From Promethearchaeota archaeon (GTDB lineage: Archaea > Asgardarchaeota > Lokiarchaeia > Sigyniarchaeales > SOKP01): a stretch of DNA of 64,000 nt. Below the pieces are notes generated by a model that was given only the letters and a program-made list of their open reading frames with translations, was not told where the DNA came from and did no database searches. Below are positions 1 to 64,000 of this stretch, in pieces. The position numbers and the translations under genes are program-made. Numbering within the stretch: position 1 is the first letter of the stretch; the number at the start of each line of letters is the position of its first letter. Where the stretch lies: contig JBHLLU010000002.1 in NCBI GenBank assembly GCA_048938895.1, positions 82,394 to 146,393 on the forward strand, in the 5' to 3' direction.

Positions 1-2
1 CC

Positions 3-245
3 AAAGGTGGTTTAATTGATATGATGGACACAGCAATTAAAGAGACGAATAGAACGAAACAATTAGAAATTTATGAAAATATTCAATCATATATATTTGA
101 TGTCAATCGACCACTTACACCAGCCAGTCATGCGCATATTTCTGGTTGGGTTTATCTAATAAAACAAGCTCATATGCCAGATTTAAAAGGAGTTAACTAT
201 AATGTTATGAAAATTATTGAATGCTGGAAATGGTACTATGAGTGA
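3..245 (+). CDS. C-terminal fragment of an ABC peptide/oligosaccharide solute-binding protein (family 5); gene starts before the window
   Basis: Frame is open from position 3 (KGGLIDMMDTAIKETNRTKQLEIYENIQSYIF...), resembling the 'ETD..KR.ELY..IQ' C-terminal helix of OppA/DppA-type proteins. Confidence 0.55.
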   Translation, partial: KGGLIDMMDTAIKETNRTKQLEIYENIQSYIFDVNRPLTPASHAHISGWVYLIKQAHMPDLKGVNYNVMKIIECWKWYYE

Positions 246-670
246 TATACCATTTTATAATGCGTCTCTGTTTTTTCTTTCACTTTGAACCCAAGTCGTT
301 CATACAATCTTTGAGCCTTTTCATTCGAAATCAAAACTTGGAGATATACGTCCTTTTGTTCTTCTTTCGCTTTTTTTAACAATTCTTTGATTAATGTAGT
401 ACCAATTCCTTGATTCTGAAACTGTGGTAGAATTTCTATTAATGAGAAAAAGAAATGATCTTCTTCTTCTCTGATTGAAATACAGCCAATGTCTTTACCT
501 GATTTGGTTACTATCTTAAGTTGAACTGGTTTAAAATGCTTAAAATGATAATCTTTCTGCCATTCTTCATCCCATCCCCATGTTTTAGTAATATACTCTC
601 TTAAAGTAGCTTTTTTAAGAAGATAGCAGAAGTCGTAATCTGTCTCTGTTGCTTGGCGTAATTGAATCAT
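236..670 (-). CDS. GNAT family N-acetyltransferase
   Basis: Acetyl-CoA motif FQNQGIGTTLI and N.KAQRLYERLGF. Confidence 0.9.
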   Translation of the reverse strand: MIQLRQATETDYDFCYLLKKATLREYITKTWGWDEEWQKDYHFKHFKPVQLKIVTKSGKDIGCISIREEEDHFFFSLIEILPQFQNQGIGTTLIKELLKKAKEEQKDVYLQVLISNEKAQRLYERLGFKVKEKTETHYKMVYHS

Positions 671-780
671 GTATTAATTGCTATTTATTAAATCTTAATT
701 AAAGTTAATATTATTTTAAATAATTTTAAATCTTATAAGTCTTAATCCATTTCTAAAAAGCTATTCTAAAAAATTTTATT

Positions 781-1761
781 ATGCCTTCAGAAAAATCCTT
801 AGGTGAATATTTTAATAATACTGGTCGTGAAGATGTGTTATCTGGAGGAGTAAAAATGATACCCATCCAGACACAATTTGGTGAATTTAAAGTTTGGACG
901 AAAAGGATAGGAAATAATCCAACAATCAAAGTCCTTCTGTTGCATGGAGGTCCGGGTGCAACACATGAATACTTTGAATGTTTTGATAGTTTTTTTCCTG
1001 CAGAGGGTTTTGAATATTACTATTACGATCAATTAGGATCTTTTTATAGTGATCAACCTGAGGAACCGGGATTATGGGAGATTCCAAGATTTGTGGAAGA
1101 AGTAGAACAAGTTAGAAAAGCTTTAAAATTAAAAAAATCAAACTTCTATCTATTTGGGCAATCTTGGGGAGGCATACTAGCAGTTGAATATGCATTAAAA
1201 TATCAGGGTAATCTTAAAGGTCTAATAATCTCCAACATGATGATGAGTGCCCCTGCTTATGGAAAATATGCTGATGAAGTCCTTGGACCTAAACTTGATC
1301 CCAAAGTTTTAGCTGAAATTAAAGATTTGGAGGCTAAGGAAGATTTTGATAATCCTCATTATATGGAATTATTATTATCTAATTATTACACAGAGCATTT
1401 TGTACGCATACCTGTTGAGCAATGGCCAGAACCCATTAATCGAACATTCAAACATCTTAATGAGGATGTTTATGTACCAATGCAGGGTCCTAGTGAATTT
1501 GGGATAAGGGGTACGTTAGAAAATTGGGATAGAACTTCTGACTTATCTAAAATAAAAATTCCTACTTTAGTAATCGGAGCTACTTACGATACAATGGATC
1601 CCGAGCATATGAGATGGGTATCTACCCAAGTACAACAAGGACAATTTTTATTATGCCCAAATGGTAGTCATTGTGCTTTCTATGATGATCAGAAGAAATT
1701 TTTTGAGGGGTTGATAAAATTTATCAACGATGTAGATCAAAAAACGTTTTCTCCAAAATAA
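781..1761 (+). CDS. pip: Proline iminopeptidase-family alpha/beta hydrolase (S33)
   Basis: LHGGPG oxyanion motif, GQSWGG nucleophile elbow, catalytic D (YDTM) and H (GSH). Confidence 0.85.
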   Translation: MPSEKSLGEYFNNTGREDVLSGGVKMIPIQTQFGEFKVWTKRIGNNPTIKVLLLHGGPGATHEYFECFDSFFPAEGFEYYYYDQLGSFYSDQPEEPGLWEIPRFVEEVEQVRKALKLKKSNFYLFGQSWGGILAVEYALKYQGNLKGLIISNMMMSAPAYGKYADEVLGPKLDPKVLAEIKDLEAKEDFDNPHYMELLLSNYYTEHFVRIPVEQWPEPINRTFKHLNEDVYVPMQGPSEFGIRGTLENWDRTSDLSKIKIPTLVIGATYDTMDPEHMRWVSTQVQQGQFLLCPNGSHCAFYDDQKKFFEGLIKFINDVDQKTFSPK

Positions 1762-1885
1762 AGATTTAATCGTTTAAGAAAGAAATTGATATCAAAAGAA
1801 TTAATAGATTTTTTATCAAATATAATATAAGAAGCGATTATTTTTTATAGATTTATGATTACATAATCATATTTTCATTTCTTTC

Positions 1886-1913
1886 TGTGCAAAAATAAAA
1901 TAGATTTGTGCAA
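1886..1913 (+). promoter_or_regulatory. Tandem TGTGCAA boxes (1886-1892, 1907-1913), putative operator
   Basis: Two identical heptamers 21 bp apart in an AT-rich intergenic region; the same motif recurs upstream of other signalling loci. Confidence 0.4.
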
Positions 1914-2042
1914 TATTATGTGTTAATGTCACAAAAAAAGTGAAAAAACATCTAATTTTTTATAAGTTCATAATCTTATGAATATTGAAACAAAGAATAA
2001 TACTATTTCAATAATTGAACATTTAAGAAGTAGGTTCTAAAA

Positions 2043-2537
2043 ATGGCTACAGAGTATGCAATTCTCGCGAAATTAGGTGGTTTCATTGGAAGTAATCCTG
2101 AAATAATAAGCTCAACTCCTTCTCTAAAATCAATTATGACTGAAACCGAACTTCTTAGTAAATGTTTTCCTATTGGTTCTAAAGTTGGACAATTCATCGA
2201 AGATAAGTTAAATAAATATCTAGTATTATCATACATTTTTAAAGTAAAACAAGAGCGTGAGAGAGATGATTTATTCTCTTTATCAATTCTCCTAAATAAA
2301 CATGATAAAATTGATATATACAAACATACTCTGAAAGAACTTGTAGATATTTTAGAAGAAAATGGATTACTTAGTGAATTGATTTTAACTAAATACCATA
2401 ATCTCATTTATGAAGGGATGAATCAAGAAAAGGATATTCTCATTGAAAACAAATTTATAGAATTATCGAGAATCTTTAGAGATATTAAAGCAAAGGTTTT
2501 AAAACAAAAACCACAGTTAAAAGGAAGTTTTTTCTAA
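2043..2537 (+). CDS. Hypothetical protein, uDENN/longin-like fold suspected
   Basis: GSNPEII..P.....LLSKCFPIG followed by beta strands (LVLSYIF, LFSLSILL) and a helix, as in uDENN/longin domains; by eye only. Confidence 0.45.
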   Translation: MATEYAILAKLGGFIGSNPEIISSTPSLKSIMTETELLSKCFPIGSKVGQFIEDKLNKYLVLSYIFKVKQERERDDLFSLSILLNKHDKIDIYKHTLKELVDILEENGLLSELILTKYHNLIYEGMNQEKDILIENKFIELSRIFRDIKAKVLKQKPQLKGSFF

Positions 2538-3175
2538 TGGTAGAAGATATTATTGTTGAAAATCTAAGAGTAATAGGTTATTTTCTTAGCGCTACTCTTA
2601 TTCCATTTGCTACAGTAATCTTAGGAAGGAGGATTATTAAAGAAAAAAGGACAACAGGGCAACATAATAATGTTCGTTTAATAATTTTTGGAATCTTATT
2701 TAGTTTCGCCCTAATGAGTGTTTTGGAATACTTGGTTGAGTTGTCATTATTCCCAGAGGAAATATTTGGGTATAGTATAACATATATAAATTTATATTCG
2801 ATATTAATTGGTACTATGGTATCTTTAGGTCTTAGTTTAGTATTTTATATTAATAGATTGGAGACTTTTTATTTCTTTTCACTATTTATCTTTGGTGGAA
2901 TGATAATTTTTTATTACTTAACTGGATTTAGCGACTGGCTTGAATTGTATATACAAATAACAGCTGTACTGTGTCTCTCATTTATATATTTTACAAGTTT
3001 TCGAGTGAGAGATAATGGAGCACTTGGCTTAGCCATCTTTTTTACTTTAGCCTTTAGTACTTTGGTAATCGAGATTTCTTTTGTCAATCAGATAATAATA
3101 TTTACATATAATATATTTATTTTGTTTTTCTCGCTGGGACTATTTAGGCCATTTAAAGAGGAGGTTATTCAATAA
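2537..3175 (+). CDS. Multi-pass (~7 TM) membrane protein
   Basis: Successive hydrophobic segments; ATG overlaps the upstream stop (TAATG). Confidence 0.75.
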   Translation: MVEDIIVENLRVIGYFLSATLIPFATVILGRRIIKEKRTTGQHNNVRLIIFGILFSFALMSVLEYLVELSLFPEEIFGYSITYINLYSILIGTMVSLGLSLVFYINRLETFYFFSLFIFGGMIIFYYLTGFSDWLELYIQITAVLCLSFIYFTSFRVRDNGALGLAIFFTLAFSTLVIEISFVNQIIIFTYNIFILFFSLGLFRPFKEEVIQ

Positions 3176-3176
3176 A

Positions 3177-3827
3177 ATGCCACAGTTTCTCTATATGATA
3201 ATAGAAGGTATGTATTTTATATTTGGCTTATTATCGATAAAAATTACCTTAAATACTTGGAAAGATAATAAAAACCGGATTCTAATTGCCATCTCTGTAT
3301 ACATGATTGCTGTCTTAATGAAATCTGTAATTGATATGTTGTTTTATCTTCTTGATCTTAATTTGGACGTTGAAATAATTGGATATGTTACCATTGGGCA
3401 GATAATTGGCAATATTTTATTCGTGATTCAACTGGAATTTATATTTTTCTTAAAAAAGTTGACTAAATTATATACGCTTCCCTTCATCATAGCTTTCTAT
3501 CTTATTGCTGGAAGAATTCAAGTAAATTCAGCTCTACCATTCATCATATATGCTATGTTGGTGGGTTATGGATCTGCTTATTTACTAATTAAAGATGGAA
3601 AAAGAAAGCTAAATGGACAAGCAGTTGGGATGGGCTTATTCTTCTTGCTTTGGGCTTTAGGACAAACTGTTCCCATTGAAGTATTTTTTATTTTCTGTAG
3701 GTTATTCGCAATGATATTACTCTTTTTAGGTACTAAGGGATTCTATGAAAAGTATATTTTCCCAGATCTAGAGGAAGAAAAGAAAATTATGGGTGCTTGG
3801 ATCGCAAAATTTGTCATAAAGGATTAG
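3177..3827 (+). CDS. Multi-pass (~7 TM) membrane protein
   Basis: Hydrophobic segments; 1-nt gap to the previous gene, so operonic. Confidence 0.75.
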   Translation: MPQFLYMIIEGMYFIFGLLSIKITLNTWKDNKNRILIAISVYMIAVLMKSVIDMLFYLLDLNLDVEIIGYVTIGQIIGNILFVIQLEFIFFLKKLTKLYTLPFIIAFYLIAGRIQVNSALPFIIYAMLVGYGSAYLLIKDGKRKLNGQAVGMGLFFLLWALGQTVPIEVFFIFCRLFAMILLFLGTKGFYEKYIFPDLEEEKKIMGAWIAKFVIKD

Positions 3828-4059
3828 TTCGATATAGATTTATTTTATGATAAAAACCAGATTTCAATTTTTTATTGAACCTTGACTAAGTTGAATTTAC
3901 CTAGACTATATTTGATTCTGAAAGAGGATATCAGCAAATTAACAAGAAGAATCTTATTTGTAGCAATAGAACAAAAATCAGTAAAAAAGCTCAACTTTTT
4001 ATTTTAAAATCAGCATAATTAGTTAAGAATAAAATCATTATTTCAAACTACTCTACTAG

Positions 4060-4965
4060 TTGGCAAAAATGGGAATTAGAAATCTTCTAAAAAGAGTTTT
4101 TACAAAAGAAAAGAAAGTTGTTATATGTGGATTAGATAGTGCTGGAAAGAGTACTATGGTTAGTTTTCTTCAAAATGGAACCTTTATAGAACACACTCCA
4201 ACAATGGGTAAAGAATTGACCACTTTGCAAGTGCAAGGTATTAGAATAAATTTAATCGATATGGGAGGGCAAAAAGATTTTCGAGATTTATGGCTAGGAG
4301 AAGCTTCACAAGCTGAGTGCGTTATATTTATGATAGATGCTCATGCTAAAGAAAGATTTAATGAAGCAAAAAGGGAGTTATGGAAATTATCAGATAATTT
4401 TAAGAAGAATCCATTGATTGTTTTAGCAAATAAATATGATCTGCAACCGGTGGCGAGTATCAGTGATATAATCGAAGTTTTAGATTTGAATAAATTACCT
4501 TCTTTTGAAGTTATGCCTATTTCATGTAAAACGGGATACGGAATTGTCAAAGCATTTATGAAAATTTATTATAAATTAACTGGAAGTCAACTAACTAAAA
4601 AAATTAACACAAAAGCAGTAACAATTTTCGATCAAGGTGGTGTACCCCTTACATCTTCTTCAGATGAGGATATTCTTCAAGGAGGACTTTTCTCAGCAAT
4701 TAACAGCTTTGTCAAACAATCATTCCATTCTGATTTGGATCAACTAAAATTTGGTGACAATTTAATTATCTTTAAGCGATCTAAAAATTTGTTAGGTTCT
4801 ATTGTAATTAATAATGGTGATAGGGTGAATGTTAAATATGCTGAAGATGGTTTAGATGAACTATTAACACACCTAGAGAATATGTGCCCTGAACTTGAAA
4901 AAAATCAAACAGATTCAGGAAAGATTGAATTCTTAGTGAAACAATATGCTTCAAATCTTTTATAA
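4060..4965 (+). CDS. Arf-like small GTPase with C-terminal longin/roadblock-like domain (likely start ATG 4069)
   Basis: G1 GLDSAGKST, G2 PTMG, G3 DMGGQ, G4 NKYD, G5 SCK; N-terminal MGIRNLLKRVF helix; C-terminal 'VTIFDQGGVPL...LQGGLFSAINSFVKQSF'. Confidence 0.88.
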   Translation: MAKMGIRNLLKRVFTKEKKVVICGLDSAGKSTMVSFLQNGTFIEHTPTMGKELTTLQVQGIRINLIDMGGQKDFRDLWLGEASQAECVIFMIDAHAKERFNEAKRELWKLSDNFKKNPLIVLANKYDLQPVASISDIIEVLDLNKLPSFEVMPISCKTGYGIVKAFMKIYYKLTGSQLTKKINTKAVTIFDQGGVPLTSSSDEDILQGGLFSAINSFVKQSFHSDLDQLKFGDNLIIFKRSKNLLGSIVINNGDRVNVKYAEDGLDELLTHLENMCPELEKNQTDSGKIEFLVKQYASNLL

Positions 4966-5166
4966 TATTATTTTCTTTTTCTTATTTTTCAAGAAATTCT
5001 TTATAGAGAAATAGTTTAAACTAGTTATCTATCAATAAAAGTTGAAGAATTTTGAATTTTGTACAAATTGAAATGAGAAAGTAATTATACAATCAAAAAT
5101 TTTTGCAGAATAAGCTACTCGAGGTATTTTTGAACTCAACAAACAAAAAATAAAGAGTTTTACAAT

Positions 5167-5940
5167 ATGATTATGATTCTGTTTACAATTCTATTATGGA
5201 TCATAATACTTGATAACTTACTTCTTGGGATTTTTTTACTCATCAAAGCATTCCAAATTAAGTTTATTAATCTCTATTCAATGGGTATCGGTTTTGTATT
5301 ATTTTTTGTTGGATTGTTCGGTAATTTTGTATTAGGTTATGGTTATTTCTTTGAAGAATTATTTGTATTTATAGGTTATTTCTTAATCGCTTTCTTTACT
5401 TACTTAACCTTCCATAGACGGAAGGTTGATTACAAAGCTAGACTATTATTATACTTATCATTAGTCTTTATGTTCACTCGAATCTTTCTTGGTTTGTTGG
5501 TTGAAATTAATTTAAATCCAGTTACTAGATATTCTGAACTGATTATAATAAACTGCTGTCTATTCCTAGTTTTTTATTGGTTAGGATGGTCTTCTTTATC
5601 TGCGTATAAAAGATTGCGTAACATTAATGTTGCTCCTTGGTTAAAAACAAGATATAAAGCTATTTCTATTGTTTCTTTTTTATGGCCATTCCATGCGCTA
5701 TTAGGTTTATTCTTACCGTGGAATACTGAGTTTGGTGATCCTTCTGATATAATAAGTTTGATCCACTTCAGTATAACTGTAATTTTAAGCTTGATTTTTA
5801 TAATAGGAATGATTATCGCGTGGATAATTCCTGAATATCTAAAAAATTACATAAATAGTAAAAAAGGGTATGAACCTCCGGATGATAAAGAATTATCTGA
5901 AGATGACCTAATGAAGTTGATAAAAAGTCAATTGCCATAA
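5167..5940 (+). CDS. ~7 TM membrane protein, paralog of 11572..12378
   Basis: Shared motifs PWLKTRY, AWIIPEYLKNYIN, KELSEDDLMKLI. Confidence 0.75.
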   Translation: MIMILFTILLWIIILDNLLLGIFLLIKAFQIKFINLYSMGIGFVLFFVGLFGNFVLGYGYFFEELFVFIGYFLIAFFTYLTFHRRKVDYKARLLLYLSLVFMFTRIFLGLLVEINLNPVTRYSELIIINCCLFLVFYWLGWSSLSAYKRLRNINVAPWLKTRYKAISIVSFLWPFHALLGLFLPWNTEFGDPSDIISLIHFSITVILSLIFIIGMIIAWIIPEYLKNYINSKKGYEPPDDKELSEDDLMKLIKSQLP

Positions 5941-6078
5941 GATAATAACAAATAATTAATTATCAAGAGTGAACTCTTCAGATTGGCATTTAAGCAGAAG
6001 TTGGCTTTAAACTCAGTAAACAACTGAAGATTATAGATAGTTCATGCTCATTATAAATTTTATAATTATATTATAAAT

Positions 6079-7953
6079 TTATCTGCTAAATACTATTGGA
6101 AGTGTAAAATAGAAAGTTGAACCTTTATTTCGACCTTTTGACTCAACCCAAATCTCTCCTCCATGCAATTCTATGATTTTTTTTGATATGTACAAACCTA
6201 ATCCAGAACCACCTAATATATCATCGAATCCTTGGTTCTTTCTGCTAAATTTTCCGAACTTTTGAAACAGCTTCTCTTTCTCATCCTCAGTAAAACCAAA
6301 ACCATCATCTTTTATCGAGGTAACAATAGTATTACCCTTAATTTCAGATCGTAGTTCTATCAATCCCCCTGGAGGAGAATAATTTATAGCATTGTTAAGT
6401 AAATTTGAAATAACTTCACGAATTTGCTCTTTATTAAATTTAGTAATCCCAATATCTTTTATATCTACATCAATTTTTAATAATTTCATTTTGGCGAAAG
6501 TTTGTAATTCATCAACACATGATTTTATAAGTGTTGCAATATCTCCTTTTGAAGTAATTAATTCGATTTTACTAGTTTCTAATTTTGAACTTTCAATTAA
6601 TTTATGGATTATATCCTCAATTCTTTCGCAACCTCTTTGAATTGAATCTATCATTTTCACTACTTCTGGTTTTAAATTTTCATAATGTAAATTTAAAATT
6701 AAGTCGGCGTTACCCTTTATAGCTACTAATGGTACTTTTAGCTCGTGAGATGCTCTTCTAAGAAATTCATTTTTTAAATTGTTCAATTGTTCTAACTCTT
6801 TATTTTGTTCTTTTAATTTTTCCTCGGATTCCTTTAATTTTCTTTCACTGGTTTTACGATCAGAAATGTCTCGAGCTATGGTAATAATTTTCTTATTACC
6901 GGCACCATCTACAAAATTCTTCGCCGAAATTTCCAACCATTTATAGCTACCATCTTCATGTTCAAAACGTGTTTGATATGAGCCTTTTCCTTTTCTTAAT
7001 ATTTTACCTAATAAAATAGCTGATCGTTTTCGATCATCTGGGTGTACAAGAGTAAGAGGACTTTCTTTTAATAGTTCTTTTTTAGAATAGCCAAGAATCT
7101 GTCTATGTACATTTTCATTTAGATCTTCATATTCAAATTTATTATTTAGTACTTTAATGAGATCATTCGCATTTTCAAAGATTAATCTATATTTTTCTTC
7201 AGATTCTCTTAATTTGATTTCTATTTCCTTTTCTCTGGTGATATCTCGAGAAACTAATAATATCCTTTTATTACCATTCGAATCAAATGTTACCCTTCCG
7301 TTTACATCCATCCATTTATAGGAATTGTCTTTTGTGCGCATTCTATATTGTCCTCGGCCTTGACCTTCTTTTAACGCTTCTTTTAAAAGAAGTTTAGCGT
7401 GTTTTATATCATCGGGATGCAAAAATTCCAAAGGAGATTTGCCTATGATTTCTTCTTTTGAAAATCCTGATATCCGTTCCTGTGTTTCATTTATAAATAA
7501 TAACTCGAATTTATCGTTAAAAACTGAAATCATATCATTAATATTATCTGTAATGAACTGATATTTTTCTTCAACCTCTTTTTGGACCGATATATCTCTT
7601 AATACTGCAGTAAGTTTTATGTTTTCATTTTCCCGTAAAATAGTTCCATTGGCAGATAAATGTACATAATGTCCATCCTTATGTAATGCTCTGTATTCAG
7701 CAGATATTGGACCTCCACCGTCTATTAAGTTTTTCATTTTACTCAATAAATTAGGAAGATCTTCGGGATGGATGAATTTAAAACCATTAGTTCCAATAAC
7801 TTCCTCAGGATTATAACCAAGAATATTTTTTACTTGTGGACTCACATAAGTAAAATATCCATCTAAATCAGATTCTACTATGATATCTCTAATATGATTT
7901 ACAATTAATTGTAGATGTTCTTTAGTATCTTTTTTTTTTTTGTTGTTTGACAT
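6079..7953 (-). CDS. Cytoplasmic PAS-PAS-PAS sensor histidine kinase
   Basis: Three PAS/PAC repeats (IHPED, LHPDD, VHPDD), H-box ASHELKVPL, N-box NLLNNA, G-boxes DDGFG and GSGLGL. Confidence 0.93.
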   Translation of the reverse strand: MSNNKKKKDTKEHLQLIVNHIRDIIVESDLDGYFTYVSPQVKNILGYNPEEVIGTNGFKFIHPEDLPNLLSKMKNLIDGGGPISAEYRALHKDGHYVHLSANGTILRENENIKLTAVLRDISVQKEVEEKYQFITDNINDMISVFNDKFELLFINETQERISGFSKEEIIGKSPLEFLHPDDIKHAKLLLKEALKEGQGRGQYRMRTKDNSYKWMDVNGRVTFDSNGNKRILLVSRDITREKEIEIKLRESEEKYRLIFENANDLIKVLNNKFEYEDLNENVHRQILGYSKKELLKESPLTLVHPDDRKRSAILLGKILRKGKGSYQTRFEHEDGSYKWLEISAKNFVDGAGNKKIITIARDISDRKTSERKLKESEEKLKEQNKELEQLNNLKNEFLRRASHELKVPLVAIKGNADLILNLHYENLKPEVVKMIDSIQRGCERIEDIIHKLIESSKLETSKIELITSKGDIATLIKSCVDELQTFAKMKLLKIDVDIKDIGITKFNKEQIREVISNLLNNAINYSPPGGLIELRSEIKGNTIVTSIKDDGFGFTEDEKEKLFQKFGKFSRKNQGFDDILGGSGLGLYISKKIIELHGGEIWVESKGRNKGSTFYFTLPIVFSR

Positions 7954-8277
7954 TTTAAAAATGTGTTCTTGTTATTTATTGATTACAAGATTTAGACCTC
8001 GAATATATAATAGTTGGAAATCTATTTCTTAAAAAGCTTGTTAAAAAATTTGTGCAAGAAATATTTAGCTCTCAAGAACTTTTGTACATTTAGATCAATC
8101 AAAATAAAGATAAAAATGAACTTATTAAAGTCTTATTTTGCCTATATCTTTTCATGTTGATAGAACGTATTTTCATTATTAACAGTTGTTAATTATAAGA
8201 AAAAAGATAATTTTTTATGTGCAAAATTATTTATTTTTATTAAAGAAAATTAAAAACATAATTTCGGATAAAGAAAA

Positions 8278-9174
8278 ATGGCGCAAAAAGTCCAAAAAAC
8301 AGAAGAAATGAAGAATTATGAATTAGAAACAGGGAAAAATGCAATTTGGAATAATGAAATTACTAAAGGATTCTTAAAATGGCAAAAAGGTGAACGTCTT
8401 TACGACATTGATAAAGAACGTGTTGCACTCTATGTTTCTAAGAATATGAAAGAAAGGTGGGTATCATTTGTCAAAAAAAGCAATTATTCTACTCTATCAA
8501 AATTAGTTAAAGAAGCAATCGATTTTTATATTCAATATAAATCTTCCCCCTATAGTGAAAAAGAACCAGAAAATACTAACGTGCTTTCAAGAATTTCTCA
8601 TGATTTAAAAGAAAGATTAACCACAATTATGGCTTATCTACAATTACTAATTGAAGGGAAGGAATATTCTCTAGATTTTGGGGTTGTTACAGAATTAAAG
8701 AACATTTATAACCAGTGCCTTTCTTTTGAAGAATTTATAATATCTAATTTTGAAAACTTAAAACTTGAAGAGGAAAAAATTATGGATAGAGACAAAATCA
8801 AATATGATATTTTAATCATAGAAGATAATATTGAGACACTGAATTTTCTAATAAGATACTTTGGGCATTTAGGATATTCTTGTAAAGAAGCAAGAGCGGG
8901 TAAGAAGGGATTAGACCTTCTAAAAGAGTCTAAACCATTAATCATATTACTTGATATTATTTTACCAGATATAAATGGGTATGATTTTCTAAAATCAGTC
9001 AAATCGAATCCTGATTATAATGATATTAAAATCATATTCTTAACTGCTGTACCAAGTTCAGAAGTTGCGGAAAAAATGGTTGAATTTGGTGTTGATGGTT
9101 TAATATCAAAACCTTTTAATTTAAAAGATTTTGAACTAGTCGAGAAGTTTCTGAAAGAAATAAAAAAAAAATAA
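8278..9174 (+). CDS. Response regulator: N-terminal short motif + ribbon-helix-helix-like + HisKA-like + receiver domain
   Basis: RVALYVS...W...LSKLVKEAIDFY (RHH-like), ISHDLKERLTTI (H-box), IIEDN / LLDIILPDING / LTA / KPF (receiver). Confidence 0.8.
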   Translation: MAQKVQKTEEMKNYELETGKNAIWNNEITKGFLKWQKGERLYDIDKERVALYVSKNMKERWVSFVKKSNYSTLSKLVKEAIDFYIQYKSSPYSEKEPENTNVLSRISHDLKERLTTIMAYLQLLIEGKEYSLDFGVVTELKNIYNQCLSFEEFIISNFENLKLEEEKIMDRDKIKYDILIIEDNIETLNFLIRYFGHLGYSCKEARAGKKGLDLLKESKPLIILLDIILPDINGYDFLKSVKSNPDYNDIKIIFLTAVPSSEVAEKMVEFGVDGLISKPFNLKDFELVEKFLKEIKKK

Positions 9175-9183
9175 TTTATATTC

Positions 9184-11451
9184 CTAACCATTCTCCCTCA
9201 TTTCTTTAAAAAAACGTATAAAGAATTTAGCACCCTTGTTTCTTCCATCAGATTCAACTAATACTTTGCCTCCATGAAGCTCTACTATTTCCTTTGTAAT
9301 ATAAAGTCCTAAACCTGCTCCCTCTATGTCCACATCAAGATCCTGACCATATCGCTCAATTTTCCCAAACTTTTGAAATAGTTTCTCTTTTTCTTCCAGG
9401 GTAATTCCTACTCCATTATCTTCTACAATGATGTCAATTAAATTTTCTGACTCTTTTAATTCTATTCTTATCTTTCCTCTAGAAGGTGTATTTTTGATTG
9501 CATTCGAAATAAGGTTTATTATTGATTGAGAAAATCTATTTTTGTCTACATTATAATAGATTTCATTAGGTAAATCCAAATCGATATTTATTTGTCTCGA
9601 TGATGCTAGATACATTAATTCCTTGACACATTCCCTCATTACTTCACTTAAGTCTTGTTCTTCGAGATTAAGATTTAATTGTTTAATATCCAATTGAGAA
9701 GCATCTAATAAATTATCTACAAGCTCTTTTAACCGTATTATACCACTATGTGATATTTCAAGATAAGATCTTATCTCTTCATTTAAAGTTGAATCTCTTA
9801 ATAAGAGTTGAGATACACCATAAACCGATGTGAGTGGGGTTCTTAATTCATGCGAAATCCTTGTAATAAGTTCTTTTCTTAATTCATCTAATTCTAATAG
9901 TCTCTTGTTTTCTTCAACTATTAGATTCTCTGCCTTTTTCCTTGTTGTTACATCAATGAGAGAAACTAAAACTGCATTTTTTCCTTGATATTGGATTACC
10001 TTAGAATTTATTTCGATCCATATTACTTCACCAGATTTTGTAAATAATCTGTAAGGGTGAGCTCCTTCTATGCCAAAGCTTCCCGTTTCCATTCTTTGGA
10101 ATCTTTTCATCGCAATTGATAAATCCTCAGGATGAACTAATTTGAAGAATTCGTTTGGCGTCCAAGTTGATACTTCTTGTTGGGAATATCCTGTTGTATT
10201 TAATAGAGCCTCGTTAGCATATTTTATTTTCCCATCTTGTAGAATTACTATTCCTAAAAAGGATTGCTCAGTAATAGTTCGAAATTTTCCTTCTGATTCT
10301 ATTAACTCTAATTCTGCTTTCATTCGCTCAGTAATGTCTCGATCAATACCACGATATCCTTGAAAATTTCCTTCAATATCAAAAATTGGAGCACCACTCG
10401 TTTCAAGTATTATAATTTGTCCATTCTTGTGTAAATTTCTATTTACCAACCCTTCAAACGAGCTTTGGGATATAATTATCTCCTCAAACATTTTTCTCAC
10501 ACGCTTAGCTTCCTCTCCTGGCATTAAATCGAATGGAGTTTTACTTATAACTTCTTCAGGCTCATAACCTAGTAGTTCTCTAATTTTTGGACTGGAATAA
10601 ACATATTTATTATTTCGATCCACTTCCCAAATCCAATCACTGGTAGTCTCGACAAGACTTCTAAATTTCTCCTCAGATTCTTTTAATTTTTCCCCTGCAA
10701 TTTTTCGTTCTGTAATATCTTCATAAGTGCCAAGAATTCCTATAATTTTGTCCTCCGAATCATGGAGAGGGATTCGATTTATATCTAACCATGCTTGTTT
10801 TCCATCTGCTTGGGTTTGTGGTTCAATGACGTGATATTCGGGTTTTCCAGATTCCATCACTAAACGCTCAATTTCATAAAATGATTCTGCTTCTTCAAAT
10901 CTCCACGCTAAGTCATGATCTATCTTTCCTATTATATTTTCTGGATCTCCAACACCAGCTACTCTAGCAAAATTTCTGTTGCACCCTAGGTATTTTGAAT
11001 CAATATCTTTCCAAAAAATATGTTGAGGAATATTATCTAATACTAACTGAAACATTCGCTTTGAATTATTCAATTCATCAAGTAGAGCCTTTTGGGTTGT
11101 GATATCTCTCATTACAGTTATAAAAATACGTTCTCCATCAATTTTATTTTTCATGAGCTTTGTTTTAAATTCTCCATAAAAAGAACTTCCATCAGGCTTT
11201 AATAATTTGTATTCATGTTTTTTTATGGATCCTTTTGTCTTGAGTTCCTTAAAATTTTCTTGAAGTTCATTATGTTGTTCTGAAACCACAAAATCAGAGA
11301 TATGCTTTCCAATAAAGTAATTTTTATCTTCAATATCGTAAAAATCTAAAACATTTTGTGAAACGTTAATTACTTTCCCCTCAAAATTAAAAATTACAAC
11401 GAGATCTGGTATGGCGTTAACTAATTCCTCCAAAAAAGTATTCATCATCAT
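9184..11451 (-). CDS. Cytoplasmic four-PAS sensor histidine kinase
   Basis: Four PAS/PAC units, [10 protein letters not shown]-box, [19 protein letters not shown]. Confidence 0.93.
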
Positions 11452-11571
11452 TATAATAATCTAAAAAATTTAATGAAATTATATTGTATAATTATAGTGA
11501 ATAAATTTAACTTTATGTTTAAAAATTCTAATATTCCCCTGTTTTAATGAGATTTAAAATATATTATGAAT

Positions 11572-12378
11572 TTACTTATCTTTACTAAGCTCTTTTTCAA
11601 TGACTTCCATTAGTTCATTTTCACTATACTCCTTCTCAGATAGTCTCTTAAAACCTCTATTATAGAATTTTTTTAAGCGTTTTGGCATTATCCATGCGAT
11701 AAATGCACATATAGAATAAAAAATTGTAAATCCTAAAATTATATATGAATAAATAACATTTGGAAACTCATATAATCCTATTACATTGTAGGGAATGAAA
11801 TAATATATAAAAATACTTAAAGAATAAATAATAGAACTCAAGCCAATCAATTGATATCTCTTTTTAACCCAAGGCTCAATATTGATATATTTTAAGTAGT
11901 AGTAATATTTCAATGCAATTATACCTAACCAGAGATGAGACAATAAAAACGATATTGTTATTGAAAAAAGAATAAAGAAGTAGTATACTAAGTTAGACTC
12001 TTCTAAAGAAGTAGTCATAGGTATTGAAATTTGAAAGATTAATCTAATGATGAAATCTATACTTCTGACTATGATCAAAATTAATAGAAAGATCTTAAAA
12101 GGACTCTTTTTATCTTTGAAAAATGTTAATTTAGTAAAAATCACGATTAGAATATTTGGAAATTGATTTAAGAATAAAGTTATTATAATTAGTGATGGAA
12201 CTAAGGCATAGAAAACCAATCTTAAACTAGTTATAAGGAAAAACAGGATTAAAGGGAGTAGATTATAAGTCTTTGTCTTTATCATTTTAATTAAAAGAAA
12301 AGTAGCTACAAACAGTTGTAATACAATCCATACTAGCTGAAATGAGTAATTAATAATAACTACTGTCTGCAATAACAT
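11572..12378 (-). CDS. ~7 TM membrane protein, paralog of 5167..5940
   Basis: IEPWVKKRY, AWIMPKRLKKFYN, KEYSENELMEVI. Confidence 0.75.
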   Translation of the reverse strand: MLLQTVVIINYSFQLVWIVLQLFVATFLLIKMIKTKTYNLLPLILFFLITSLRLVFYALVPSLIIITLFLNQFPNILIVIFTKLTFFKDKKSPFKIFLLILIIVRSIDFIIRLIFQISIPMTTSLEESNLVYYFFILFSITISFLLSHLWLGIIALKYYYYLKYINIEPWVKKRYQLIGLSSIIYSLSIFIYYFIPYNVIGLYEFPNVIYSYIILGFTIFYSICAFIAWIMPKRLKKFYNRGFKRLSEKEYSENELMEVIEKELSKDK

Positions 12379-12390
12379 AATAATCCTCCC

Positions 12391-12666
12391 CTATATCTTC
12401 TCCATTGTGATTAATGATTGATTTTCCAATATTTCTTTTAATAATATTTCTATAATTTGCTTAAATTTCTTAATATTCAGGTTCTCAAGTCTTCTTTTTA
12501 GAGAATTTTGAATAACTTTTTGATAATCCCTTAAATCCATCGTATTTAGTTTCTGAAACGGGGTAAGTTCTTCTTTAATTGCTAATTTAATAAGACCCCT
12601 TGAAGCCGCTTCCGATATACCAATTTCTTTTGATAATATTTCTCCTAGGTAATAGATTATCTGTAT
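12391..12666 (-). CDS. Small helical protein (91 aa) missed by the ORF track; probable ATA start
   Basis: Open frame IQIIYYLGEILSKEIGISEAASRGLIKLAIKEEL...ENQSLITMEKI*; in-frame TGA 6 codons upstream; GAGGT SD-like site just before the ATA; stop 12 nt before the next gene. Confidence 0.7.
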   Translation of the reverse strand: MQIIYYLGEILSKEIGISEAASRGLIKLAIKEELTPFQKLNTMDLRDYQKVIQNSLKRRLENLNIKKFKQIIEILLKEILENQSLITMEKI

Positions 12667-12794
12667 ATTGCTAACCTCACTTCAAGATAGAAATTTAATT
12701 TTATTAGTGATGTGGGTATCTCTTAATATGTTTATTAATATCGGTTATTATATAATAAATTTTTTTTTGTTATAGCCTTATATTCGCTGTTTGA

Positions 12795-12995
12795 TGCACA
12801 GTCATTATCATAAATTTGCACATGAGAATAAGATTTTCGATTATTTTATGCAAAATTCTAAAAAATTGATAAAAATTCGTTCTGTTAATAATAACAAAAT
12901 TATAGAGGATCATCTTTTAATTTATTAATTTTTTTTAGTATTATAATCATTGGGTAATTGCACAAAATAGATTTAGAATCAGACCTTTTTGCACA
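12795..12995. promoter_or_regulatory. Cluster of (T)TGCACA boxes in a divergent promoter region
   Basis: TGCACA 12795-12800, TTGCACA 12816-12822, 12958-12964 and 12989-12995. Confidence 0.4.
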
Positions 12996-13034
12996 AAACC
13001 CGAACATAATATAAGTCTTAAATGATGATCATAA

Positions 13035-13307
13035 ATGGATTGTTATGATGAAATTTTGGAAATATATCAAAAAAATAATAAAAAAGATAGATTCATAACA
13101 TATTTGACATATCTAATAAACAAAAAATCAAAAGTTTTAACTGAATTACAATTTCAAAATTGCCTGATACTAATATTAGCAATTTGGAATCCTAAGTTCA
13201 TTGATTTATATGTTAGAGAAGGGGAAGACGCAAAGTCACTCCAACAGGAAAAGAAAGAAAAATTTATTAAAATTTTAAAATCTGAATTTAAAGATTTTAA
13301 TAATTAA
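13035..13307 (+). CDS. Small hypothetical protein, paralog of 15069..15371
   Basis: MDCYD...YLTYLINKK...L.ELQFQNCLILILAIW. Confidence 0.7.
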   Translation: MDCYDEILEIYQKNNKKDRFITYLTYLINKKSKVLTELQFQNCLILILAIWNPKFIDLYVREGEDAKSLQQEKKEKFIKILKSEFKDFNN

Positions 13308-13336
13308 ACAATAGAATAATAAAAAAAGGAATTAAA

Positions 13337-14839
13337 ATGACAGTTTCATCTCACAATAATATAATAAAGAATTCGGAAGGGATTTTTCAAACGCTAATTA
13401 CTCATATTAATTATATAATTATCGAGTTAGATTTAAATGGTAATATTATTTATATGAATGCTCAAGCAAATAATCTCTTAGGATACAATTCAGAAGAAAT
13501 TTTAGGAGTAAATTGTTTTAAATTCATCCACCCCGAAGATCATTTAAAATTAATTAGTAAAATGAAATTTTTAATACAATATGGGGGTTCAATATCAGAT
13601 GAATACAGAATATTGCATAAAAGTGGGCAATATCTACTGCTTTCTATAAATGGAACTGTACAAAGGGATAAAAGATCCATCATACTTATTGCAATATTAC
13701 AAGATGTTTCCCAGATAAAAAAAAAAGAAGAAAAATACCGATTTATTACAGAAAATATTAATGATATTATTACAGTGTTTGATGATAAACTTGATTTAAT
13801 ATTCATAAATGAAACTCCAGAAAAAATGTTAGGCTTCTCCAAAGAAGAGATGATTGGGAAATCTGTTTTTGATTTTTTACATCCTTATGAATTAAACAAT
13901 ACTACGGATATATTCTTGAAAACATTAAAAGAGGGTCAAGGGAGGGGACAATTTAGAATACGCCTGAAAAATAATTCATATAAATGGATGGATATAAACG
14001 GAAAAGTAACCATTGATTCAGAAGGAAATAAAAAGATGATATTAGTATCTCGAGATATTACAGAAGAAAAAGAAATAGTAAAAAGACTTAAAGAATCTAA
14101 ACAAGAATTAAAAGAAAAGAATTTAGAGTTGGAAAAAATAAACTTCCTGAAAAATGAATTTCTTTGTAGAGCTTCTCATGAATTAAAAGCGCCATTAGTA
14201 GCTATAAAAGGTAATGCTGATTTAGCACTCAAATTACATTATGAAAATTTAAAACCAGAATTAATTGTGATGCTAAATGAAATTCAAAATAAAAGTGAAC
14301 AACTGAATAGAATCATTAATAAACTTATATCAAGTTCCAAATTAGAAACTAGTAAAATTGAACTGCGAACTACCAAAGAAGATTTAAGATCTCTAATAGA
14401 AGGATGCGTGAATGAGCTGCAAACTTTCGTTAAAGTGAAAAATTTTAGAATTAAATTAGACTTAAATCATCCTATAATTACGAAATTTAATAAAGAACAG
14501 ATACATGAAGTTATTACGAATCTTTTGACCAATGCGATAAATTATTCCCCTCCTGGAGGAATTATAGAAGTAAAATCTAAAATGAAGGGTAATACTATTA
14601 TTACATCTATAAAAGATGAAGGCCTTGGCTTTACCGAAGATGAGAAAAAAAAACTATTTCAAAAGTTTGTAACAATAAACAGAAAAATTAAGCAATTTGA
14701 TGTTTTAGTTGAAGGTTCAGGTTTGGGTTTGTATATTACAAAAAGTATATTAGAATTGCATGGAGGAGAAATTTGGGTTGAATCAAAAGGTAGAAATAAA
14801 GGTTCAACCTTTTATTTTACACTTCCAAAAACATTGTAG
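13337..14839 (+). CDS. PAS-PAS sensor histidine kinase; close paralog of 6079..7953
   Basis: ASHELKAPL, NLLTNAINY, DEGLG, GSGLGL; near-identical C-terminus to the 624-aa kinase. Confidence 0.92.
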   Translation: MTVSSHNNIIKNSEGIFQTLITHINYIIIELDLNGNIIYMNAQANNLLGYNSEEILGVNCFKFIHPEDHLKLISKMKFLIQYGGSISDEYRILHKSGQYLLLSINGTVQRDKRSIILIAILQDVSQIKKKEEKYRFITENINDIITVFDDKLDLIFINETPEKMLGFSKEEMIGKSVFDFLHPYELNNTTDIFLKTLKEGQGRGQFRIRLKNNSYKWMDINGKVTIDSEGNKKMILVSRDITEEKEIVKRLKESKQELKEKNLELEKINFLKNEFLCRASHELKAPLVAIKGNADLALKLHYENLKPELIVMLNEIQNKSEQLNRIINKLISSSKLETSKIELRTTKEDLRSLIEGCVNELQTFVKVKNFRIKLDLNHPIITKFNKEQIHEVITNLLTNAINYSPPGGIIEVKSKMKGNTIITSIKDEGLGFTEDEKKKLFQKFVTINRKIKQFDVLVEGSGLGLYITKSILELHGGEIWVESKGRNKGSTFYFTLPKTL

Positions 14840-14871
14840 ATAAATCTAAATTAAAAATAGGGGATAAAATT

Positions 14872-15033
14872 ATGTATGAATATAACTATTTAAAGAAACT
14901 GATTCAGTTTCTCATAAATCGAGATCCACAATCGAATATTTATGCTGGTTGGTTGGAAACATTACAAAATTTAGAAACGAAAAGCAATGAACTTCGAAAG
15001 ATGATAAATGAAGAAGTGAAACGATATCGTTAA
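14872..15033 (+). CDS. Small hypothetical protein (53 aa)
   Basis: ATG preceded by GGGGA; MYEYNYLKKLIQFLINRDPQSNIYAGWLETLQNLETKSNELRKMINEEVKRYR*. Confidence 0.5.
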   Translation: MYEYNYLKKLIQFLINRDPQSNIYAGWLETLQNLETKSNELRKMINEEVKRYR

Positions 15034-15068
15034 AGAATGAGATTATGGATTATCGTTTATGAATAATT

Positions 15069-15371
15069 ATGTTAAATAAAAGAAACTCGTTTTATAGAGG
15101 TATATTACTAATGGATTCTTATGATAAGGATATAAGTTTAGTGAATAAAAATGATGAATTTCAAATGTGGTTAAAATATCTAAAGGAATTAATTAATAAA
15201 AAAACAGAGACATTGTCAATTCTGCAATTTAAAAACTATAAGCTTTTAACATTGGCTATCTGGGAGGATAACTTTGTCAAAAAATATTTTAAAAGAAGTA
15301 TAGAAAGAAATGAACTTAGTCAAGATCTAAAAGAAACAATAATAACAATATTAAGAGCCAAACTGAAGTGA
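15069..15371 (+). CDS. Small hypothetical protein, paralog of 13035..13307 (likely start at MDSYD, 15111)
   Basis: MDSYD...YLKELINKKTETLSILQFKNYKLLTLAIW; GAGGT upstream of the internal ATG. Confidence 0.7.
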   Translation: MLNKRNSFYRGILLMDSYDKDISLVNKNDEFQMWLKYLKELINKKTETLSILQFKNYKLLTLAIWEDNFVKKYFKRSIERNELSQDLKETIITILRAKLK

Positions 15372-15404
15372 TTTTTATTGTTAAGAACGCTACGTAAAAG
15401 AGAT

Positions 15405-15554
15405 ATGAGAAAAGTTCTAAAAAACCTTGATCTGTTCAAACAAATAGAAATATTTAAACGTGGAGAAGACACACAGGGATTAAAAGTTTTTTTATGGGAA
15501 CAAAAAACAAAATCATGGAGAAGAGTTATTAATTTAGATCAAGAGATTAAGTAG
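15405..15554 (+). CDS. Possible small protein (49 aa)
   Basis: Open frame MRKVLKNLDLFKQIEIFKRGEDTQGLKVFLWEQKTKSWRRVINLDQEIK*. Confidence 0.35.
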   Translation: MRKVLKNLDLFKQIEIFKRGEDTQGLKVFLWEQKTKSWRRVINLDQEIK

Positions 15555-15839
15555 GTTTACTGATAAAATTGTAGAAGTGTGTTCAATTAGATTCATGAGT
15601 ATTATGGATATTGTTTAAACTTTCTTCACTAAATAATTCCTCAATTTTTTGTTGATATATTTAGAAGAAAAAAACAGAGAAAGCATATTTTTTTCATTAA
15701 GTTAATTTAACTTTTAGAGCGTCAGCTAAGCGTTCAAGCTTATTTGCTGTAGCAGAGTATATCACTAAATTCATTAAAAATAACAAATCTGTACAAAAAA
15801 GAATCGATTTTTAAATTTCCTTTTTTTTGATCAAAGATG

Positions 15840-16625
15840 TTAATCTAATTTTCTTATTACAAAACTTCTATGTGAAACTGAAGCATGTTGAATCCCTTCA
15901 TAGATATAACTTATATTTTCATCCCTTTGCTGCATCCCTATAATGTAAAGCATAGGTAAGTAGTGCTCATTAGTTTGAAAACCCCTTTTGCTTAATTCTA
16001 TTAGATCATAATTAACTAAAACATTGATATCATGTGAATCTAGTGCGTTTTTTTGAATACTGTCTAATTCAACAGCCCATTTAAATGGTTTTGCATTCAT
16101 ATCCCAATTAATTTCCCTGAATGTATGGATTAGATTACCACTTCCAATAAAAAGATAATTCTGTTCTCGTAATTTAGCTAATTTTTGTCCAAGTTCATAG
16201 TGATATTGTGGAGCGTATCTAATATCTAGGCTTAATTCTATTACCGGAATTGCTCCTGAAGGCAATAAATTCTCTAATACAATAGTCGCAGCGTGATCTA
16301 TTCCCCATTCATTTGTAGTGCTTAAGGTCTCTGGTAATAATCGAGTAATTTCATTAGCAATTTTAGATGATCCTTTAGCGGGATAAATATATTCATAAAA
16401 ATGTTTAGGAAAACCATAATAGTCATAAACCATCTTGGGATGATCATCATTTGTTAATAGTGTTCCATGAGTCAACCAATGTGCCGAAATTATTATAATT
16501 GCTCTCGGTTTATACTTAGAGAATAAGTGTTTGCCAAAATCTTTCAATGATTTAGTAAAATCATTTTCATTAAATATATTATAAGGACTCCCATGACCTA
16601 TAAAGAGCGCAGGTAATCGTGTCAT
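15840..16625 (-). CDS. ygiD: Extradiol ring-cleavage dioxygenase, 4,5-DOPA dioxygenase/LigB family
   Basis: PALFIGHGSP, ISAHW, WGIDH, GSGNLIH, EHYLP motifs. Confidence 0.88.
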   Translation of the reverse strand: MTRLPALFIGHGSPYNIFNENDFTKSLKDFGKHLFSKYKPRAIIIISAHWLTHGTLLTNDDHPKMVYDYYGFPKHFYEYIYPAKGSSKIANEITRLLPETLSTTNEWGIDHAATIVLENLLPSGAIPVIELSLDIRYAPQYHYELGQKLAKLREQNYLFIGSGNLIHTFREINWDMNAKPFKWAVELDSIQKNALDSHDINVLVNYDLIELSKRGFQTNEHYLPMLYIIGMQQRDENISYIYEGIQHASVSHRSFVIRKLD

Positions 16626-16740
16626 ATTTAGAAATTTAATTTGGATTATTTGAATTTACCTTCTTAAAATGATAAATGTCTCTAATCATTAGTTAATAAA
16701 ATATAAATCTTTAATCATTGGTTATTGTAAAAAATTTCAA

Positions 16741-19104
16741 TTAACCCATCTTGACCTTAATAATATGCTTTTTACCATCATTGAATACTGGTAAAAGATT
16801 ACCTTCGATATCTTTATCATCAATCGTAGCCTTTTTTATTCCTATTGATATTCGTTCTGGATTTAGAACTGATATATCATATACCGCATTTCTAAATTTC
16901 CGAATTACTCTATATTTATTCCAATCTTTCGGTATGCACGGATTTACTTTTAAACCTTTAAAAGTAGGTCTTAACCCGAGGATCCAATCCACGGCGGTCT
17001 TCATTGTCCATGAGGCAGTTCCTGTCAGCCATGAATTCTTGGCTGTACCGAACTTTGGATGATCATTACCAGTTATCATTTGAGAATAGATATAGGGTTC
17101 AGTTTTGTGTATTTCAGCAATCTTATTTTTTGTAGTCGGAATAATTTTTTTATAATATTCATAAGCAATATCACCTCGTCCTAAAATGCATTCTGCTATT
17201 ACTGCCCATGGATTAGTGTGGCAAAAGATGCTAGCATTTTCTTTAAGACCTGGTGGAAAAGTAGAAATTCCCCCCATTTTAGGATAAAAACGTGAAAACG
17301 GTGGGTATAATAATTTAATACCGAAATCAGTGTTAAGAAATTTCCGAACAGAATTCATACATTGGAAACTCCGCTCTTTTGAAGCAATACCACTAAATAC
17401 AGCCCATGATTGAGTATTTAAAAAAATTTTACCCTCATTGTTATTCTGACTACCAATCACTTCTCCATCATCATCAAAAGCACGGACATACCATTCTCCA
17501 TCCCAGGCGTTTTTATTTATGTTATCTTTAACCCTTTTAGCCAGATTATTATATTCATTAAAATCATTTTTAAGATTGAATCTTTCTGCTATTTCTCCTA
17601 ATTCTAATAATGCCTTATAGAATTGCATAGCGACCATCACGCTCTCTCCATTTTTATTAGGACCATGAAGTTGAAGTGTATCGTTCCAATCTGCCGTACC
17701 TATCAAAGGAAATCCATGTGGGCCTATATTATCACTCGTGAATTTTATCGCTCTTTTCAGATGCTCATAAAAAATTTCTTCAGATCCCTCAACAAATTTA
17801 ATTTCTTCTTCTAAAATGGACAGATCTCCTGTTTCTTTTAAATAATTACTAGCTGCAAAAATTAACCATAAATGGTCATCTCCAAAGAATTTCATCTTAG
17901 GATTAATATAATTGGGATAATCTCCCTTGCCTGTCAGAGGAAAATAAATATGATATACTTTTCCACTTTCGAATTGAGTTTTAGCAAGCTCTATTAACCG
18001 ATCACGAACTTTGTTTGGAAGAGCGTGACAAACACCTAAAGTATCTTGGTTACTGTCACGAAAACCAAGACCTCTACCTATTCCAGTTTCATAAAAAGAA
18101 ACATATCGCGCCCAATCAAAAGTTGTTTTGCATTGATATGGATTCCAAACATTAATAATAGAATTGAAATCATGATCTGGAGTATCCACAATCAAATTCT
18201 GAAGATAATTATCCCAAACCTCCTTTAAATTTAAAAACTCAATTTTCACATTCTCATCATTCCTATACTTATTTATTAAATGTTTTGCATGTGATTTTTC
18301 TTTTACAACTCCTAAAATAAAAATAATTTCTTTAGTTTCGTTTGGATTTAACCTAACCTCATTACATGTAGCAGCAATAGGATTTCCTCCAAGAGCTTGA
18401 GAATTTTCACATCTCCCTTGTTCAACACTTATAGGATTTGCTTCAGAACGATAAGTTCCTACAAAAGCTTCACGATCACAATCATAACTAGTAATATTTC
18501 CATTTGAATAGAAAAAAGCAATATACGTAGATAGATCGAATAAATGATAAAAAATTGTCTTATCATCTGCAGAATATCTGGAAACTGCAACATTTTGAAT
18601 ATATTGAAGATCTTTTTGATCTGATTCAGCATTCCATAAACAAAACTCAGCATATGAGAATATTTTTAATTCTTTTCTTTCTGAGGATTTATTTTGAACT
18701 TTTAAAAACCATATTTCTACATCATCTTTAATAGGTACAAAATATAGAATCTCAGCATGAATTCCTTGAAAGGATGATGAAAATTTTGTGTATCCTAACC
18801 CATGTCGACATTCATAATGATCTAGCTTCTTTATAACAGGTTGCCAAGTAGGAGACCAATATTCGGAGTCATTTTCACCTTTAATATAGATGTATCTCCC
18901 TGGTCTGTCGACAGGTAAATTATTATACCTGTATCGAAGAATTCTCAAATCTTTTGGATCAATATAAAAACTATATCCACCCCCAGTATTAGAGATCATA
19001 GCACAATATTTACCATTACTTAGATAGTTCATCCATGGAAGTGGTGTGTCAGGTCTAGTAATTACATACTCATTCTGTTCCTTATCAAAATATCCAAACA
19101 ACAT
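16741..19104 (-). CDS. GH94 glycoside phosphorylase (chitobiose/cellobiose phosphorylase-like)
   Basis: EYVITRPDTPLPW, GFRDSNQD, DDHLWL, ADWNDTL, KEN.SIFCHTNPW, SWLTGTASW. Confidence 0.9.
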   Translation of the reverse strand: MLFGYFDKEQNEYVITRPDTPLPWMNYLSNGKYCAMISNTGGGYSFYIDPKDLRILRYRYNNLPVDRPGRYIYIKGENDSEYWSPTWQPVIKKLDHYECRHGLGYTKFSSSFQGIHAEILYFVPIKDDVEIWFLKVQNKSSERKELKIFSYAEFCLWNAESDQKDLQYIQNVAVSRYSADDKTIFYHLFDLSTYIAFFYSNGNITSYDCDREAFVGTYRSEANPISVEQGRCENSQALGGNPIAATCNEVRLNPNETKEIIFILGVVKEKSHAKHLINKYRNDENVKIEFLNLKEVWDNYLQNLIVDTPDHDFNSIINVWNPYQCKTTFDWARYVSFYETGIGRGLGFRDSNQDTLGVCHALPNKVRDRLIELAKTQFESGKVYHIYFPLTGKGDYPNYINPKMKFFGDDHLWLIFAASNYLKETGDLSILEEEIKFVEGSEEIFYEHLKRAIKFTSDNIGPHGFPLIGTADWNDTLQLHGPNKNGESVMVAMQFYKALLELGEIAERFNLKNDFNEYNNLAKRVKDNINKNAWDGEWYVRAFDDDGEVIGSQNNNEGKIFLNTQSWAVFSGIASKERSFQCMNSVRKFLNTDFGIKLLYPPFSRFYPKMGGISTFPPGLKENASIFCHTNPWAVIAECILGRGDIAYEYYKKIIPTTKNKIAEIHKTEPYIYSQMITGNDHPKFGTAKNSWLTGTASWTMKTAVDWILGLRPTFKGLKVNPCIPKDWNKYRVIRKFRNAVYDISVLNPERISIGIKKATIDDKDIEGNLLPVFNDGKKHIIKVKMG

Positions 19105-19225
19105 TTGAACTCTATACTCGCTAAATTTTAAAAAATATAATCTGAAGTTATTAATATAATTAATGATGCTGGGTATGAAATCAGATCAGGGGAAAAATAT
19201 AAAACATTATTATCAATTCTAAGAA

Positions 19226-20281
19226 TTGAAAAGAAAATTAGTATTGAATTACAGACTAGTTATGAACTCAAAAATCAAAATCAATAAATATATTACAGTT
19301 TGTTTAGAACATAATAAAATATTGATTTATATCCAAGGAGAAAGATTCCAAGAACTTGAGTATTCCTTCTTAAATAGAATATTAAATGCTAACAAAGATA
19401 AAATAAAGGAAACAATAACTCAAGGTAAAATTTACTGGAATCATCATAAATTTAACTCAAAAAATGAATGTTTCCACATTTTCGTTAATATTTTGAAATT
19501 TTGGATTCGAAATAATTATGATACTGGTATCTTACTATATAATTTTTCATTTCCTTTACTAAAAAAATTAGTTGAGGTTGGAGATCCCCAAGCAAAAAAG
19601 GCATTTATTAATGAAATTCTAAAGAATCTGTGGGGTGCTGATCCATTAGTTGTAAAATATCTTATTAATGAAAAATATGATGATTATGTAGGTATTTATA
19701 ATACCAGAAGAAATATTCATACCCCTAATATTAAGGGAATAAAACTCACTTTGATTATTTGTATTTTGAATATTTTTATTTATATTCTTTTCACTGAGGT
19801 TTTTCACATAGAGGAAATCTTTATTTTTGACTTACCTAAAATTATAAATAAATTTGAATTATGGAGAATATTTACTTCAATTTTTATACATTCAGGAAGA
19901 TTTTCTTTACTCATTAACACTTTTTTTTTAATTAGTGTAGGTTCATACTTCGAAATCAATAATCTTATTTCTAAACATGTATATTTGATCGTATATTTTA
20001 TTTCTGGAATAATGGGTAATATTGGATATATGCTGATATCTTCACAAATATCTTATTACGTTTCATCAGCAGGAGCTTCAGGAGCAATATTCGGATTAAC
20101 TGGAGCTTTTATCATCGTTTTAATAATAAAGGAGAAGTATTACTGGTCAATAATATATAGTGCTATTTGCGGATTCTTCTATTTTTATACAATCGATCCC
20201 CAGATTAATTATATTTCTCATCTTTTTGGATTTATTACTGGAATTATCATATACGTGTTAGTATATGTTATGGAAAATTGA
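19226..20281 (+). CDS. Rhomboid intramembrane serine protease with an N-terminal soluble domain
   Basis: ELWRIFTSIFIH, GASGAIFG (catalytic Ser), ISHLFG (catalytic His). Confidence 0.85.
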   Translation: MKRKLVLNYRLVMNSKIKINKYITVCLEHNKILIYIQGERFQELEYSFLNRILNANKDKIKETITQGKIYWNHHKFNSKNECFHIFVNILKFWIRNNYDTGILLYNFSFPLLKKLVEVGDPQAKKAFINEILKNLWGADPLVVKYLINEKYDDYVGIYNTRRNIHTPNIKGIKLTLIICILNIFIYILFTEVFHIEEIFIFDLPKIINKFELWRIFTSIFIHSGRFSLLINTFFLISVGSYFEINNLISKHVYLIVYFISGIMGNIGYMLISSQISYYVSSAGASGAIFGLTGAFIIVLIIKEKYYWSIIYSAICGFFYFYTIDPQINYISHLFGFITGIIIYVLVYVMEN

Positions 20282-20305
20282 TTTCTAATGAACTTTCGAA
20301 GGTAA

Positions 20306-21706
20306 TTATCTCCATTTTTCTATCGATTTTTCTAAATTTTCAATTGCTTCTAATTCGCATATCTTGACATTTTTAAGAATTTCTGCTCCTTTCTTCCTAT
20401 GTTCCTGAGTAAGCTGGCCATTCTCTGGTTCGAAGTATGGAAATAAGACCGTAAAATTTTCGAGATGTATTTTAGCATCCCTATAATTTTTACTTGCTTC
20501 CCTCAAATTGAATCCTTGAGGAGAGTTTTTATATTTACGAGATAACCTATTTAAATACTCCGAACTTACATCTTTCGCATCGAAATAGTATATTCCTAAA
20601 ACGGAATTTCCAAAGATATCAATATTTTCCTCTTTTCCTTTATTTAACATTGATATCCAGAAATCATATGCTTGGGGACCAACATTATATTCTTCATTAG
20701 AAAATTTTATTCCTTTAGCAAGTTCGACAGCTCGCTCTAAAGCTTTTTTTTCTATAACTTCTGTATCTTCTCTTTCTTTTTTTGTATCAAAATAGTAGTA
20801 TATAAACTTATCAAGTATCTGAAGTTGATCAAATCTAACGGGGACTTCATCCCGTCCTTCTTTTCGATAATAACTACTTACAAGGTAACTTTCATTTCTG
20901 TAACCGTTAATTATACCAAATCCTGCACCGTGGATTCCAAATAGTATAACTGGGATATCATAATTATCTATAATTTCTTTAACTTGGTTAAATTGTTTCA
21001 AGGCTAAATCAAGATCTTGTCCAACTATATTCCATTTTCCTGGACTTTCTCTTTTTTGTTCCCATTTTTTTAATTGCCAGCCAAAAGATTCAGTACCTCT
21101 ATAAATTTCTTGCCAAGCATCATTAGGGTTTCTCTCTTTAATCAGGGATGTTCTGATCATTCCAGGTATACTTACTAGAAAGCAATAACCTGTAATACCA
21201 CTTATGTAAACATAATCATGTTGAACTCCCAAAAAATTTAGAACTCCTGTGATTGAGGATATATAGGAGTTCCAACCTCCTTCGTATAAAGCAGGGATAC
21301 TTACCTTATTCTCGTTTATTCTTCTTTGGACTTTTATAAAATCTGGCCATTCAGGCCATTCATTCAGTATTTTTTCATGTTCATTTTGAGATTGATCATT
21401 AATAAGTTTATATGCATTAATTATGCTAACAATAAACTCGATACCAGCTTCGGTTATTTGATATCTTCCCCATTCTTCTTTTTCGACTAATTTTGATCTT
21501 AAGAGTAGATCTAGATGATGATTAATCGTAGTACGTTTGACATTTAGGCGATCTAGCATAAATGAAAAACTTCGAGGTCCTTTTAAGAGATATCCCAATA
21601 TTACAAGACGTTTCGAAGAACCAGCAGCCTTTAAAATCGTCGTAATATCTTTAAATGATTCTAATATTATTTCTGAAATATCATCTGGTGAACGCTCGTT
21701 TTCCAT
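20306..21706 (-). CDS. ArsR-like winged-helix regulator with a large C-terminal domain
   Basis: KRLVILGYLLKGPRSFS...TTINHHLDLL...GRYQITEAG wHTH; divergent from the ABC operon. Confidence 0.75.
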   Translation of the reverse strand: MENERSPDDISEIILESFKDITTILKAAGSSKRLVILGYLLKGPRSFSFMLDRLNVKRTTINHHLDLLLRSKLVEKEEWGRYQITEAGIEFIVSIINAYKLINDQSQNEHEKILNEWPEWPDFIKVQRRINENKVSIPALYEGGWNSYISSITGVLNFLGVQHDYVYISGITGYCFLVSIPGMIRTSLIKERNPNDAWQEIYRGTESFGWQLKKWEQKRESPGKWNIVGQDLDLALKQFNQVKEIIDNYDIPVILFGIHGAGFGIINGYRNESYLVSSYYRKEGRDEVPVRFDQLQILDKFIYYYFDTKKEREDTEVIEKKALERAVELAKGIKFSNEEYNVGPQAYDFWISMLNKGKEENIDIFGNSVLGIYYFDAKDVSSEYLNRLSRKYKNSPQGFNLREASKNYRDAKIHLENFTVLFPYFEPENGQLTQEHRKKGAEILKNVKICELEAIENLEKSIEKWR

Positions 21707-21894
21707 TTTAAAACCTCTAGTAATAAAGACATATTTGATCTAAGCAAATAAAACTTTTTTATCTAAAAAAATAGTACATTTTTCATATTTGTATAATATT
21801 TATAGATTAAAATTTATATTTAAAAATTTCTTAAATTTTATATTCTTAACTTAATTCAAACTACTTTATTAAGTCTACTTGTCAGTTACGAAAC

Positions 21895-21909
21895 CGAAAA
21901 GTTTATATA
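21895..21909 (+). promoter_or_regulatory. Archaeal BRE + TATA box for the ABC operon
   Basis: CGAAAA-G-TTTATATA about 130 nt upstream of ATG 22040. Confidence 0.55.
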
Positions 21910-21934
21910 TATATTGATGAAGATATTAGAATCA

Positions 21935-21956
21935 ATATACTATTTTTTTAGTATAT
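21935..21956. promoter_or_regulatory. Inverted repeat ATATACTA-N6-TAGTATAT, candidate operator
   Basis: Perfect 8-bp arms about 25 nt downstream of the TATA box, where the start site is expected. Confidence 0.35.
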
Positions 21957-22039
21957 CCAATATAATAAAAATTTGAGTGTTTTAAAAAACATATTTTTTT
22001 AGAAAAAATTAAATACAAAAAAAATATCGGGAAAAAAAA

Positions 22040-24016
22040 ATGAAAATTGGAAACAAATTTCCGATTGCTATAGGTGTATTATTATTTGTGATAATTCCTA
22101 TAGCAATGAGCCCTGTCTCAGTAGCAGCAGTCCCCGGTATTCCCAAAAAGCGATCTACAGATTCGCCTCGTTATCAAACTATGTGGATGGCAGGAAGTTA
22201 TAATGGTGCAGGTAATTTTATACCATGGAGTACTGGTTTACACCCAGGTACAGATTGCGGAATGTATGAAGCCTTATTTGGGAGAAATACTTTACTTGGA
22301 GTGGATGTTCCATGTATAGGTACTTCCTATGCTTGGAATGCGGATGGTTCTTCCGTTACTATCGAATTAAATCCTAATGCTAAATGGTCTGATGGTGAAC
22401 CAATTGATGCTTCAGATGTGGCATATAGTTTTGAACTTGCTGGTAAGCAAGCTAGATATAAAACTGATTTTGCATTAAGATTTGCTGATTTTGTTGTAGT
22501 AGATAATGATACAGTTCGATTTGATATGAACCCCGGTTTTAATTTTAGTCGACAAGTCGAAGTTTGGATGAAAGGTAACATTCCAATTATACCTGAACAT
22601 ATTTGGACTACAATTGAAGCTGAAGAAAGTGATGCTGGTGATTTCTCAACCGCAGCCTTTCAATATGATTGGTTTGATAAGGCAGATACACCTGACGAAT
22701 GGAAAGTAATTTCTGGTCCTTATGCTCCTGTCTATCGAAATGCAATGGAGACAACTTGTATATATCAGTATCGAGGAGAAGATTGGTGGGGGCATGATAT
22801 TCTTTACACAGATCTCCCAAATTATTCACCAGAACAAAGAGATAATCCTGGTAAAGAAGGTGGTATTCCTAAATATTTGGCATCCAACGCGTTTTGGGAT
22901 AATCCAGCACAAGATCTTGCCTTTATTGAAGGAACAATAGATTTATTTGGTGGTTATTATGCTAACATCTGGGAAGTATGGGAAACCGCTGATCCAGGTA
23001 GCTCTCAATCATATGTTACTACTTGGTATGGTCATAATCCTCCATATATGTTAGCAGCAAGTGCTCTTATGAATCTTGTTCCTAATCATGAGCTTGCAAA
23101 TTCACCTTTAGGGGTAGCAGAATTCAGACAAGCCTTATCATATGCTATTAATTATGATCCCATTCCTGGCGATGCTGCCTCGGGATATTGGACACAAGCT
23201 AAGCCTGGATGGATCGATAATAATAGTATATTACATGAGCCCTACTATAATGCCACAATTACTCAAGACTATAGAAAATATTTAAATGTTTCTAAAGCAA
23301 TAGAGATATTAGAAGGCATTCCTGGTATGACGGGTAATGTAACTGACGGATGGACTTATAATGGAGTTCCTGTTGGACCTTACACGGCAATTACTCCTAC
23401 TGGCTGGACTGATGCTACTGCATTTACAACCTATGTAACTGATGATATAAGAACGAATTTAAATATCGACATAACGGTTTCGGAAGTTGAATATGGAACT
23501 GTTTATCAAGATTCAATAGCCAATAAAAACTTTGAGTTTGCCATGGGTTGTGTTGGGAATCGGTTAGCAGATCCTCCTGCAAGATTTCTTGATTATCTGA
23601 GAGGAGAGCACTTATGGAATAAAAACCAAAGCAGCTGGGTTAACGATGAATTTAATGACTTATGGAATTTATTAGATGCTGCACCTGAAGCAAACTATTC
23701 AGCTTATTTGAACAGAATGCAAGAAATTATAGCACAAGAAGTTCCAGAAATAGCAGGCTTTGTTAATGGATATTGGTATGCTGTTTCTGAGTATCAATGG
23801 ACAGGCTGGGCTACTGAAGCTAATGACTTCCAACAGATAATTACCTCTTGGACTGATGATCAATTCTGCATGAAAGCAAGATTAATGTTGAATTTAGTAA
23901 ACACAGGCAGAAAACCAGAAGCAGCGATTCCATGGTTTGGTTTAGAAATCTTTCTATTAGTGGGAGTCGTTTCTCTTACAATTGTAACTGTTTTTAGATT
24001 AAAAAGAAAGAGGTAA
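22040..24016 (+). CDS. ABC transporter solute-binding protein (family 5), probably for oligosaccharides
   Basis: Signal peptide, KWSDGEPIDASDVAYSF, FRQALSYAIN, C-terminal TM anchor with basic tail (IPWFG...RLKRKR). Confidence 0.88.
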   Translation: MKIGNKFPIAIGVLLFVIIPIAMSPVSVAAVPGIPKKRSTDSPRYQTMWMAGSYNGAGNFIPWSTGLHPGTDCGMYEALFGRNTLLGVDVPCIGTSYAWNADGSSVTIELNPNAKWSDGEPIDASDVAYSFELAGKQARYKTDFALRFADFVVVDNDTVRFDMNPGFNFSRQVEVWMKGNIPIIPEHIWTTIEAEESDAGDFSTAAFQYDWFDKADTPDEWKVISGPYAPVYRNAMETTCIYQYRGEDWWGHDILYTDLPNYSPEQRDNPGKEGGIPKYLASNAFWDNPAQDLAFIEGTIDLFGGYYANIWEVWETADPGSSQSYVTTWYGHNPPYMLAASALMNLVPNHELANSPLGVAEFRQALSYAINYDPIPGDAASGYWTQAKPGWIDNNSILHEPYYNATITQDYRKYLNVSKAIEILEGIPGMTGNVTDGWTYNGVPVGPYTAITPTGWTDATAFTTYVTDDIRTNLNIDITVSEVEYGTVYQDSIANKNFEFAMGCVGNRLADPPARFLDYLRGEHLWNKNQSSWVNDEFNDLWNLLDAAPEANYSAYLNRMQEIIAQEVPEIAGFVNGYWYAVSEYQWTGWATEANDFQQIITSWTDDQFCMKARLMLNLVNTGRKPEAAIPWFGLEIFLLVGVVSLTIVTVFRLKRKR

Positions 24017-24139
24017 TCGATATAAGCATATATAATTTTAAAATTAAATAACTTTTTTTTCTTTTATTATTACGATTAAATATATAAATTATTAAAGAAA
24101 TTATAAAATACAAATAAACTTCTTTACTATGATACTCTA

Positions 24140-25480
24140 ATGAGATTAACAAAAATGGGAATAACAGAGAAAAAGGAAATTGAAGAACAGGATTCTCTTT
24201 CACTAGATAGAAAAACTCTTGGTATTATTATGGAAGTGCCTGGAGTGATTTTGTTATTTGTTTTTTCGTTTTTGGCTTTGATAGATATTTTATATTTTAT
24301 ATATTTTTTACATCCTAGATATTTTAACTTTTATATATTTTACATCCTAATTCCTGCCTTCTTGACGGTCTTACTTGCGATATTTGGAGAAATTCTTAGG
24401 AGTAGTGATAAAAAGGATATGGCTGTATTTACTACTACTAATCGTAGACTTATAAAAATCATTTCACATTTTAAAAAAATCATTTCAAATTCCTTTTTAC
24501 GTATGGCCATAAAAAAAGGAATTTTCTATTTTGTTGTATTTTTCATCGCAGTTACATTAGCTTTTCTGATACCCAGACTGGTACCGGGGAATGTTTTGGA
24601 ATATATTTATCAAAGACCACAAGGAACCCCTCAAGCAGTGTGGGATGAACAAATAAAGGGATTGGAAGAGTATTTAGGATTAAATTATCCACTTCCTATT
24701 CAATATATTAACTTCTTAAGAAGTTTCTTTTTTGGATTTGATTTAGGATATTCTACGTTATATAGGCTTGAACCGGTAATAAACATAGTTGAAAGAACAC
24801 TTCCCTATACTTTAATGTTAGTTATTCCAGTTTTAATAATTACTTTTTACATTGGAAATTGGATTGGAGCCCGTGCGGGTTATTCTGGAAAAAAAAAAGA
24901 TAAAATCCTTTATTATGTGTTTGTGGTATTACAAACAGCACCTTTTTTTTGGTTGGGATATGTATTTGTGGATTTGTTTATTGTTGAATTAAATTGGTTT
25001 CCTTATGGAGGAACTGTACCTCCTTGGGCATGGGACTGGAATGCAATAACTACAATATTTAATCATTATTGGTTACCTCTCGTAGTTTTAATCCTTACGA
25101 ATATTGGAGGATGGTCTACTGGAGCATATTCACTTATGACTTTTGAAAAAGGTGAGGACTATTTAGCATATGCAAATAAATTAGGATTTAAAGATAAAAC
25201 AATGCGTAAATATGCCTTTCGTAATAGTATGTTACCACAATTTACTGGATTGAATTTACGTTTTAACGGATTGATTGGGGCAACATTGATTACGGAAGTA
25301 ATCTTTAATTTTCCTGGTTTAGGGGCTACAATGCTTCAAGCTTTTAACAATCATGATTATAATTTAATTATTGGAACTTTTATAGTAACTATTATTGTAG
25401 TAGTTCTGGGAAATTATTTAATAGACATGTGCTATGCGGTACTTGATCCCAGAATACGAGTTGGAGGTAAAGGTGAATAA
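24140..25480 (+). CDS. ABC permease, DppB/OppB type, with extra N-terminal TM segments
   Basis: LIPRLVPG, DLGYS, ITEVIFNFPGLG, LDPRIR. Confidence 0.9.
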   Translation: MRLTKMGITEKKEIEEQDSLSLDRKTLGIIMEVPGVILLFVFSFLALIDILYFIYFLHPRYFNFYIFYILIPAFLTVLLAIFGEILRSSDKKDMAVFTTTNRRLIKIISHFKKIISNSFLRMAIKKGIFYFVVFFIAVTLAFLIPRLVPGNVLEYIYQRPQGTPQAVWDEQIKGLEEYLGLNYPLPIQYINFLRSFFFGFDLGYSTLYRLEPVINIVERTLPYTLMLVIPVLIITFYIGNWIGARAGYSGKKKDKILYYVFVVLQTAPFFWLGYVFVDLFIVELNWFPYGGTVPPWAWDWNAITTIFNHYWLPLVVLILTNIGGWSTGAYSLMTFEKGEDYLAYANKLGFKDKTMRKYAFRNSMLPQFTGLNLRFNGLIGATLITEVIFNFPGLGATMLQAFNNHDYNLIIGTFIVTIIVVVLGNYLIDMCYAVLDPRIRVGGKGE

Positions 25481-25485
25481 AAAAC

Positions 25486-26403
25486 ATGACTAAAGAATTA
25501 GAGATAGAAGGAATAGAATTAGAAGAGAGTTCTTTTAAAGAAGTCTTAAAGGAGAAATTTCACAATGCTATGGCTCGATATAAAGCTCAATTAATTTTAC
25601 TTCTTGTTTTTTTAATTGTAGTATTGATAATTGTAATCTTAACCTATATTCCTCCTTTTAATAAACCTGAGAAAGTTTATTGGGTAGAAGGTAGCAGAGA
25701 TAATTTTAGTGATCCAACATTAAAACATCTTTTAGGGACTGATCAACATGGAAGGGATTACTTAACTCGTCTATTGCATGCTATTAGAAATTCTTTAGCA
25801 TTTGGTTTTATCACGGGTTTACTATGCACGGGAATAGCTGTATTTCTAGGTATAATTGGACCCTTTAAAGGGGGAGCTACAGATACAACTACTTCCTTTA
25901 TTACGAATATTGCTTTAGTTTTCCCTCAAATACCTTTTATTTTATTAATGTCGGCTATTTTACAAACTCGTGAATGGTGGATAACGATGCTAATCATAGG
26001 ATTATTCACCTGGCCTTGGGCGGCGCGTTCTATTAGATCTCAAGTTTTGACATTAAAAGAAAGAAATTATGTAAAAGTTGCAAAAATGTCCGGTTTAAAA
26101 GCATCGCAGATAGCTTTCGGAGAAGTTTTACCTAATGTGTTACCCTATATATTCTTGGCTTTTATTATATTTTTAGGTAATGCTATTATAATTGAAGCAG
26201 GAATAGCAATTATTGGATTAGGTCAACAAAATTGGTTAACATTAGGTTTATTATTGAATGACGCAGTAAGGTGGGGTTTGATATTTCCTAGAAGACTTTA
26301 TGCTATGTGGTTAACTCCGGGAATTTGCTTGATATTAATATATTTAGCATTCTTCATAATACACTCAAGTGTAAGTCGGACCTTTGAACAAAGAAAAGTA
26401 TAA
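25486..26403 (+). CDS. ABC permease, DppC/OppC type
   Basis: HLLGTDQHGRD, AARSIRSQVLTLKER.Y...A. Confidence 0.9.
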   Translation: MTKELEIEGIELEESSFKEVLKEKFHNAMARYKAQLILLLVFLIVVLIIVILTYIPPFNKPEKVYWVEGSRDNFSDPTLKHLLGTDQHGRDYLTRLLHAIRNSLAFGFITGLLCTGIAVFLGIIGPFKGGATDTTTSFITNIALVFPQIPFILLMSAILQTREWWITMLIIGLFTWPWAARSIRSQVLTLKERNYVKVAKMSGLKASQIAFGEVLPNVLPYIFLAFIIFLGNAIIIEAGIAIIGLGQQNWLTLGLLLNDAVRWGLIFPRRLYAMWLTPGICLILIYLAFFIIHSSVSRTFEQRKV

Positions 26404-27421
26404 AATATTAAGAAAGAAAAATATGACAGAAGAAGTAATTAAAATAAAGGATCTTAAGGGCTATTATAGAGGATCATTTGGGGTTGTTCATGCTGTTGAT
26501 GGAGTATCATTATCTGTTAATAAGGGAGATATAATGGGAATAGCAGGTGAATCTGGATGTGGAAAAACATCTTTAGCAGAATTAATAACAGGAAGACCGA
26601 TACAATTGTTACATCATGAGGAAGGACAAGTTTACGTCAATAATCTTTCAATGTATGAATTAGATGCAGAGGTTATAAGAAAAGAAATTCTCTGTAAAGT
26701 GATGGGATATGTACCTCAAGCTTCTCAGAATTCATTAAATCCAGTTAAAAGAATTAGAAATTTTATATTAGATGCAATGATAGAACGGATAGGAACAAAA
26801 CCTAAAAATAAAGAAAAAGTTTTAAATCAAGTAGCCGAACACTTTAAAAAATTGGGTTTAGAACAATCAGTTATAGATAAATATCCACATGAACTTAGCG
26901 GGGGAATGAAACAACGTGTCATTGTAGGCATATCTACCCTATGGAATCCACTTATATTAATTGTAGACGAACCAACAAGTGCATTAGATGTAACTACTCA
27001 ACAACTTTTGATAAAAACATTAATTAATCTGAAAAAGGCAGGAATTGTTGAGACAATATTATTTATTTCTCATGATCTTCCCACTCTAGCACAAATTTGC
27101 AATTTATGCATAATAATGTATGCTGGAAAAATTGTCGAAAAAGCAAGTATGGATGATATCATTAGTAATCCTCAACACCCATATACTAAAATGTTGATAC
27201 GTTCGATAGCATGTTTTAACCCAGATGGATCTGCTGAGACAAACTTAGAGGGAATTCCAGGAAACCCTCCAGATTTGAAAAATCCTCCTAAAGGTTGTAG
27301 ATTTTATCCACGTTGCACAAGTAGATTAGAAAAGTGTAAGGAAAACTATCCCCCATTTTTCATTCCAAGAACAGAGAGTAATCCAGTAGCATGCTGGTTA
27401 TATGAGGAGGTTGGTGATTAA
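26384..27421 (+). CDS. ABC ATPase, DppD/OppD type (likely start MTEE, 26423)
   Basis: GESGCGKT, YPHELSGGMKQR, DEPTSALD, C-terminal GCRFYPRC..C..CW. Confidence 0.92.
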   Translation: MNKEKYKILRKKNMTEEVIKIKDLKGYYRGSFGVVHAVDGVSLSVNKGDIMGIAGESGCGKTSLAELITGRPIQLLHHEEGQVYVNNLSMYELDAEVIRKEILCKVMGYVPQASQNSLNPVKRIRNFILDAMIERIGTKPKNKEKVLNQVAEHFKKLGLEQSVIDKYPHELSGGMKQRVIVGISTLWNPLILIVDEPTSALDVTTQQLLIKTLINLKKAGIVETILFISHDLPTLAQICNLCIIMYAGKIVEKASMDDIISNPQHPYTKMLIRSIACFNPDGSAETNLEGIPGNPPDLKNPPKGCRFYPRCTSRLEKCKENYPPFFIPRTESNPVACWLYEEVGD

Positions 27422-27423
27422 TA

Positions 27424-28224
27424 ATGAAGAAGGAAATATTAAAAATTCAAAATCTTACAAAAAAATATACCTCTGGTCTTATAAGAACCAAAGAGACAAT
27501 AGCAGTTAAAGATGTCTCATTTAATTTATATTATGGAGAGATTATTTCTCTTGTTGGTGAAAGTGGAAGTGGAAAAACAACTATTGCTAATTTAATATTA
27601 AGGTTTATTCAACCAACAGAAGGAAAAATATTTTATGATGGGAGAGAAATCCATAATATTCCAACGAGAGACTATTATAAAAATGTTCAAGGGATCTTTC
27701 AAGACCCTTATAGCTCTTTTAATTATTTTTATAGAATTGATCATATGTTAAATCAAGCTTTAAAATATAGTCTAAAAGGTATTGCTAATAAAAGAAAAGA
27801 ACTTGAATCTGCGTTAACTATTGTAGGACTTAATAAAGGAGATATCTTGGGAAGATTTCCACATCAAATATCAGGAGGTCAATTGCAGCGTGTTTTAATC
27901 GCAAGAGCGTTATTATTTAAACCAAAATTGATAATCGCAGATGAACCAACAAGCATGATTGATTCAAGCTCCCGGGCAGACATATTGAACCTTTTCAAAG
28001 AATTAAGAAAAGGAACAACTTATACAGAAGGTATTTCAATAATATTCATTACACATGACATAGGACAAGCGCAATACGTATCAAATCGGGTAATAATTAT
28101 GAAAGAGGGGAGAATTGTTGAAGAAGGTCCAACAAGTGACGTTTTTCTCAATCCTTGTCAGCCGTATACTCAAAATTTATTAGGTTGTTGTCCAAGTATT
28201 TATCGAAAATGGGAATTGGATTAA
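27424..28224 (+). CDS. ABC ATPase, DppF/OppF type
   Basis: GESGSGKT, FPHQISGGQLQR, DEPTSMID. Confidence 0.92.
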   Translation: MKKEILKIQNLTKKYTSGLIRTKETIAVKDVSFNLYYGEIISLVGESGSGKTTIANLILRFIQPTEGKIFYDGREIHNIPTRDYYKNVQGIFQDPYSSFNYFYRIDHMLNQALKYSLKGIANKRKELESALTIVGLNKGDILGRFPHQISGGQLQRVLIARALLFKPKLIIADEPTSMIDSSSRADILNLFKELRKGTTYTEGISIIFITHDIGQAQYVSNRVIIMKEGRIVEEGPTSDVFLNPCQPYTQNLLGCCPSIYRKWELD

Positions 28225-28317
28225 ATAAATGAGGTTACATATGCAAATCTAAAATTTTGTAAATGAGTTCAGTCAGAAAGGTAAAATTGTATCATTTTTA
28301 TCAAGTTTAATTATAAT

Positions 28318-30774
28318 ATGGTGAAGATTTTAAAATTTGGATATTTTGATGATGAAAAGCGAGAGTATGTAATTACAAGGCCAGATACTCCTCTTCCATG
28401 GATTAATTATTTGGGCTGTGAGTCATATTTTGGTATAATTTCTAATACTGCAGGTGGATTTTCCTTTTACAAAGATGCAGGATTACGACGTTTAACTCGA
28501 TATCGACATAATAATGTTCCTTCTGACTCCAATGGACGCTATTTATATATTCGCGATAATAAGAATTCAGAGTTTTGGTCTCCTACTTGGCAGCCTACTC
28601 GCAGTAATTTGGAACAATATAAATGTAGACATGGATTAGGATATACCATAATTAATTCCAATTACAAAAATATTGAAGCGAAAATCTGCTATTTTATTCC
28701 TTTAGGTAATAATCTAGAAATCTGGCAACTTACTCTAAAAAACCATCGAAAAAATATAATTGATTTATCAATCTTTTCTTGTATTGAATTTTGTTTATGG
28801 AATGCATACGATGATGCCACAAATTTTCAAAGAAATTTCAATCTTGGAGAAACTGAGGTTGAAAGTGGAGTAATTTACCATAAGACTGAATATCGTGAAA
28901 GAAGAAATCATTTTGCGTTTTTTGCTTGTTCAGAATCCATTGAAGGTTTTGATACACAGAGAAATGATTTTTTGGGATTATATCGTGGTTGGGATAACCC
29001 TCTTGCAGTAGAGGAAGGCCAATCATCTGATTCTATAACCCATGGTTGGGCACCTATAGGTTCTCATCATTTGAAAATTACCCTAGATCCCGGTGAAACA
29101 CATCAGATTATTTTCCTTCTTGGTTATCATGAAAATGAAGCTAGCCAGAAATTTGATCCCATTGACTCTCAAAAAATTAATAAAACAACAGTTATGAAGA
29201 TAATCACTAAATTTTTAAATCCAATAAATGTTAACAATGCGTTTAAAACTCTAAAAATTCATTGGGAAAAATTACTTGGTGTTATGCAAGTTGACACGCC
29301 TGACATTCACACTAATAGAATGGTTAATATTTGGAATCTCTATCAATGTGTAATTACATTTAATTTAGCTAGATCTGTTTCACTTTTTGAATCTGGAATT
29401 AGTAGAGGGATTGGATTTCGTGATTCTAACCAAGATTTACTTGGATTTATACATATGGATCCAACAAAAGCTCGAGCACGAATTTTAGATCTAGCATCTA
29501 CTCAACTACTAACAGGTGGAGCTTATCATCAATTCCAACCGCTAACAAAACGGGGTAACAATGCAATTGGGAGTGGATTTAATGATGATCCACTATGGTT
29601 AGTATTAAGCGTTGCAGTATATTTAAAAGAAACAGGAGACTGGGGTATTCTAGATGAGCAACTACCCTATGAGAACAAGTCTGGAACGGAACAACCATTA
29701 ATTCACCATTTAAAGAGTAGTCTACATTACATACACGAACGGATAGGTCCACATGGATTACCACTTATCGGTCGTGCAGATTGGAATGATTGTTTAAATT
29801 TAAACTGTTTTTCTGAAGTTCCTGGTCAGTCTTTCCAAACAACGATAAATAAGGAGGGGAATGTAGCCGAATCAATGTTTATAGCTGCTTTATTCGTTAA
29901 AGTAACAAAAGAGTTTGCTAAAATCCTTCAACAAAGGGATTTAGTTGATCAATCGAAGAAGTATTTCGAATGGGCAGAAAGTATGAATTCTACGATTTTA
30001 AATTATGGTTGGGACGGAGAATGGTTTATCCGGGCTTATGATGATAATGGGAATAAGGTTGGGTCTCATGAATGTGAAGAGGGTCAAATTTATATTGAAC
30101 CCCAAGGATTTTGTATTTATGCTGAAGTGGGTATAAATGAAGGCTTAGCAGAAAAAGCACTAGATTCTGTAAAAAATAAATTAGCTACAGACAACGGTAT
30201 TATGCTGCTTCAACCTCCATATTCCAAATATTACTTAAATTTAGGTGAAATCACATCATATCCCCCTGGATATAAAGAAAATGGGTCAATATTTTGTCAT
30301 ACAAATCCTTGGATTATGATCGCCGAAACTTTGGTGGGAAACGGTGATGCAGCACATAAATATTATACACTGATTAATCCATCAGTACGAGAATCCATAA
30401 GTGATGTCCATCGTTGTGAACCATATGTTTACGCACAAACTATTGCTGGAAAAGATGCACCAACATCCGGAGAAGCCAAAAACTCTTGGTTGACTGGAAC
30501 CGCTGCTTGGAATTTAATAGCAATAACAAATTATATCCTTGGTATACGTCCTGATTACAATGGGCTATGTATTTCACCAATAATCCCAAAAAATTGGTCT
30601 GGATTTAAAGCAACTCGCACATTTCGCAGTGTAAAATATCAAATCTCTGTAGAAAGGGTTGGTATGGGTAATAATTCAATAATTTATGTTAATAATAAAC
30701 AAATTGAAGGGAATATCATACCATTACCCCCTCCAGGGGCAGAAGAAATATTCATAAAAGTTAAAATCTCCTGA
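28318..30774 (+). CDS. cbp: Cellobiose phosphorylase (GH94)
   Basis: RRLTRYRHNNVP, GFRDSNQDLLG, FNDDPLWL, ADWNDCLNLNCFS, KNSWLTGTAAW. Confidence 0.88.
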   Translation: MVKILKFGYFDDEKREYVITRPDTPLPWINYLGCESYFGIISNTAGGFSFYKDAGLRRLTRYRHNNVPSDSNGRYLYIRDNKNSEFWSPTWQPTRSNLEQYKCRHGLGYTIINSNYKNIEAKICYFIPLGNNLEIWQLTLKNHRKNIIDLSIFSCIEFCLWNAYDDATNFQRNFNLGETEVESGVIYHKTEYRERRNHFAFFACSESIEGFDTQRNDFLGLYRGWDNPLAVEEGQSSDSITHGWAPIGSHHLKITLDPGETHQIIFLLGYHENEASQKFDPIDSQKINKTTVMKIITKFLNPINVNNAFKTLKIHWEKLLGVMQVDTPDIHTNRMVNIWNLYQCVITFNLARSVSLFESGISRGIGFRDSNQDLLGFIHMDPTKARARILDLASTQLLTGGAYHQFQPLTKRGNNAIGSGFNDDPLWLVLSVAVYLKETGDWGILDEQLPYENKSGTEQPLIHHLKSSLHYIHERIGPHGLPLIGRADWNDCLNLNCFSEVPGQSFQTTINKEGNVAESMFIAALFVKVTKEFAKILQQRDLVDQSKKYFEWAESMNSTILNYGWDGEWFIRAYDDNGNKVGSHECEEGQIYIEPQGFCIYAEVGINEGLAEKALDSVKNKLATDNGIMLLQPPYSKYYLNLGEITSYPPGYKENGSIFCHTNPWIMIAETLVGNGDAAHKYYTLINPSVRESISDVHRCEPYVYAQTIAGKDAPTSGEAKNSWLTGTAAWNLIAITNYILGIRPDYNGLCISPIIPKNWSGFKATRTFRSVKYQISVERVGMGNNSIIYVNNKQIEGNIIPLPPPGAEEIFIKVKIS

Positions 30775-30814
30775 AAGATCCAATGAATACATGTTTATGA
30801 GTTCAAAAACTATC

Positions 30815-32239
30815 TTATTTTTTTCTAATTTTCATAATTCTGGTTTTTTCTTTCAACATAGAAACTGCCTGAACAGCTTCTTCAATACTATGAAAGACGG
30901 GAATATTTGACAATTCTAAAGCTTCAGTAATAGTTCCATACTTTGGAATATAAGGGATAAAACAAATAACAGGTTTTCTTGAATAGATAACTGTATTCGC
31001 AATTCTTCGTCCAATCTGAAAAGTAATAGATGGTGTATATGGTAAAATTAACACTATAATGCACTCAATTCGTTCAATATTAGATAAGTATTTAATCAGA
31101 TTTTCTAAATCTTCATCTCTTGCCGATCCTGTAAGATCTATCGGGTCATTAAATGTTGCTATACTTCGGGCAACTGGATTTACTAGTTCTTTCATTTCCT
31201 GTTTTTCTTCTTCTGTGAAATCAACCACAGACAATCCATATTCTTTTAATAAATCAGTACAAATTACACCATGACCGCCTGATAAAGAAAGTATCGCTAC
31301 TTTTCCCTCTTCAATTGTATTGGGATTAAAAGGCTTCTTCTTATGTGATAATATATCTAATAATTTTAAATCTGTCAACAACTCAAGTTCTGTAAATGGT
31401 TGTATTATCAAATTTTGTTTTAATGCCGCTTGAAGTATTTTTTCATTACCTGAGAGACTTGCAGTATGAGACTGGGTTGCTCTTTTACCTTTTTCAGATA
31501 AACCACCGAAATATACGATGACATCATCTTCAGATTCTCTCGCTAATTCGAGAAATTCCCTACTTTTGGAGGATTTAAAAGCCTCTAAATAAAATGCAAT
31601 ATTACGTGTCTCTTCATCTTGTGTACTAAAGTATTTTAGTAGCATTGCTTCATCTACGATTGCGCGATTTCCTATGGATACTGCGGTTGAAACTCCTATA
31701 TTAATTTGATTAAATTTATGAAAAAATTGATCAACTAAAACCCCTCCTGATTGGCTAATTAGAGCAACTGAACCCTTTGGAGGACGCGTTATCCGCTCTG
31801 TCGGCATGAAAATTGTGTCTAACAACGGAGGTGAATATACACCTATGCAATTCGGCCCAAGAACTGCAATATCACTATCATTTGCAATTTTTATGAGTTT
31901 TTCTTGACGTTTTATTCCATCTCCCCCTATTTCTGCAAATCCTCCACTTACTATTATACAAGCAGAAATATTGTATTCCACACACTGTTGTACATAATCA
32001 AGAGTGTCTTTTGCTGGTATTGCGATTACTAGTACATCTGGAGTTTTTGGAAGTTCTCCCAAGTTTTTATTTAATTCTACTCCCTCAATTTCTCCCCCTT
32101 CTGGATGAATGCCGTAGACATCAACCTGCATCTCAAAAACATTTTTAATAAAAATGATTCTTCCCGGACTTAAAGGATTTTTTCTACTAATTCCAACTAC
32201 AGCCATAGTTTTTGGTTTAAACAGTTTTTCTAAATCCAT
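30815..32239 (-). CDS. acdA: Acetate/acyl-CoA ligase (ADP-forming), alpha subunit
   Basis: LFKPKTMAVVG, SGGFAE, LGPNCIG, ISQSGG, SHTASL phospho-His, NDPIDLTG. Confidence 0.85.
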   Translation of the reverse strand: MDLEKLFKPKTMAVVGISRKNPLSPGRIIFIKNVFEMQVDVYGIHPEGGEIEGVELNKNLGELPKTPDVLVIAIPAKDTLDYVQQCVEYNISACIIVSGGFAEIGGDGIKRQEKLIKIANDSDIAVLGPNCIGVYSPPLLDTIFMPTERITRPPKGSVALISQSGGVLVDQFFHKFNQINIGVSTAVSIGNRAIVDEAMLLKYFSTQDEETRNIAFYLEAFKSSKSREFLELARESEDDVIVYFGGLSEKGKRATQSHTASLSGNEKILQAALKQNLIIQPFTELELLTDLKLLDILSHKKKPFNPNTIEEGKVAILSLSGGHGVICTDLLKEYGLSVVDFTEEEKQEMKELVNPVARSIATFNDPIDLTGSARDEDLENLIKYLSNIERIECIIVLILPYTPSITFQIGRRIANTVIYSRKPVICFIPYIPKYGTITEALELSNIPVFHSIEEAVQAVSMLKEKTRIMKIRKK

Positions 32240-32289
32240 ACTTTTCCCTATATTTTCTATCTTTTTTTAAAATCGTTTAAAAATATTAG

Positions 32290-33129
32290 TTAAAGAGATT
32301 CTAGAATATTGCTTATTTTTTCTAATCGTTCATTCCTCGATAGTCTTTTAGTAACAGGATTATGATTTCCATATAATTCTTTATGATAAACAGATCTTTT
32401 ACTTTTATAAAATATTCCAATTTTGAATTTATGGGAATTTCTAGCGACTTTTAATGCTTCTTCTCGTGTCTGGGGTAAAATCTCCAGATATTCAATATTT
32501 TTTTTATAATCAGCCCACTCTCGATATGATACGGCTGGTTGCAATACTTCTATGAATGAAAAACCTTCATGTTCTATAGCTTCTACTATTATATTCGTAA
32601 GATGTTTAAGTTCACCCGCATAAGCTCTTGCTACGAAAGTTGCTCCAACTTCTATCATGAGGGAAATTACATTGAATGGATCTTCAATACTCCCTAAAGG
32701 TGTTGAGGGTCCTTCCCATCCCTTTTCAGTTAATGGAGAAAACTGACCTGTAGTTAGAGCATACACACTATTATTATGTAAGATATAAGTCATGTCTTGG
32801 TTTCTTTTAGCCGCAAAAATAGTATGAGCCAATCCTTCTCCTAATCCATTTCCATCTCCCGAAAAATTTATTACCTTTAAATCGGGATTAGCTATTTTTA
32901 TACCTTCTGAATTGGAAGTATTTCTACCATGTAAACCATAAAAACCACTGAGATTAAGATAATCAAAGATCTTTGCATGACACCCAATCCCTGCTGTTAT
33001 TACTATTTTTTCTCTCTCAATTCCTTTTCCTTCCAAAATCGGAACAACCTTTTTTATCGCATTAAGAATTCCAAAATTTCCACATCCTGGACACCATGTA
33101 TTTTCAGCATAAGTAATAAAATCTTCCAT
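32290..33129 (-). CDS. korB: 2-oxoacid:ferredoxin oxidoreductase beta subunit
   Basis: WCPGCGNFG, GIGC, LHGR, GDG..N TPP motif, YALTTGQFSP. Confidence 0.9.
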   Translation of the reverse strand: MEDFITYAENTWCPGCGNFGILNAIKKVVPILEGKGIEREKIVITAGIGCHAKIFDYLNLSGFYGLHGRNTSNSEGIKIANPDLKVINFSGDGNGLGEGLAHTIFAAKRNQDMTYILHNNSVYALTTGQFSPLTEKGWEGPSTPLGSIEDPFNVISLMIEVGATFVARAYAGELKHLTNIIVEAIEHEGFSFIEVLQPAVSYREWADYKKNIEYLEILPQTREEALKVARNSHKFKIGIFYKSKRSVYHKELYGNHNPVTKRLSRNERLEKISNILESL

Positions 33130-33132
33130 CTT

Positions 33133-34791
33133 TTAGAGTACCTCCTTTATCTTATTTGACAAATCATCTGGGTCAAATGGTCGTCCATTGTATTGTTTTA
33201 TTGTATCCTTTATTTGTATTCCTGCTTTTTCTTTAAGGAGAGAAGTAAACTGACCCGAAATACTTTGTTCTATAACAATATTATCTTGATTTTTAAATTC
33301 TATTAGGTCCCAGCTAGGAAAAGGACTCAAAAAGATTGGTGCCACAACTGTCGGGTTCATCCCACCATGTTTAAGAGCTTCTAAAACGCTCATATATGTA
33401 GATCCATAAGTAAAAATATTGATGGGGGTTTCTCCACGAATTATCTTAACAGTTTGTTTTCCTTTTAAATAATCTATTAATGTTATGAGTTTTTTATGCC
33501 TTTTATCATGCATAAAGGAAATTTTATTTGCATTTTCAGTAGTAATACCAAATTCATCATGTTCATAGCTGTTCCATTTAATTATCTTTTTTGATGGTGG
33601 GAATACCAATGGGGAAATTCCATTGTCGGTATTTTGGTAACGGTTAAATTCACCATCGGCATGTAATTTTGGTTCTGCCCATGCAGATTTTTCTAAATCA
33701 ATCTCAACTGTCATATGACTTTCTGAAAGGTGCTTCTCTGTTAATAATATTCCTGGTGTTTGAAATTTCCATACTAAATCCAACATTTCAGCAGTGAGAT
33801 AATATGCTTCTCTAATGGTTCTCGGAGATGCTACTATTCTTAAAAAATCACCATGACCTGCAGTTAATGCAAAAGCTAAATCTGCCTGTTCTGTGTAAGT
33901 AGGGACTCCTGTAGCAGGTCCTGGTCTCTGAGAAAATATGATTAATACTGGTGCCTCTGTAATTCCCGCTAAAGAAAAACCTTCTGTCATAAGCGCAAAT
34001 CCCCCTCCACTCGTACCAACCATTGATTTTGCTCCAGAAAAAGTTGAACCAATTGCCATATTAATTACAGCTATTTCACTTTCAGGTTGTACAACAGCAA
34101 GACCAAAATTTTTAGCTTCTCGAGCAAGTGTATGCAATATTGTGGATGCTGGTGTCATAGGATATGCATAATACGCATCCAAACCCCCTGCAATTGCCCC
34201 AAGACTAATTGCTTCATTTCCAGTTATAATTGGTCTTTTTTTATCTCCTTTTTCTAATGTATAAGTTGCTCCACAGTCAGGAAAAATTAAATCGTAAATT
34301 GTATCCGCAAACGCAATATTATCTTCTATTCCTCTAGGATATTCGTCTTTAATAATTTGATTCATTTGCTCTTTTTTAAAACCTATAAATGCAGATAAAA
34401 TCGCTACTGCACCAACTCCATACATTAAGCTTTTCATTGGATATTTTTCTGCTTCAGAAGATAATGGGATTCCTATACCGTTTTCAGATTCATGCTCATC
34501 TGAATTGAAAATCATTATTCCGTTATCTGCAATATCATTAATGTGAGTTTCATAACTTCTTTTGTCAAAATTCACCACTAAATTAGCTTTCATATAATGA
34601 CTACTAATCCAGTGAGAAGAAGTACTGATAACAGAAAAATTATGGCCACCGCGTATTAAGCTCATGTAATCATCCATCTGAAACACATGACGTCCCATAC
34701 TTGAGAATATATGTGCCGCTACCGAACCTGCTTTTTTTACTCCCTCACCCGCTTTACCACCAACAAGAAAAGTAAATACATCTTGATTCAT
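33133..34791 (-). CDS. korA: 2-oxoacid:ferredoxin oxidoreductase alpha subunit (gamma-alpha fusion)
   Basis: GGKAGEG, IRGGHN, YPMTPAS, ESEIA, TSGGGFALM, QRPGPATG. Confidence 0.92.
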   Translation of the reverse strand: MNQDVFTFLVGGKAGEGVKKAGSVAAHIFSSMGRHVFQMDDYMSLIRGGHNFSVISTSSHWISSHYMKANLVVNFDKRSYETHINDIADNGIMIFNSDEHESENGIGIPLSSEAEKYPMKSLMYGVGAVAILSAFIGFKKEQMNQIIKDEYPRGIEDNIAFADTIYDLIFPDCGATYTLEKGDKKRPIITGNEAISLGAIAGGLDAYYAYPMTPASTILHTLAREAKNFGLAVVQPESEIAVINMAIGSTFSGAKSMVGTSGGGFALMTEGFSLAGITEAPVLIIFSQRPGPATGVPTYTEQADLAFALTAGHGDFLRIVASPRTIREAYYLTAEMLDLVWKFQTPGILLTEKHLSESHMTVEIDLEKSAWAEPKLHADGEFNRYQNTDNGISPLVFPPSKKIIKWNSYEHDEFGITTENANKISFMHDKRHKKLITLIDYLKGKQTVKIIRGETPINIFTYGSTYMSVLEALKHGGMNPTVVAPIFLSPFPSWDLIEFKNQDNIVIEQSISGQFTSLLKEKAGIQIKDTIKQYNGRPFDPDDLSNKIKEVL

Positions 34792-34995
34792 AGTTCTTTA
34801 ATCCCTAAATGTTAAATTAAGAATGTCTAATGATTAACTTATTTATAGTTTTAGCCCTTAATTATTTAAATATATGGATTATAAAATCTCAATTCAATCT
34901 TTTTGATATTAAAGACTCATTGAGATATCTTAATTCTAAAAATTTATATATTTAAGAGATTTATAACAAGAAAAACTAAAGGATGGTGAAATGTT

Positions 34996-35541
34996 TTGCT
35001 TGAGGGGCCAAATATTAATTTAAGAATTATAGAACAAGAAGATATTCCTCTCTATCATGAGTGGATGAATACACCTGAAATTAGGGGTAGGTATAATGCA
35101 GGTACTTTTAGGCAAGCCTCAAAGGATTTATTGAGAAATGCTTTTAGTAATTTATCTGATAATCTTCAAATTTTCATAATCGAGAAGAAAGATAAGACTA
35201 GAATTGGGCTCATTTTATATTTTCTCGTAAAAGGTGGACCTGTTGAATTATTAGAAATTGGTTTTTTACTAATCCCATCTGAACGACAGAAAGGTTATTG
35301 CACAGAAGCAGTCAATATTTTTGTGGATTATTTGTTTCTAACTAAAAATATATCACGTATTCAAGCAACAGCAGACATTAGAAATATTGGTTCATATAAA
35401 GCTCTTGAAAAAACAGGCTTCACTAGAGAAGGAATTATGCGAAATATGATATTTAATCAAGGCAATTGGAGAGATTTCGCTCTTTATAGTATTCTTAGAG
35501 AGGAATGGAAAGAACCTAAAATTCTTAAATCTGAAAGATAA
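34996..35541 (+). CDS. GNAT acetyltransferase, RimJ/RimL family
   Basis: EIGF...RQKGYCTEA, NIGSYKALEKTGFTREG, YSILREEW. Confidence 0.88.
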   Translation: MLEGPNINLRIIEQEDIPLYHEWMNTPEIRGRYNAGTFRQASKDLLRNAFSNLSDNLQIFIIEKKDKTRIGLILYFLVKGGPVELLEIGFLLIPSERQKGYCTEAVNIFVDYLFLTKNISRIQATADIRNIGSYKALEKTGFTREGIMRNMIFNQGNWRDFALYSILREEWKEPKILKSER

Positions 35542-35558
35542 ACATTATAATTGCGTTT

Positions 35559-36701
35559 TTAAAAAAGAGCAAATCCACAAGAAGGACAATTTTTTTTATC
35601 TCCTATCATAATTTTGCTACAATTAGGGCAGATTTTCACCGTAGTTTTCCTTCTTTTTTTTACTTTTTCATCGGATTGCGATTTTTTGGCTTCCATCATT
35701 GCCCGAATTTCTACTGCCATTGGATCTTCAGTACGTACCACTTTAGGTTCACCTTTTAATTCGATTTCATGCAAATATTCAATTATATTCCTTTTTTTCA
35801 TTTTTGTTAATTCTGCAATAGTAGGTATCTTTCCAACTCGAACATCATTCAAGTAATCTTTATCAAGTTTTAGAATATTAAAACAATTATGACAACGAAA
35901 TACATACGGTATTCCTATATTGGAAGTTTCTGCCCATTGAGCCCAACATACTTTATGTGCCGGAGTATCACATGAAGGGCATATTACCATACCTTCATCA
36001 TCTTTATTAAAGCAAATAGAACATGTTGTTATCCCACTAGCTTCTGGAGGTTCATCAGCTAAATTTATGTAAAAAGGTTGGTTATCTGGAAGAATTCTAA
36101 TTTTTTGTTTTACAAAAGAAGGTTCTGAAATATGTTTTTTTTCGGATAATTCTGCTAAAATAGGACTCAGATCTTTAACATTCTTTATCCCATATAATTC
36201 TCCGTTTGATAAATTTGCTATTTTCAACAATTTTTGTGCTTGATCTGAATACGGGCTTCCTATAAAGATAATGTCAATAAAAACGGGCATATCTCTAACT
36301 TTATTAATTAACCCTTCGAGTGCAGGGAGATACTCATCGGGTACTTCATATGCACCATCGTCGACCAATATCAACAAGCGAAAAAATTTCTCAGAGATCT
36401 TTTTAAATACCTCAATAATAAAGGTAATAGCGATAAATACACCACCTGCAATGTTAGCTCTAGTAAGATTTTTACCTAATGATTTTAAAGTCTTCAATAT
36501 ATATTCTGGGTCAAAAGTAAAATGATCTAGATAATTTGGTCCATCCTCTTGAAACCAAATCAGATTAAATCGATCAGAAGGATCGATTGATTGTTTATTC
36601 TGTAAAAATTCTCCGATTATATTATATACTTGGCGCACTTTAGTAATTTCAGGAGTTAAAGCATAAAAAATAAGACAATCTTCACTTTTTGTAGATTCCA
36701 T
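35559..36701 (-). CDS. vWA-like domain + C4HC3 (RINGv/PHD-like) finger + C-terminal zinc ribbon protein
   Basis: DRFNLIWF / RLLILVDD / IDIIFIG vWA strands; CSIC-CPSC-HKVC-W-CHNC; CPNC..CPSC. Confidence 0.7.
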   Translation of the reverse strand: MESTKSEDCLIFYALTPEITKVRQVYNIIGEFLQNKQSIDPSDRFNLIWFQEDGPNYLDHFTFDPEYILKTLKSLGKNLTRANIAGGVFIAITFIIEVFKKISEKFFRLLILVDDGAYEVPDEYLPALEGLINKVRDMPVFIDIIFIGSPYSDQAQKLLKIANLSNGELYGIKNVKDLSPILAELSEKKHISEPSFVKQKIRILPDNQPFYINLADEPPEASGITTCSICFNKDDEGMVICPSCDTPAHKVCWAQWAETSNIGIPYVFRCHNCFNILKLDKDYLNDVRVGKIPTIAELTKMKKRNIIEYLHEIELKGEPKVVRTEDPMAVEIRAMMEAKKSQSDEKVKKRRKTTVKICPNCSKIMIGDKKNCPSCGFALF

Positions 36702-36983
36702 GTTGTCAGACTATGATATTGAGTAAGATTTAACAAAATCTCTTTAATAAATGATTCGGGTGAGAATTAATAAGTTTAAGGTATAGTAAAATTTCAATCT
36801 TTAATTTAAGCGTTTTTTATAAGATTACCTTTATGAACTATACAACAAATTTTTTATAAAAATATACTTTCTCCAAATTAAGTTTAATATATTTTGAAGG
36901 ATCTTTTAAAATTTTAAAAGCAATAAATCTTTTACGCTTTTGTATGTAATAAAATTCATTACAATCAATTACGAGATAAAAAT

Positions 36984-37244
36984 ATGCAAGTATATCGATT
37001 AAAAATAAACAGAAACATCTGTATTGGTTGCAACGATTGTGTAGTTAGTTGTCCAATAAATTTTACACAGCTTAAGGAAAAAGGGTATCTAACCGAAGAA
37101 AATGCCGTAGTTTTGGTTAAAAATGGAATGGCCTATGATATATATGTCGAGAATAGAAAAAGTCCAAATTGTGATGGATGTGGTGTTTGTGTAAAATTTT
37201 GTCCTGTTTCTGCAATTGAGTTACATTTAACCGAAGAAAAATGA
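36984..37244 (+). CDS. fwdG: 2x[4Fe-4S] ferredoxin, FwdG-like
   Basis: CIGCNDCVVSCPIN and CDGCGVCVKFCP; first gene of the fwd operon. Confidence 0.75.
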   Translation: MQVYRLKINRNICIGCNDCVVSCPINFTQLKEKGYLTEENAVVLVKNGMAYDIYVENRKSPNCDGCGVCVKFCPVSAIELHLTEEK

Positions 37245-37245
37245 G

Positions 37246-37977
37246 GTGAATAATATTTCGTTTCCAAAAATATCAAGATCAATTAGTCAAGATGTTGAAC
37301 ATGTGAAAGTGCAATTTCTTACTGAGAGTTTAGAATTAATTTTAGACCGTACTAAATGTGTGGGATGCGGAACATGCGCTCGAGTTTGTCCTAAGGATGC
37401 TATTTCTCGTGGACCAGTTGGCTCATCTCGTCGTTTTCCAACTTTAGAGGATATTATACCAGAAGTATACGATCCTAAAAAATGTGTTTTTTGTGGTACG
37501 TGTGTGTATATGTGTCCTTTTTCGGCTCTAACTCTAAAAAAAGATGGGGAAGTTATAGAGCTTAATGATATTCCTATAGTTGCTCAAAAAGTTGTACCAA
37601 AGCTGGAATTTGAAGCAAAAAAGGTATCAAGTTATAATGGGACTGAAAGGATTGCTAAACAATATTGTAATGGGGAGGTTCGTATTGTTGATGAAGAATG
37701 TCCTGGTGGATGTCAAACTTGTTATGAAGTTTGCCCTTCATTTGCCATTTCACTTCCAGAAAAATCAGATAAGGGTTGGGAAACAGTTCCAAATGTTGTA
37801 GTAGATGAGGAAAAATGTATTTTTTGCGGATCCTGTGACAATGGATGTCCCACTGGTGCTGTAAAACTAAAAATTACCGAAGTCAAAACTTCTGGAGAAT
37901 CTAGTGAGATGTTTTGGGAACCTCTTTTAGAGAGGTTAAAAACTTTAAGATGGAGTGAAAAAAAGGAGGAGGATTAG
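37246..37977 (+). CDS. fwdF: Polyferredoxin, FwdF-like (four cluster motifs)
   Basis: CVGCGTC..CP, CVFCGTC..CP, CPGGCQTC..CP, CIFCGSC..CP. Confidence 0.8.
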   Translation: MNNISFPKISRSISQDVEHVKVQFLTESLELILDRTKCVGCGTCARVCPKDAISRGPVGSSRRFPTLEDIIPEVYDPKKCVFCGTCVYMCPFSALTLKKDGEVIELNDIPIVAQKVVPKLEFEAKKVSSYNGTERIAKQYCNGEVRIVDEECPGGCQTCYEVCPSFAISLPEKSDKGWETVPNVVVDEEKCIFCGSCDNGCPTGAVKLKITEVKTSGESSEMFWEPLLERLKTLRWSEKKEED

Positions 37978-37982
37978 ATAAC

Positions 37983-38378
37983 ATGATTATAAATAATCTA
38001 GTTCTAATTACTTGTCGAACAATCGATCAAGGTGTTGCTCTAGAGGGAGGAAAAGTCTCCAGGGAAGCTGTACGAGCAGCAGCAATTTGCGCTTTTGATA
38101 AGGAAGATTTCAAGAAATTGGATTGCATTGTAGGAACTCCTGTAAAAGTTATCACTGATTATGGAGAAGTCCTCGTATATTCAACAATCTCAGAGGAAGG
38201 ACCCCATCCAGGGATTATATTTATACCTATGGGACCGTGGGCAAATCAAGTTGTTAATCCAGATTCACAATCCTGCGGTACACCAACTTATAAAGGAATG
38301 AAAGCAACAGTAGAAGCAGTACCAAACGGTAAGGTTTTAGGTTCTGTAGAATTAATAAATACATTAAAGGAGGGTTAA
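37983..38378 (+). CDS. fwdD: Formylmethanofuran dehydrogenase subunit D
   Basis: LIT.RTIDQG, IFIPMGPWAN.VV.P..GTPTYKG. Confidence 0.92.
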   Translation: MIINNLVLITCRTIDQGVALEGGKVSREAVRAAAICAFDKEDFKKLDCIVGTPVKVITDYGEVLVYSTISEEGPHPGIIFIPMGPWANQVVNPDSQSCGTPTYKGMKATVEAVPNGKVLGSVELINTLKEG

Positions 38379-38379
38379 T

Positions 38380-39734
38380 ATGGTAGAAAAAATAAATACA
38401 ACCACAGATGTAGTCTGCCCGTTTAGATAGGATCTTATCGATTTATCGCGGTCTGTGGCACTCTCTGTGATGATTTAGAAGTTGATGTGGATATAAACGA
38501 AAATAAAGTAGTAGAAGTCAGAAATGGCTGTCAAATAGGCACAAAAAAATATTTTGCTTCAAACCCAAGTGATCATCGCTATGAAAAACCATTAATAAAA
38601 GATAATGGCTCTTTTAAGGAAGTTTCATGGGATGAAGCATTAGATAAAGCAGCTGATATTTTAATAAGTGCCAAAAGACCCTTGTTATATGGATTTTCAA
38701 GTACTGAATGTGATGCACAAGGGAAGGGAGTTGAGTTAGCAGAAATATTAGGGGCTGTTTTAGATAATACTGCTTCCGTGTGTCATGGGCCTTCTTTATT
38801 AGCAATTCAAGATGTTGGAGCACCCACATCTACATTAGGTGAATATAAAAATCGAGCTGATCTTGTAGTATTCTGGGGTTGCAATCCTGTTCACGCCCAT
38901 CCAAGACATTTGGGCAGATATAGTGAGTTTGTTAGAGGATATTTCAGAAAAGATGGAAGAAATGATAGATATATAATTGTAGTAGACCCAAGAAATACTC
39001 ATACTGCTCAAATAGCAGATTTATTTGTTCAAGTTAACCCAAGTGAAGATTATGAATTATTAAACGCTATTAGGGCTATCCTTAGAGGTACTGAATTAGA
39101 TGGGAAGGAAGTTTCTGGAGTACCAATGGAAGATGTTATTGCTTTAGTAAACAAATTGAAATCATGTAAATTTGGTGTGATTTTTTTTGGAATGGGTTTA
39201 ACTCAATCTCTCGCGCATCATAGAAATATTGATGCTGCAATTTGTTTGGTAAGAGAATTAAATGATTATACCAAATTTTTGCTAACCCCCATGAGAGGGC
39301 ATTATAATGTTGCTGGGGCAAACCAAGTTTTCTCATGGCAAACAGGTTATTCATATTCTATTGATTTTTCCAGAGGATATCCTCGGTATAATCCCGGAGA
39401 ATTTTCTTCTGTTGAAGTATTAATAAGAGATGAAGTTGATGCTTCTCTAATAGTAGCATCTGATCCTGCTAGTAATTTTCCTGCTGCATCAGTTAAAAAC
39501 ATGTTTAAACATCCTTTAATATCCATTGAACCTCATCACACCCCAACTTCTGTGAATGCTGATGTTATATTACCTCCTGCTATTGCTGGAATTGAATGTG
39601 AAGGGACAGCATATAGAATGGACAGTGTTCCACTCAGACTTCGAAAAGTCAAAGATGCTCCTGGTGAATGCTTAACTGATAAAGAGATATTAGAAAGGTT
39701 AATTGAAGTCGTAAAGCGTAAAAAGGGGGAATAA
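38380..39734 (+). CDS. fwdB: Formylmethanofuran dehydrogenase subunit B, split gene: join(38380..38424,38454..39734), 441 aa after splicing
   Basis: ATG 38380 lies 1 nt after the fwdD stop with a GGAGG SD; exon 1 MVEKINTTTDVVCPF; exon 2 CGTLCDDLEV...NGCQIG...VCHGPS...NRADLVVFWGCNPVHAHPRH...MRGHYNV. Confidence 0.9.
38425..38453 (+). other. Putative 29-nt bulge-helix-bulge (BHB) mRNA intron in fwdB
   Basis: AGATAGGATCTTATCGATTTATCGCGGTC. Central 4-bp helix CCGT(38419-22):GCGG(38448-51); 3-nt bulges TT^A (38423-25) and TC^T (38452-54); flanking helices on both sides; removal restores CPFCGTLC. Confidence 0.8.
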
Positions 39735-40589
39735 ATGATGTCAGAAGTGAAATTAAAATTAAAGAAAGAACCTAATTTTCCTTTAGAAGCAGACAACATT
39801 AGTCCTGATCAATTTGCAGGCAAAACTATTGCCGAAATAAAAAAATTAGTTGTATATCACGGAAACGAAGAAAAAACATTAGGAGATTATTTTGATGTCT
39901 CTGGAAAAGCTGGAGATCTAGCAGAAATGAAAATTGAGATAGAAGGAGACCTTTCTAACATTAAACGTATTGGCGAAAAGATGAGTGGAGGTGAAATAGT
40001 TATTAATGGTAATGTTGGTATGCATGTTGGGAACCATATGACTGGAGGAAAAATATTAGTTAATGGAAACGCTGATGATTGGGCAGGTGCTATGTTAAAT
40101 GGTGGTGAATTAGAGATAACTGGAGATGCTGGACATTATGTTGGTGCTGCTTATAGAGGTTTTTGGAAAGGAATGCAAAACGGAATAATTAAAGTTCATG
40201 GGAAAGTAGGTAATGAAGCTTTAACGTGGGTTACTGGTTCAAAGCCAGGAGAAAGATTTCCGACATTAATATGTGGAAGCGCTGGAGCTTTTTTAGGGAT
40301 TCATGGTCATGGTGGAACTATCATCGTTGATGGAGATTGTGATCGATGTGCAGGAGCGGACCAAGTCCGAGGTACTATTGTCGTAAAAGGTAAAGTCTCA
40401 CGAATTCTTCCTTCATATAAGAAGATAGGTGAAGTAAAGGAAATAGAATTGATGAGTGGGGAAAAAATAACAGGAAAATTTATTGAGTACAGTGGAGATC
40501 ACTCTGTGGAGAAAAATCACTCTAAGATAGATAAGAAAACCGGAGAAATCTCAAATAGCTCCAATGGGAGATTATTTGTAGCTTCCTAA
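39735..40589 (+). CDS. fwdC: Formylmethanofuran dehydrogenase subunit C
   Basis: PLEADNISPD, GXGXXM..G beta-helix repeats, YRGFWKGM. Confidence 0.92.
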   Translation: MMSEVKLKLKKEPNFPLEADNISPDQFAGKTIAEIKKLVVYHGNEEKTLGDYFDVSGKAGDLAEMKIEIEGDLSNIKRIGEKMSGGEIVINGNVGMHVGNHMTGGKILVNGNADDWAGAMLNGGELEITGDAGHYVGAAYRGFWKGMQNGIIKVHGKVGNEALTWVTGSKPGERFPTLICGSAGAFLGIHGHGGTIIVDGDCDRCAGADQVRGTIVVKGKVSRILPSYKKIGEVKEIELMSGEKITGKFIEYSGDHSVEKNHSKIDKKTGEISNSSNGRLFVAS

Positions 40590-40708
40590 AATTATTTAAA
40601 TTAGTATCTTCTTCTTAATAATTATAATTTATAAAAATACTAATTATATTTTAACAACTTTAGTATAATAATCAGAGTAATATAAAACAATTTTGAGATA
40701 ATGATATT

Positions 40709-41311
40709 ATGAGACATACAACCGGAATCACTTTAATGATCATTGGGGGAATATTAATGATCATAAGTTCTACAGTAGGGAGTATAGGGGTTTACGAATT
40801 TCTTAGAGATTATATCACTAACGAATATCCAGATTTGGAAGAACTATTAAATATCATTGTAAACATTATAAGATTTATTGCTGATTGGGGTGGAGGAGCA
40901 ATAATTTTCGGAGCTTTTTTAATAATCTTGAAGCAATATAGATTAGGAAAATGGATTATTGGTATTGGATTAATGTTTGGTTCGCTTGCATTGATCATAT
41001 GGTTGATTTCTAATGGAATAGATCTTTTTAATATTGAGTTAGATCCTCAATTAGAACTATACTTAAACAATATTAAAGGCTTTTTCACATATGGAACAAG
41101 TTTTCAATTTGCAGGTGTTGCAATAGCAATTATTGGCCGTTGGTTTATTAGAAAACCGAAAAAAGCAAAGGATCTTGAGATTTTTGAAGAAGGAGCTGAA
41201 CCAACTAATTTAGATTCTCAAGAAATTAAGCATTGCCCTAATTGTGGTGTTCCATTACCCTTAAATGCGAATTTTTGTAATGAATGTGGAACTGATTTTG
41301 AAGATCGTTAA
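40709..41311 (+). CDS. Membrane protein with C-terminal zinc ribbon
   Basis: About 4 TM segments; CPNCG....ANFCNECG. Confidence 0.75.
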   Translation: MRHTTGITLMIIGGILMIISSTVGSIGVYEFLRDYITNEYPDLEELLNIIVNIIRFIADWGGGAIIFGAFLIILKQYRLGKWIIGIGLMFGSLALIIWLISNGIDLFNIELDPQLELYLNNIKGFFTYGTSFQFAGVAIAIIGRWFIRKPKKAKDLEIFEEGAEPTNLDSQEIKHCPNCGVPLPLNANFCNECGTDFEDR

Positions 41312-41431
41312 AATCCTCTAGTATTTTCTTTTTATTATTTTTCTTATTCTGAATAAATATTATAAACAATGATGTCTAAATTATAAACTATAATTCAAAT
41401 ATCTATTTATTATTTAAAGGGTGAAATTTAA

Positions 41432-44400
41432 ATTAAAAATTATAAATCTTTAGTCATTTATTTCTTTCTATGTACCATTGCAATATTGAATCCAATATCG
41501 TTAATATTATCTCTTCCTAGTCAGACATTTACTATATCCTCCACTCCCGATCTTGCTCAACCAAAACATTTAATAATTGGAGCTATGGGTATACCTGATG
41601 AGTGGGATCCCGCTGTTTCAGAGGGGTACAATATCTTGAGTGAATATTATTCAGTAAATTGCTTAGAGTCAGTGCTCTGGGTACCTGATAAATCTTTAGA
41701 TCTTAAACCAAATCTCGCAACCACTTGGGATGTCGAGTATTGGCCTGAAGAACTAAACACGATGGGATTTATTAATACAGGTGGAATAAAATCAATTACA
41801 TTTACACTACGAGAGAATGTCCAATTCCATGATGGCTCCGATTGGAACGCGACAGTATTTAAGTGGAACATCGATCGAATAAACATCATTAGTGGTAATT
41901 ATACAGGATTATGTCAAAATACAGAAGATAATAATGCTGAAGGAAATAACATGCATACTATTCTTGTGGAGGATTTTAAGCCATATTTCACTCCATCATG
42001 GAATATGTCTCAATATGACTCTCCAAATCTTGGAACTACTCCTCCTGCAACGGATCCGGGAGTTAATGATTATGCCTATTATAACTTAGGACCCAATGCC
42101 TCTTTAGTTGATTATGGTGATGCTGTCAATCCCCTCATCTTACCAAATAATACTTTTCGTAATCCAAATCCTTATGGTGGTTGGGATTATGCTGCGGGGG
42201 CAGCTATTCATTACGCGCCATATGATAGATATTCTATTATAAATTATGTAGAAATTCTTGAAAATCCACAATCTGGAGGGAAGGTTAAGGTTCATTTCAA
42301 CCATTGGACTACAAGCGGATTAGCAGGCGGTACAGGTTATCCAATGATTTCTTATAATGCTTATAGACAGGATTATACCACGAGAGGAATCTACGGGTAT
42401 GAAAATGGTGTTGATGATCCTCGAAATGCAGGACCTCTCACTCACATGATTGGGACAGGTCCTTATATATATGGGGAATATGATGAAACAGGATCACAGG
42501 GCTATATCATGAAAAACCAAAATTACTGGAACAGAACTGCTCTAGAAATCAACGATTGGTTTGATGCGGATATTGTTGATATAATTGTATTTCCAACGGG
42601 TCAATTGGGTACTGATGCTATGAATATAGCATTACTTACTCATGCTCTTGATTATGTAGTAGAAACTTCAATGTCAAATTTAGATTATGATGCAGTAACT
42701 GCAAATCCTAACATTAATTACCTAGAAAGAGGGGTCAGTGACTATATTTCAACTATAACTATGAATTGTATTAATGAAACCTGGTGGGCTTGGCCGTGGG
42801 CTGATATGTGGCGTCGAGGTTGTTATACTGGTGCAGGCGATAAACCTTCTGGTGGTATTCCACGCGCAATGCGAGAAGCTATGAGTTATGCCTTTAATTA
42901 CGACTTGTATATCAATACTGCTATGGATGGAAGGGTGGTAAGGTCAGGACTTCTAGGGATTGATAACATATATTATAACTCCTCTATACCTTTAGCTGAT
43001 TATAATGTTACTAAAGCACGTGAAATTTTACTTACTACTGAGACTGATCCAATTCTCTTTAACATTTCAACACCGGTCCCGCATGAACCAACCTATATTT
43101 ATAAAGCCGGTTACCCATTTGGAGATCATAATGCAATATCACTCAACCCAGATAACTACAACTTCAGTAAAATGTGTGCTGTTCGAGGTTTAACTGTAAG
43201 TAGCTCTGATCTAGATTGGCAAGCTGTTGCTGATGTAAACCCAATATATACCTTTAATTTTTATTGGGATTCTATTCATGAAGACGTAAAGAGTGTATTA
43301 CTAGTCTCTCTTAAAAATATTGGGTGTACACTAAAAGATACAACTGGAGTAACTAATAGAGTACCAACTATCATTTGGGATACCGTTCGTATTGGACATT
43401 TGACCACATTCGATGGAACTTATGGTATCTTTTCAAGTAATGGGTGGGTAATGGATGAATTTATGCCTCCCAATAGTCCAGAGTCAAATCTCTATTGGGC
43501 TACTGGAGATCCTGATAGTGGTAGATGGAGAACCCAGGGTGCTTCGGGGATTACAAGCTGGCATTATTGGGGAAATTTCGGATTCAATTTTGACGCCGAT
43601 GTTGATTACTGGTTAGAACGTATTACGTTGTCGGACCAAACAACAAAGATGAATTATATTAGTAAGATAGTTGAAAAAGAACAAACAGAGATATTTCCAA
43701 AGATTTACATTTCTCAAGGAATAAAAGGACTGGCACTTTGGAATGATTGGGAAATGAATCTGATCAGAGGAGATCATTTCTTTGCCAGTTTTCGCTATGT
43801 ACCACCCTCACCGCCGGGAGAAGTTGAATTAACTTCAGATGCTGGGACTCCCGATATTGATGGTAATTTTAATTTAGTTTGGAATGTTTCTATAGGAGCT
43901 GATAATTATACTATTTACAGATATAACCATGAAATAACAGAGATCAACGGTAGTTTAATTCCAATTGCTTATCAAACAGCAACCTCACCACACCCTATTT
44001 TTGGGTTAACTGATGGGGAGTATTACTTTATCGTTGTTGCCCATAATGAAAACGGAGACACATTATCAAATAATTTTCACATATCTGTTCAATTATCGCA
44101 AGATCCTCCGCAGTCATTTATCTTATCTTCTGATGCTGATTTTCCCGATAATGATGGCTTTTTTAATTTGAGTTGGACATATCCAGATGGAGCAGATAAT
44201 TATTCGTTATATATGGATGATCAACAAATCACAGTAATAGACAATGGTGTTACATTATTGCTCGATCAAATTGCTACATCTCCATTTCCCGTTACTGGAT
44301 TAACAAATGGTGAATATTATTTTGTAGTGGTGGCTCATAATAAATATGGTGATACAATGTCAAATAATGTGCATATTACCGTTAATATACCTGGAGGGGC

Positions 44401-44500
44401 AGAAGATATTCTTGGTTATAATACAATACTAATATCTTGTATCGCTATATTTACTGCGATATTTCTGTATAAAAAAAGGAGATTTAAGTTAGACTCCTAA
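41432..44500 (+). CDS. Large family-5 solute-binding protein with two FN3-like repeats and a C-terminal TM anchor; probable ATT start at 41432
   Basis: LRENVQFHDGSDWNA, MIGTGPY, MREAMSYAFN; frame open upstream of TTG 41486 to ATT 41432, giving a signal peptide, with GGGTGA SD; tail ILGY-hydrophobic-KKRR. Confidence 0.82.
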   Translation: MKNYKSLVIYFFLCTIAILNPISLILSLPSQTFTISSTPDLAQPKHLIIGAMGIPDEWDPAVSEGYNILSEYYSVNCLESVLWVPDKSLDLKPNLATTWDVEYWPEELNTMGFINTGGIKSITFTLRENVQFHDGSDWNATVFKWNIDRINIISGNYTGLCQNTEDNNAEGNNMHTILVEDFKPYFTPSWNMSQYDSPNLGTTPPATDPGVNDYAYYNLGPNASLVDYGDAVNPLILPNNTFRNPNPYGGWDYAAGAAIHYAPYDRYSIINYVEILENPQSGGKVKVHFNHWTTSGLAGGTGYPMISYNAYRQDYTTRGIYGYENGVDDPRNAGPLTHMIGTGPYIYGEYDETGSQGYIMKNQNYWNRTALEINDWFDADIVDIIVFPTGQLGTDAMNIALLTHALDYVVETSMSNLDYDAVTANPNINYLERGVSDYISTITMNCINETWWAWPWADMWRRGCYTGAGDKPSGGIPRAMREAMSYAFNYDLYINTAMDGRVVRSGLLGIDNIYYNSSIPLADYNVTKAREILLTTETDPILFNISTPVPHEPTYIYKAGYPFGDHNAISLNPDNYNFSKMCAVRGLTVSSSDLDWQAVADVNPIYTFNFYWDSIHEDVKSVLLVSLKNIGCTLKDTTGVTNRVPTIIWDTVRIGHLTTFDGTYGIFSSNGWVMDEFMPPNSPESNLYWATGDPDSGRWRTQGASGITSWHYWGNFGFNFDADVDYWLERITLSDQTTKMNYISKIVEKEQTEIFPKIYISQGIKGLALWNDWEMNLIRGDHFFASFRYVPPSPPGEVELTSDAGTPDIDGNFNLVWNVSIGADNYTIYRYNHEITEINGSLIPIAYQTATSPHPIFGLTDGEYYFIVVAHNENGDTLSNNFHISVQLSQDPPQSFILSSDADFPDNDGFFNLSWTYPDGADNYSLYMDDQQITVIDNGVTLLLDQIATSPFPVTGLTNGEYYFVVVAHNKYGDTMSNNVHITVNIPGGAEDILGYNTILISCIAIFTAIFLYKKRRFKLDS
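43811..44386 (+). repeat. Two tandem ~95-aa FN3/Ig-like repeats
   Basis: L.SDA..PD.DG.FNL.W....GADNY..Y ... GLT.GEYYF.VVAHN..GDT.SNN occurs twice. Confidence 0.85.
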
Positions 44501-44641
44501 TTACCAAAATTCTTTTTTTTTCTATAGTTTTGCTATACGATATAATAGTAAATAAAAAATTTTTTTAAAATATATATTTCAATAACTAATTTAGGCAAGT
44601 ACTCATAATGAAAATTAAAGGTTAAAATTTGGTCTGAAATT

Positions 44642-45454
44642 TTGTTTAAGAGAAAGATTAATATTACCAGAATTAAGAAACAAGAAAAAGAGAATCTTCA
44701 AGATATTGTTCTCATTGAGCAGTCTGTTGATATCTTTCTCAATTCCGAACCATTTGTTAATATTATATGTTTACCAAAAGATTTATATGAATTAGCTTAT
44801 GGTTTTTTATTTTCAATAGGGATAATAAATTCTATTGATGATGTTAAAAAAATTAATGTATCAGAATTAGAAAATAAGATATTAGTTGAATTACAAGATA
44901 AAATTAACTTAAAAATTGAGGACATAAAATTAGATAACGTAAGTAGAGTCATTGATACATCTTGTGGAATATCATCACCTTGGAGAAAATTAATAAAAAG
45001 AAAAATAGATGAAGCCAAAGTAAAGAATAAACTCTGGGATAACCAATTAAAAATTAAATCTGATATTATTCATTCTGCTATCAAAAAAATGCATGCTGAA
45101 ACTTCACTTTATCGAGAGACTGGAGGATGCCATGGTGCAGCAATTTGCGATCTTAATGGAAATTTATTAAGCGTGAAAGAAGATATAGGTCGACATAATG
45201 CAATTGACAAGGTTATCGGTCAAATGTTATTAAAAAAGCAAAGTTTTGAAAATGTAATTTTAATTACGACTGGAAGATTAACAGGTGATTCTGTATTGAA
45301 GGCAATAAGACCAAACATTCCCATCATCGCCTCTATTTCTGCACCCGTAGATACTGGAATAAAGTTGGCATTAGCTTATGGGATAACCTTAATCGGATTT
45401 GTACGGGGTAGGAGAATGAATATCTATACTCACCCCGAAAGAATTGAAATATAA
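44642..45454 (+). CDS. fdhD: Formate dehydrogenase accessory sulfurtransferase FdhD
   Basis: TSCG, ETGGCHGAA, EDIGRHNAIDKVIG, TGR, TLIGFVRG. Confidence 0.92.
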   Translation: MFKRKINITRIKKQEKENLQDIVLIEQSVDIFLNSEPFVNIICLPKDLYELAYGFLFSIGIINSIDDVKKINVSELENKILVELQDKINLKIEDIKLDNVSRVIDTSCGISSPWRKLIKRKIDEAKVKNKLWDNQLKIKSDIIHSAIKKMHAETSLYRETGGCHGAAICDLNGNLLSVKEDIGRHNAIDKVIGQMLLKKQSFENVILITTGRLTGDSVLKAIRPNIPIIASISAPVDTGIKLALAYGITLIGFVRGRRMNIYTHPERIEI

Positions 45455-45606
45455 ATTCTCTCGTTTTCTTACTTTTTTCTAATTATATTTATCATCAAGC
45501 TTGATCTATTTGATTTAACAAATTTTTTAACTAATTCTTAATAGATCTAAGTAATAATCAGAATCATAATCAAATTATAAAAATAAACATAAAAAGTTGA
45601 ACTATT

Positions 45607-46500
45607 ATGGCTAAAGCTGAAGAATACAAAATGTTTCAAGGGTGTGTAATAGGTAATAGAATTCCATTTATTGAAGCTTCAGCAAGAAAAGTTTTTGATA
45701 AGTTGGGAATAAAAACTTCTGATGCAGCCTTTGCTTGCTGTCCGGATCCAGTTGGTTTCAATAGTACTGATCATGAAAGCTGGCTCGCAATGGGTGCAAG
45801 AAATTTAACGATAGCAGAAGCAGAGGGAAAAAATATTATATCTCTTTGCAATGGATGTTTTCAAACCCTTAAACTAGTAAATGAAGAATTAAAACATGAT
45901 GATCATGAAAGAGAACATATAAATAAAGTTTTAAAATCGATTGGAAAAGAATTTAAAGGAAAAGTAGACGTAAAGCATTTTGTAGAAGTTTTACATGAAG
46001 CTGGGGTTACAACAGAAAAAATTAAAGAAAATCTTAAAAAAGATTTATCAGACTTAAAGGTGGCTTGTCATACAGGTTGTCACTATAATAGACCCTCAGA
46101 AAAGATTCAAACTGATGATCCTATGAAACCTGTGAAATTAAGAGAAATTGTAGCAGCTACTGGAGCAATTCCTGTAGATTATGAAGAAGAAATGTTATGT
46201 TGCGGGACTGGAGTAGGGAATACTGAAGAAGAACCCTCAATGCAAATACTCTCAAATAAGCTAACAAGTGCAATGAATGCGGGTGCAGAAGCTATTATAG
46301 TTAATTGTCCCGCCTGTTTTCAACAACTTGATAACAATCAGAAAAAAGCGGAAAAATTAGGCGACAAGACTTATGGTATCCCTATTTTATATGTAACTGA
46401 GCTCTTAGCACTTGCCTTTGGGGAAGATCCTAAAGACTTAGGATTAAATTTTCATCGTACAAGGTTAACAGCCTTTTTAGAGAAACATGGATTTTCCTAA
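45607..46500 (+). CDS. hdrB: Heterodisulfide reductase subunit B (CCG domains)
   Basis: FQGC, ACCPDP, LCNGCF, HTGCH, LCCG, NCPACFQQ. Confidence 0.88.
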   Translation: MAKAEEYKMFQGCVIGNRIPFIEASARKVFDKLGIKTSDAAFACCPDPVGFNSTDHESWLAMGARNLTIAEAEGKNIISLCNGCFQTLKLVNEELKHDDHEREHINKVLKSIGKEFKGKVDVKHFVEVLHEAGVTTEKIKENLKKDLSDLKVACHTGCHYNRPSEKIQTDDPMKPVKLREIVAATGAIPVDYEEEMLCCGTGVGNTEEEPSMQILSNKLTSAMNAGAEAIIVNCPACFQQLDNNQKKAEKLGDKTYGIPILYVTELLALAFGEDPKDLGLNFHRTRLTAFLEKHGFS

Positions 46501-46510
46501 TTTTTTCCTT

Positions 46511-47737
46511 TTATTTTACTCCTAATTCTTTATTAATTAATTGTTCTATCTCGGATAAAAGATCAGTAGGTATTTTTTTTAAAGCAGCTTGAGCTGATTT
46601 AGCATTCCCTCCACCTTTCCCACCATACATTTGAATGATCTTTTGAAGAATTTCATTCGCAGCAATTTTATCACTTAATGAGAATATCCTTACTTTATTC
46701 TTTCCAATCCTTCCGATAATAACCGAATTTTGAGAAAAGTTATCTAATGATTTGTTTAAAACTTTAATATCAATTTCAAAATCAAAATAATGCAACTGGA
46801 TGCCGTGAATTACTTTGATTGGGGATTTTGATATAGCATCGAGGAACTGGTATGACAACTCTTTTTGTTGATTTTGAACAAGATCAAAAAGGCTTAAACG
46901 TTTTCTAACAAGATCTGCTAGCTTTAGAATTGGTACATTCAAACTGTTTACTAAATTAATAAGTTCAACATTGAGATCCGAACTGGTTGCAACTGCTTTA
47001 TTCCCAACATAGTATCTAATCTCAGTTCCTTTTTTAAAATCATAGATAAAAATATTCCCTATTTCTACTGTATTCTGTACATGAGTGCCCCCGCAGCAAA
47101 CTAAATCTAAATTCTCTATTTCAATTAGACGAATTTCAGTTTCATTTGGAATTTTACTCCTAATTTTACTAGCTCTTTTTTTTGCTTGTTCATATTCGAT
47201 TATTTCTGCGCTAATTAAAGAATTTTGAGAAGTAGTGATCTTATTTACTTCAGGTAATACAATTTTTAATTTTTTATAATCAATTTTTTGTGATATTTGT
47301 AAGTAGACTTCTTCGAAATTTAAAATTGCTCTAATTGTATCAATATCGTATGTCTTTTTCAATACCGCTGAAAATATGTGTTGAGATGAATGGGCTTTCA
47401 TCAAACCATACCTATACTCCCAATCAATTTCGCCTTCTACTTTAGTCCCAATCTTTATTTTATCTTCAAATTCAGATGAGATATTATGCACTATTTCATT
47501 TTCTTCTTTTGTAACTTTTTCAATTTTGAATTCGATACCAGCAATTTTAAGAATTCCTCTGTCGCTTAATTGATTTCCACTTTCAGGATAAAAAAGAGTT
47601 TTATCAAGAACTACACCGTTTTCTTGTATAGATAAAACCTTTGCTGTAAATTTGGTTTCATAAGGATTCTCCCAATATAATTTTTTCGTCATTACAAATC
47701 CATCCTTGATAAGTTTAATATGAGAATAAATCTTCAA
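46511..47737 (-). CDS. alaX: AlaX-type trans-editing protein with C-terminal DHHA1/C-Ala domain (likely start MTKK)
   Basis: LYWENPY, KTLFYPESGNQLSD, HSSQH, CCGGTHV, GGKGGG. Confidence 0.85.
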   Translation of the reverse strand: MKIYSHIKLIKDGFVMTKKLYWENPYETKFTAKVLSIQENGVVLDKTLFYPESGNQLSDRGILKIAGIEFKIEKVTKEENEIVHNISSEFEDKIKIGTKVEGEIDWEYRYGLMKAHSSQHIFSAVLKKTYDIDTIRAILNFEEVYLQISQKIDYKKLKIVLPEVNKITTSQNSLISAEIIEYEQAKKRASKIRSKIPNETEIRLIEIENLDLVCCGGTHVQNTVEIGNIFIYDFKKGTEIRYYVGNKAVATSSDLNVELINLVNSLNVPILKLADLVRKRLSLFDLVQNQQKELSYQFLDAISKSPIKVIHGIQLHYFDFEIDIKVLNKSLDNFSQNSVIIGRIGKNKVRIFSLSDKIAANEILQKIIQMYGGKGGGNAKSAQAALKKIPTDLLSEIEQLINKELGVK

Positions 47738-47788
47738 ACATATATCAAATTATTATATGATCAAAATATTTAGATTAGATGCTTTTAG

Positions 47789-48688
47789 ATGGTTGATTTT
47801 CTAAGAACTCCTGAGGATAGATTCGAGAATTTACCCAATTTTTCGTATGATCCTCATTATATTGAAAGTCTTGTAGGGTATGATGATTTAAGAATGTGTT
47901 TCTATGATGAAGGTCCAAAAGATTCAAATGAAGTGTTCCTTTGTTTACACGGGGAACCGACTTGGAGCTTTCTTTATCGTAAAATGATCCCTGTTTTTTT
48001 GGATGCAGGATATCGTATCGTTGCTCCAGATTTTTTTGGGTTCGGAAGATCTGACAAACCGGTAAAAGATGAAATTTATACATTTGATTTTCACAGAAAT
48101 TCACTTGTAGAATTTATAAAATATTTGGGTTTGAATGACATTACGATGGTAGGCCAAGATTGGGGGGGAATATTCGGCCTTACATTACCCATGGAGTTTC
48201 CAGGGAGATTCAAACGTTTATTATTGATGAATACCATCCTTGCTACTGGAGATTTCGAAATCTCAGACGGGTTTAAAGCATTTCGATCATTCATGAGTAG
48301 AACTCCAGATCTTGATTCAGGTAGGATAATTAAAAGTGTAACACCACATTTAACTAAAGAAGAAGTCGCGGCATATAATGCTCCTTTTCCTGATATTACC
48401 TATAAAGCCGGAATTAGAAGATTTCCTCAGCTAGTTCCAACAAGTTATGATGTACTTGGAGCTGAAATTTCAAGGAAAGCACGGGATTGGTTTCAAAAAG
48501 AATGGAAGGGTGAATCATTTATGGCAATTGGCATGGCAGATCCCGTACTTGGACCTCCTATAATGGAAATATTAAGAGAGATGATTCCACGATGTTCTAA
48601 ACCTATGGAGATTAAGGAAGCGGGACACTTTGTTCAAGAATGGGGAGAGCAAATTGCTAAAAAGGCATTAGAAGCTTTTGGTTTGTGA
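47789..48688 (+). CDS. Haloalkane dehalogenase (DhlA-like alpha/beta hydrolase)
   Basis: LRTPEDRF, LHGEPTWSFLYR, GFGRSDKP, GQDWGG, AGHFVQE. Confidence 0.88.
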   Translation: MVDFLRTPEDRFENLPNFSYDPHYIESLVGYDDLRMCFYDEGPKDSNEVFLCLHGEPTWSFLYRKMIPVFLDAGYRIVAPDFFGFGRSDKPVKDEIYTFDFHRNSLVEFIKYLGLNDITMVGQDWGGIFGLTLPMEFPGRFKRLLLMNTILATGDFEISDGFKAFRSFMSRTPDLDSGRIIKSVTPHLTKEEVAAYNAPFPDITYKAGIRRFPQLVPTSYDVLGAEISRKARDWFQKEWKGESFMAIGMADPVLGPPIMEILREMIPRCSKPMEIKEAGHFVQEWGEQIAKKALEAFGL

Positions 48689-48763
48689 AAGAAAAGGTCA
48701 AAATAAAATTTTTTAAACAAAAATATATTATTTAAGAGATATTATATAATTGGTGAAATTATT

Positions 48764-49057
48764 ATGGAAACTTCAAAGATTCTCTCATTCATTAGTATAA
48801 TATTATGCATTGTAGGAGGTTTACTTCTTATAATTTTTGGGATAATAGTAAATATTATCTTGATAGTTCTAGGAGTTGCTAATTTCATAGGGGCTCTTGT
48901 TTTACTAAAATACCCTAGACGAGGAAGCATTCTTTGTTTAGCTTTAGGATTCATCGAATTGTTCATAGCCTGGTTTTTTACAATAAACGCGATTTATGGT
49001 ACTATTTTTACCTTGCTTGCTAGTATCGTTGGCTTTATAGGAGTTATGAAAAAATAA
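48764..49057 (+). CDS. Small membrane protein
   Basis: Four hydrophobic segments; GGTGA SD. Confidence 0.65.
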   Translation: METSKILSFISIILCIVGGLLLIIFGIIVNIILIVLGVANFIGALVLLKYPRRGSILCLALGFIELFIAWFFTINAIYGTIFTLLASIVGFIGVMKK

Positions 49058-49076
49058 ACTCCTTTTATTAAGATTT

Positions 49077-50390
49077 TTAAACGACTTTGGCAAAAAGATT
49101 AAATCCCTCTACTTTTTCGACTTTCACTCTAACAAATTTTCCAAATTCATTATTAAACCTATTAATAAATATGTTCTTATAGGCAAAATTTCTGCTTAAA
49201 ACTTGTTGAGACCTAAGTCCTGTATGTAAAGTTAAAACTTCACCCTCCCAACCTTTCCACTGGTCATTAATATGCCCTAAACTTCTTCTATATATTTTAG
49301 AAAGTCTTATAGATCTATCTTTTATAACTTTGCTCTCTAATTGCTTCATTTTCTTTGCTTTAGTTCCTGGTCTAGCTGTAAATTTTGATATATTTAATAT
49401 TTCTGGCTTCAACCACTTGATGAAATTAATCGTTCTGTAAAAATCATATTCAGATTCACCTGGAAAGCCACAAATTATATCTGTAGAAATTGTTAGAAGA
49501 GGAAACTTCTTTCTTAATAACTCAAGATTATCAATAATATCGGAAATTTGGTATTCTCTTTGCATTTCAGAGAGGATTTTATTACTCCCAGATTGAATAG
49601 GGATGTGGAGAAATTGGTACACCTTGGGAAGTTCAAAGATAGAGATTAATTGATCAACTTCATTGATTAAAAAACTTGGATTGATCATTCCTATCCTTAA
49701 ATAAAACTTAAAATCTAAATTAGTAATCCCTTTAATCAAATCAGAGAGAGATGTTTGATTATAGGTGTATGTACTACAATCTTGAGATGTTAAGTAAATT
49801 TGTTTTATCCCTTGTTCTAATTGATATTTAACGTTCTTAATTATATTGTTTGGATTATAACAATTCAATTTTCCTCGGGCATTCTTAACACAACAGTATG
49901 TACAAGAGCCTAAACATCCTTCTGATATAGGAATGATGCCAGTTATTTTATTGATTGGATGGTTAATCAAGATTTCAGCTTTTTCTATCAAATTTTCCGA
50001 CTTATAAACTAAATTCTTTTGTCCTTCTTTAATGTTTTTAAATATTTCGGGTAATTTTCTTAAAACATCTAGATCAATTATCGCTGAAAAGGAAGGTATA
50101 ATTTTTCTAACGACATCAATATACTTTGGAGTTATATGGGGTAAACACCCTGCAATTATTATATACTTATTAGGGGTATTATGAAAATTTTCATGTAATA
50201 CTCTTAGTCGTTCTTTGATTTTATTCTCCGTTTGTTCTTTAACCGCGCATGTATTAATAATAAGAAATTGAGCTTCTTCTATATTTGTCTGGAAATACCC
50301 AGAATTTGACAGTATAGTTGAAATTATATACGAATCTGCTTTATTAGAAGCACACCCATAAGTTTCTATATAAAATGAATTCTCCAGCAA
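49077..50390 (-). CDS. mtaB: tRNA methylthiotransferase (MiaB/MtaB family radical SAM)
   Basis: ETYGCASN, INTCAVK, AGCLP, GCLGSCTYC, HIPIQSGS, STDIICGFPGE. Confidence 0.88.
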   Translation of the reverse strand: MLENSFYIETYGCASNKADSYIISTILSNSGYFQTNIEEAQFLIINTCAVKEQTENKIKERLRVLHENFHNTPNKYIIIAGCLPHITPKYIDVVRKIIPSFSAIIDLDVLRKLPEIFKNIKEGQKNLVYKSENLIEKAEILINHPINKITGIIPISEGCLGSCTYCCVKNARGKLNCYNPNNIIKNVKYQLEQGIKQIYLTSQDCSTYTYNQTSLSDLIKGITNLDFKFYLRIGMINPSFLINEVDQLISIFELPKVYQFLHIPIQSGSNKILSEMQREYQISDIIDNLELLRKKFPLLTISTDIICGFPGESEYDFYRTINFIKWLKPEILNISKFTARPGTKAKKMKQLESKVIKDRSIRLSKIYRRSLGHINDQWKGWEGEVLTLHTGLRSQQVLSRNFAYKNIFINRFNNEFGKFVRVKVEKVEGFNLFAKVV

Positions 50391-50516
50391 AATTATTCTA
50401 TATAAAAAGAATATAATAATTTATTAAACGAACTTGATTATTAGGTAATAAAAACATTTTAAATTAAAATAATCTTTCAAAAAAAACAAATAGAAAACAA
50501 ATTAAGTTGGGTAGTA

Positions 50517-50954
50517 ATGTCAACGAAAATAATATACAATTATTGTAATGTGTGCAAACAGGAAGTCGAGGAACCAAGTAGAAAGCCATTAACAAGAACA
50601 CAAAAAACTATTTGGGTTATTCTTATGGTCGCTACGATCGGTATTGCCGTAATTGTTTATTTAATATATATCTCTACTAGATTAAAAGAATATTGCCCGG
50701 TATGTAGTACAAAATTAATAAAATCTGATGAACCATTTGAAAAACCGAAAAAGAAGCGTGAAGAAATGACTCCCAAAGAAAGGATACTTGACAAAACAGG
50801 GCTTGAGGAAGAAGAACCTAAGGAACAACCTATTAAAACAGAACCAATAAAGGAGAAAAAAAAAGGTGAGAAGATAATTTGTCCATATTGTGGTGCAGAA
50901 CTAGAAGAAAAACTCCCAACATGCAGTTTCTGCCAATCTGTATTAGAATGGTGA
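50517..50954 (+). CDS. LITAF-like CxxC-hydrophobic-CxxC protein with C-terminal zinc ribbon
   Basis: CNVC...IWVILMVATIGIAVIVYLIYI...CPVC; CPYC...CSFC. Confidence 0.6.
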   Translation: MSTKIIYNYCNVCKQEVEEPSRKPLTRTQKTIWVILMVATIGIAVIVYLIYISTRLKEYCPVCSTKLIKSDEPFEKPKKKREEMTPKERILDKTGLEEEEPKEQPIKTEPIKEKKKGEKIICPYCGAELEEKLPTCSFCQSVLEW

Positions 50955-51097
50955 TTTTGGGTCATTACTAAACAGATAATATTTTTAAACACTTTAAATA
51001 TATTAAAAATAAATAGTAGAAAGACCAATTATAAAAGTATATAGTTTTTGAATTTAAAACTAAAATTTTAAATAATAAATTAGAAGTTGAAAAAATT

Positions 51098-51871
51098 ATG
51101 CCACGTAAAAGTAGATCAGCACCAGATAGAGAGACAGATCCACTTGATGTTTATAGTATATGGGATATTCGTTTTGCAAAATTTATTTATTACGGATTCA
51201 TCCTTGGTACAGTAATAGTTGTACTTGGCGTATGGGGAGTAATTCTCGAAATCTTATTTCGAGGAGGCGCATGGGATACCTGGCTACGTCTAGATCTTGG
51301 ATTTCAAGTTGCAATAATAGCTGGAGCTATAACTGGCCATCTCTTCCTACTCGTTCTCTTTTATACACTATTTCGTGGAGGGATGGTTCGATTTTGTCAG
51401 ATATTATTCAAAGATCGCTTATTAGCTAGTAAATGGCAAGATTATTATGGACTACGTATGTTAATTGGTATTGCATTGCTAGGACTTTATATAACTGTTA
51501 TAAGTGTTATTATAGGGCTTCTTCCAGCTACCTTCGCAGATTTAGTAAAAGATATCTGGGATTGGATGGTAGACCATTTTAAACTTGGTTATTGGATAAT
51601 GTGGGTAGGAGGTCTTGTGTTTCTAATAATGGCACTCATTTTTATTGGTCTCATGATCTGGAATAGAGGAGTATTTTGGGTACTAAGCCATGTGAAAGAA
51701 ATTGAAGAAGAAATTCAAATTGAAGAACAGATCAAGAAGGATGCTATAAAAAATGCTGATGAGCGAACTCTCAGAGATATTTACAAGAAAGAGATGGGAC
51801 AGAAGGCAATTCATCGAGGACGAGAAACAAAGGGATACATAGAATGGAAAGAAAAATTAGGGATAAAGTGA
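51098..51871 (+). CDS. 4-TM membrane protein with a C-terminal Y..E.G.KAI..G..TKGY..W motif
   Basis: Hydrophobic segments plus a soluble tail sharing a motif with the N-terminus of 8278..9174. Confidence 0.72.
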   Translation: MPRKSRSAPDRETDPLDVYSIWDIRFAKFIYYGFILGTVIVVLGVWGVILEILFRGGAWDTWLRLDLGFQVAIIAGAITGHLFLLVLFYTLFRGGMVRFCQILFKDRLLASKWQDYYGLRMLIGIALLGLYITVISVIIGLLPATFADLVKDIWDWMVDHFKLGYWIMWVGGLVFLIMALIFIGLMIWNRGVFWVLSHVKEIEEEIQIEEQIKKDAIKNADERTLRDIYKKEMGQKAIHRGRETKGYIEWKEKLGIK

Positions 51872-52021
51872 TATAAAGTACCGTTTATTTGCAAGTATTA
51901 TTTTTTTTTCTTTTTTTCAAATTCTAGTAGTGCAGAATATTGATTTCTCAAATCAAGTTAAATCAGATCAAATAAATAGGAAAAAAAAGAATAGGAGATT
52001 CATTTATAGATTATTTATAAA

Positions 52022-52972
52022 TTAACGTCTCATCATACGAGGATTCCGGAATAATGTTAGTTCCGATCGAGGTGGTTTATAATCTGAAGTTGCTGTCTTT
52101 CTCATTTGTCTATAGAACTTTTTAATTAATTTTTCTGCTTCCTTCATAAAATTACACATACATCCAAACAAGATGAGATAGATCACAAAGGTTTTATCTT
52201 TCGCATAGTTCTCATCATAAATTTCGATTTCAAAATTTTTCTGAATGACTTGTCCATCTACACGTGCAACTTTTACATCACCGATGAATATATTGTAGTT
52301 TCTTCCAGGACCTACTACCCCTTTTGCCATCACTACTTGAAATTTATCATCTTTCTCTTCTGGAAGCAATGGCCATGTCCATCGCGTTCCTACTAATCTC
52401 CATCCTCTTACCACTCGAGCTAAATTGATAGTTCTTGGTATCTGCATAAAAAATACAGGTGCCGGATGTCTGATTTCATAACTTTGGATTAAAGAATGAG
52501 TAACACTAAGTTCAAGCCCACCTTTATAATTTCCCCCCTTCGCTTGACTGGAGTCAGTTAATTTCTCTTCCATTATTGTAAATATTCTGCAATTTAGTCT
52601 TTTATCTAAATCTGGTTCTTCTTCCCAAGAATCTTTGCTATAAGCTATAATATATTTTTTTTCATTTTCTTCTTCTACTACTCCTTCAATATCAAAATTC
52701 TTGGAAAACCACCTAGTTTTTGCTTGATATTTGAGCTGTTGATGCACCCCAAGTTCCTCATCGTGGAGTCTTGTTCGCCAAAAATTAACTTTGATCTTTT
52801 TATATACTTGTCTTTTTGGTTTTGGTGCCTTTGGTGCCCCCGGCTCTTTTTTAGTTGCAGGTGTTGCTTTAGCTTTCTTCTTATCTGGTTTAGCCCTTGC
52901 TTTTTCTCGTGGTTTTTTTGTAGCTTTTTCTGCCATCGCTTCTAACTCTTCTACTGGATCTTCTTCTGACAT
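52022..52972 (-). CDS. Hypothetical protein: Lys/Ala/Pro-rich N-terminus, possible Tubby-C/LURP-one (scramblase-like) barrel
   Basis: Beta-rich body ending in VARVDGQVIQKNFEIEI...TFVIYLILFG (buried C-terminal helix); by eye. Confidence 0.5.
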   Translation of the reverse strand: MSEEDPVEELEAMAEKATKKPREKARAKPDKKKAKATPATKKEPGAPKAPKPKRQVYKKIKVNFWRTRLHDEELGVHQQLKYQAKTRWFSKNFDIEGVVEEENEKKYIIAYSKDSWEEEPDLDKRLNCRIFTIMEEKLTDSSQAKGGNYKGGLELSVTHSLIQSYEIRHPAPVFFMQIPRTINLARVVRGWRLVGTRWTWPLLPEEKDDKFQVVMAKGVVGPGRNYNIFIGDVKVARVDGQVIQKNFEIEIYDENYAKDKTFVIYLILFGCMCNFMKEAEKLIKKFYRQMRKTATSDYKPPRSELTLFRNPRMMRR

Positions 52973-53226
52973 TCAATTTCACATTTAAAATGTATTTTAT
53001 TATTAGTATTGTGTTAAATTTATTTTCATTAAGATACCTTATAATTTTTACCTTAAATTCTTATTAATTAACTGGTTTGGTATGAGGATTTTCGATTGTT
53101 TCAAAAATATTTTTGAACAAATGTTTTTGAACTTTTTAAAAAACCTTAACTATTGGACTCTAAAAGACATTAATTCAGTATTTCTCTATCTCTAATTAGA
53201 TAAAAAGTATTAAAAAGTGTCGTAAA

Positions 53227-53505
53227 ATGAGTAAAGCAGTAAATTGGAAATATAATGATTTTATGCAATCCAGAAAGGAGAAGTTAACTAATATGCTTCT
53301 TAGTGAAATTATATTTTTGAAATCTAATCTTAAGAAAAATCAAAATTCAGCTGAAATAACTCAACTTAAATATGGATTGGATAAATTAGAATATCTTTTA
53401 AACAAACTGAAAATTTATGGTTCTGATATTCCAGAAGAAGATTTTGATAAAATTTTGATGTTAATTTATCAAATCTTTAAAGAGATCGCAACAAGTATGG
53501 AATAA
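53227..53505 (+). CDS. Small helical hypothetical protein
   Basis: 92-aa ORF with ATG start filling an intergenic gap. Confidence 0.55.
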   Translation: MSKAVNWKYNDFMQSRKEKLTNMLLSEIIFLKSNLKKNQNSAEITQLKYGLDKLEYLLNKLKIYGSDIPEEDFDKILMLIYQIFKEIATSME

Positions 53506-53614
53506 AATTTGCTACTTAAGTTTAGGTTTCTATTTCCTAATTTTTTCAATTTTTTTGATTGATTTATATCAGTCAAACTCTGATTTATCTATTTACTTAT
53601 AAATTTGGTTTCAA

Positions 53615-54670
53615 TCAATTAATGTTTTCTATTTTCTTCTTTATATCTCTAATCAACATGCTTCCCATCCCAAAATTTACTTTTTCTGAAAAGATTAATA
53701 TCAAGATAAGTTCTTTATTTTGAACTTCTATATTCTCGGAACATATTTTTTGGCGGTTTTTCAATTCCAAGAATATTTTATCGATATCTGGTAATTGTTT
53801 CTCCCTTCTAACTTCAAATTCTTTAATAATATCAAACAAAGAATTAGGCGGAACTGAAGCATATATAACTTTTCCTTTATTAGTAAAAATAGCAGTTCCT
53901 AATATTTCCCTATCATCCACATTGCTCCTTAATATAGTGACTATGTCCTGAATGAATGGTGAATGTGCAAATTGAGTAATGTTTTCTGGATCCTCCGCCA
54001 TATTGCTTTCATGATATTCTAAATGAGAAAATTCAAAATCCAGTACTTGATAACGTTGCACAATAAGAGACTTATCAAAAAATACTTGAAATTTATGTTC
54101 ACAGACCATTCCATTGGGAATAGTAATTGTTGCTATTTGAGAGCTCTGATTAAAGAATTTTATTGGTAAAGACAACCTTCTTGAAGTTTCACAAATTGGA
54201 CATTTTAGGGGCAGGTCTCTATATTCTTCTATTTCAGAGGTTTCTGCCTCTTCAATTGTCTCTTGTCTATCAAAAGAAGGTTCTGATTCAGAATCTGGAT
54301 TCTTATCTACAACTTTAATCAAAGATATATCATGAAATTGATCTTTTTTAACTTTTTCCATTTCTCTTTTGAGTTTAACATTTTCTAATTTTGAAAGACT
54401 TAACCTATTTTTCAACTCTCGATTTACATTTTCCAAATCATTTAGACGGATCTTCAATAATGAAGGATCCTCTTCATTCGATTCTTTTAAAAATGAATCC
54501 TCCAATTCCATGATCAACTCTTCAAGGTTGTCGATCTTATCAATGTATTCTTGTATTTCACTATCCTTTGAAACTAGTTTTGCTTCTAACTCTTTGACCT
54601 TGGTTTCAATATTATCTTCAGACATAATTACTAGACACTTTAAATTGTAGTTTTTATTATCTATTTTCAT
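53615..54670 (-). CDS. Coiled-coil + Zn-binding + roadblock/longin-like domain protein
   Basis: Heptad-rich N-terminus, CPIC...CEH, C-terminal EILGTAIFTNKGKVIYASVP...LILILIF..NFGMG. Confidence 0.7.
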   Translation of the reverse strand: MKIDNKNYNLKCLVIMSEDNIETKVKELEAKLVSKDSEIQEYIDKIDNLEELIMELEDSFLKESNEEDPSLLKIRLNDLENVNRELKNRLSLSKLENVKLKREMEKVKKDQFHDISLIKVVDKNPDSESEPSFDRQETIEEAETSEIEEYRDLPLKCPICETSRRLSLPIKFFNQSSQIATITIPNGMVCEHKFQVFFDKSLIVQRYQVLDFEFSHLEYHESNMAEDPENITQFAHSPFIQDIVTILRSNVDDREILGTAIFTNKGKVIYASVPPNSLFDIIKEFEVRREKQLPDIDKIFLELKNRQKICSENIEVQNKELILILIFSEKVNFGMGSMLIRDIKKKIENIN

Positions 54671-54686
54671 ATTTTATTCTTTAAAA

Positions 54687-55559
54687 TCATAACAATGGGG
54701 AAATATAGACATTTCCCTTAATTAAATTCAAGACTATCTTATTAAAATCTTCTTGATAGTTATTTGATTCTTTTAGGCTTTGGAGTAATGATTTATCTTT
54801 AACAGAATGTGTTTCTGAAAATTTTGATTTAGTAGGAAGTATTTTGACAACAGAGGGAAGGAATAATAACGCAAAAATTTCTAATGAATAGTAGTAGAAC
54901 CTTTCTAGATAAGATTTTATAGTCTTAATTAGCATATTGATTGTTTCTTGCGGTTCTTCACTTTTCAAAACTAAAAATGTTTTATTAACTTCTCCCAAGT
55001 CTAATTCTTGACAGAAGTAGGGAATAATACTTTGCTTACTTAAAAATTTTTGATAAAGTTTATTCATTTCGGGAATAGAAATAGTTGATTTACCAATTTT
55101 CAGATTATTATATTTATATTCACTATTACCAATAACTAAATATATTTCTGGAACGTTTTCAATCTCTATCTTGTGAAAAAGATCGTTTAGCTTAATATAA
55201 TTGAGTAACTCGCTTGAGAATATACTTTTTATTATTTGATCATTCGGATTATCTATAACTTTATTTAGGTTTCGTTGTAAAAATAAGTCGATATTGTCAT
55301 AATCCTCATTTTCTTCAAAAATAATGCCTAGAATACCTTCTTTTTGAGTCTTGCGAGAGAGATGACCTGTGAAGCAAGAAACACTGCGATAGTTTTCAAA
55401 TTTTATTTCAATATGGGAAGAGGAATCAAATCCGGCATGAGACATGTATAATTTTGAAATAAATTCCTTTTGTAAATTTACTTGATTTTCGTAATAAGAA
55501 CATCTGATCTCTGGTCCCTTTATATCATCATGTATCAATAAAAACATTCCTTCTGGCAT
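54687..55559 (-). CDS. Longin/uDENN-like domain protein
   Basis: N-terminal MFLLIHDDIKGPEI (cf. F-D-x-x-x-GP of uDENN/longin domains). Confidence 0.55.
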   Translation of the reverse strand: MPEGMFLLIHDDIKGPEIRCSYYENQVNLQKEFISKLYMSHAGFDSSSHIEIKFENYRSVSCFTGHLSRKTQKEGILGIIFEENEDYDNIDLFLQRNLNKVIDNPNDQIIKSIFSSELLNYIKLNDLFHKIEIENVPEIYLVIGNSEYKYNNLKIGKSTISIPEMNKLYQKFLSKQSIIPYFCQELDLGEVNKTFLVLKSEEPQETINMLIKTIKSYLERFYYYSLEIFALLFLPSVVKILPTKSKFSETHSVKDKSLLQSLKESNNYQEDFNKIVLNLIKGNVYISPLL

Positions 55560-55571
55560 TTCTACAACCTT

Positions 55572-56771
55572 TTATTCGCTCCATAATTCACTAATTTGTA
55601 CTGAGACCTCTTTTCCCAGTTGTTCGACTTCTTTTAAAGTATCACTGTCAAAGCCATTAGAGTCCAAAATAATTACAAGCATTAAATCTTTGGTTATTTC
55701 TGTTAGTAATAAATAATTTGAATTAGATTTCAATCGAAATTCTTCAAAGCTTTTTAAATTCATCCTTTTTACAACTCTATCACAGGTTACAATTAATAAT
55801 GAAATCATCCCAATAATAATCTCCTCCTCAGAACCATTTATTGTTGATCCACAAGCAAGACCACTTGTTTTTTCGATTAACAACGCATCTTTAACTCCCT
55901 TTTGACCCTTCAATAGCTTTAAAATTGACCTAATGAAGGTGGTTTTTGGCGATATTTCACGAATTATTCCGCTCCATACTGTAAATAAAGATTCATCAAA
56001 TATTGAAGTCCAATGGAATGCTACTTCCGAATTCAAATTTTCAGAAAATAACTCTTTAAGGTATGGATAGATTGCATTTTTATCATGAATGAGATCTGCC
56101 TTATGAAGAAAAACATGTATTTTAGCTTGAGGATTACATAAAAGTAATTGATTTATACTCCATTCAAATTCAATCTTAGATTTTTCAAACCGGTCAGCAT
56201 CGGATGCATCAACAACGTACAGAAGAACAGAAGCCTTTTGAAAAATATTTTTTCTTAAGGGTCCGTGATATTCGTCTATATATTTTTGTTGACCCCCCAA
56301 ATCCCAAATCATTGGTTTTGTCATTGGCCCTACTTTGTACTCTCTATAATCTATTCCTTTTGTTGCTGTCGAATGCAGTAATTCCCAAGGTTTTTTTCCC
56401 TCAAATACACGCTCATAAATACAGGTTTTTCCGGCATTAGAAAGGCCCATTAAAACGATTTTTTGGATTTCTTCTGAGGGTTTTTTTTGAATTTCACCTA
56501 GTATTTCAGATACTGTACCCTCAATAAAGGTAATATCTTCAGCAGGTATTAATTCAGCTAATTCTTCTTTTACAAACCAAGCTAAACGATTGCTTGGGAA
56601 TCTCAAATTTTTGCTTTCGAAAAATTTTTGAAGAGTATTTAGGATTTGTTTTTCAACTAAACCCGTTTTTTCTAAAACTAGTTTATTTCTATACCATATA
56701 TCAATATTTAGTCTTCCATCTCTAGCAGCGGTAATACCTAAATGATATAAGGTTCCGGGAATTTTTTTCAA
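55572..56771 (-). CDS. Rag/Gtr1-like small GTPase with C-terminal roadblock domain
   Basis: KIVLMGLSNAGKT, AT, WDLGGQ, IF....VLLYVVD, HKADL, TSIFDESLFTVWS, then VKDALLIEKTSGL roadblock. Confidence 0.88.
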   Translation of the reverse strand: MKKIPGTLYHLGITAARDGRLNIDIWYRNKLVLEKTGLVEKQILNTLQKFFESKNLRFPSNRLAWFVKEELAELIPAEDITFIEGTVSEILGEIQKKPSEEIQKIVLMGLSNAGKTCIYERVFEGKKPWELLHSTATKGIDYREYKVGPMTKPMIWDLGGQQKYIDEYHGPLRKNIFQKASVLLYVVDASDADRFEKSKIEFEWSINQLLLCNPQAKIHVFLHKADLIHDKNAIYPYLKELFSENLNSEVAFHWTSIFDESLFTVWSGIIREISPKTTFIRSILKLLKGQKGVKDALLIEKTSGLACGSTINGSEEEIIIGMISLLIVTCDRVVKRMNLKSFEEFRLKSNSNYLLLTEITKDLMLVIILDSNGFDSDTLKEVEQLGKEVSVQISELWSE

Positions 56772-59700
56772 TTTTTTTCACCTCTAAATATTTTAATATT
56801 TTTTCTGTTTAAACATTCTTTTTTCTTGTTTCTGTATTCTTCAATAAGTAAAACCTCATCTTCTCTGCCTAATTGCACCAATAATTCTGAAATTTGTATA
56901 CACTTTTCATAGCGTTCCGCAGCCTTCTCGAAAAAAGTTTTATTGAATAATATATCCGCTTTTTTTTCTAAATCAAATTTATATCTTTCTAACTCAGAAA
57001 TATTTACTTGATTATTTTGAAAATATAATACTAATTCAGATTGAGAGAAACTCGCAGTATCTGGATCTCGTAATTTTTTTGAGATCTCAATAATTTCTTG
57101 ATATATATCGAAAATTTGCTTGGAATTTCCCTCAAGCTTTATTTGTTCTAAAATAACTAATCGTCTTTCACGTTCTGTTATTAATTTTTCAATTCCTGAT
57201 ATCAATTCTGTAAATAATTGAGCTTCCTCTTGTCTACTTAGACTTTTAAGAAAATTCATCCCTAGTTTATACTGTTTTTGAGCTTCTAAATAAGCTCCTT
57301 CAGCAAAGAGTTGCTCTCCCAAATTTTTAATTTCTGTTATTTTCATTTCTACTTCTTCCTGGTCTATTAAATTATCCGTTCTTTCGTTTGACGAACTTAT
57401 ATATTCGTCCGTTGGCAGTTGTACATTTGAAAGCTTAATAATATGAGCATAAATTTCTTTAAAGGGGATCTTTTTAAGTCGGGGAAACATTTCCTTTTTG
57501 GTTCGTTTTCTTACAATGGTCGCAGTGGTAATCAAACCAGCTACACTTGCTATTACTATTCCAATGATAATATAAATAAAAAAATTAGCCGAACCATTAT
57601 TAATTGTAATCACATTAAATGTACCCATTGTATAAGCACTTTGATGTCCTACTCCATCAACTTGAGATAAGAAAAAGTAGTATGTTCCATCAGCAAGTTC
57701 TTTTGATAATTCAAAAAAGCTACTATTTTGACCAATATTTGGAATAATAATTTCGAATATATATCCAGGGGTATTATGAGGATCAGTCTCATTATCTATT
57801 ATTAAAACATAATGTGAGATACCTGAGGGATCAGAACCCTCCAACCAATCAAATATAAGGATACCACTTACATCTCCGCTAGGACTATTGGTCATTGTTG
57901 GAGCTAAAGGAGCAATTGTGTCTTGAACAGTAATATTAGCTATAAAAAGATTCCAATTGCCACTTAAATCTTCCATATGAATTCTATATTGATATAAGGT
58001 CCAATTCTCTGGAATCCATAAATCATATTGCCATGTGTTGCCATAAATATTCATCATAGAATGATTTGTTCCTTCAAATTCTATTAAAGTTTGATTAATA
58101 CCTGCAATATCATAGACATCTATCCTTATAATCTGATTATCTCCTAACTCCAATGGATCTGCATTTTCAAATACGTTGGCATAGAGGGGGATGGTGATAT
58201 CTTGAAACAAAATTGAACTACTCACTGAATTTATATTGTCATTATCGTCTATCATATAAATCTTATAAGTATAATTACCAACTTTAGTTGGAGTCCAAGA
58301 ATTATACTGCCAAATATTGCCACCAATACTTGTCATAGTATTGTTGGTGTTTTCACATTCTATTAAAACTTCCTTGATACCAGCTAAATCAGTGCAATTT
58401 ATCGATATAATTAATGTATCCCCTAAATCAATAATTTTACCACTTTCTGTTAAATCTGAATATATAGGAAGAGTTGTGTCTTGAACTAAAATCGAGTCAC
58501 CTATACTCCCCCAGTTCTTATTATTATCTTCTGCCCAGATTTTATAGAAATAATTCCCCGTGGCGGATGGAATCCAGAAATCATAACGCCACATATTTCC
58601 TTCTATAAATGTCATCGTATGGTTGGAGCCTTCAAATTCAATTTTAACTTGATTAATCTCTGATAAATCTGTTGAATTTACTGAAATTATAGCGGGATTT
58701 CCTAATTCTAAGGGGTCTATATTTTTAACTAGGTTTGATAATATTGGTGGGGATGTGTCTACGATGTCAAAACTACTGGTAAAAGAATTCCAGTTATTAT
58801 CTGTGTCATTTGCGAAGATAGTATAATAAACAATCCCTACTTGTAATCGAGTACTATTATTATACTCGTAAGTAAATCCACCTATATTCGACATTGTGTA
58901 ATTTACACCTTCTATTTCAATTAAAACATCATCAACAATAGTTTCATTGTCAAATACATCAACTATTATAGAAATATTATTTCCTAATTCTAAAGGATCA
59001 ATCTTGGTATGGTTTTCGAATACAGGGGCAGTCGTCGAAAGAACTGTGATTGTACCACTTGTCACGTTCCAATTATTTTCTATGTCATTCATATAAATAA
59101 TATAAGAATGAACTCCTATGGAGGTAGGCTTCCATTTATTCCAACTCCATGTGTTTCCCCCTATCCAAACCATTGTATGATTTGAGGAATCATATTCCAA
59201 TAGAACTTGGTTTACTCCTGAACCCGGAGAGTCATAAACTTTAATAGTAATTGTTTCATTTTGGCCCAACTGTAGAGGATCCGCGCTTTCAATTAAATCT
59301 GAATATGTTGGAGAGATAGTATCAATCACTTCGATGATACCCATAGTAGAATTCCAGTTATTATAAATGTCTGCCATCCATATTGTATATGTATAATTAC
59401 CTACATTAGTAGGACTCCATGAATCATATTGCCATGTATCTCCACCAATATTGGTCATATTTTCTAGATCAGATCCTTCAAATTCAATTTGAACTTGATT
59501 AACACCTGAAGGATCGGACACATTTATTGTAATTACTTCAGTGTTCCCCAATTCTAATGGATCTGAACTTTCCATTAAATTAGAATAGGTAGGTGGTGTT
59601 TCATCTAATGATTGTTCCGAACCTATCGTTAAAAAAGATTGAGGATTATGCTGGTTATTATACTCAGTTTTAATCCAATCAGCTGAATAGATATCATCAG

Positions 59701-62700
59701 AAATGCGAACTTCATCAATAGATCCATCAAAAACTTCATTCAGCCAAGCTCTATTGAAACCAATATAAAAAGGATTTCCATTCGTTCCTATCGAACCAAT
59801 TCCAAAATCATGTTCAGCCATGAATACCCCATTTACAAAAATTTTACCTATTGAAGTTGAACTTTGATATGTAAAGACAAAATGTTGCCATACTCCAGTA
59901 GCAATAGAGACATCCGAATTCCATCTATGATCATCTGATTGGTTTGAAAGCTCAATATTATATTTCCCGAAAAAATCGATTGATATATAGAGATCATTTT
60001 CATCGAGATTACCCCATGACCCATCCATTTTACTTACGATAGTCATAAATTTATCATTATACTTTGGATTTATCCATGCTTCCACAGTAAGTTGATTGGA
60101 AATATCCAAAGATATATCATCTAAAACTTCAATTCTTTGCTCAACAGTATTATCAAATTTAATTGAATTATAGATCTGGCCGTTTTGACCGAGTTGAGGG
60201 TTGTTGATGTCCGTTCCATCATTTGAATATGATGTTGAATCAATTATAGCATTGGTTCCACCAGTTTGTTCATTTAAATGCCAGACACCTTTATAATTTG
60301 AATCCCAAACTCCCTCTGGATTTTCACGGGATTCCATTGTTAAATTTCCATAATACATTCGAATGATTATATCTGCTGAAGGGGAAAGTTGGGGTAAGCG
60401 AACCCACGCTATTAATTGAGCATGAGTAGAATTATAAGATCTATTAAAAAGCTCAATTTCATGTTTTAGCCAAAACAAACCAATAGAAAATGCAATATCA
60501 TCACCATCTATTTGAGCTTTATCATGCAGTTCTTCATCAAAAGTAGAAATTAAAACGGGAAAATTTCGAAGGTCTTCTGAACCACTTATTTTGGAATGGT
60601 TAATTATAATTTCCTTATAATATGTAAAGTATTGAGCATTAGATGGATGATCCCAGTCTGATACTGAGTTTTCAATACCAATTGAGTAAAAAGAATTTGG
60701 ATCGTATTGATTAATATATTCAGTTTTAATCCAATCAGCAGAATAAGTTTTATTAGAAATGCGAACTTCATCAATATTTCCATCAAACATATAAATACCA
60801 GCATCAGTGCCACCAATCTTGTCTATCCATAATTCTAATGCATCTGTTAGTACAACTTGTTGAACCCAAGAGCCATTTACATACAAATTTCCAATATCTC
60901 CATCGCGCACAAAGACGATATGATACCATTTATGCTCAGTTATTATAGATTGGTCAAAAATAAATTCTTCCATATTTTGAATAGTTGTGACCTTAATGAT
61001 TCCTCCACTGTTGAAATAGAGTCTACTAACCTGAAGTTCATAACATAATAAATTATGCTGGCTTACAACTGAATGGGGATATAACCACAATGAATAGGTT
61101 CCAGTCTTTTGATCAATAAGATTCTCCATCTGTAGGTAATCATTGTTCCCGTCGAAATCTAAGGAACCATCTATCTTTCCTGTCACTAAATCACCTAAGT
61201 TCATAGACCCATATGAGATGCAATCATTATTATTCGATGTTGAATCGTAAATAGTTCCTGTTGGATCTTCAGATAAATGCCAGACACTTTCATATTTTGA
61301 ATCCCATACTTCCTCTGGAGTCTCACCGGAATCCATGGTAAAATTTCCATAATACATTCGAATAATTGTATCTTGTAATACTGAAAGGCGATTTAACCGA
61401 ACCCATGCCACTAATTGAGCATGCGTAGAATTATAAGATTTCTCAAAATGCTCAATTTCGTATTTTAACCAAAATAAACCATCAGAAAAGGCAATATCAT
61501 CACCATCCATTTGAGCTTTATCATGTAGATCTTCATCAAAAGTAGAAATTAAAACGGGAAAATTTAGAAGGTCTTCTGAACCACTAACTTTTGTGTGGTC
61601 GATTACAATTTCTTTATAATATTCAAAGTAGTGACCATTAGGTGGATGATCCCAATCTGATAATTCAATACCAATTGAGTAAAAAGAATTTGGATAATAT
61701 TGATTAGAATATTCTGTATTAATCCACCCTTCAGTTCTGTATTTACCAGTCAATCTTAATTCATCCAATAAACCATCAAAACCATTATCTGTTGGATTCC
61801 ATGGTAAAACTAGATCATCATCACTAGAAATTGAACCTAATCCACTAATATCAATTCTATTATCAAAAGATCCATTATTTGTGTATAAATATGAAAAATC
61901 GGATAGACGATCAACTGTTCCCACAACATAATTCCATTCATCATAATCAACAATAGGATCACTTTCTACTGTATAGCTTGTCGGTGAACTTCCTAGTGTA
62001 AATCGCCATCGACTTGTGGGGGCCAAATCACTATTTATAATAAAACCAGGATCATTTGGTTTCGAAGTTCTACCTTTTGCCACAAGCCATTGAGAGTCGT
62101 CAACATCTTGATCAAGATTTACCCATAAACTTACTGTCATATTTCCTGTGCCAAAATCTAAATGATCATCAATTGGATCCCCATAATTAACCTGACTAGA
62201 TTCTCCATCAGTCCAATTAAAACAATGTCCTATTTGACCAGGTTCTTGATAAACCATATTAGTTGTCGAACCATTTACATTGTAGGTAGTTGAATCACTC
62301 GCGACTCCTGAACTTTCAGCAAAATGCCATACTCCAACATAATCCATCCATACTCCTGTAGGATTTTCTTGAGAACTTATATTAGGGTTCCCATAAAACA
62401 TGAATATATTAGTATCTTTTGAAGTGGATAAGCGAGGAATTCGGATCCAAGCTATAAGTTGAGCTTCATCAAGAGTATAATTAGGATTATATAATTCAAT
62501 CTCATGATCTAGCCAACCTTTATCGCTTGCAAAAGCTATATCGTCACCATCAGACTGTGCCTTGTCATCCAAGTCGGAATCGATGACAGAAAGCAAAAGG
62601 GGGAAATTCTTTAAATCAACTGATCCATTGACTTTTGTGTGATCAATCGTTATAATTTTATAGTAATTAAAAGGAACAATACTTGAGCGATTTGGGAGAT

Positions 62701-62866
62701 TCAGAATCTCATAATCATTTTCAGAATAAATTTGATTGTTTTTATAATTTAATCCATTAAAGTCTTTAAATAATAAATTAGTAAAAATTGATGAGGAAAG
62801 TGTAAACCATAATACAAGTATTAAAATTTTTACTCGATGTTTTAATCTATCCCTATAAATTCTCAA
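56768..62866 (-). CDS. Giant single-pass surface protein: 3x(DUF2341 + LamG/ConA-like), six Ig-like repeats, TM helix, cytoplasmic TPR-like helical domain
   Basis: N-terminal signal, repeated 'YKEI.I.H.KVSGSEDL.NFPVLIS', 'GVWH', 'FDG.IDE.RIS', TM FFIYIIIGIVIASVAGLI, helical tail with 'GAYLEAQKQYK' and 'FEKAAERYEKC'. Confidence 0.85.
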   Translation of the reverse strand: MRIYRDRLKHRVKILILVLWFTLSSSIFTNLLFKDFNGLNYKNNQIYSENDYEILNLPNRSSIVPFNYYKIITIDHTKVNGSVDLKNFPLLLSVIDSDLDDKAQSDGDDIAFASDKGWLDHEIELYNPNYTLDEAQLIAWIRIPRLSTSKDTNIFMFYGNPNISSQENPTGVWMDYVGVWHFAESSGVASDSTTYNVNGSTTNMVYQEPGQIGHCFNWTDGESSQVNYGDPIDDHLDFGTGNMTVSLWVNLDQDVDDSQWLVAKGRTSKPNDPGFIINSDLAPTSRWRFTLGSSPTSYTVESDPIVDYDEWNYVVGTVDRLSDFSYLYTNNGSFDNRIDISGLGSISSDDDLVLPWNPTDNGFDGLLDELRLTGKYRTEGWINTEYSNQYYPNSFYSIGIELSDWDHPPNGHYFEYYKEIVIDHTKVSGSEDLLNFPVLISTFDEDLHDKAQMDGDDIAFSDGLFWLKYEIEHFEKSYNSTHAQLVAWVRLNRLSVLQDTIIRMYYGNFTMDSGETPEEVWDSKYESVWHLSEDPTGTIYDSTSNNNDCISYGSMNLGDLVTGKIDGSLDFDGNNDYLQMENLIDQKTGTYSLWLYPHSVVSQHNLLCYELQVSRLYFNSGGIIKVTTIQNMEEFIFDQSIITEHKWYHIVFVRDGDIGNLYVNGSWVQQVVLTDALELWIDKIGGTDAGIYMFDGNIDEVRISNKTYSADWIKTEYINQYDPNSFYSIGIENSVSDWDHPSNAQYFTYYKEIIINHSKISGSEDLRNFPVLISTFDEELHDKAQIDGDDIAFSIGLFWLKHEIELFNRSYNSTHAQLIAWVRLPQLSPSADIIIRMYYGNLTMESRENPEGVWDSNYKGVWHLNEQTGGTNAIIDSTSYSNDGTDINNPQLGQNGQIYNSIKFDNTVEQRIEVLDDISLDISNQLTVEAWINPKYNDKFMTIVSKMDGSWGNLDENDLYISIDFFGKYNIELSNQSDDHRWNSDVSIATGVWQHFVFTYQSSTSIGKIFVNGVFMAEHDFGIGSIGTNGNPFYIGFNRAWLNEVFDGSIDEVRISDDIYSADWIKTEYNNQHNPQSFLTIGSEQSLDETPPTYSNLMESSDPLELGNTEVITINVSDPSGVNQVQIEFEGSDLENMTNIGGDTWQYDSWSPTNVGNYTYTIWMADIYNNWNSTMGIIEVIDTISPTYSDLIESADPLQLGQNETITIKVYDSPGSGVNQVLLEYDSSNHTMVWIGGNTWSWNKWKPTSIGVHSYIIYMNDIENNWNVTSGTITVLSTTAPVFENHTKIDPLELGNNISIIVDVFDNETIVDDVLIEIEGVNYTMSNIGGFTYEYNNSTRLQVGIVYYTIFANDTDNNWNSFTSSFDIVDTSPPILSNLVKNIDPLELGNPAIISVNSTDLSEINQVKIEFEGSNHTMTFIEGNMWRYDFWIPSATGNYFYKIWAEDNNKNWGSIGDSILVQDTTLPIYSDLTESGKIIDLGDTLIISINCTDLAGIKEVLIECENTNNTMTSIGGNIWQYNSWTPTKVGNYTYKIYMIDDNDNINSVSSSILFQDITIPLYANVFENADPLELGDNQIIRIDVYDIAGINQTLIEFEGTNHSMMNIYGNTWQYDLWIPENWTLYQYRIHMEDLSGNWNLFIANITVQDTIAPLAPTMTNSPSGDVSGILIFDWLEGSDPSGISHYVLIIDNETDPHNTPGYIFEIIIPNIGQNSSFFELSKELADGTYYFFLSQVDGVGHQSAYTMGTFNVITINNGSANFFIYIIIGIVIASVAGLITTATIVRKRTKKEMFPRLKKIPFKEIYAHIIKLSNVQLPTDEYISSSNERTDNLIDQEEVEMKITEIKNLGEQLFAEGAYLEAQKQYKLGMNFLKSLSRQEEAQLFTELISGIEKLITERERRLVILEQIKLEGNSKQIFDIYQEIIEISKKLRDPDTASFSQSELVLYFQNNQVNISELERYKFDLEKKADILFNKTFFEKAAERYEKCIQISELLVQLGREDEVLLIEEYRNKKKECLNRKNIKIFRGEKN
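57920..59600 (-). repeat. Six tandem ~93-aa Ig-like repeats (approximate bounds)
   Basis: P.YS.L.E..DPLELG....I....D..G...V.IE.EG.N.TM..IGG..W.Y..W.P...G.Y.Y.I...D...NW repeated. Confidence 0.85.
59620..62670 (-). repeat. Three tandem ~330-aa DUF2341/LamG modules (approximate bounds)
   Basis: Repeated protein motifs; copies 2 and 3 share long nucleotide matches (e.g. TCATCAAAAGTAGAAATTAAAACGGGAAAATTT near 60534 and 61533). Confidence 0.85.
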
Positions 62867-62987
62867 AAATGTCGACCAACTGAATTATTAGAAATATGTT
62901 TAACTCTCTTCTTTAATGTAAAAAATAAAAAAAGTTTATAAAAAAGGTGTGTTTTTTTCAAGTTTTTTGTTATAGTATCACATAATC

Positions 62988-63016
62988 TTGCACATATATC
63001 TTGATTTTTAGTGCAA
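62988..63016. promoter_or_regulatory. Inverted TTGCAC...GTGCAA boxes upstream of the surface-protein/Rag operon
   Basis: TTGCACA 62988-62994 and AGTGCAA 63010-63016. Confidence 0.4.
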
Positions 63017-63061
63017 AAAATTAAATAGATAAGATTATTTTAGCACGTTTTTTTAAAGATT

Positions 63062-64000
63062 TTATTTCTTACTGTAATCAAAGGTAACTTCGCATTTATC
63101 GCTATCACAGAATTTTTCCCCGATTTCACGGTCTTGAGTATCATCTAGCGAGAGGGGATTTATTTGTGCAATCATTGCTTCATACTGTTGTTTGGTAATT
63201 TCTTCATAAGGTGCCTGTTTATATCCATGTTCTTTTATTGGTAAAAAGCTAGCACTTTTCAGCTTATCCTCACAGAATTCAAGTACATGCTTAATTTGTT
63301 TCGCTTCATTTAGATTGAAGGTAATTGTTATACTTACTTGATTATCAGACCATCTTGATTGATAGTCAATAGCATTCGCTGCTTGTTCCCATATTGATAC
63401 TTCATTTTTGGAGCGATCAAAATATTTCTCATGAATGGGAAATTCAGCTACTACAGTATTAGGTGAATATGAATCATCCTCTATTTTATAGCCTGCGTTT
63501 CTTATGGGCTCGATTAAATCTGAGTTTTTAGAAAGTCGAATTCTTCGTATATAATATTCCGAATGTGGATAATGAATCCCAGGAGGGACGCCTGGTAGTA
63601 AACTAACAGTTCCACTTGGTTTTACCGTTGTAATTTTGATTGATTTTGGGATACATAACCAATCAGAGTACTGTTCATCTAGCTCTCGTAAATATTTATA
63701 AGCTTTATCACACCATTCTAAAACTTTTCTTCTTCCATGTTTGACGAAAGCTTCAATTATTCCTGTTTGGGAGATACCCATCCTTCTATTTTTCAGCATA
63801 ACCGCATTAGTCTCTTTCCAATGGGTGTTAACCAAAGTTACAGATTTAGAATATAAATAGGCATATTTTAGTGTGTCTTCAAACTCTTCATAGCTTTCAT
63901 GACGAGATGGGAAAGTTTCTACTAGACAACATAATTCAAAAGACTCAAGGCTTTGCTCACCACAGGGATTCACACCAGCTACCTTTTTGTCTTTAAAATC
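63062..64000 (-). CDS. nrdJ: Class II (B12-dependent) ribonucleotide reductase, C-terminal part; gene begins beyond the window
   Basis: Frame open to 64000; AGVNPCGEQ.L...ELC.LVE, TTVKPSGTVS, QAPYEEIT, C-terminal FCDSDKC. Confidence 0.92.
   Translation of the reverse strand, partial: DFKDKKVAGVNPCGEQSLESFELCCLVETFPSRHESYEEFEDTLKYAYLYSKSVTLVNTHWKETNAVMLKNRRMGISQTGIIEAFVKHGRRKVLEWCDKAYKYLRELDEQYSDWLCIPKSIKITTVKPSGTVSLLPGVPPGIHYPHSEYYIRRIRLSKNSDLIEPIRNAGYKIEDDSYSPNTVVAEFPIHEKYFDRSKNEVSIWEQAANAIDYQSRWSDNQVSITITFNLNEAKQIKHVLEFCEDKLKSASFLPIKEHGYKQAPYEEITKQQYEAMIAQINPLSLDDTQDREIGEKFCDSDKCEVTFDYSKK

What the first reader, a model, noticed from the sequence alone, without database searches (positions are those of the whole stretch)
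38380..38469. Canonical bulge-helix-bulge intron inside the fwdB mRNA: candidate tRNA-type splicing of a metabolic protein-coding gene in an Asgard archaeon
Seen in sequence: fwdB starts at ATG 38380 and reads MVEKINTTTDVVCPF-R-STOP (TAG 38428). The rest (CGTLCDDLEV...) resumes in another frame at 38454, and that frame has its own TAG at 38424. Deleting 38425-38453 (29 nt) gives CPF|CGTLCDD...NGC, the CxxCxxxC..C [4Fe-4S] motif of FwdB, and a 441-aa protein. The junction folds as a BHB: exon helix CTGC(38415-18):GTGG(38455-58), extended by AGT:ACT and CACAGA:TCTGTG; central 4-bp helix CCGU(38419-22):GCGG(38448-51); bulges UUA(38423-25) and UCU(38452-54); intron helix GAUAG(38426-30):UUAUC(38443-47). 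Established: the archaeal splicing endonuclease EndA cuts after the 2nd nt of each 3-nt bulge and RtcB ligates. Those cuts fall after 38424 and after 38453, exactly the frame-restoring deletion. BHB introns are known mainly from tRNA and rRNA, with crenarchaeal cbf5 the classic mRNA case. Inference: this lineage splices mRNA of a C1/Wood-Ljungdahl enzyme using tRNA-splicing machinery, reminiscent of eukaryotic HAC1/XBP1 non-spliceosomal splicing. Gene callers would instead annotate a truncated FwdB from GTG 38487 that lacks three cluster ligands.
Basis: partly seen in the sequence, partly recalled or inferred. Interest (0 to 1): 0.96.

Follow-up and report, generated by a model that had tools for sequence, protein, structure and literature searches.

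The report
tRNA-type intron splits archaeal fwdB
A 29-base insert that breaks the fwdB gene of a Lokiarchaeia-type Asgard archaeon folds into the motif cut by the archaeal tRNA-splicing enzyme, at exactly the positions that restore the gene, so it is very probably a rare intron in an archaeal protein-coding gene, although no RNA data were available to show splicing.

Summary
fwdB starts at ATG 38380 behind a GGAGG, stops at TAG 38428 after 16 codons, and resumes in another frame at 38454. Removing 38425-38453 (29 nt) joins ...CPF to CGTLCDD....

The unconstrained fold is a canonical helix-bulge-helix-bulge-helix. Its two predicted cuts are exactly those ends.

Comparative evidence:
- The same insert is in 7 distinct sequences. 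A second insert 8 nt downstream is in 11.
- Both have compensatory base changes.
- 48 related fwdB genes have no insert.
- Bearers use rare exon codons that build the central helix (CCG 7 of 7 against 1 of 48).
- Exon 2 is under strong purifying selection (dN/dS 0.03).
- The genome encodes two EndA-type subunits and RtcB.
- A second gene of this genome, AIR-synthase/ThiL-like, has a canonical 30-nt BHB insert, shared by 27 of 135 genomes of the family.

Weak points: no RNA run was available, so splicing is inferred. The fold energy is not unusual. Loose genome-wide BHB scans match controls. The second site is a relaxed motif.

Verdict: a real BHB intron in an mRNA, new for Asgard archaea and for these genes, working like the known crenarchaeal cbf5 case. 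Confidence about 0.85.

The parts
38369..38373 (+). Shine-Dalgarno-like GGAGG 6 nt upstream of the fwdB start; the fwdD stop TAA lies at 38376-38378
   Evidence: Read. The same arrangement (GGAGG, ATG, about 15 codons, CPF) stands in intron-free relatives. No such motif precedes GTG 38487.
38380..38424 (+). fwdB exon 1, 15 codons (MVEKINTTTDVVCPF), carrying the first Cys of the N-terminal Fe-S motif
   Evidence: It has 0-1 nucleotide differences from L001 and L002, although dS is 0.6-0.9 in exon 2.
38425..38453 (+). 29-nt BHB intron (predicted)
   Evidence: It is absent from 48 related fwdB genes and from two close relatives' DNA contigs that lack 29 nt. Its ends coincide with the BHB cut sites.
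38428..38430 (+). Premature TAG that ends translation of unspliced mRNA after 16 codons
38454..39734 (+). fwdB exon 2, 426 codons plus stop (CGTLCDD...)
   Evidence: TIGR03129 at E 6e-179, profile positions 7-420. dN/dS is 0.030-0.034 among intron-bearing orthologues.
38403..38471 (+). Whole hBHBh' fold: outer (exon-exon) helix 38403-08, 38410 and 38412-18 with 38455-58 and 38460-71
   Evidence: Minimum-energy fold. Pairing is kept in 87.9% of cells in 7 sequences, against 31-50% when partners are slid.
38419..38422 (+). Central 4-bp helix, 5' strand CCGU (Pro codon CCG plus U of Phe)
   Evidence: CCG is used in 7 of 7 distinct site-1 bearers and in 1 of 48 intron-free genes.
38423..38425 (+). 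5' bulge UUA; predicted cut after 38424
   Evidence: The cut rule is recalled; it fits the canonical tRNA 37/38 geometry and one tRNA control.
38426..38447 (+). Intron hairpin (inner helix 38426-30 with 38443-47, 38432-34 with 38440-42, loop UUAUC)
   Evidence: There are compensatory changes at alignment columns 36:44 and 37:43.
38448..38451 (+). Central helix, 3' strand GCGG (intron)
   Evidence: 100% paired in 7 sequences, with one U:G to U:A change.
38452..38454 (+). 3' bulge UCU; predicted cut after 38453
38487..39734 (+). ORF a gene caller would report (GTG start, 415 aa), lacking the first three Cys
37983..38378 (+). fwdD (context: same operon, directly upstream)
   Evidence: NF042908 at E 1e-30; PF01568.
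39735..40589 (+). fwdC (context: directly downstream)
   Evidence: TIGR03122 at E 1e-73.
36984..37977 (+). Two 4Fe-4S ferredoxin-domain genes upstream (36984-37244 and 37246-37977), probable electron-transfer subunits of the fwd operon
   Evidence: Pfam Fer4 families.

Best explanation
The 29 nt at 38425-38453 are a bulge-helix-bulge (BHB) intron in the fwdB part of the fwd operon transcript.

Proposed mechanism:
1. Codons 9-15 of exon 1, the intron and codons 16-21 of exon 2 fold into a canonical hBHBh' motif.
2. The archaeal splicing endonuclease, here probably an (alpha-beta)2 EndA made from the two EndA-family genes of this genome, cuts two nucleotides 3' of each strand of the 4-bp central helix, that is after 38424 and after 38453.
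3. RtcB joins the exons. The intron is probably released as a small circle.
4. The mature mRNA encodes a 441-aa FwdB with its complete N-terminal Cys motif. Unspliced mRNA yields only a 16-residue peptide.

Shown here: the interruption, the fold, the exact match of cut sites to the homology-defined junction, covariation, exon codon co-adaptation, purifying selection, and the presence of the enzymes' genes.

Inferred: cleavage, ligation, circularisation, and any regulation.
For: 1. Fold. The unconstrained fold is a canonical hBHBh' whose cuts delimit exactly 38425-38453. Only that deletion gives CPF joined to CGTLCDD. The junction cannot slide, because the bases at the two ends differ.

2. Relatives without the insert. 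48 related Promethearchaeota fwdB genes read straight through CPF-CG.

3. Relatives with the insert.
- Four genomes of two genera carry the same-site 29-nt insert.
- 7 of 73 metagenome pattern hits carry it too, 4 of them distinct, 3 of those new and one the same as L002.
- That makes 7 distinct sequences in all. 87.9% of pair cells are paired against 31-50% when partners are slid, and 4 pairs change on both sides.

4. Second insertion site. A 29-30-nt insert sits 8 nt downstream in 7 genomes and 7 metagenome hits, 11 distinct sequences. 91.3% of cells are paired against 30-50%, 7 pairs change on both sides, and 0 of 500 shuffles reach this. By my reading of the sequences, the same rule (cut 2 nt 3' of each central-helix strand) restores CPFCGT... 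in all of them.

5. Exon codons fit the helix.
- Pro is CCG in 7 of 7 site-1 bearers against 1 of 48 intron-free genes.
- Cys-Gly is TGC GGA in 11 of 11 site-2 bearers. TGC occurs in 5 of 48 intron-free genes and GGA in 20 of 48.

6. Not a dead gene.
- dN/dS is 0.030-0.034 at dS 0.6-0.9 among WIN, L001 and L002.
- Exon 2 runs intact to its stop in all 8 other bearer loci that reach it; 2 more are cut by the locus end. The window's own exon 2 is intact too.

7. Not an assembly artefact. The insert stands in contigs of another sample with 0 gaps. Two runs of other studies hold close relatives' contigs that lack 29 nt; one has 11 other letters over 468 nt.

8. Machinery. The genome has two PF01974 ORFs of 202 and 200 aa and one RtcB. 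Asgard EndA is reported as the broad-specificity (alpha-beta)2 type (PMC5829648, passages).

9. Generality. A second gene of this genome (AIR-synthase/ThiL-like, contig C101) has a canonical 30-nt BHB insert.
- The uninterrupted homologue reads exactly the predicted spliced product.
- 27 of 135 genomes of the family carry it, with 0 control matches.
- 95.7% of cells are paired against 32-52%.
Against: - No RNA evidence. No listed run holding this stretch is on record as RNA, so cleavage and ligation are not shown.
- The fold energy is ordinary (z -1.17; 26 of 200 shuffles fold as well).
- Loose scans show that BHB-like shapes which join two open frames are common by chance: 490 real against 449-487 in wrong-bulge controls. 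A relaxed scan gave 8 against 5, 3 and 1. The shape alone therefore proves little.
- The second site is not canonical. Three U-U oppositions replace the outer helix next to the 3' bulge. The minimum-energy fold prefers a 6-bp helix that absorbs two bulge bases. The central helix has a mismatch in 2 of 11 sequences.
- The genome has a second, uninterrupted FwdB-family paralogue at C102 (341 bits), so this copy need not be essential.
- The covariation sets are small (7, 11 and 8 sequences) and the sequences are related.
- The motif starts only 23 nt after the start codon, and how splicing competes with translation is unknown.
Confidence: 0.85

Rival explanations
1. Conditional splicing. The BHB is a real EndA substrate, but splicing is partial or regulated, so the intron acts as a post-transcriptional gate on FwdB synthesis rather than being removed constitutively.
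For: - The intron sits at codon 15/16, directly behind the ribosome-binding region, and unspliced mRNA yields only 16 residues.
- Intron-free alleles exist in very close relatives, so the intron is dispensable for function.
- A second FwdB paralogue exists.
Against: Nothing in the sequence points to a sensor or a switch. The structure is a plain canonical BHB that is also the minimum-energy fold. No expression data are available.
Confidence: 0.1
2. Disrupted gene. The insert is a DNA-level insertion, and the cell either makes an N-terminally truncated FwdB from GTG 38487 or the copy is a pseudogene backed up by the paralogue.
For: A 415-aa ORF from GTG 38487 exists. There is a second FwdB-family gene at C102. 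No RNA data exclude this.
Against: - dN/dS is 0.03 and exon 2 is intact in every bearer locus that reaches its stop.
- Exon 1 and the first 11 codons of exon 2 remain coding-like and are almost invariant.
- No GGAGG stands before GTG 38487.
- Insert length is held at 29-30 nt with compensatory changes.
- Exon codons are adapted to the helix.
- The same architecture recurs in an unrelated gene.
Confidence: 0.03
3. Translational recoding. The ribosome bypasses the 29 nt (as in phage T4 gene 60) or shifts frame.
For: A stop codon follows closely after the break and a hairpin lies in the gap. This resembles gene 60, as I recall it.
Against: - There are no matching take-off and landing codons. UUU precedes the gap and GUC precedes the resumption codon. 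At site 2, GGA precedes the gap and GUA, GAA or UAG precedes the resumption.
- A -1 shift would insert 9 residues into the invariant CPFCG motif.
- The 30-nt in-frame inserts that contain stops cannot be rescued by frameshifting.
- Bypassing does not predict a 4-bp helix with two 3-nt bulges kept by covariation.
Confidence: 0.01
4. Assembly or sequencing artefact.
For: The genome is a 174-contig assembly with 7.5% estimated contamination.
Against: The same insert stands in three other genome assemblies, in 7 metagenome contigs and in contigs of another sample.
Confidence: 0.01

Closest known systems
BHB intron in cbf5 pre-mRNA of Crenarchaeota (Desulfurococcales and Sulfolobales). Yokobori 2009, PMC2738675: abstract and Background read. 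Watanabe 2002 and Yoshinari 2006: known only from citations in other papers.
   Same: - A short intron inside a protein-coding ORF, recognised through a BHB-like fold by EndA, in lineages with a hetero-oligomeric EndA.
- Lineage-specific presence and loss.
- It misleads gene prediction.
   Different: - Host genes differ: fwdB and an AIR-synthase/ThiL-like gene, not cbf5.
- The lineage is Asgard (Lokiarchaeia-type family), not Crenarchaeota.
- Two alternative insertion sites lie 8 nt apart in one gene.
- Presence or absence varies between close relatives.
- Splicing is shown experimentally for cbf5 and not here.
BHB intron in the 5' UTR of HVO_1309 mRNA, Haloferax volcanii (Schwarz et al. 2020, PMC7714728, passages)
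   Same: EndA acts on an mRNA, and removal seems to matter for expression.
   Different: That intron lies in the untranslated leader and does not interrupt the reading frame. The host is a euryarchaeon; its EndA type was not in the passages I read.
Archaeal tRNA BHB introns, including the heavily interrupted tRNA genes of Asgard archaea (PMC11291895, passages; bioRxiv 10.64898/2026.10.13.758758, abstract start and one passage)
   Same: The same motif and the same predicted enzymes. Small size. Patchy distribution with repeated gains. This genome's tRNA genes also look intron-rich (13 of the 25 that aragorn found).
   Different: The substrate is an mRNA, and the exon strands of the helices are coding sequence that has adapted its codons. 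The 2026 preprint has 0 occurrences of 'mRNA'.
HAC1/XBP1 unconventional cytoplasmic mRNA splicing in eukaryotes (recalled; RtcB's role in XBP1 splicing is named in the abstract of PMC8718801)
   Same: Non-spliceosomal excision of a short intron, with endonuclease cuts in defined loops and re-ligation by a tRNA ligase. It changes the reading frame.
   Different: The endonuclease there is Ire1, acting on twin stem-loops and under stress control. No homology or regulation is shown here. This is an analogy, not membership.

Membership tests
Archaeal BHB (EndA/RtcB) intron | Two 3-nt bulges on opposite strands, separated by a 4-bp helix | tested here: met
   Minimum-energy fold of 38400-38475: CCGU with GCGG, bulges UUA and UCU.
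Archaeal BHB (EndA/RtcB) intron | Flanking outer (h) and inner (h') helices, the strict hBHBh' form | tested here: met
   Met for the window. Not met for the second site in relatives: the outer helix next to the 3' bulge is missing (relaxed HBh'-like form).
Archaeal BHB (EndA/RtcB) intron | Cuts in the bulges give a precise, functional exon junction | tested here: met
   Cuts after 38424 and 38453 give CPF joined to CGTLCDD, as in 48 uninterrupted relatives. The position of the cut within the bulge is recalled. It fits the tRNA 37/38 geometry and 1 tRNA control; the other 11 aragorn intron calls were uninformative.
Archaeal BHB (EndA/RtcB) intron | Structure kept by compensatory changes in homologous inserts | tested here: met
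   88-96% of cells paired against 30-52% in slid controls, with 4, 7 and 3 pairs changed on both sides.
Archaeal BHB (EndA/RtcB) intron | Host encodes the splicing endonuclease and the RtcB ligase | tested here: met
   Two PF01974 hits (101.5 and 68.1 bits) and RtcB (566.5 bits) in the own genome.
Archaeal BHB (EndA/RtcB) intron | Spliced RNA, and cleavage by EndA, observed | not testable with these tools
   No run on record as RNA was listed.
cbf5-type archaeal pre-mRNA intron | Located in the cbf5 (pseudouridine synthase) gene of Crenarchaeota | tested here: not met
   The host gene is FwdB (TIGR03129) and the lineage is Promethearchaeota. It works like the cbf5 intron but is not that intron.
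Group I / group II self-splicing introns | Ribozyme core of hundreds of nucleotides | tested here: not met
   The insert is 29 nt. No Rfam family reached its gathering score in the window.
Programmed translational bypass (T4 gene 60 type) | Matching take-off and landing codons flanking the gap | tested here: not met
   UUU before the gap against GUC before the resumption codon. The defining feature is recalled.
HAC1/XBP1-type unconventional splicing | Ire1 endonuclease and twin stem-loops with a consensus loop | not tested
   Analogy only. I did not search for Ire1.

The most novel reading that the evidence does not exclude
In this Lokiarchaeia-type family, 29-30-nt BHB mini-introns behave as mobile units. 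They repeatedly enter, and are precisely lost from, protein-coding genes: two sites in fwdB, one in an AIR-synthase-like gene, with presence or absence varying between close relatives. The cell uses their EndA/RtcB-dependent removal as a gate on the synthesis of enzymes, here one of C1 metabolism. That would be an Asgard counterpart of regulated, non-spliceosomal mRNA splicing such as HAC1/XBP1.
Probability: 0.15. Interest if true: 0.92.

Novelty: new member of a known kind. Interest (0 to 1): 0.78.

Why it matters
According to the 2020 paper I read, the only BHB introns reported outside tRNA and rRNA were one in a coding region (crenarchaeal cbf5) and one in a 5' UTR (Haloferax). Eight searches of the held library found no later report.

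What is new here:
- There are two more host genes, both encoding enzymes.
- There is comparative evidence for gain or loss between close relatives.
- The exon sequence has adapted to the splicing motif.

Consequences:
- Annotation. Gene callers will report a truncated FwdB that lacks three cluster ligands, and a split AIR-synthase-like gene. Metabolic reconstructions of Asgard MAGs may therefore miscount such genes.
- Evolution. This is a natural system for asking how tRNA-type introns spread into mRNAs and how splicing coexists with translation in a cell without a nucleus.

Tried and rejected
Generic genome-wide BHB scans.
- A strict motif (4+4+3 pairs, 3-nt bulges, intron 12-110 nt) gave about 37,000 hits.
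- With an ORF-joining filter, 490 remained, against 449-487 in wrong-bulge controls. Removing cases with a Shine-Dalgarno plus start left 349, against 302-365. Neither shows enrichment.
- A hairpin-based mini-intron scan gave 601 AT-rich hits and was useless.
- A relaxed (HBh'-type) scan gave 8, against 5, 3 and 1; one of the 8 that I read is an ordinary ferredoxin motif.
- Only the requirement that the motif be in the local minimum-energy fold separated signal from noise: 2 real against 1, 0, 3 and 1 in controls. Adding at least 2 G:C pairs in the central helix gave 2 against 0, 0, 0 and 0.

Other dead ends.
- Repeat element: blastn-short of the motif against the genome found only itself, and no other match longer than 17 nt. 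The intron is not a repeated element.
- A joint covariance model of both fwdB sites was dropped because MAFFT put the two central helices out of register (A3).
- tRNA control: aragorn found 25 tRNAs, 13 with introns, 12 of them tested (one 1,828-nt call skipped). For only one, tRNA-Ser GGA, did my cut rule give a clean canonical 37/38 intron. The others are unclear.
- RNA evidence: no RNA holder listed.
- The careful tree did not finish. The quick tree is reported.
- Pseudogene, bypass or frameshift, and artefact were considered and rejected; see the rival explanations.
- Marck and Grosjean 2003 (PMC1370505) is not held, so the cut-position rule is recalled.
- Supplements of papers were not consulted. 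Those of PMC5829648 and of the 2026 preprint may list Asgard intron data that bear on novelty.
Full report
**1. The observation.**
The window holds a fwd operon on the + strand:
- two ferredoxin-domain genes (36984-37244 and 37246-37977);
- fwdD (37983-38378);
- fwdB;
- fwdC (39735-40589).

Behind a GGAGG at 38369-38373, ATG 38380 opens a frame that reads MVEKINTTTDVVCPFR and stops at TAG 38428. A second frame from 38454 reads CGTLCDD... for 426 codons. It matches the FwdB model TIGR03129 at E 6e-179, starting at profile position 7. Deleting 38425-38453 (29 nt) joins the two frames into 441 codons. The best plain ORF starts at GTG 38487 and lacks the first three cysteines. All coordinates in the finding are correct.

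**2. The fold.**
The unconstrained minimum-energy fold of 38400-38475 is the proposed motif:
- central helix CCGU 38419-22 with GCGG 38448-51;
- bulges UUA 38423-25 and UCU 38452-54;
- an intron hairpin;
- a long exon-exon helix.

The energy itself is ordinary (z -1.17; 26 of 200 shuffles fold as well). What is unusual is the register. The junction is fixed by homology and cannot slide, because the bases at the two ends differ. Only 0.086% of 200,000 shuffles of the 29 nt give the central helix plus three inner pairs there. No Rfam family and no tRNA lies in the window.

**3. Relatives.**
A scan of one genome per species returned 80 fwdB loci. I printed the junction region of 77 of them; the 3 whose match begins inside the gene were left out.
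- Of the Promethearchaeota-type loci, 48 read straight through CPF-CG.
- Three (L001, L002, L037) have a 29-nt insert at the same place.
- Three (L023, L033, L058) have a 29-30-nt insert 8 nt further on, inside the Gly codon.

A degenerate pattern run over 400 genomes of the phylum matched in 24 genomes.
- 11 of them are fwdB inserts, all in the window's family (135 genomes): site 1 in G000, G193, G220 and G241; site 2 in G190, G192, G227, G229, G253, G260 and G271.
- The other 15 matches, in 13 genomes, lie in unrelated sequence.

A fixed-gap version of the pattern over metagenome contigs gave 73 loci.
- 7 are site-1 type (4 distinct).
- 7 are site-2 type (5 distinct).
- 59 are unrelated.

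Both patterns demand exact codons, so these counts are lower bounds.

**4. Structure conservation.**

| Set | Distinct sequences | Cells paired | Slid controls | Pairs changed on both sides |
|---|---|---|---|---|
| fwdB site 1 | 7 | 87.9% | 31-50% | 4 |
| fwdB site 2 | 11 | 91.3% | 30-50% | 7 |

- At site 1 the central helix is paired in 100% of cells.
- At site 2, 6 of the 8 inner-helix pairs change on both sides, and 0 of 500 shuffles reach the observed values.
- By my reading of the printed sequences, one rule (cut two nucleotides 3' of each strand of the 4-bp helix) restores CPFCGT[LF]CDD in every case.
- In L096 only this register gives the conserved Thr. A one-base shift would give Ala.

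Site 2 is relaxed.
- Three U-U oppositions replace the outer helix beside the 3' bulge.
- The minimum-energy fold prefers a 6-bp helix.
- 2 of the 11 sequences have a mismatch in the central helix.
- Such relaxed motifs are reported to need the broad-specificity (alpha-beta)2 or epsilon2 enzymes, and Asgard archaea are reported to have the (alpha-beta)2 type with the L1 loop (PMC5829648, passages).

**5. Exons adapted to the intron.**
Among the 48 intron-free genes, the Pro codon is CCG once, Cys16 is TGC five times, and Gly17 is GGA 20 times.
- All 7 site-1 bearers use CCG, which supplies the CCGU strand.
- All 11 site-2 bearers use TGC GGA, which supplies the GCGG strand.

Exon 1 (45 nt) differs at 0-1 positions between WIN, L001 and L002, although synonymous divergence in exon 2 is 0.6-0.9. 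This is what a structural constraint on coding sequence predicts.

**6. A live gene, not an artefact.**
- dN/dS in exon 2 among intron bearers is 0.030-0.034, as low as among intron-free genes (0.03-0.07).
- Exon 2 is intact to its stop in all 8 other bearer loci that reach it; 2 more are cut by the locus end. The window's own exon 2 is intact too.
- Contigs of another sample span 38400-38561 with no gap.
- Contigs from two other studies lack 29 nt here. One has only 11 other letters over 468 nt. Close relatives therefore differ by exactly this unit.
- On a quick FwdB tree (60 rows; the careful search did not finish), bearers are interleaved with intron-free genes. L037 groups at 99% support with L036 and L039, which lack the insert. 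L033 is sister to the intron-free L029 at 97%. Both sites occur within one small clade.
- This patchiness means repeated gain or repeated precise loss. I cannot tell which.

**7. Machinery.**
The genome (4.65 Mb, 98.7% complete, 7.5% contamination by the tool's figures) has two EndA-family ORFs of 202 and 200 aa and one RtcB. By my reading, the first keeps Tyr/His/Lys-like motifs and the second lacks the His. That would fit a catalytic and a structural subunit, but it rests on a recalled motif and was not tested.

**8. A second intron-bearing gene.**
Loose genome-wide scans were noise: 490 candidates against 449-487 in controls. Requiring the motif in the local minimum-energy fold left 2 of 490, against 1, 0, 3 and 1 in controls. 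Also requiring at least 2 G:C pairs in the central helix left the same 2, against 0 in all four controls.

One of the two is fwdB. The other is on contig C101 (locus L110): central helix ACGU 1030-33 and a 30-nt insert at 1036-1065.
- It separates a 160-codon frame from a 305-codon frame whose first residues match the middle of the AIR-synthase N-domain (PF00586 from position 43; ThiL from position 69).
- Of 30 homologous loci fetched, 22 read straight through GFHVTRA and 8 carry a 29-30-nt insert at the same spot.
- In 7 of those 8 the minimum-energy fold is a canonical hBHBh'.
- 95.7% of cells are paired, against 32-52% in slid controls.
- An uninterrupted 463-aa homologue reads exactly the predicted spliced product, and the ThiL model runs across the junction.
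- A pattern search found the insert in 27 of 135 genomes of the family (6 of 13 genera), with 0 control matches.

The fwdB case is therefore not isolated.

**9. Rivals.**
- Pseudogene or truncated protein: contradicted by selection, the fixed insert length, covariation, codon adaptation and recurrence. However, a second uninterrupted FwdB paralogue exists at C102, so essentiality cannot be argued.
- Bypass or frameshift: there are no matching take-off and landing codons, and the 30-nt inserts are in frame with internal stops.
- Artefact: excluded by independent assemblies.
- Regulated splicing: possible, with no evidence for it.

**10. Known systems and novelty.**
Literature read:
- Schwarz et al. 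2020 state that, apart from their Haloferax 5'-UTR case, only the crenarchaeal cbf5 mRNA intron had been reported (PMC7714728, passages).
- Yokobori et al. 2009 describe its gain and loss (PMC2738675, abstract and Background).
- Asgard tRNA genes are known to be intron-rich (PMC11291895, passages).
- A preprint of October 2026 on Asgard tRNA introns has no occurrence of 'mRNA'.
- Eight searches of the held library found no report of a BHB intron in an Asgard mRNA or in fwdB. Subscription journals and supplements were not covered.

Mechanistically this is the cbf5 kind, so I file it as a new member of a known kind. What is new is the lineage, the host genes, the two sites in one gene, the polymorphism between close relatives and the codon adaptation.

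**11. Verdict.**
It is a real BHB intron in fwdB mRNA, with confidence about 0.85. The one missing piece is RNA-level proof.

Noticed in passing
own genome contig C101, locus L110 1030-1068 (outside the window): A second canonical BHB insert (30 nt, 1036-1065) splits an AIR-synthase/ThiL-like gene. Uninterrupted homologues read the predicted spliced product. 27 of 135 genomes of the family carry it.
   Followed up: yes
L091, L092, L096, L097, L100, L101, L102 (fwdB of relatives): A second fwdB insertion site lies 8 nt downstream of the window's site. The inserts are 29-30 nt, form a relaxed BHB and show strong covariation. Both sites occur within one small clade of the FwdB tree.
   Followed up: yes
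window 38380-38424 compared with L001 and L002: Exon 1 has 0-1 nucleotide differences although dS in exon 2 is 0.6-0.9. This could be a structural constraint or recent co-conversion together with the intron.
   Followed up: partly
window 38425-38453, runs X5 and X8: DNA contigs of close relatives lack 29 nt here, the X8 contig with 11 other letters over 468 nt. The intron is therefore polymorphic between close relatives. The run kinds are only guessed to be DNA.
   Followed up: partly
own genome contig C102:12089-13363 (L142 1486-2790): A second, uninterrupted FwdB-family paralogue (434-aa ORF, 341 bits against a cut-off of 327.8).
   Followed up: partly
own genome, whole: aragorn finds only 25 tRNA genes in a genome estimated 98.7% complete, and 13 of them have introns at odd positions. 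This suggests heavily interrupted tRNA genes that standard tools miss.
   Followed up: partly
intron loops of fwdB sites 1 and 2 (A5, A6): The apical loops of many fwdB introns at both sites resemble each other (UUAUC, AUAUC, ACAUC, AAUUC, AAAUC). This may mean common descent of the two intron sets.
   Followed up: no
window 41486-44500: A 1004-aa ORF with a signal-like start, repeated domains and a C-terminal hydrophobic tail. Not examined.
   Followed up: no
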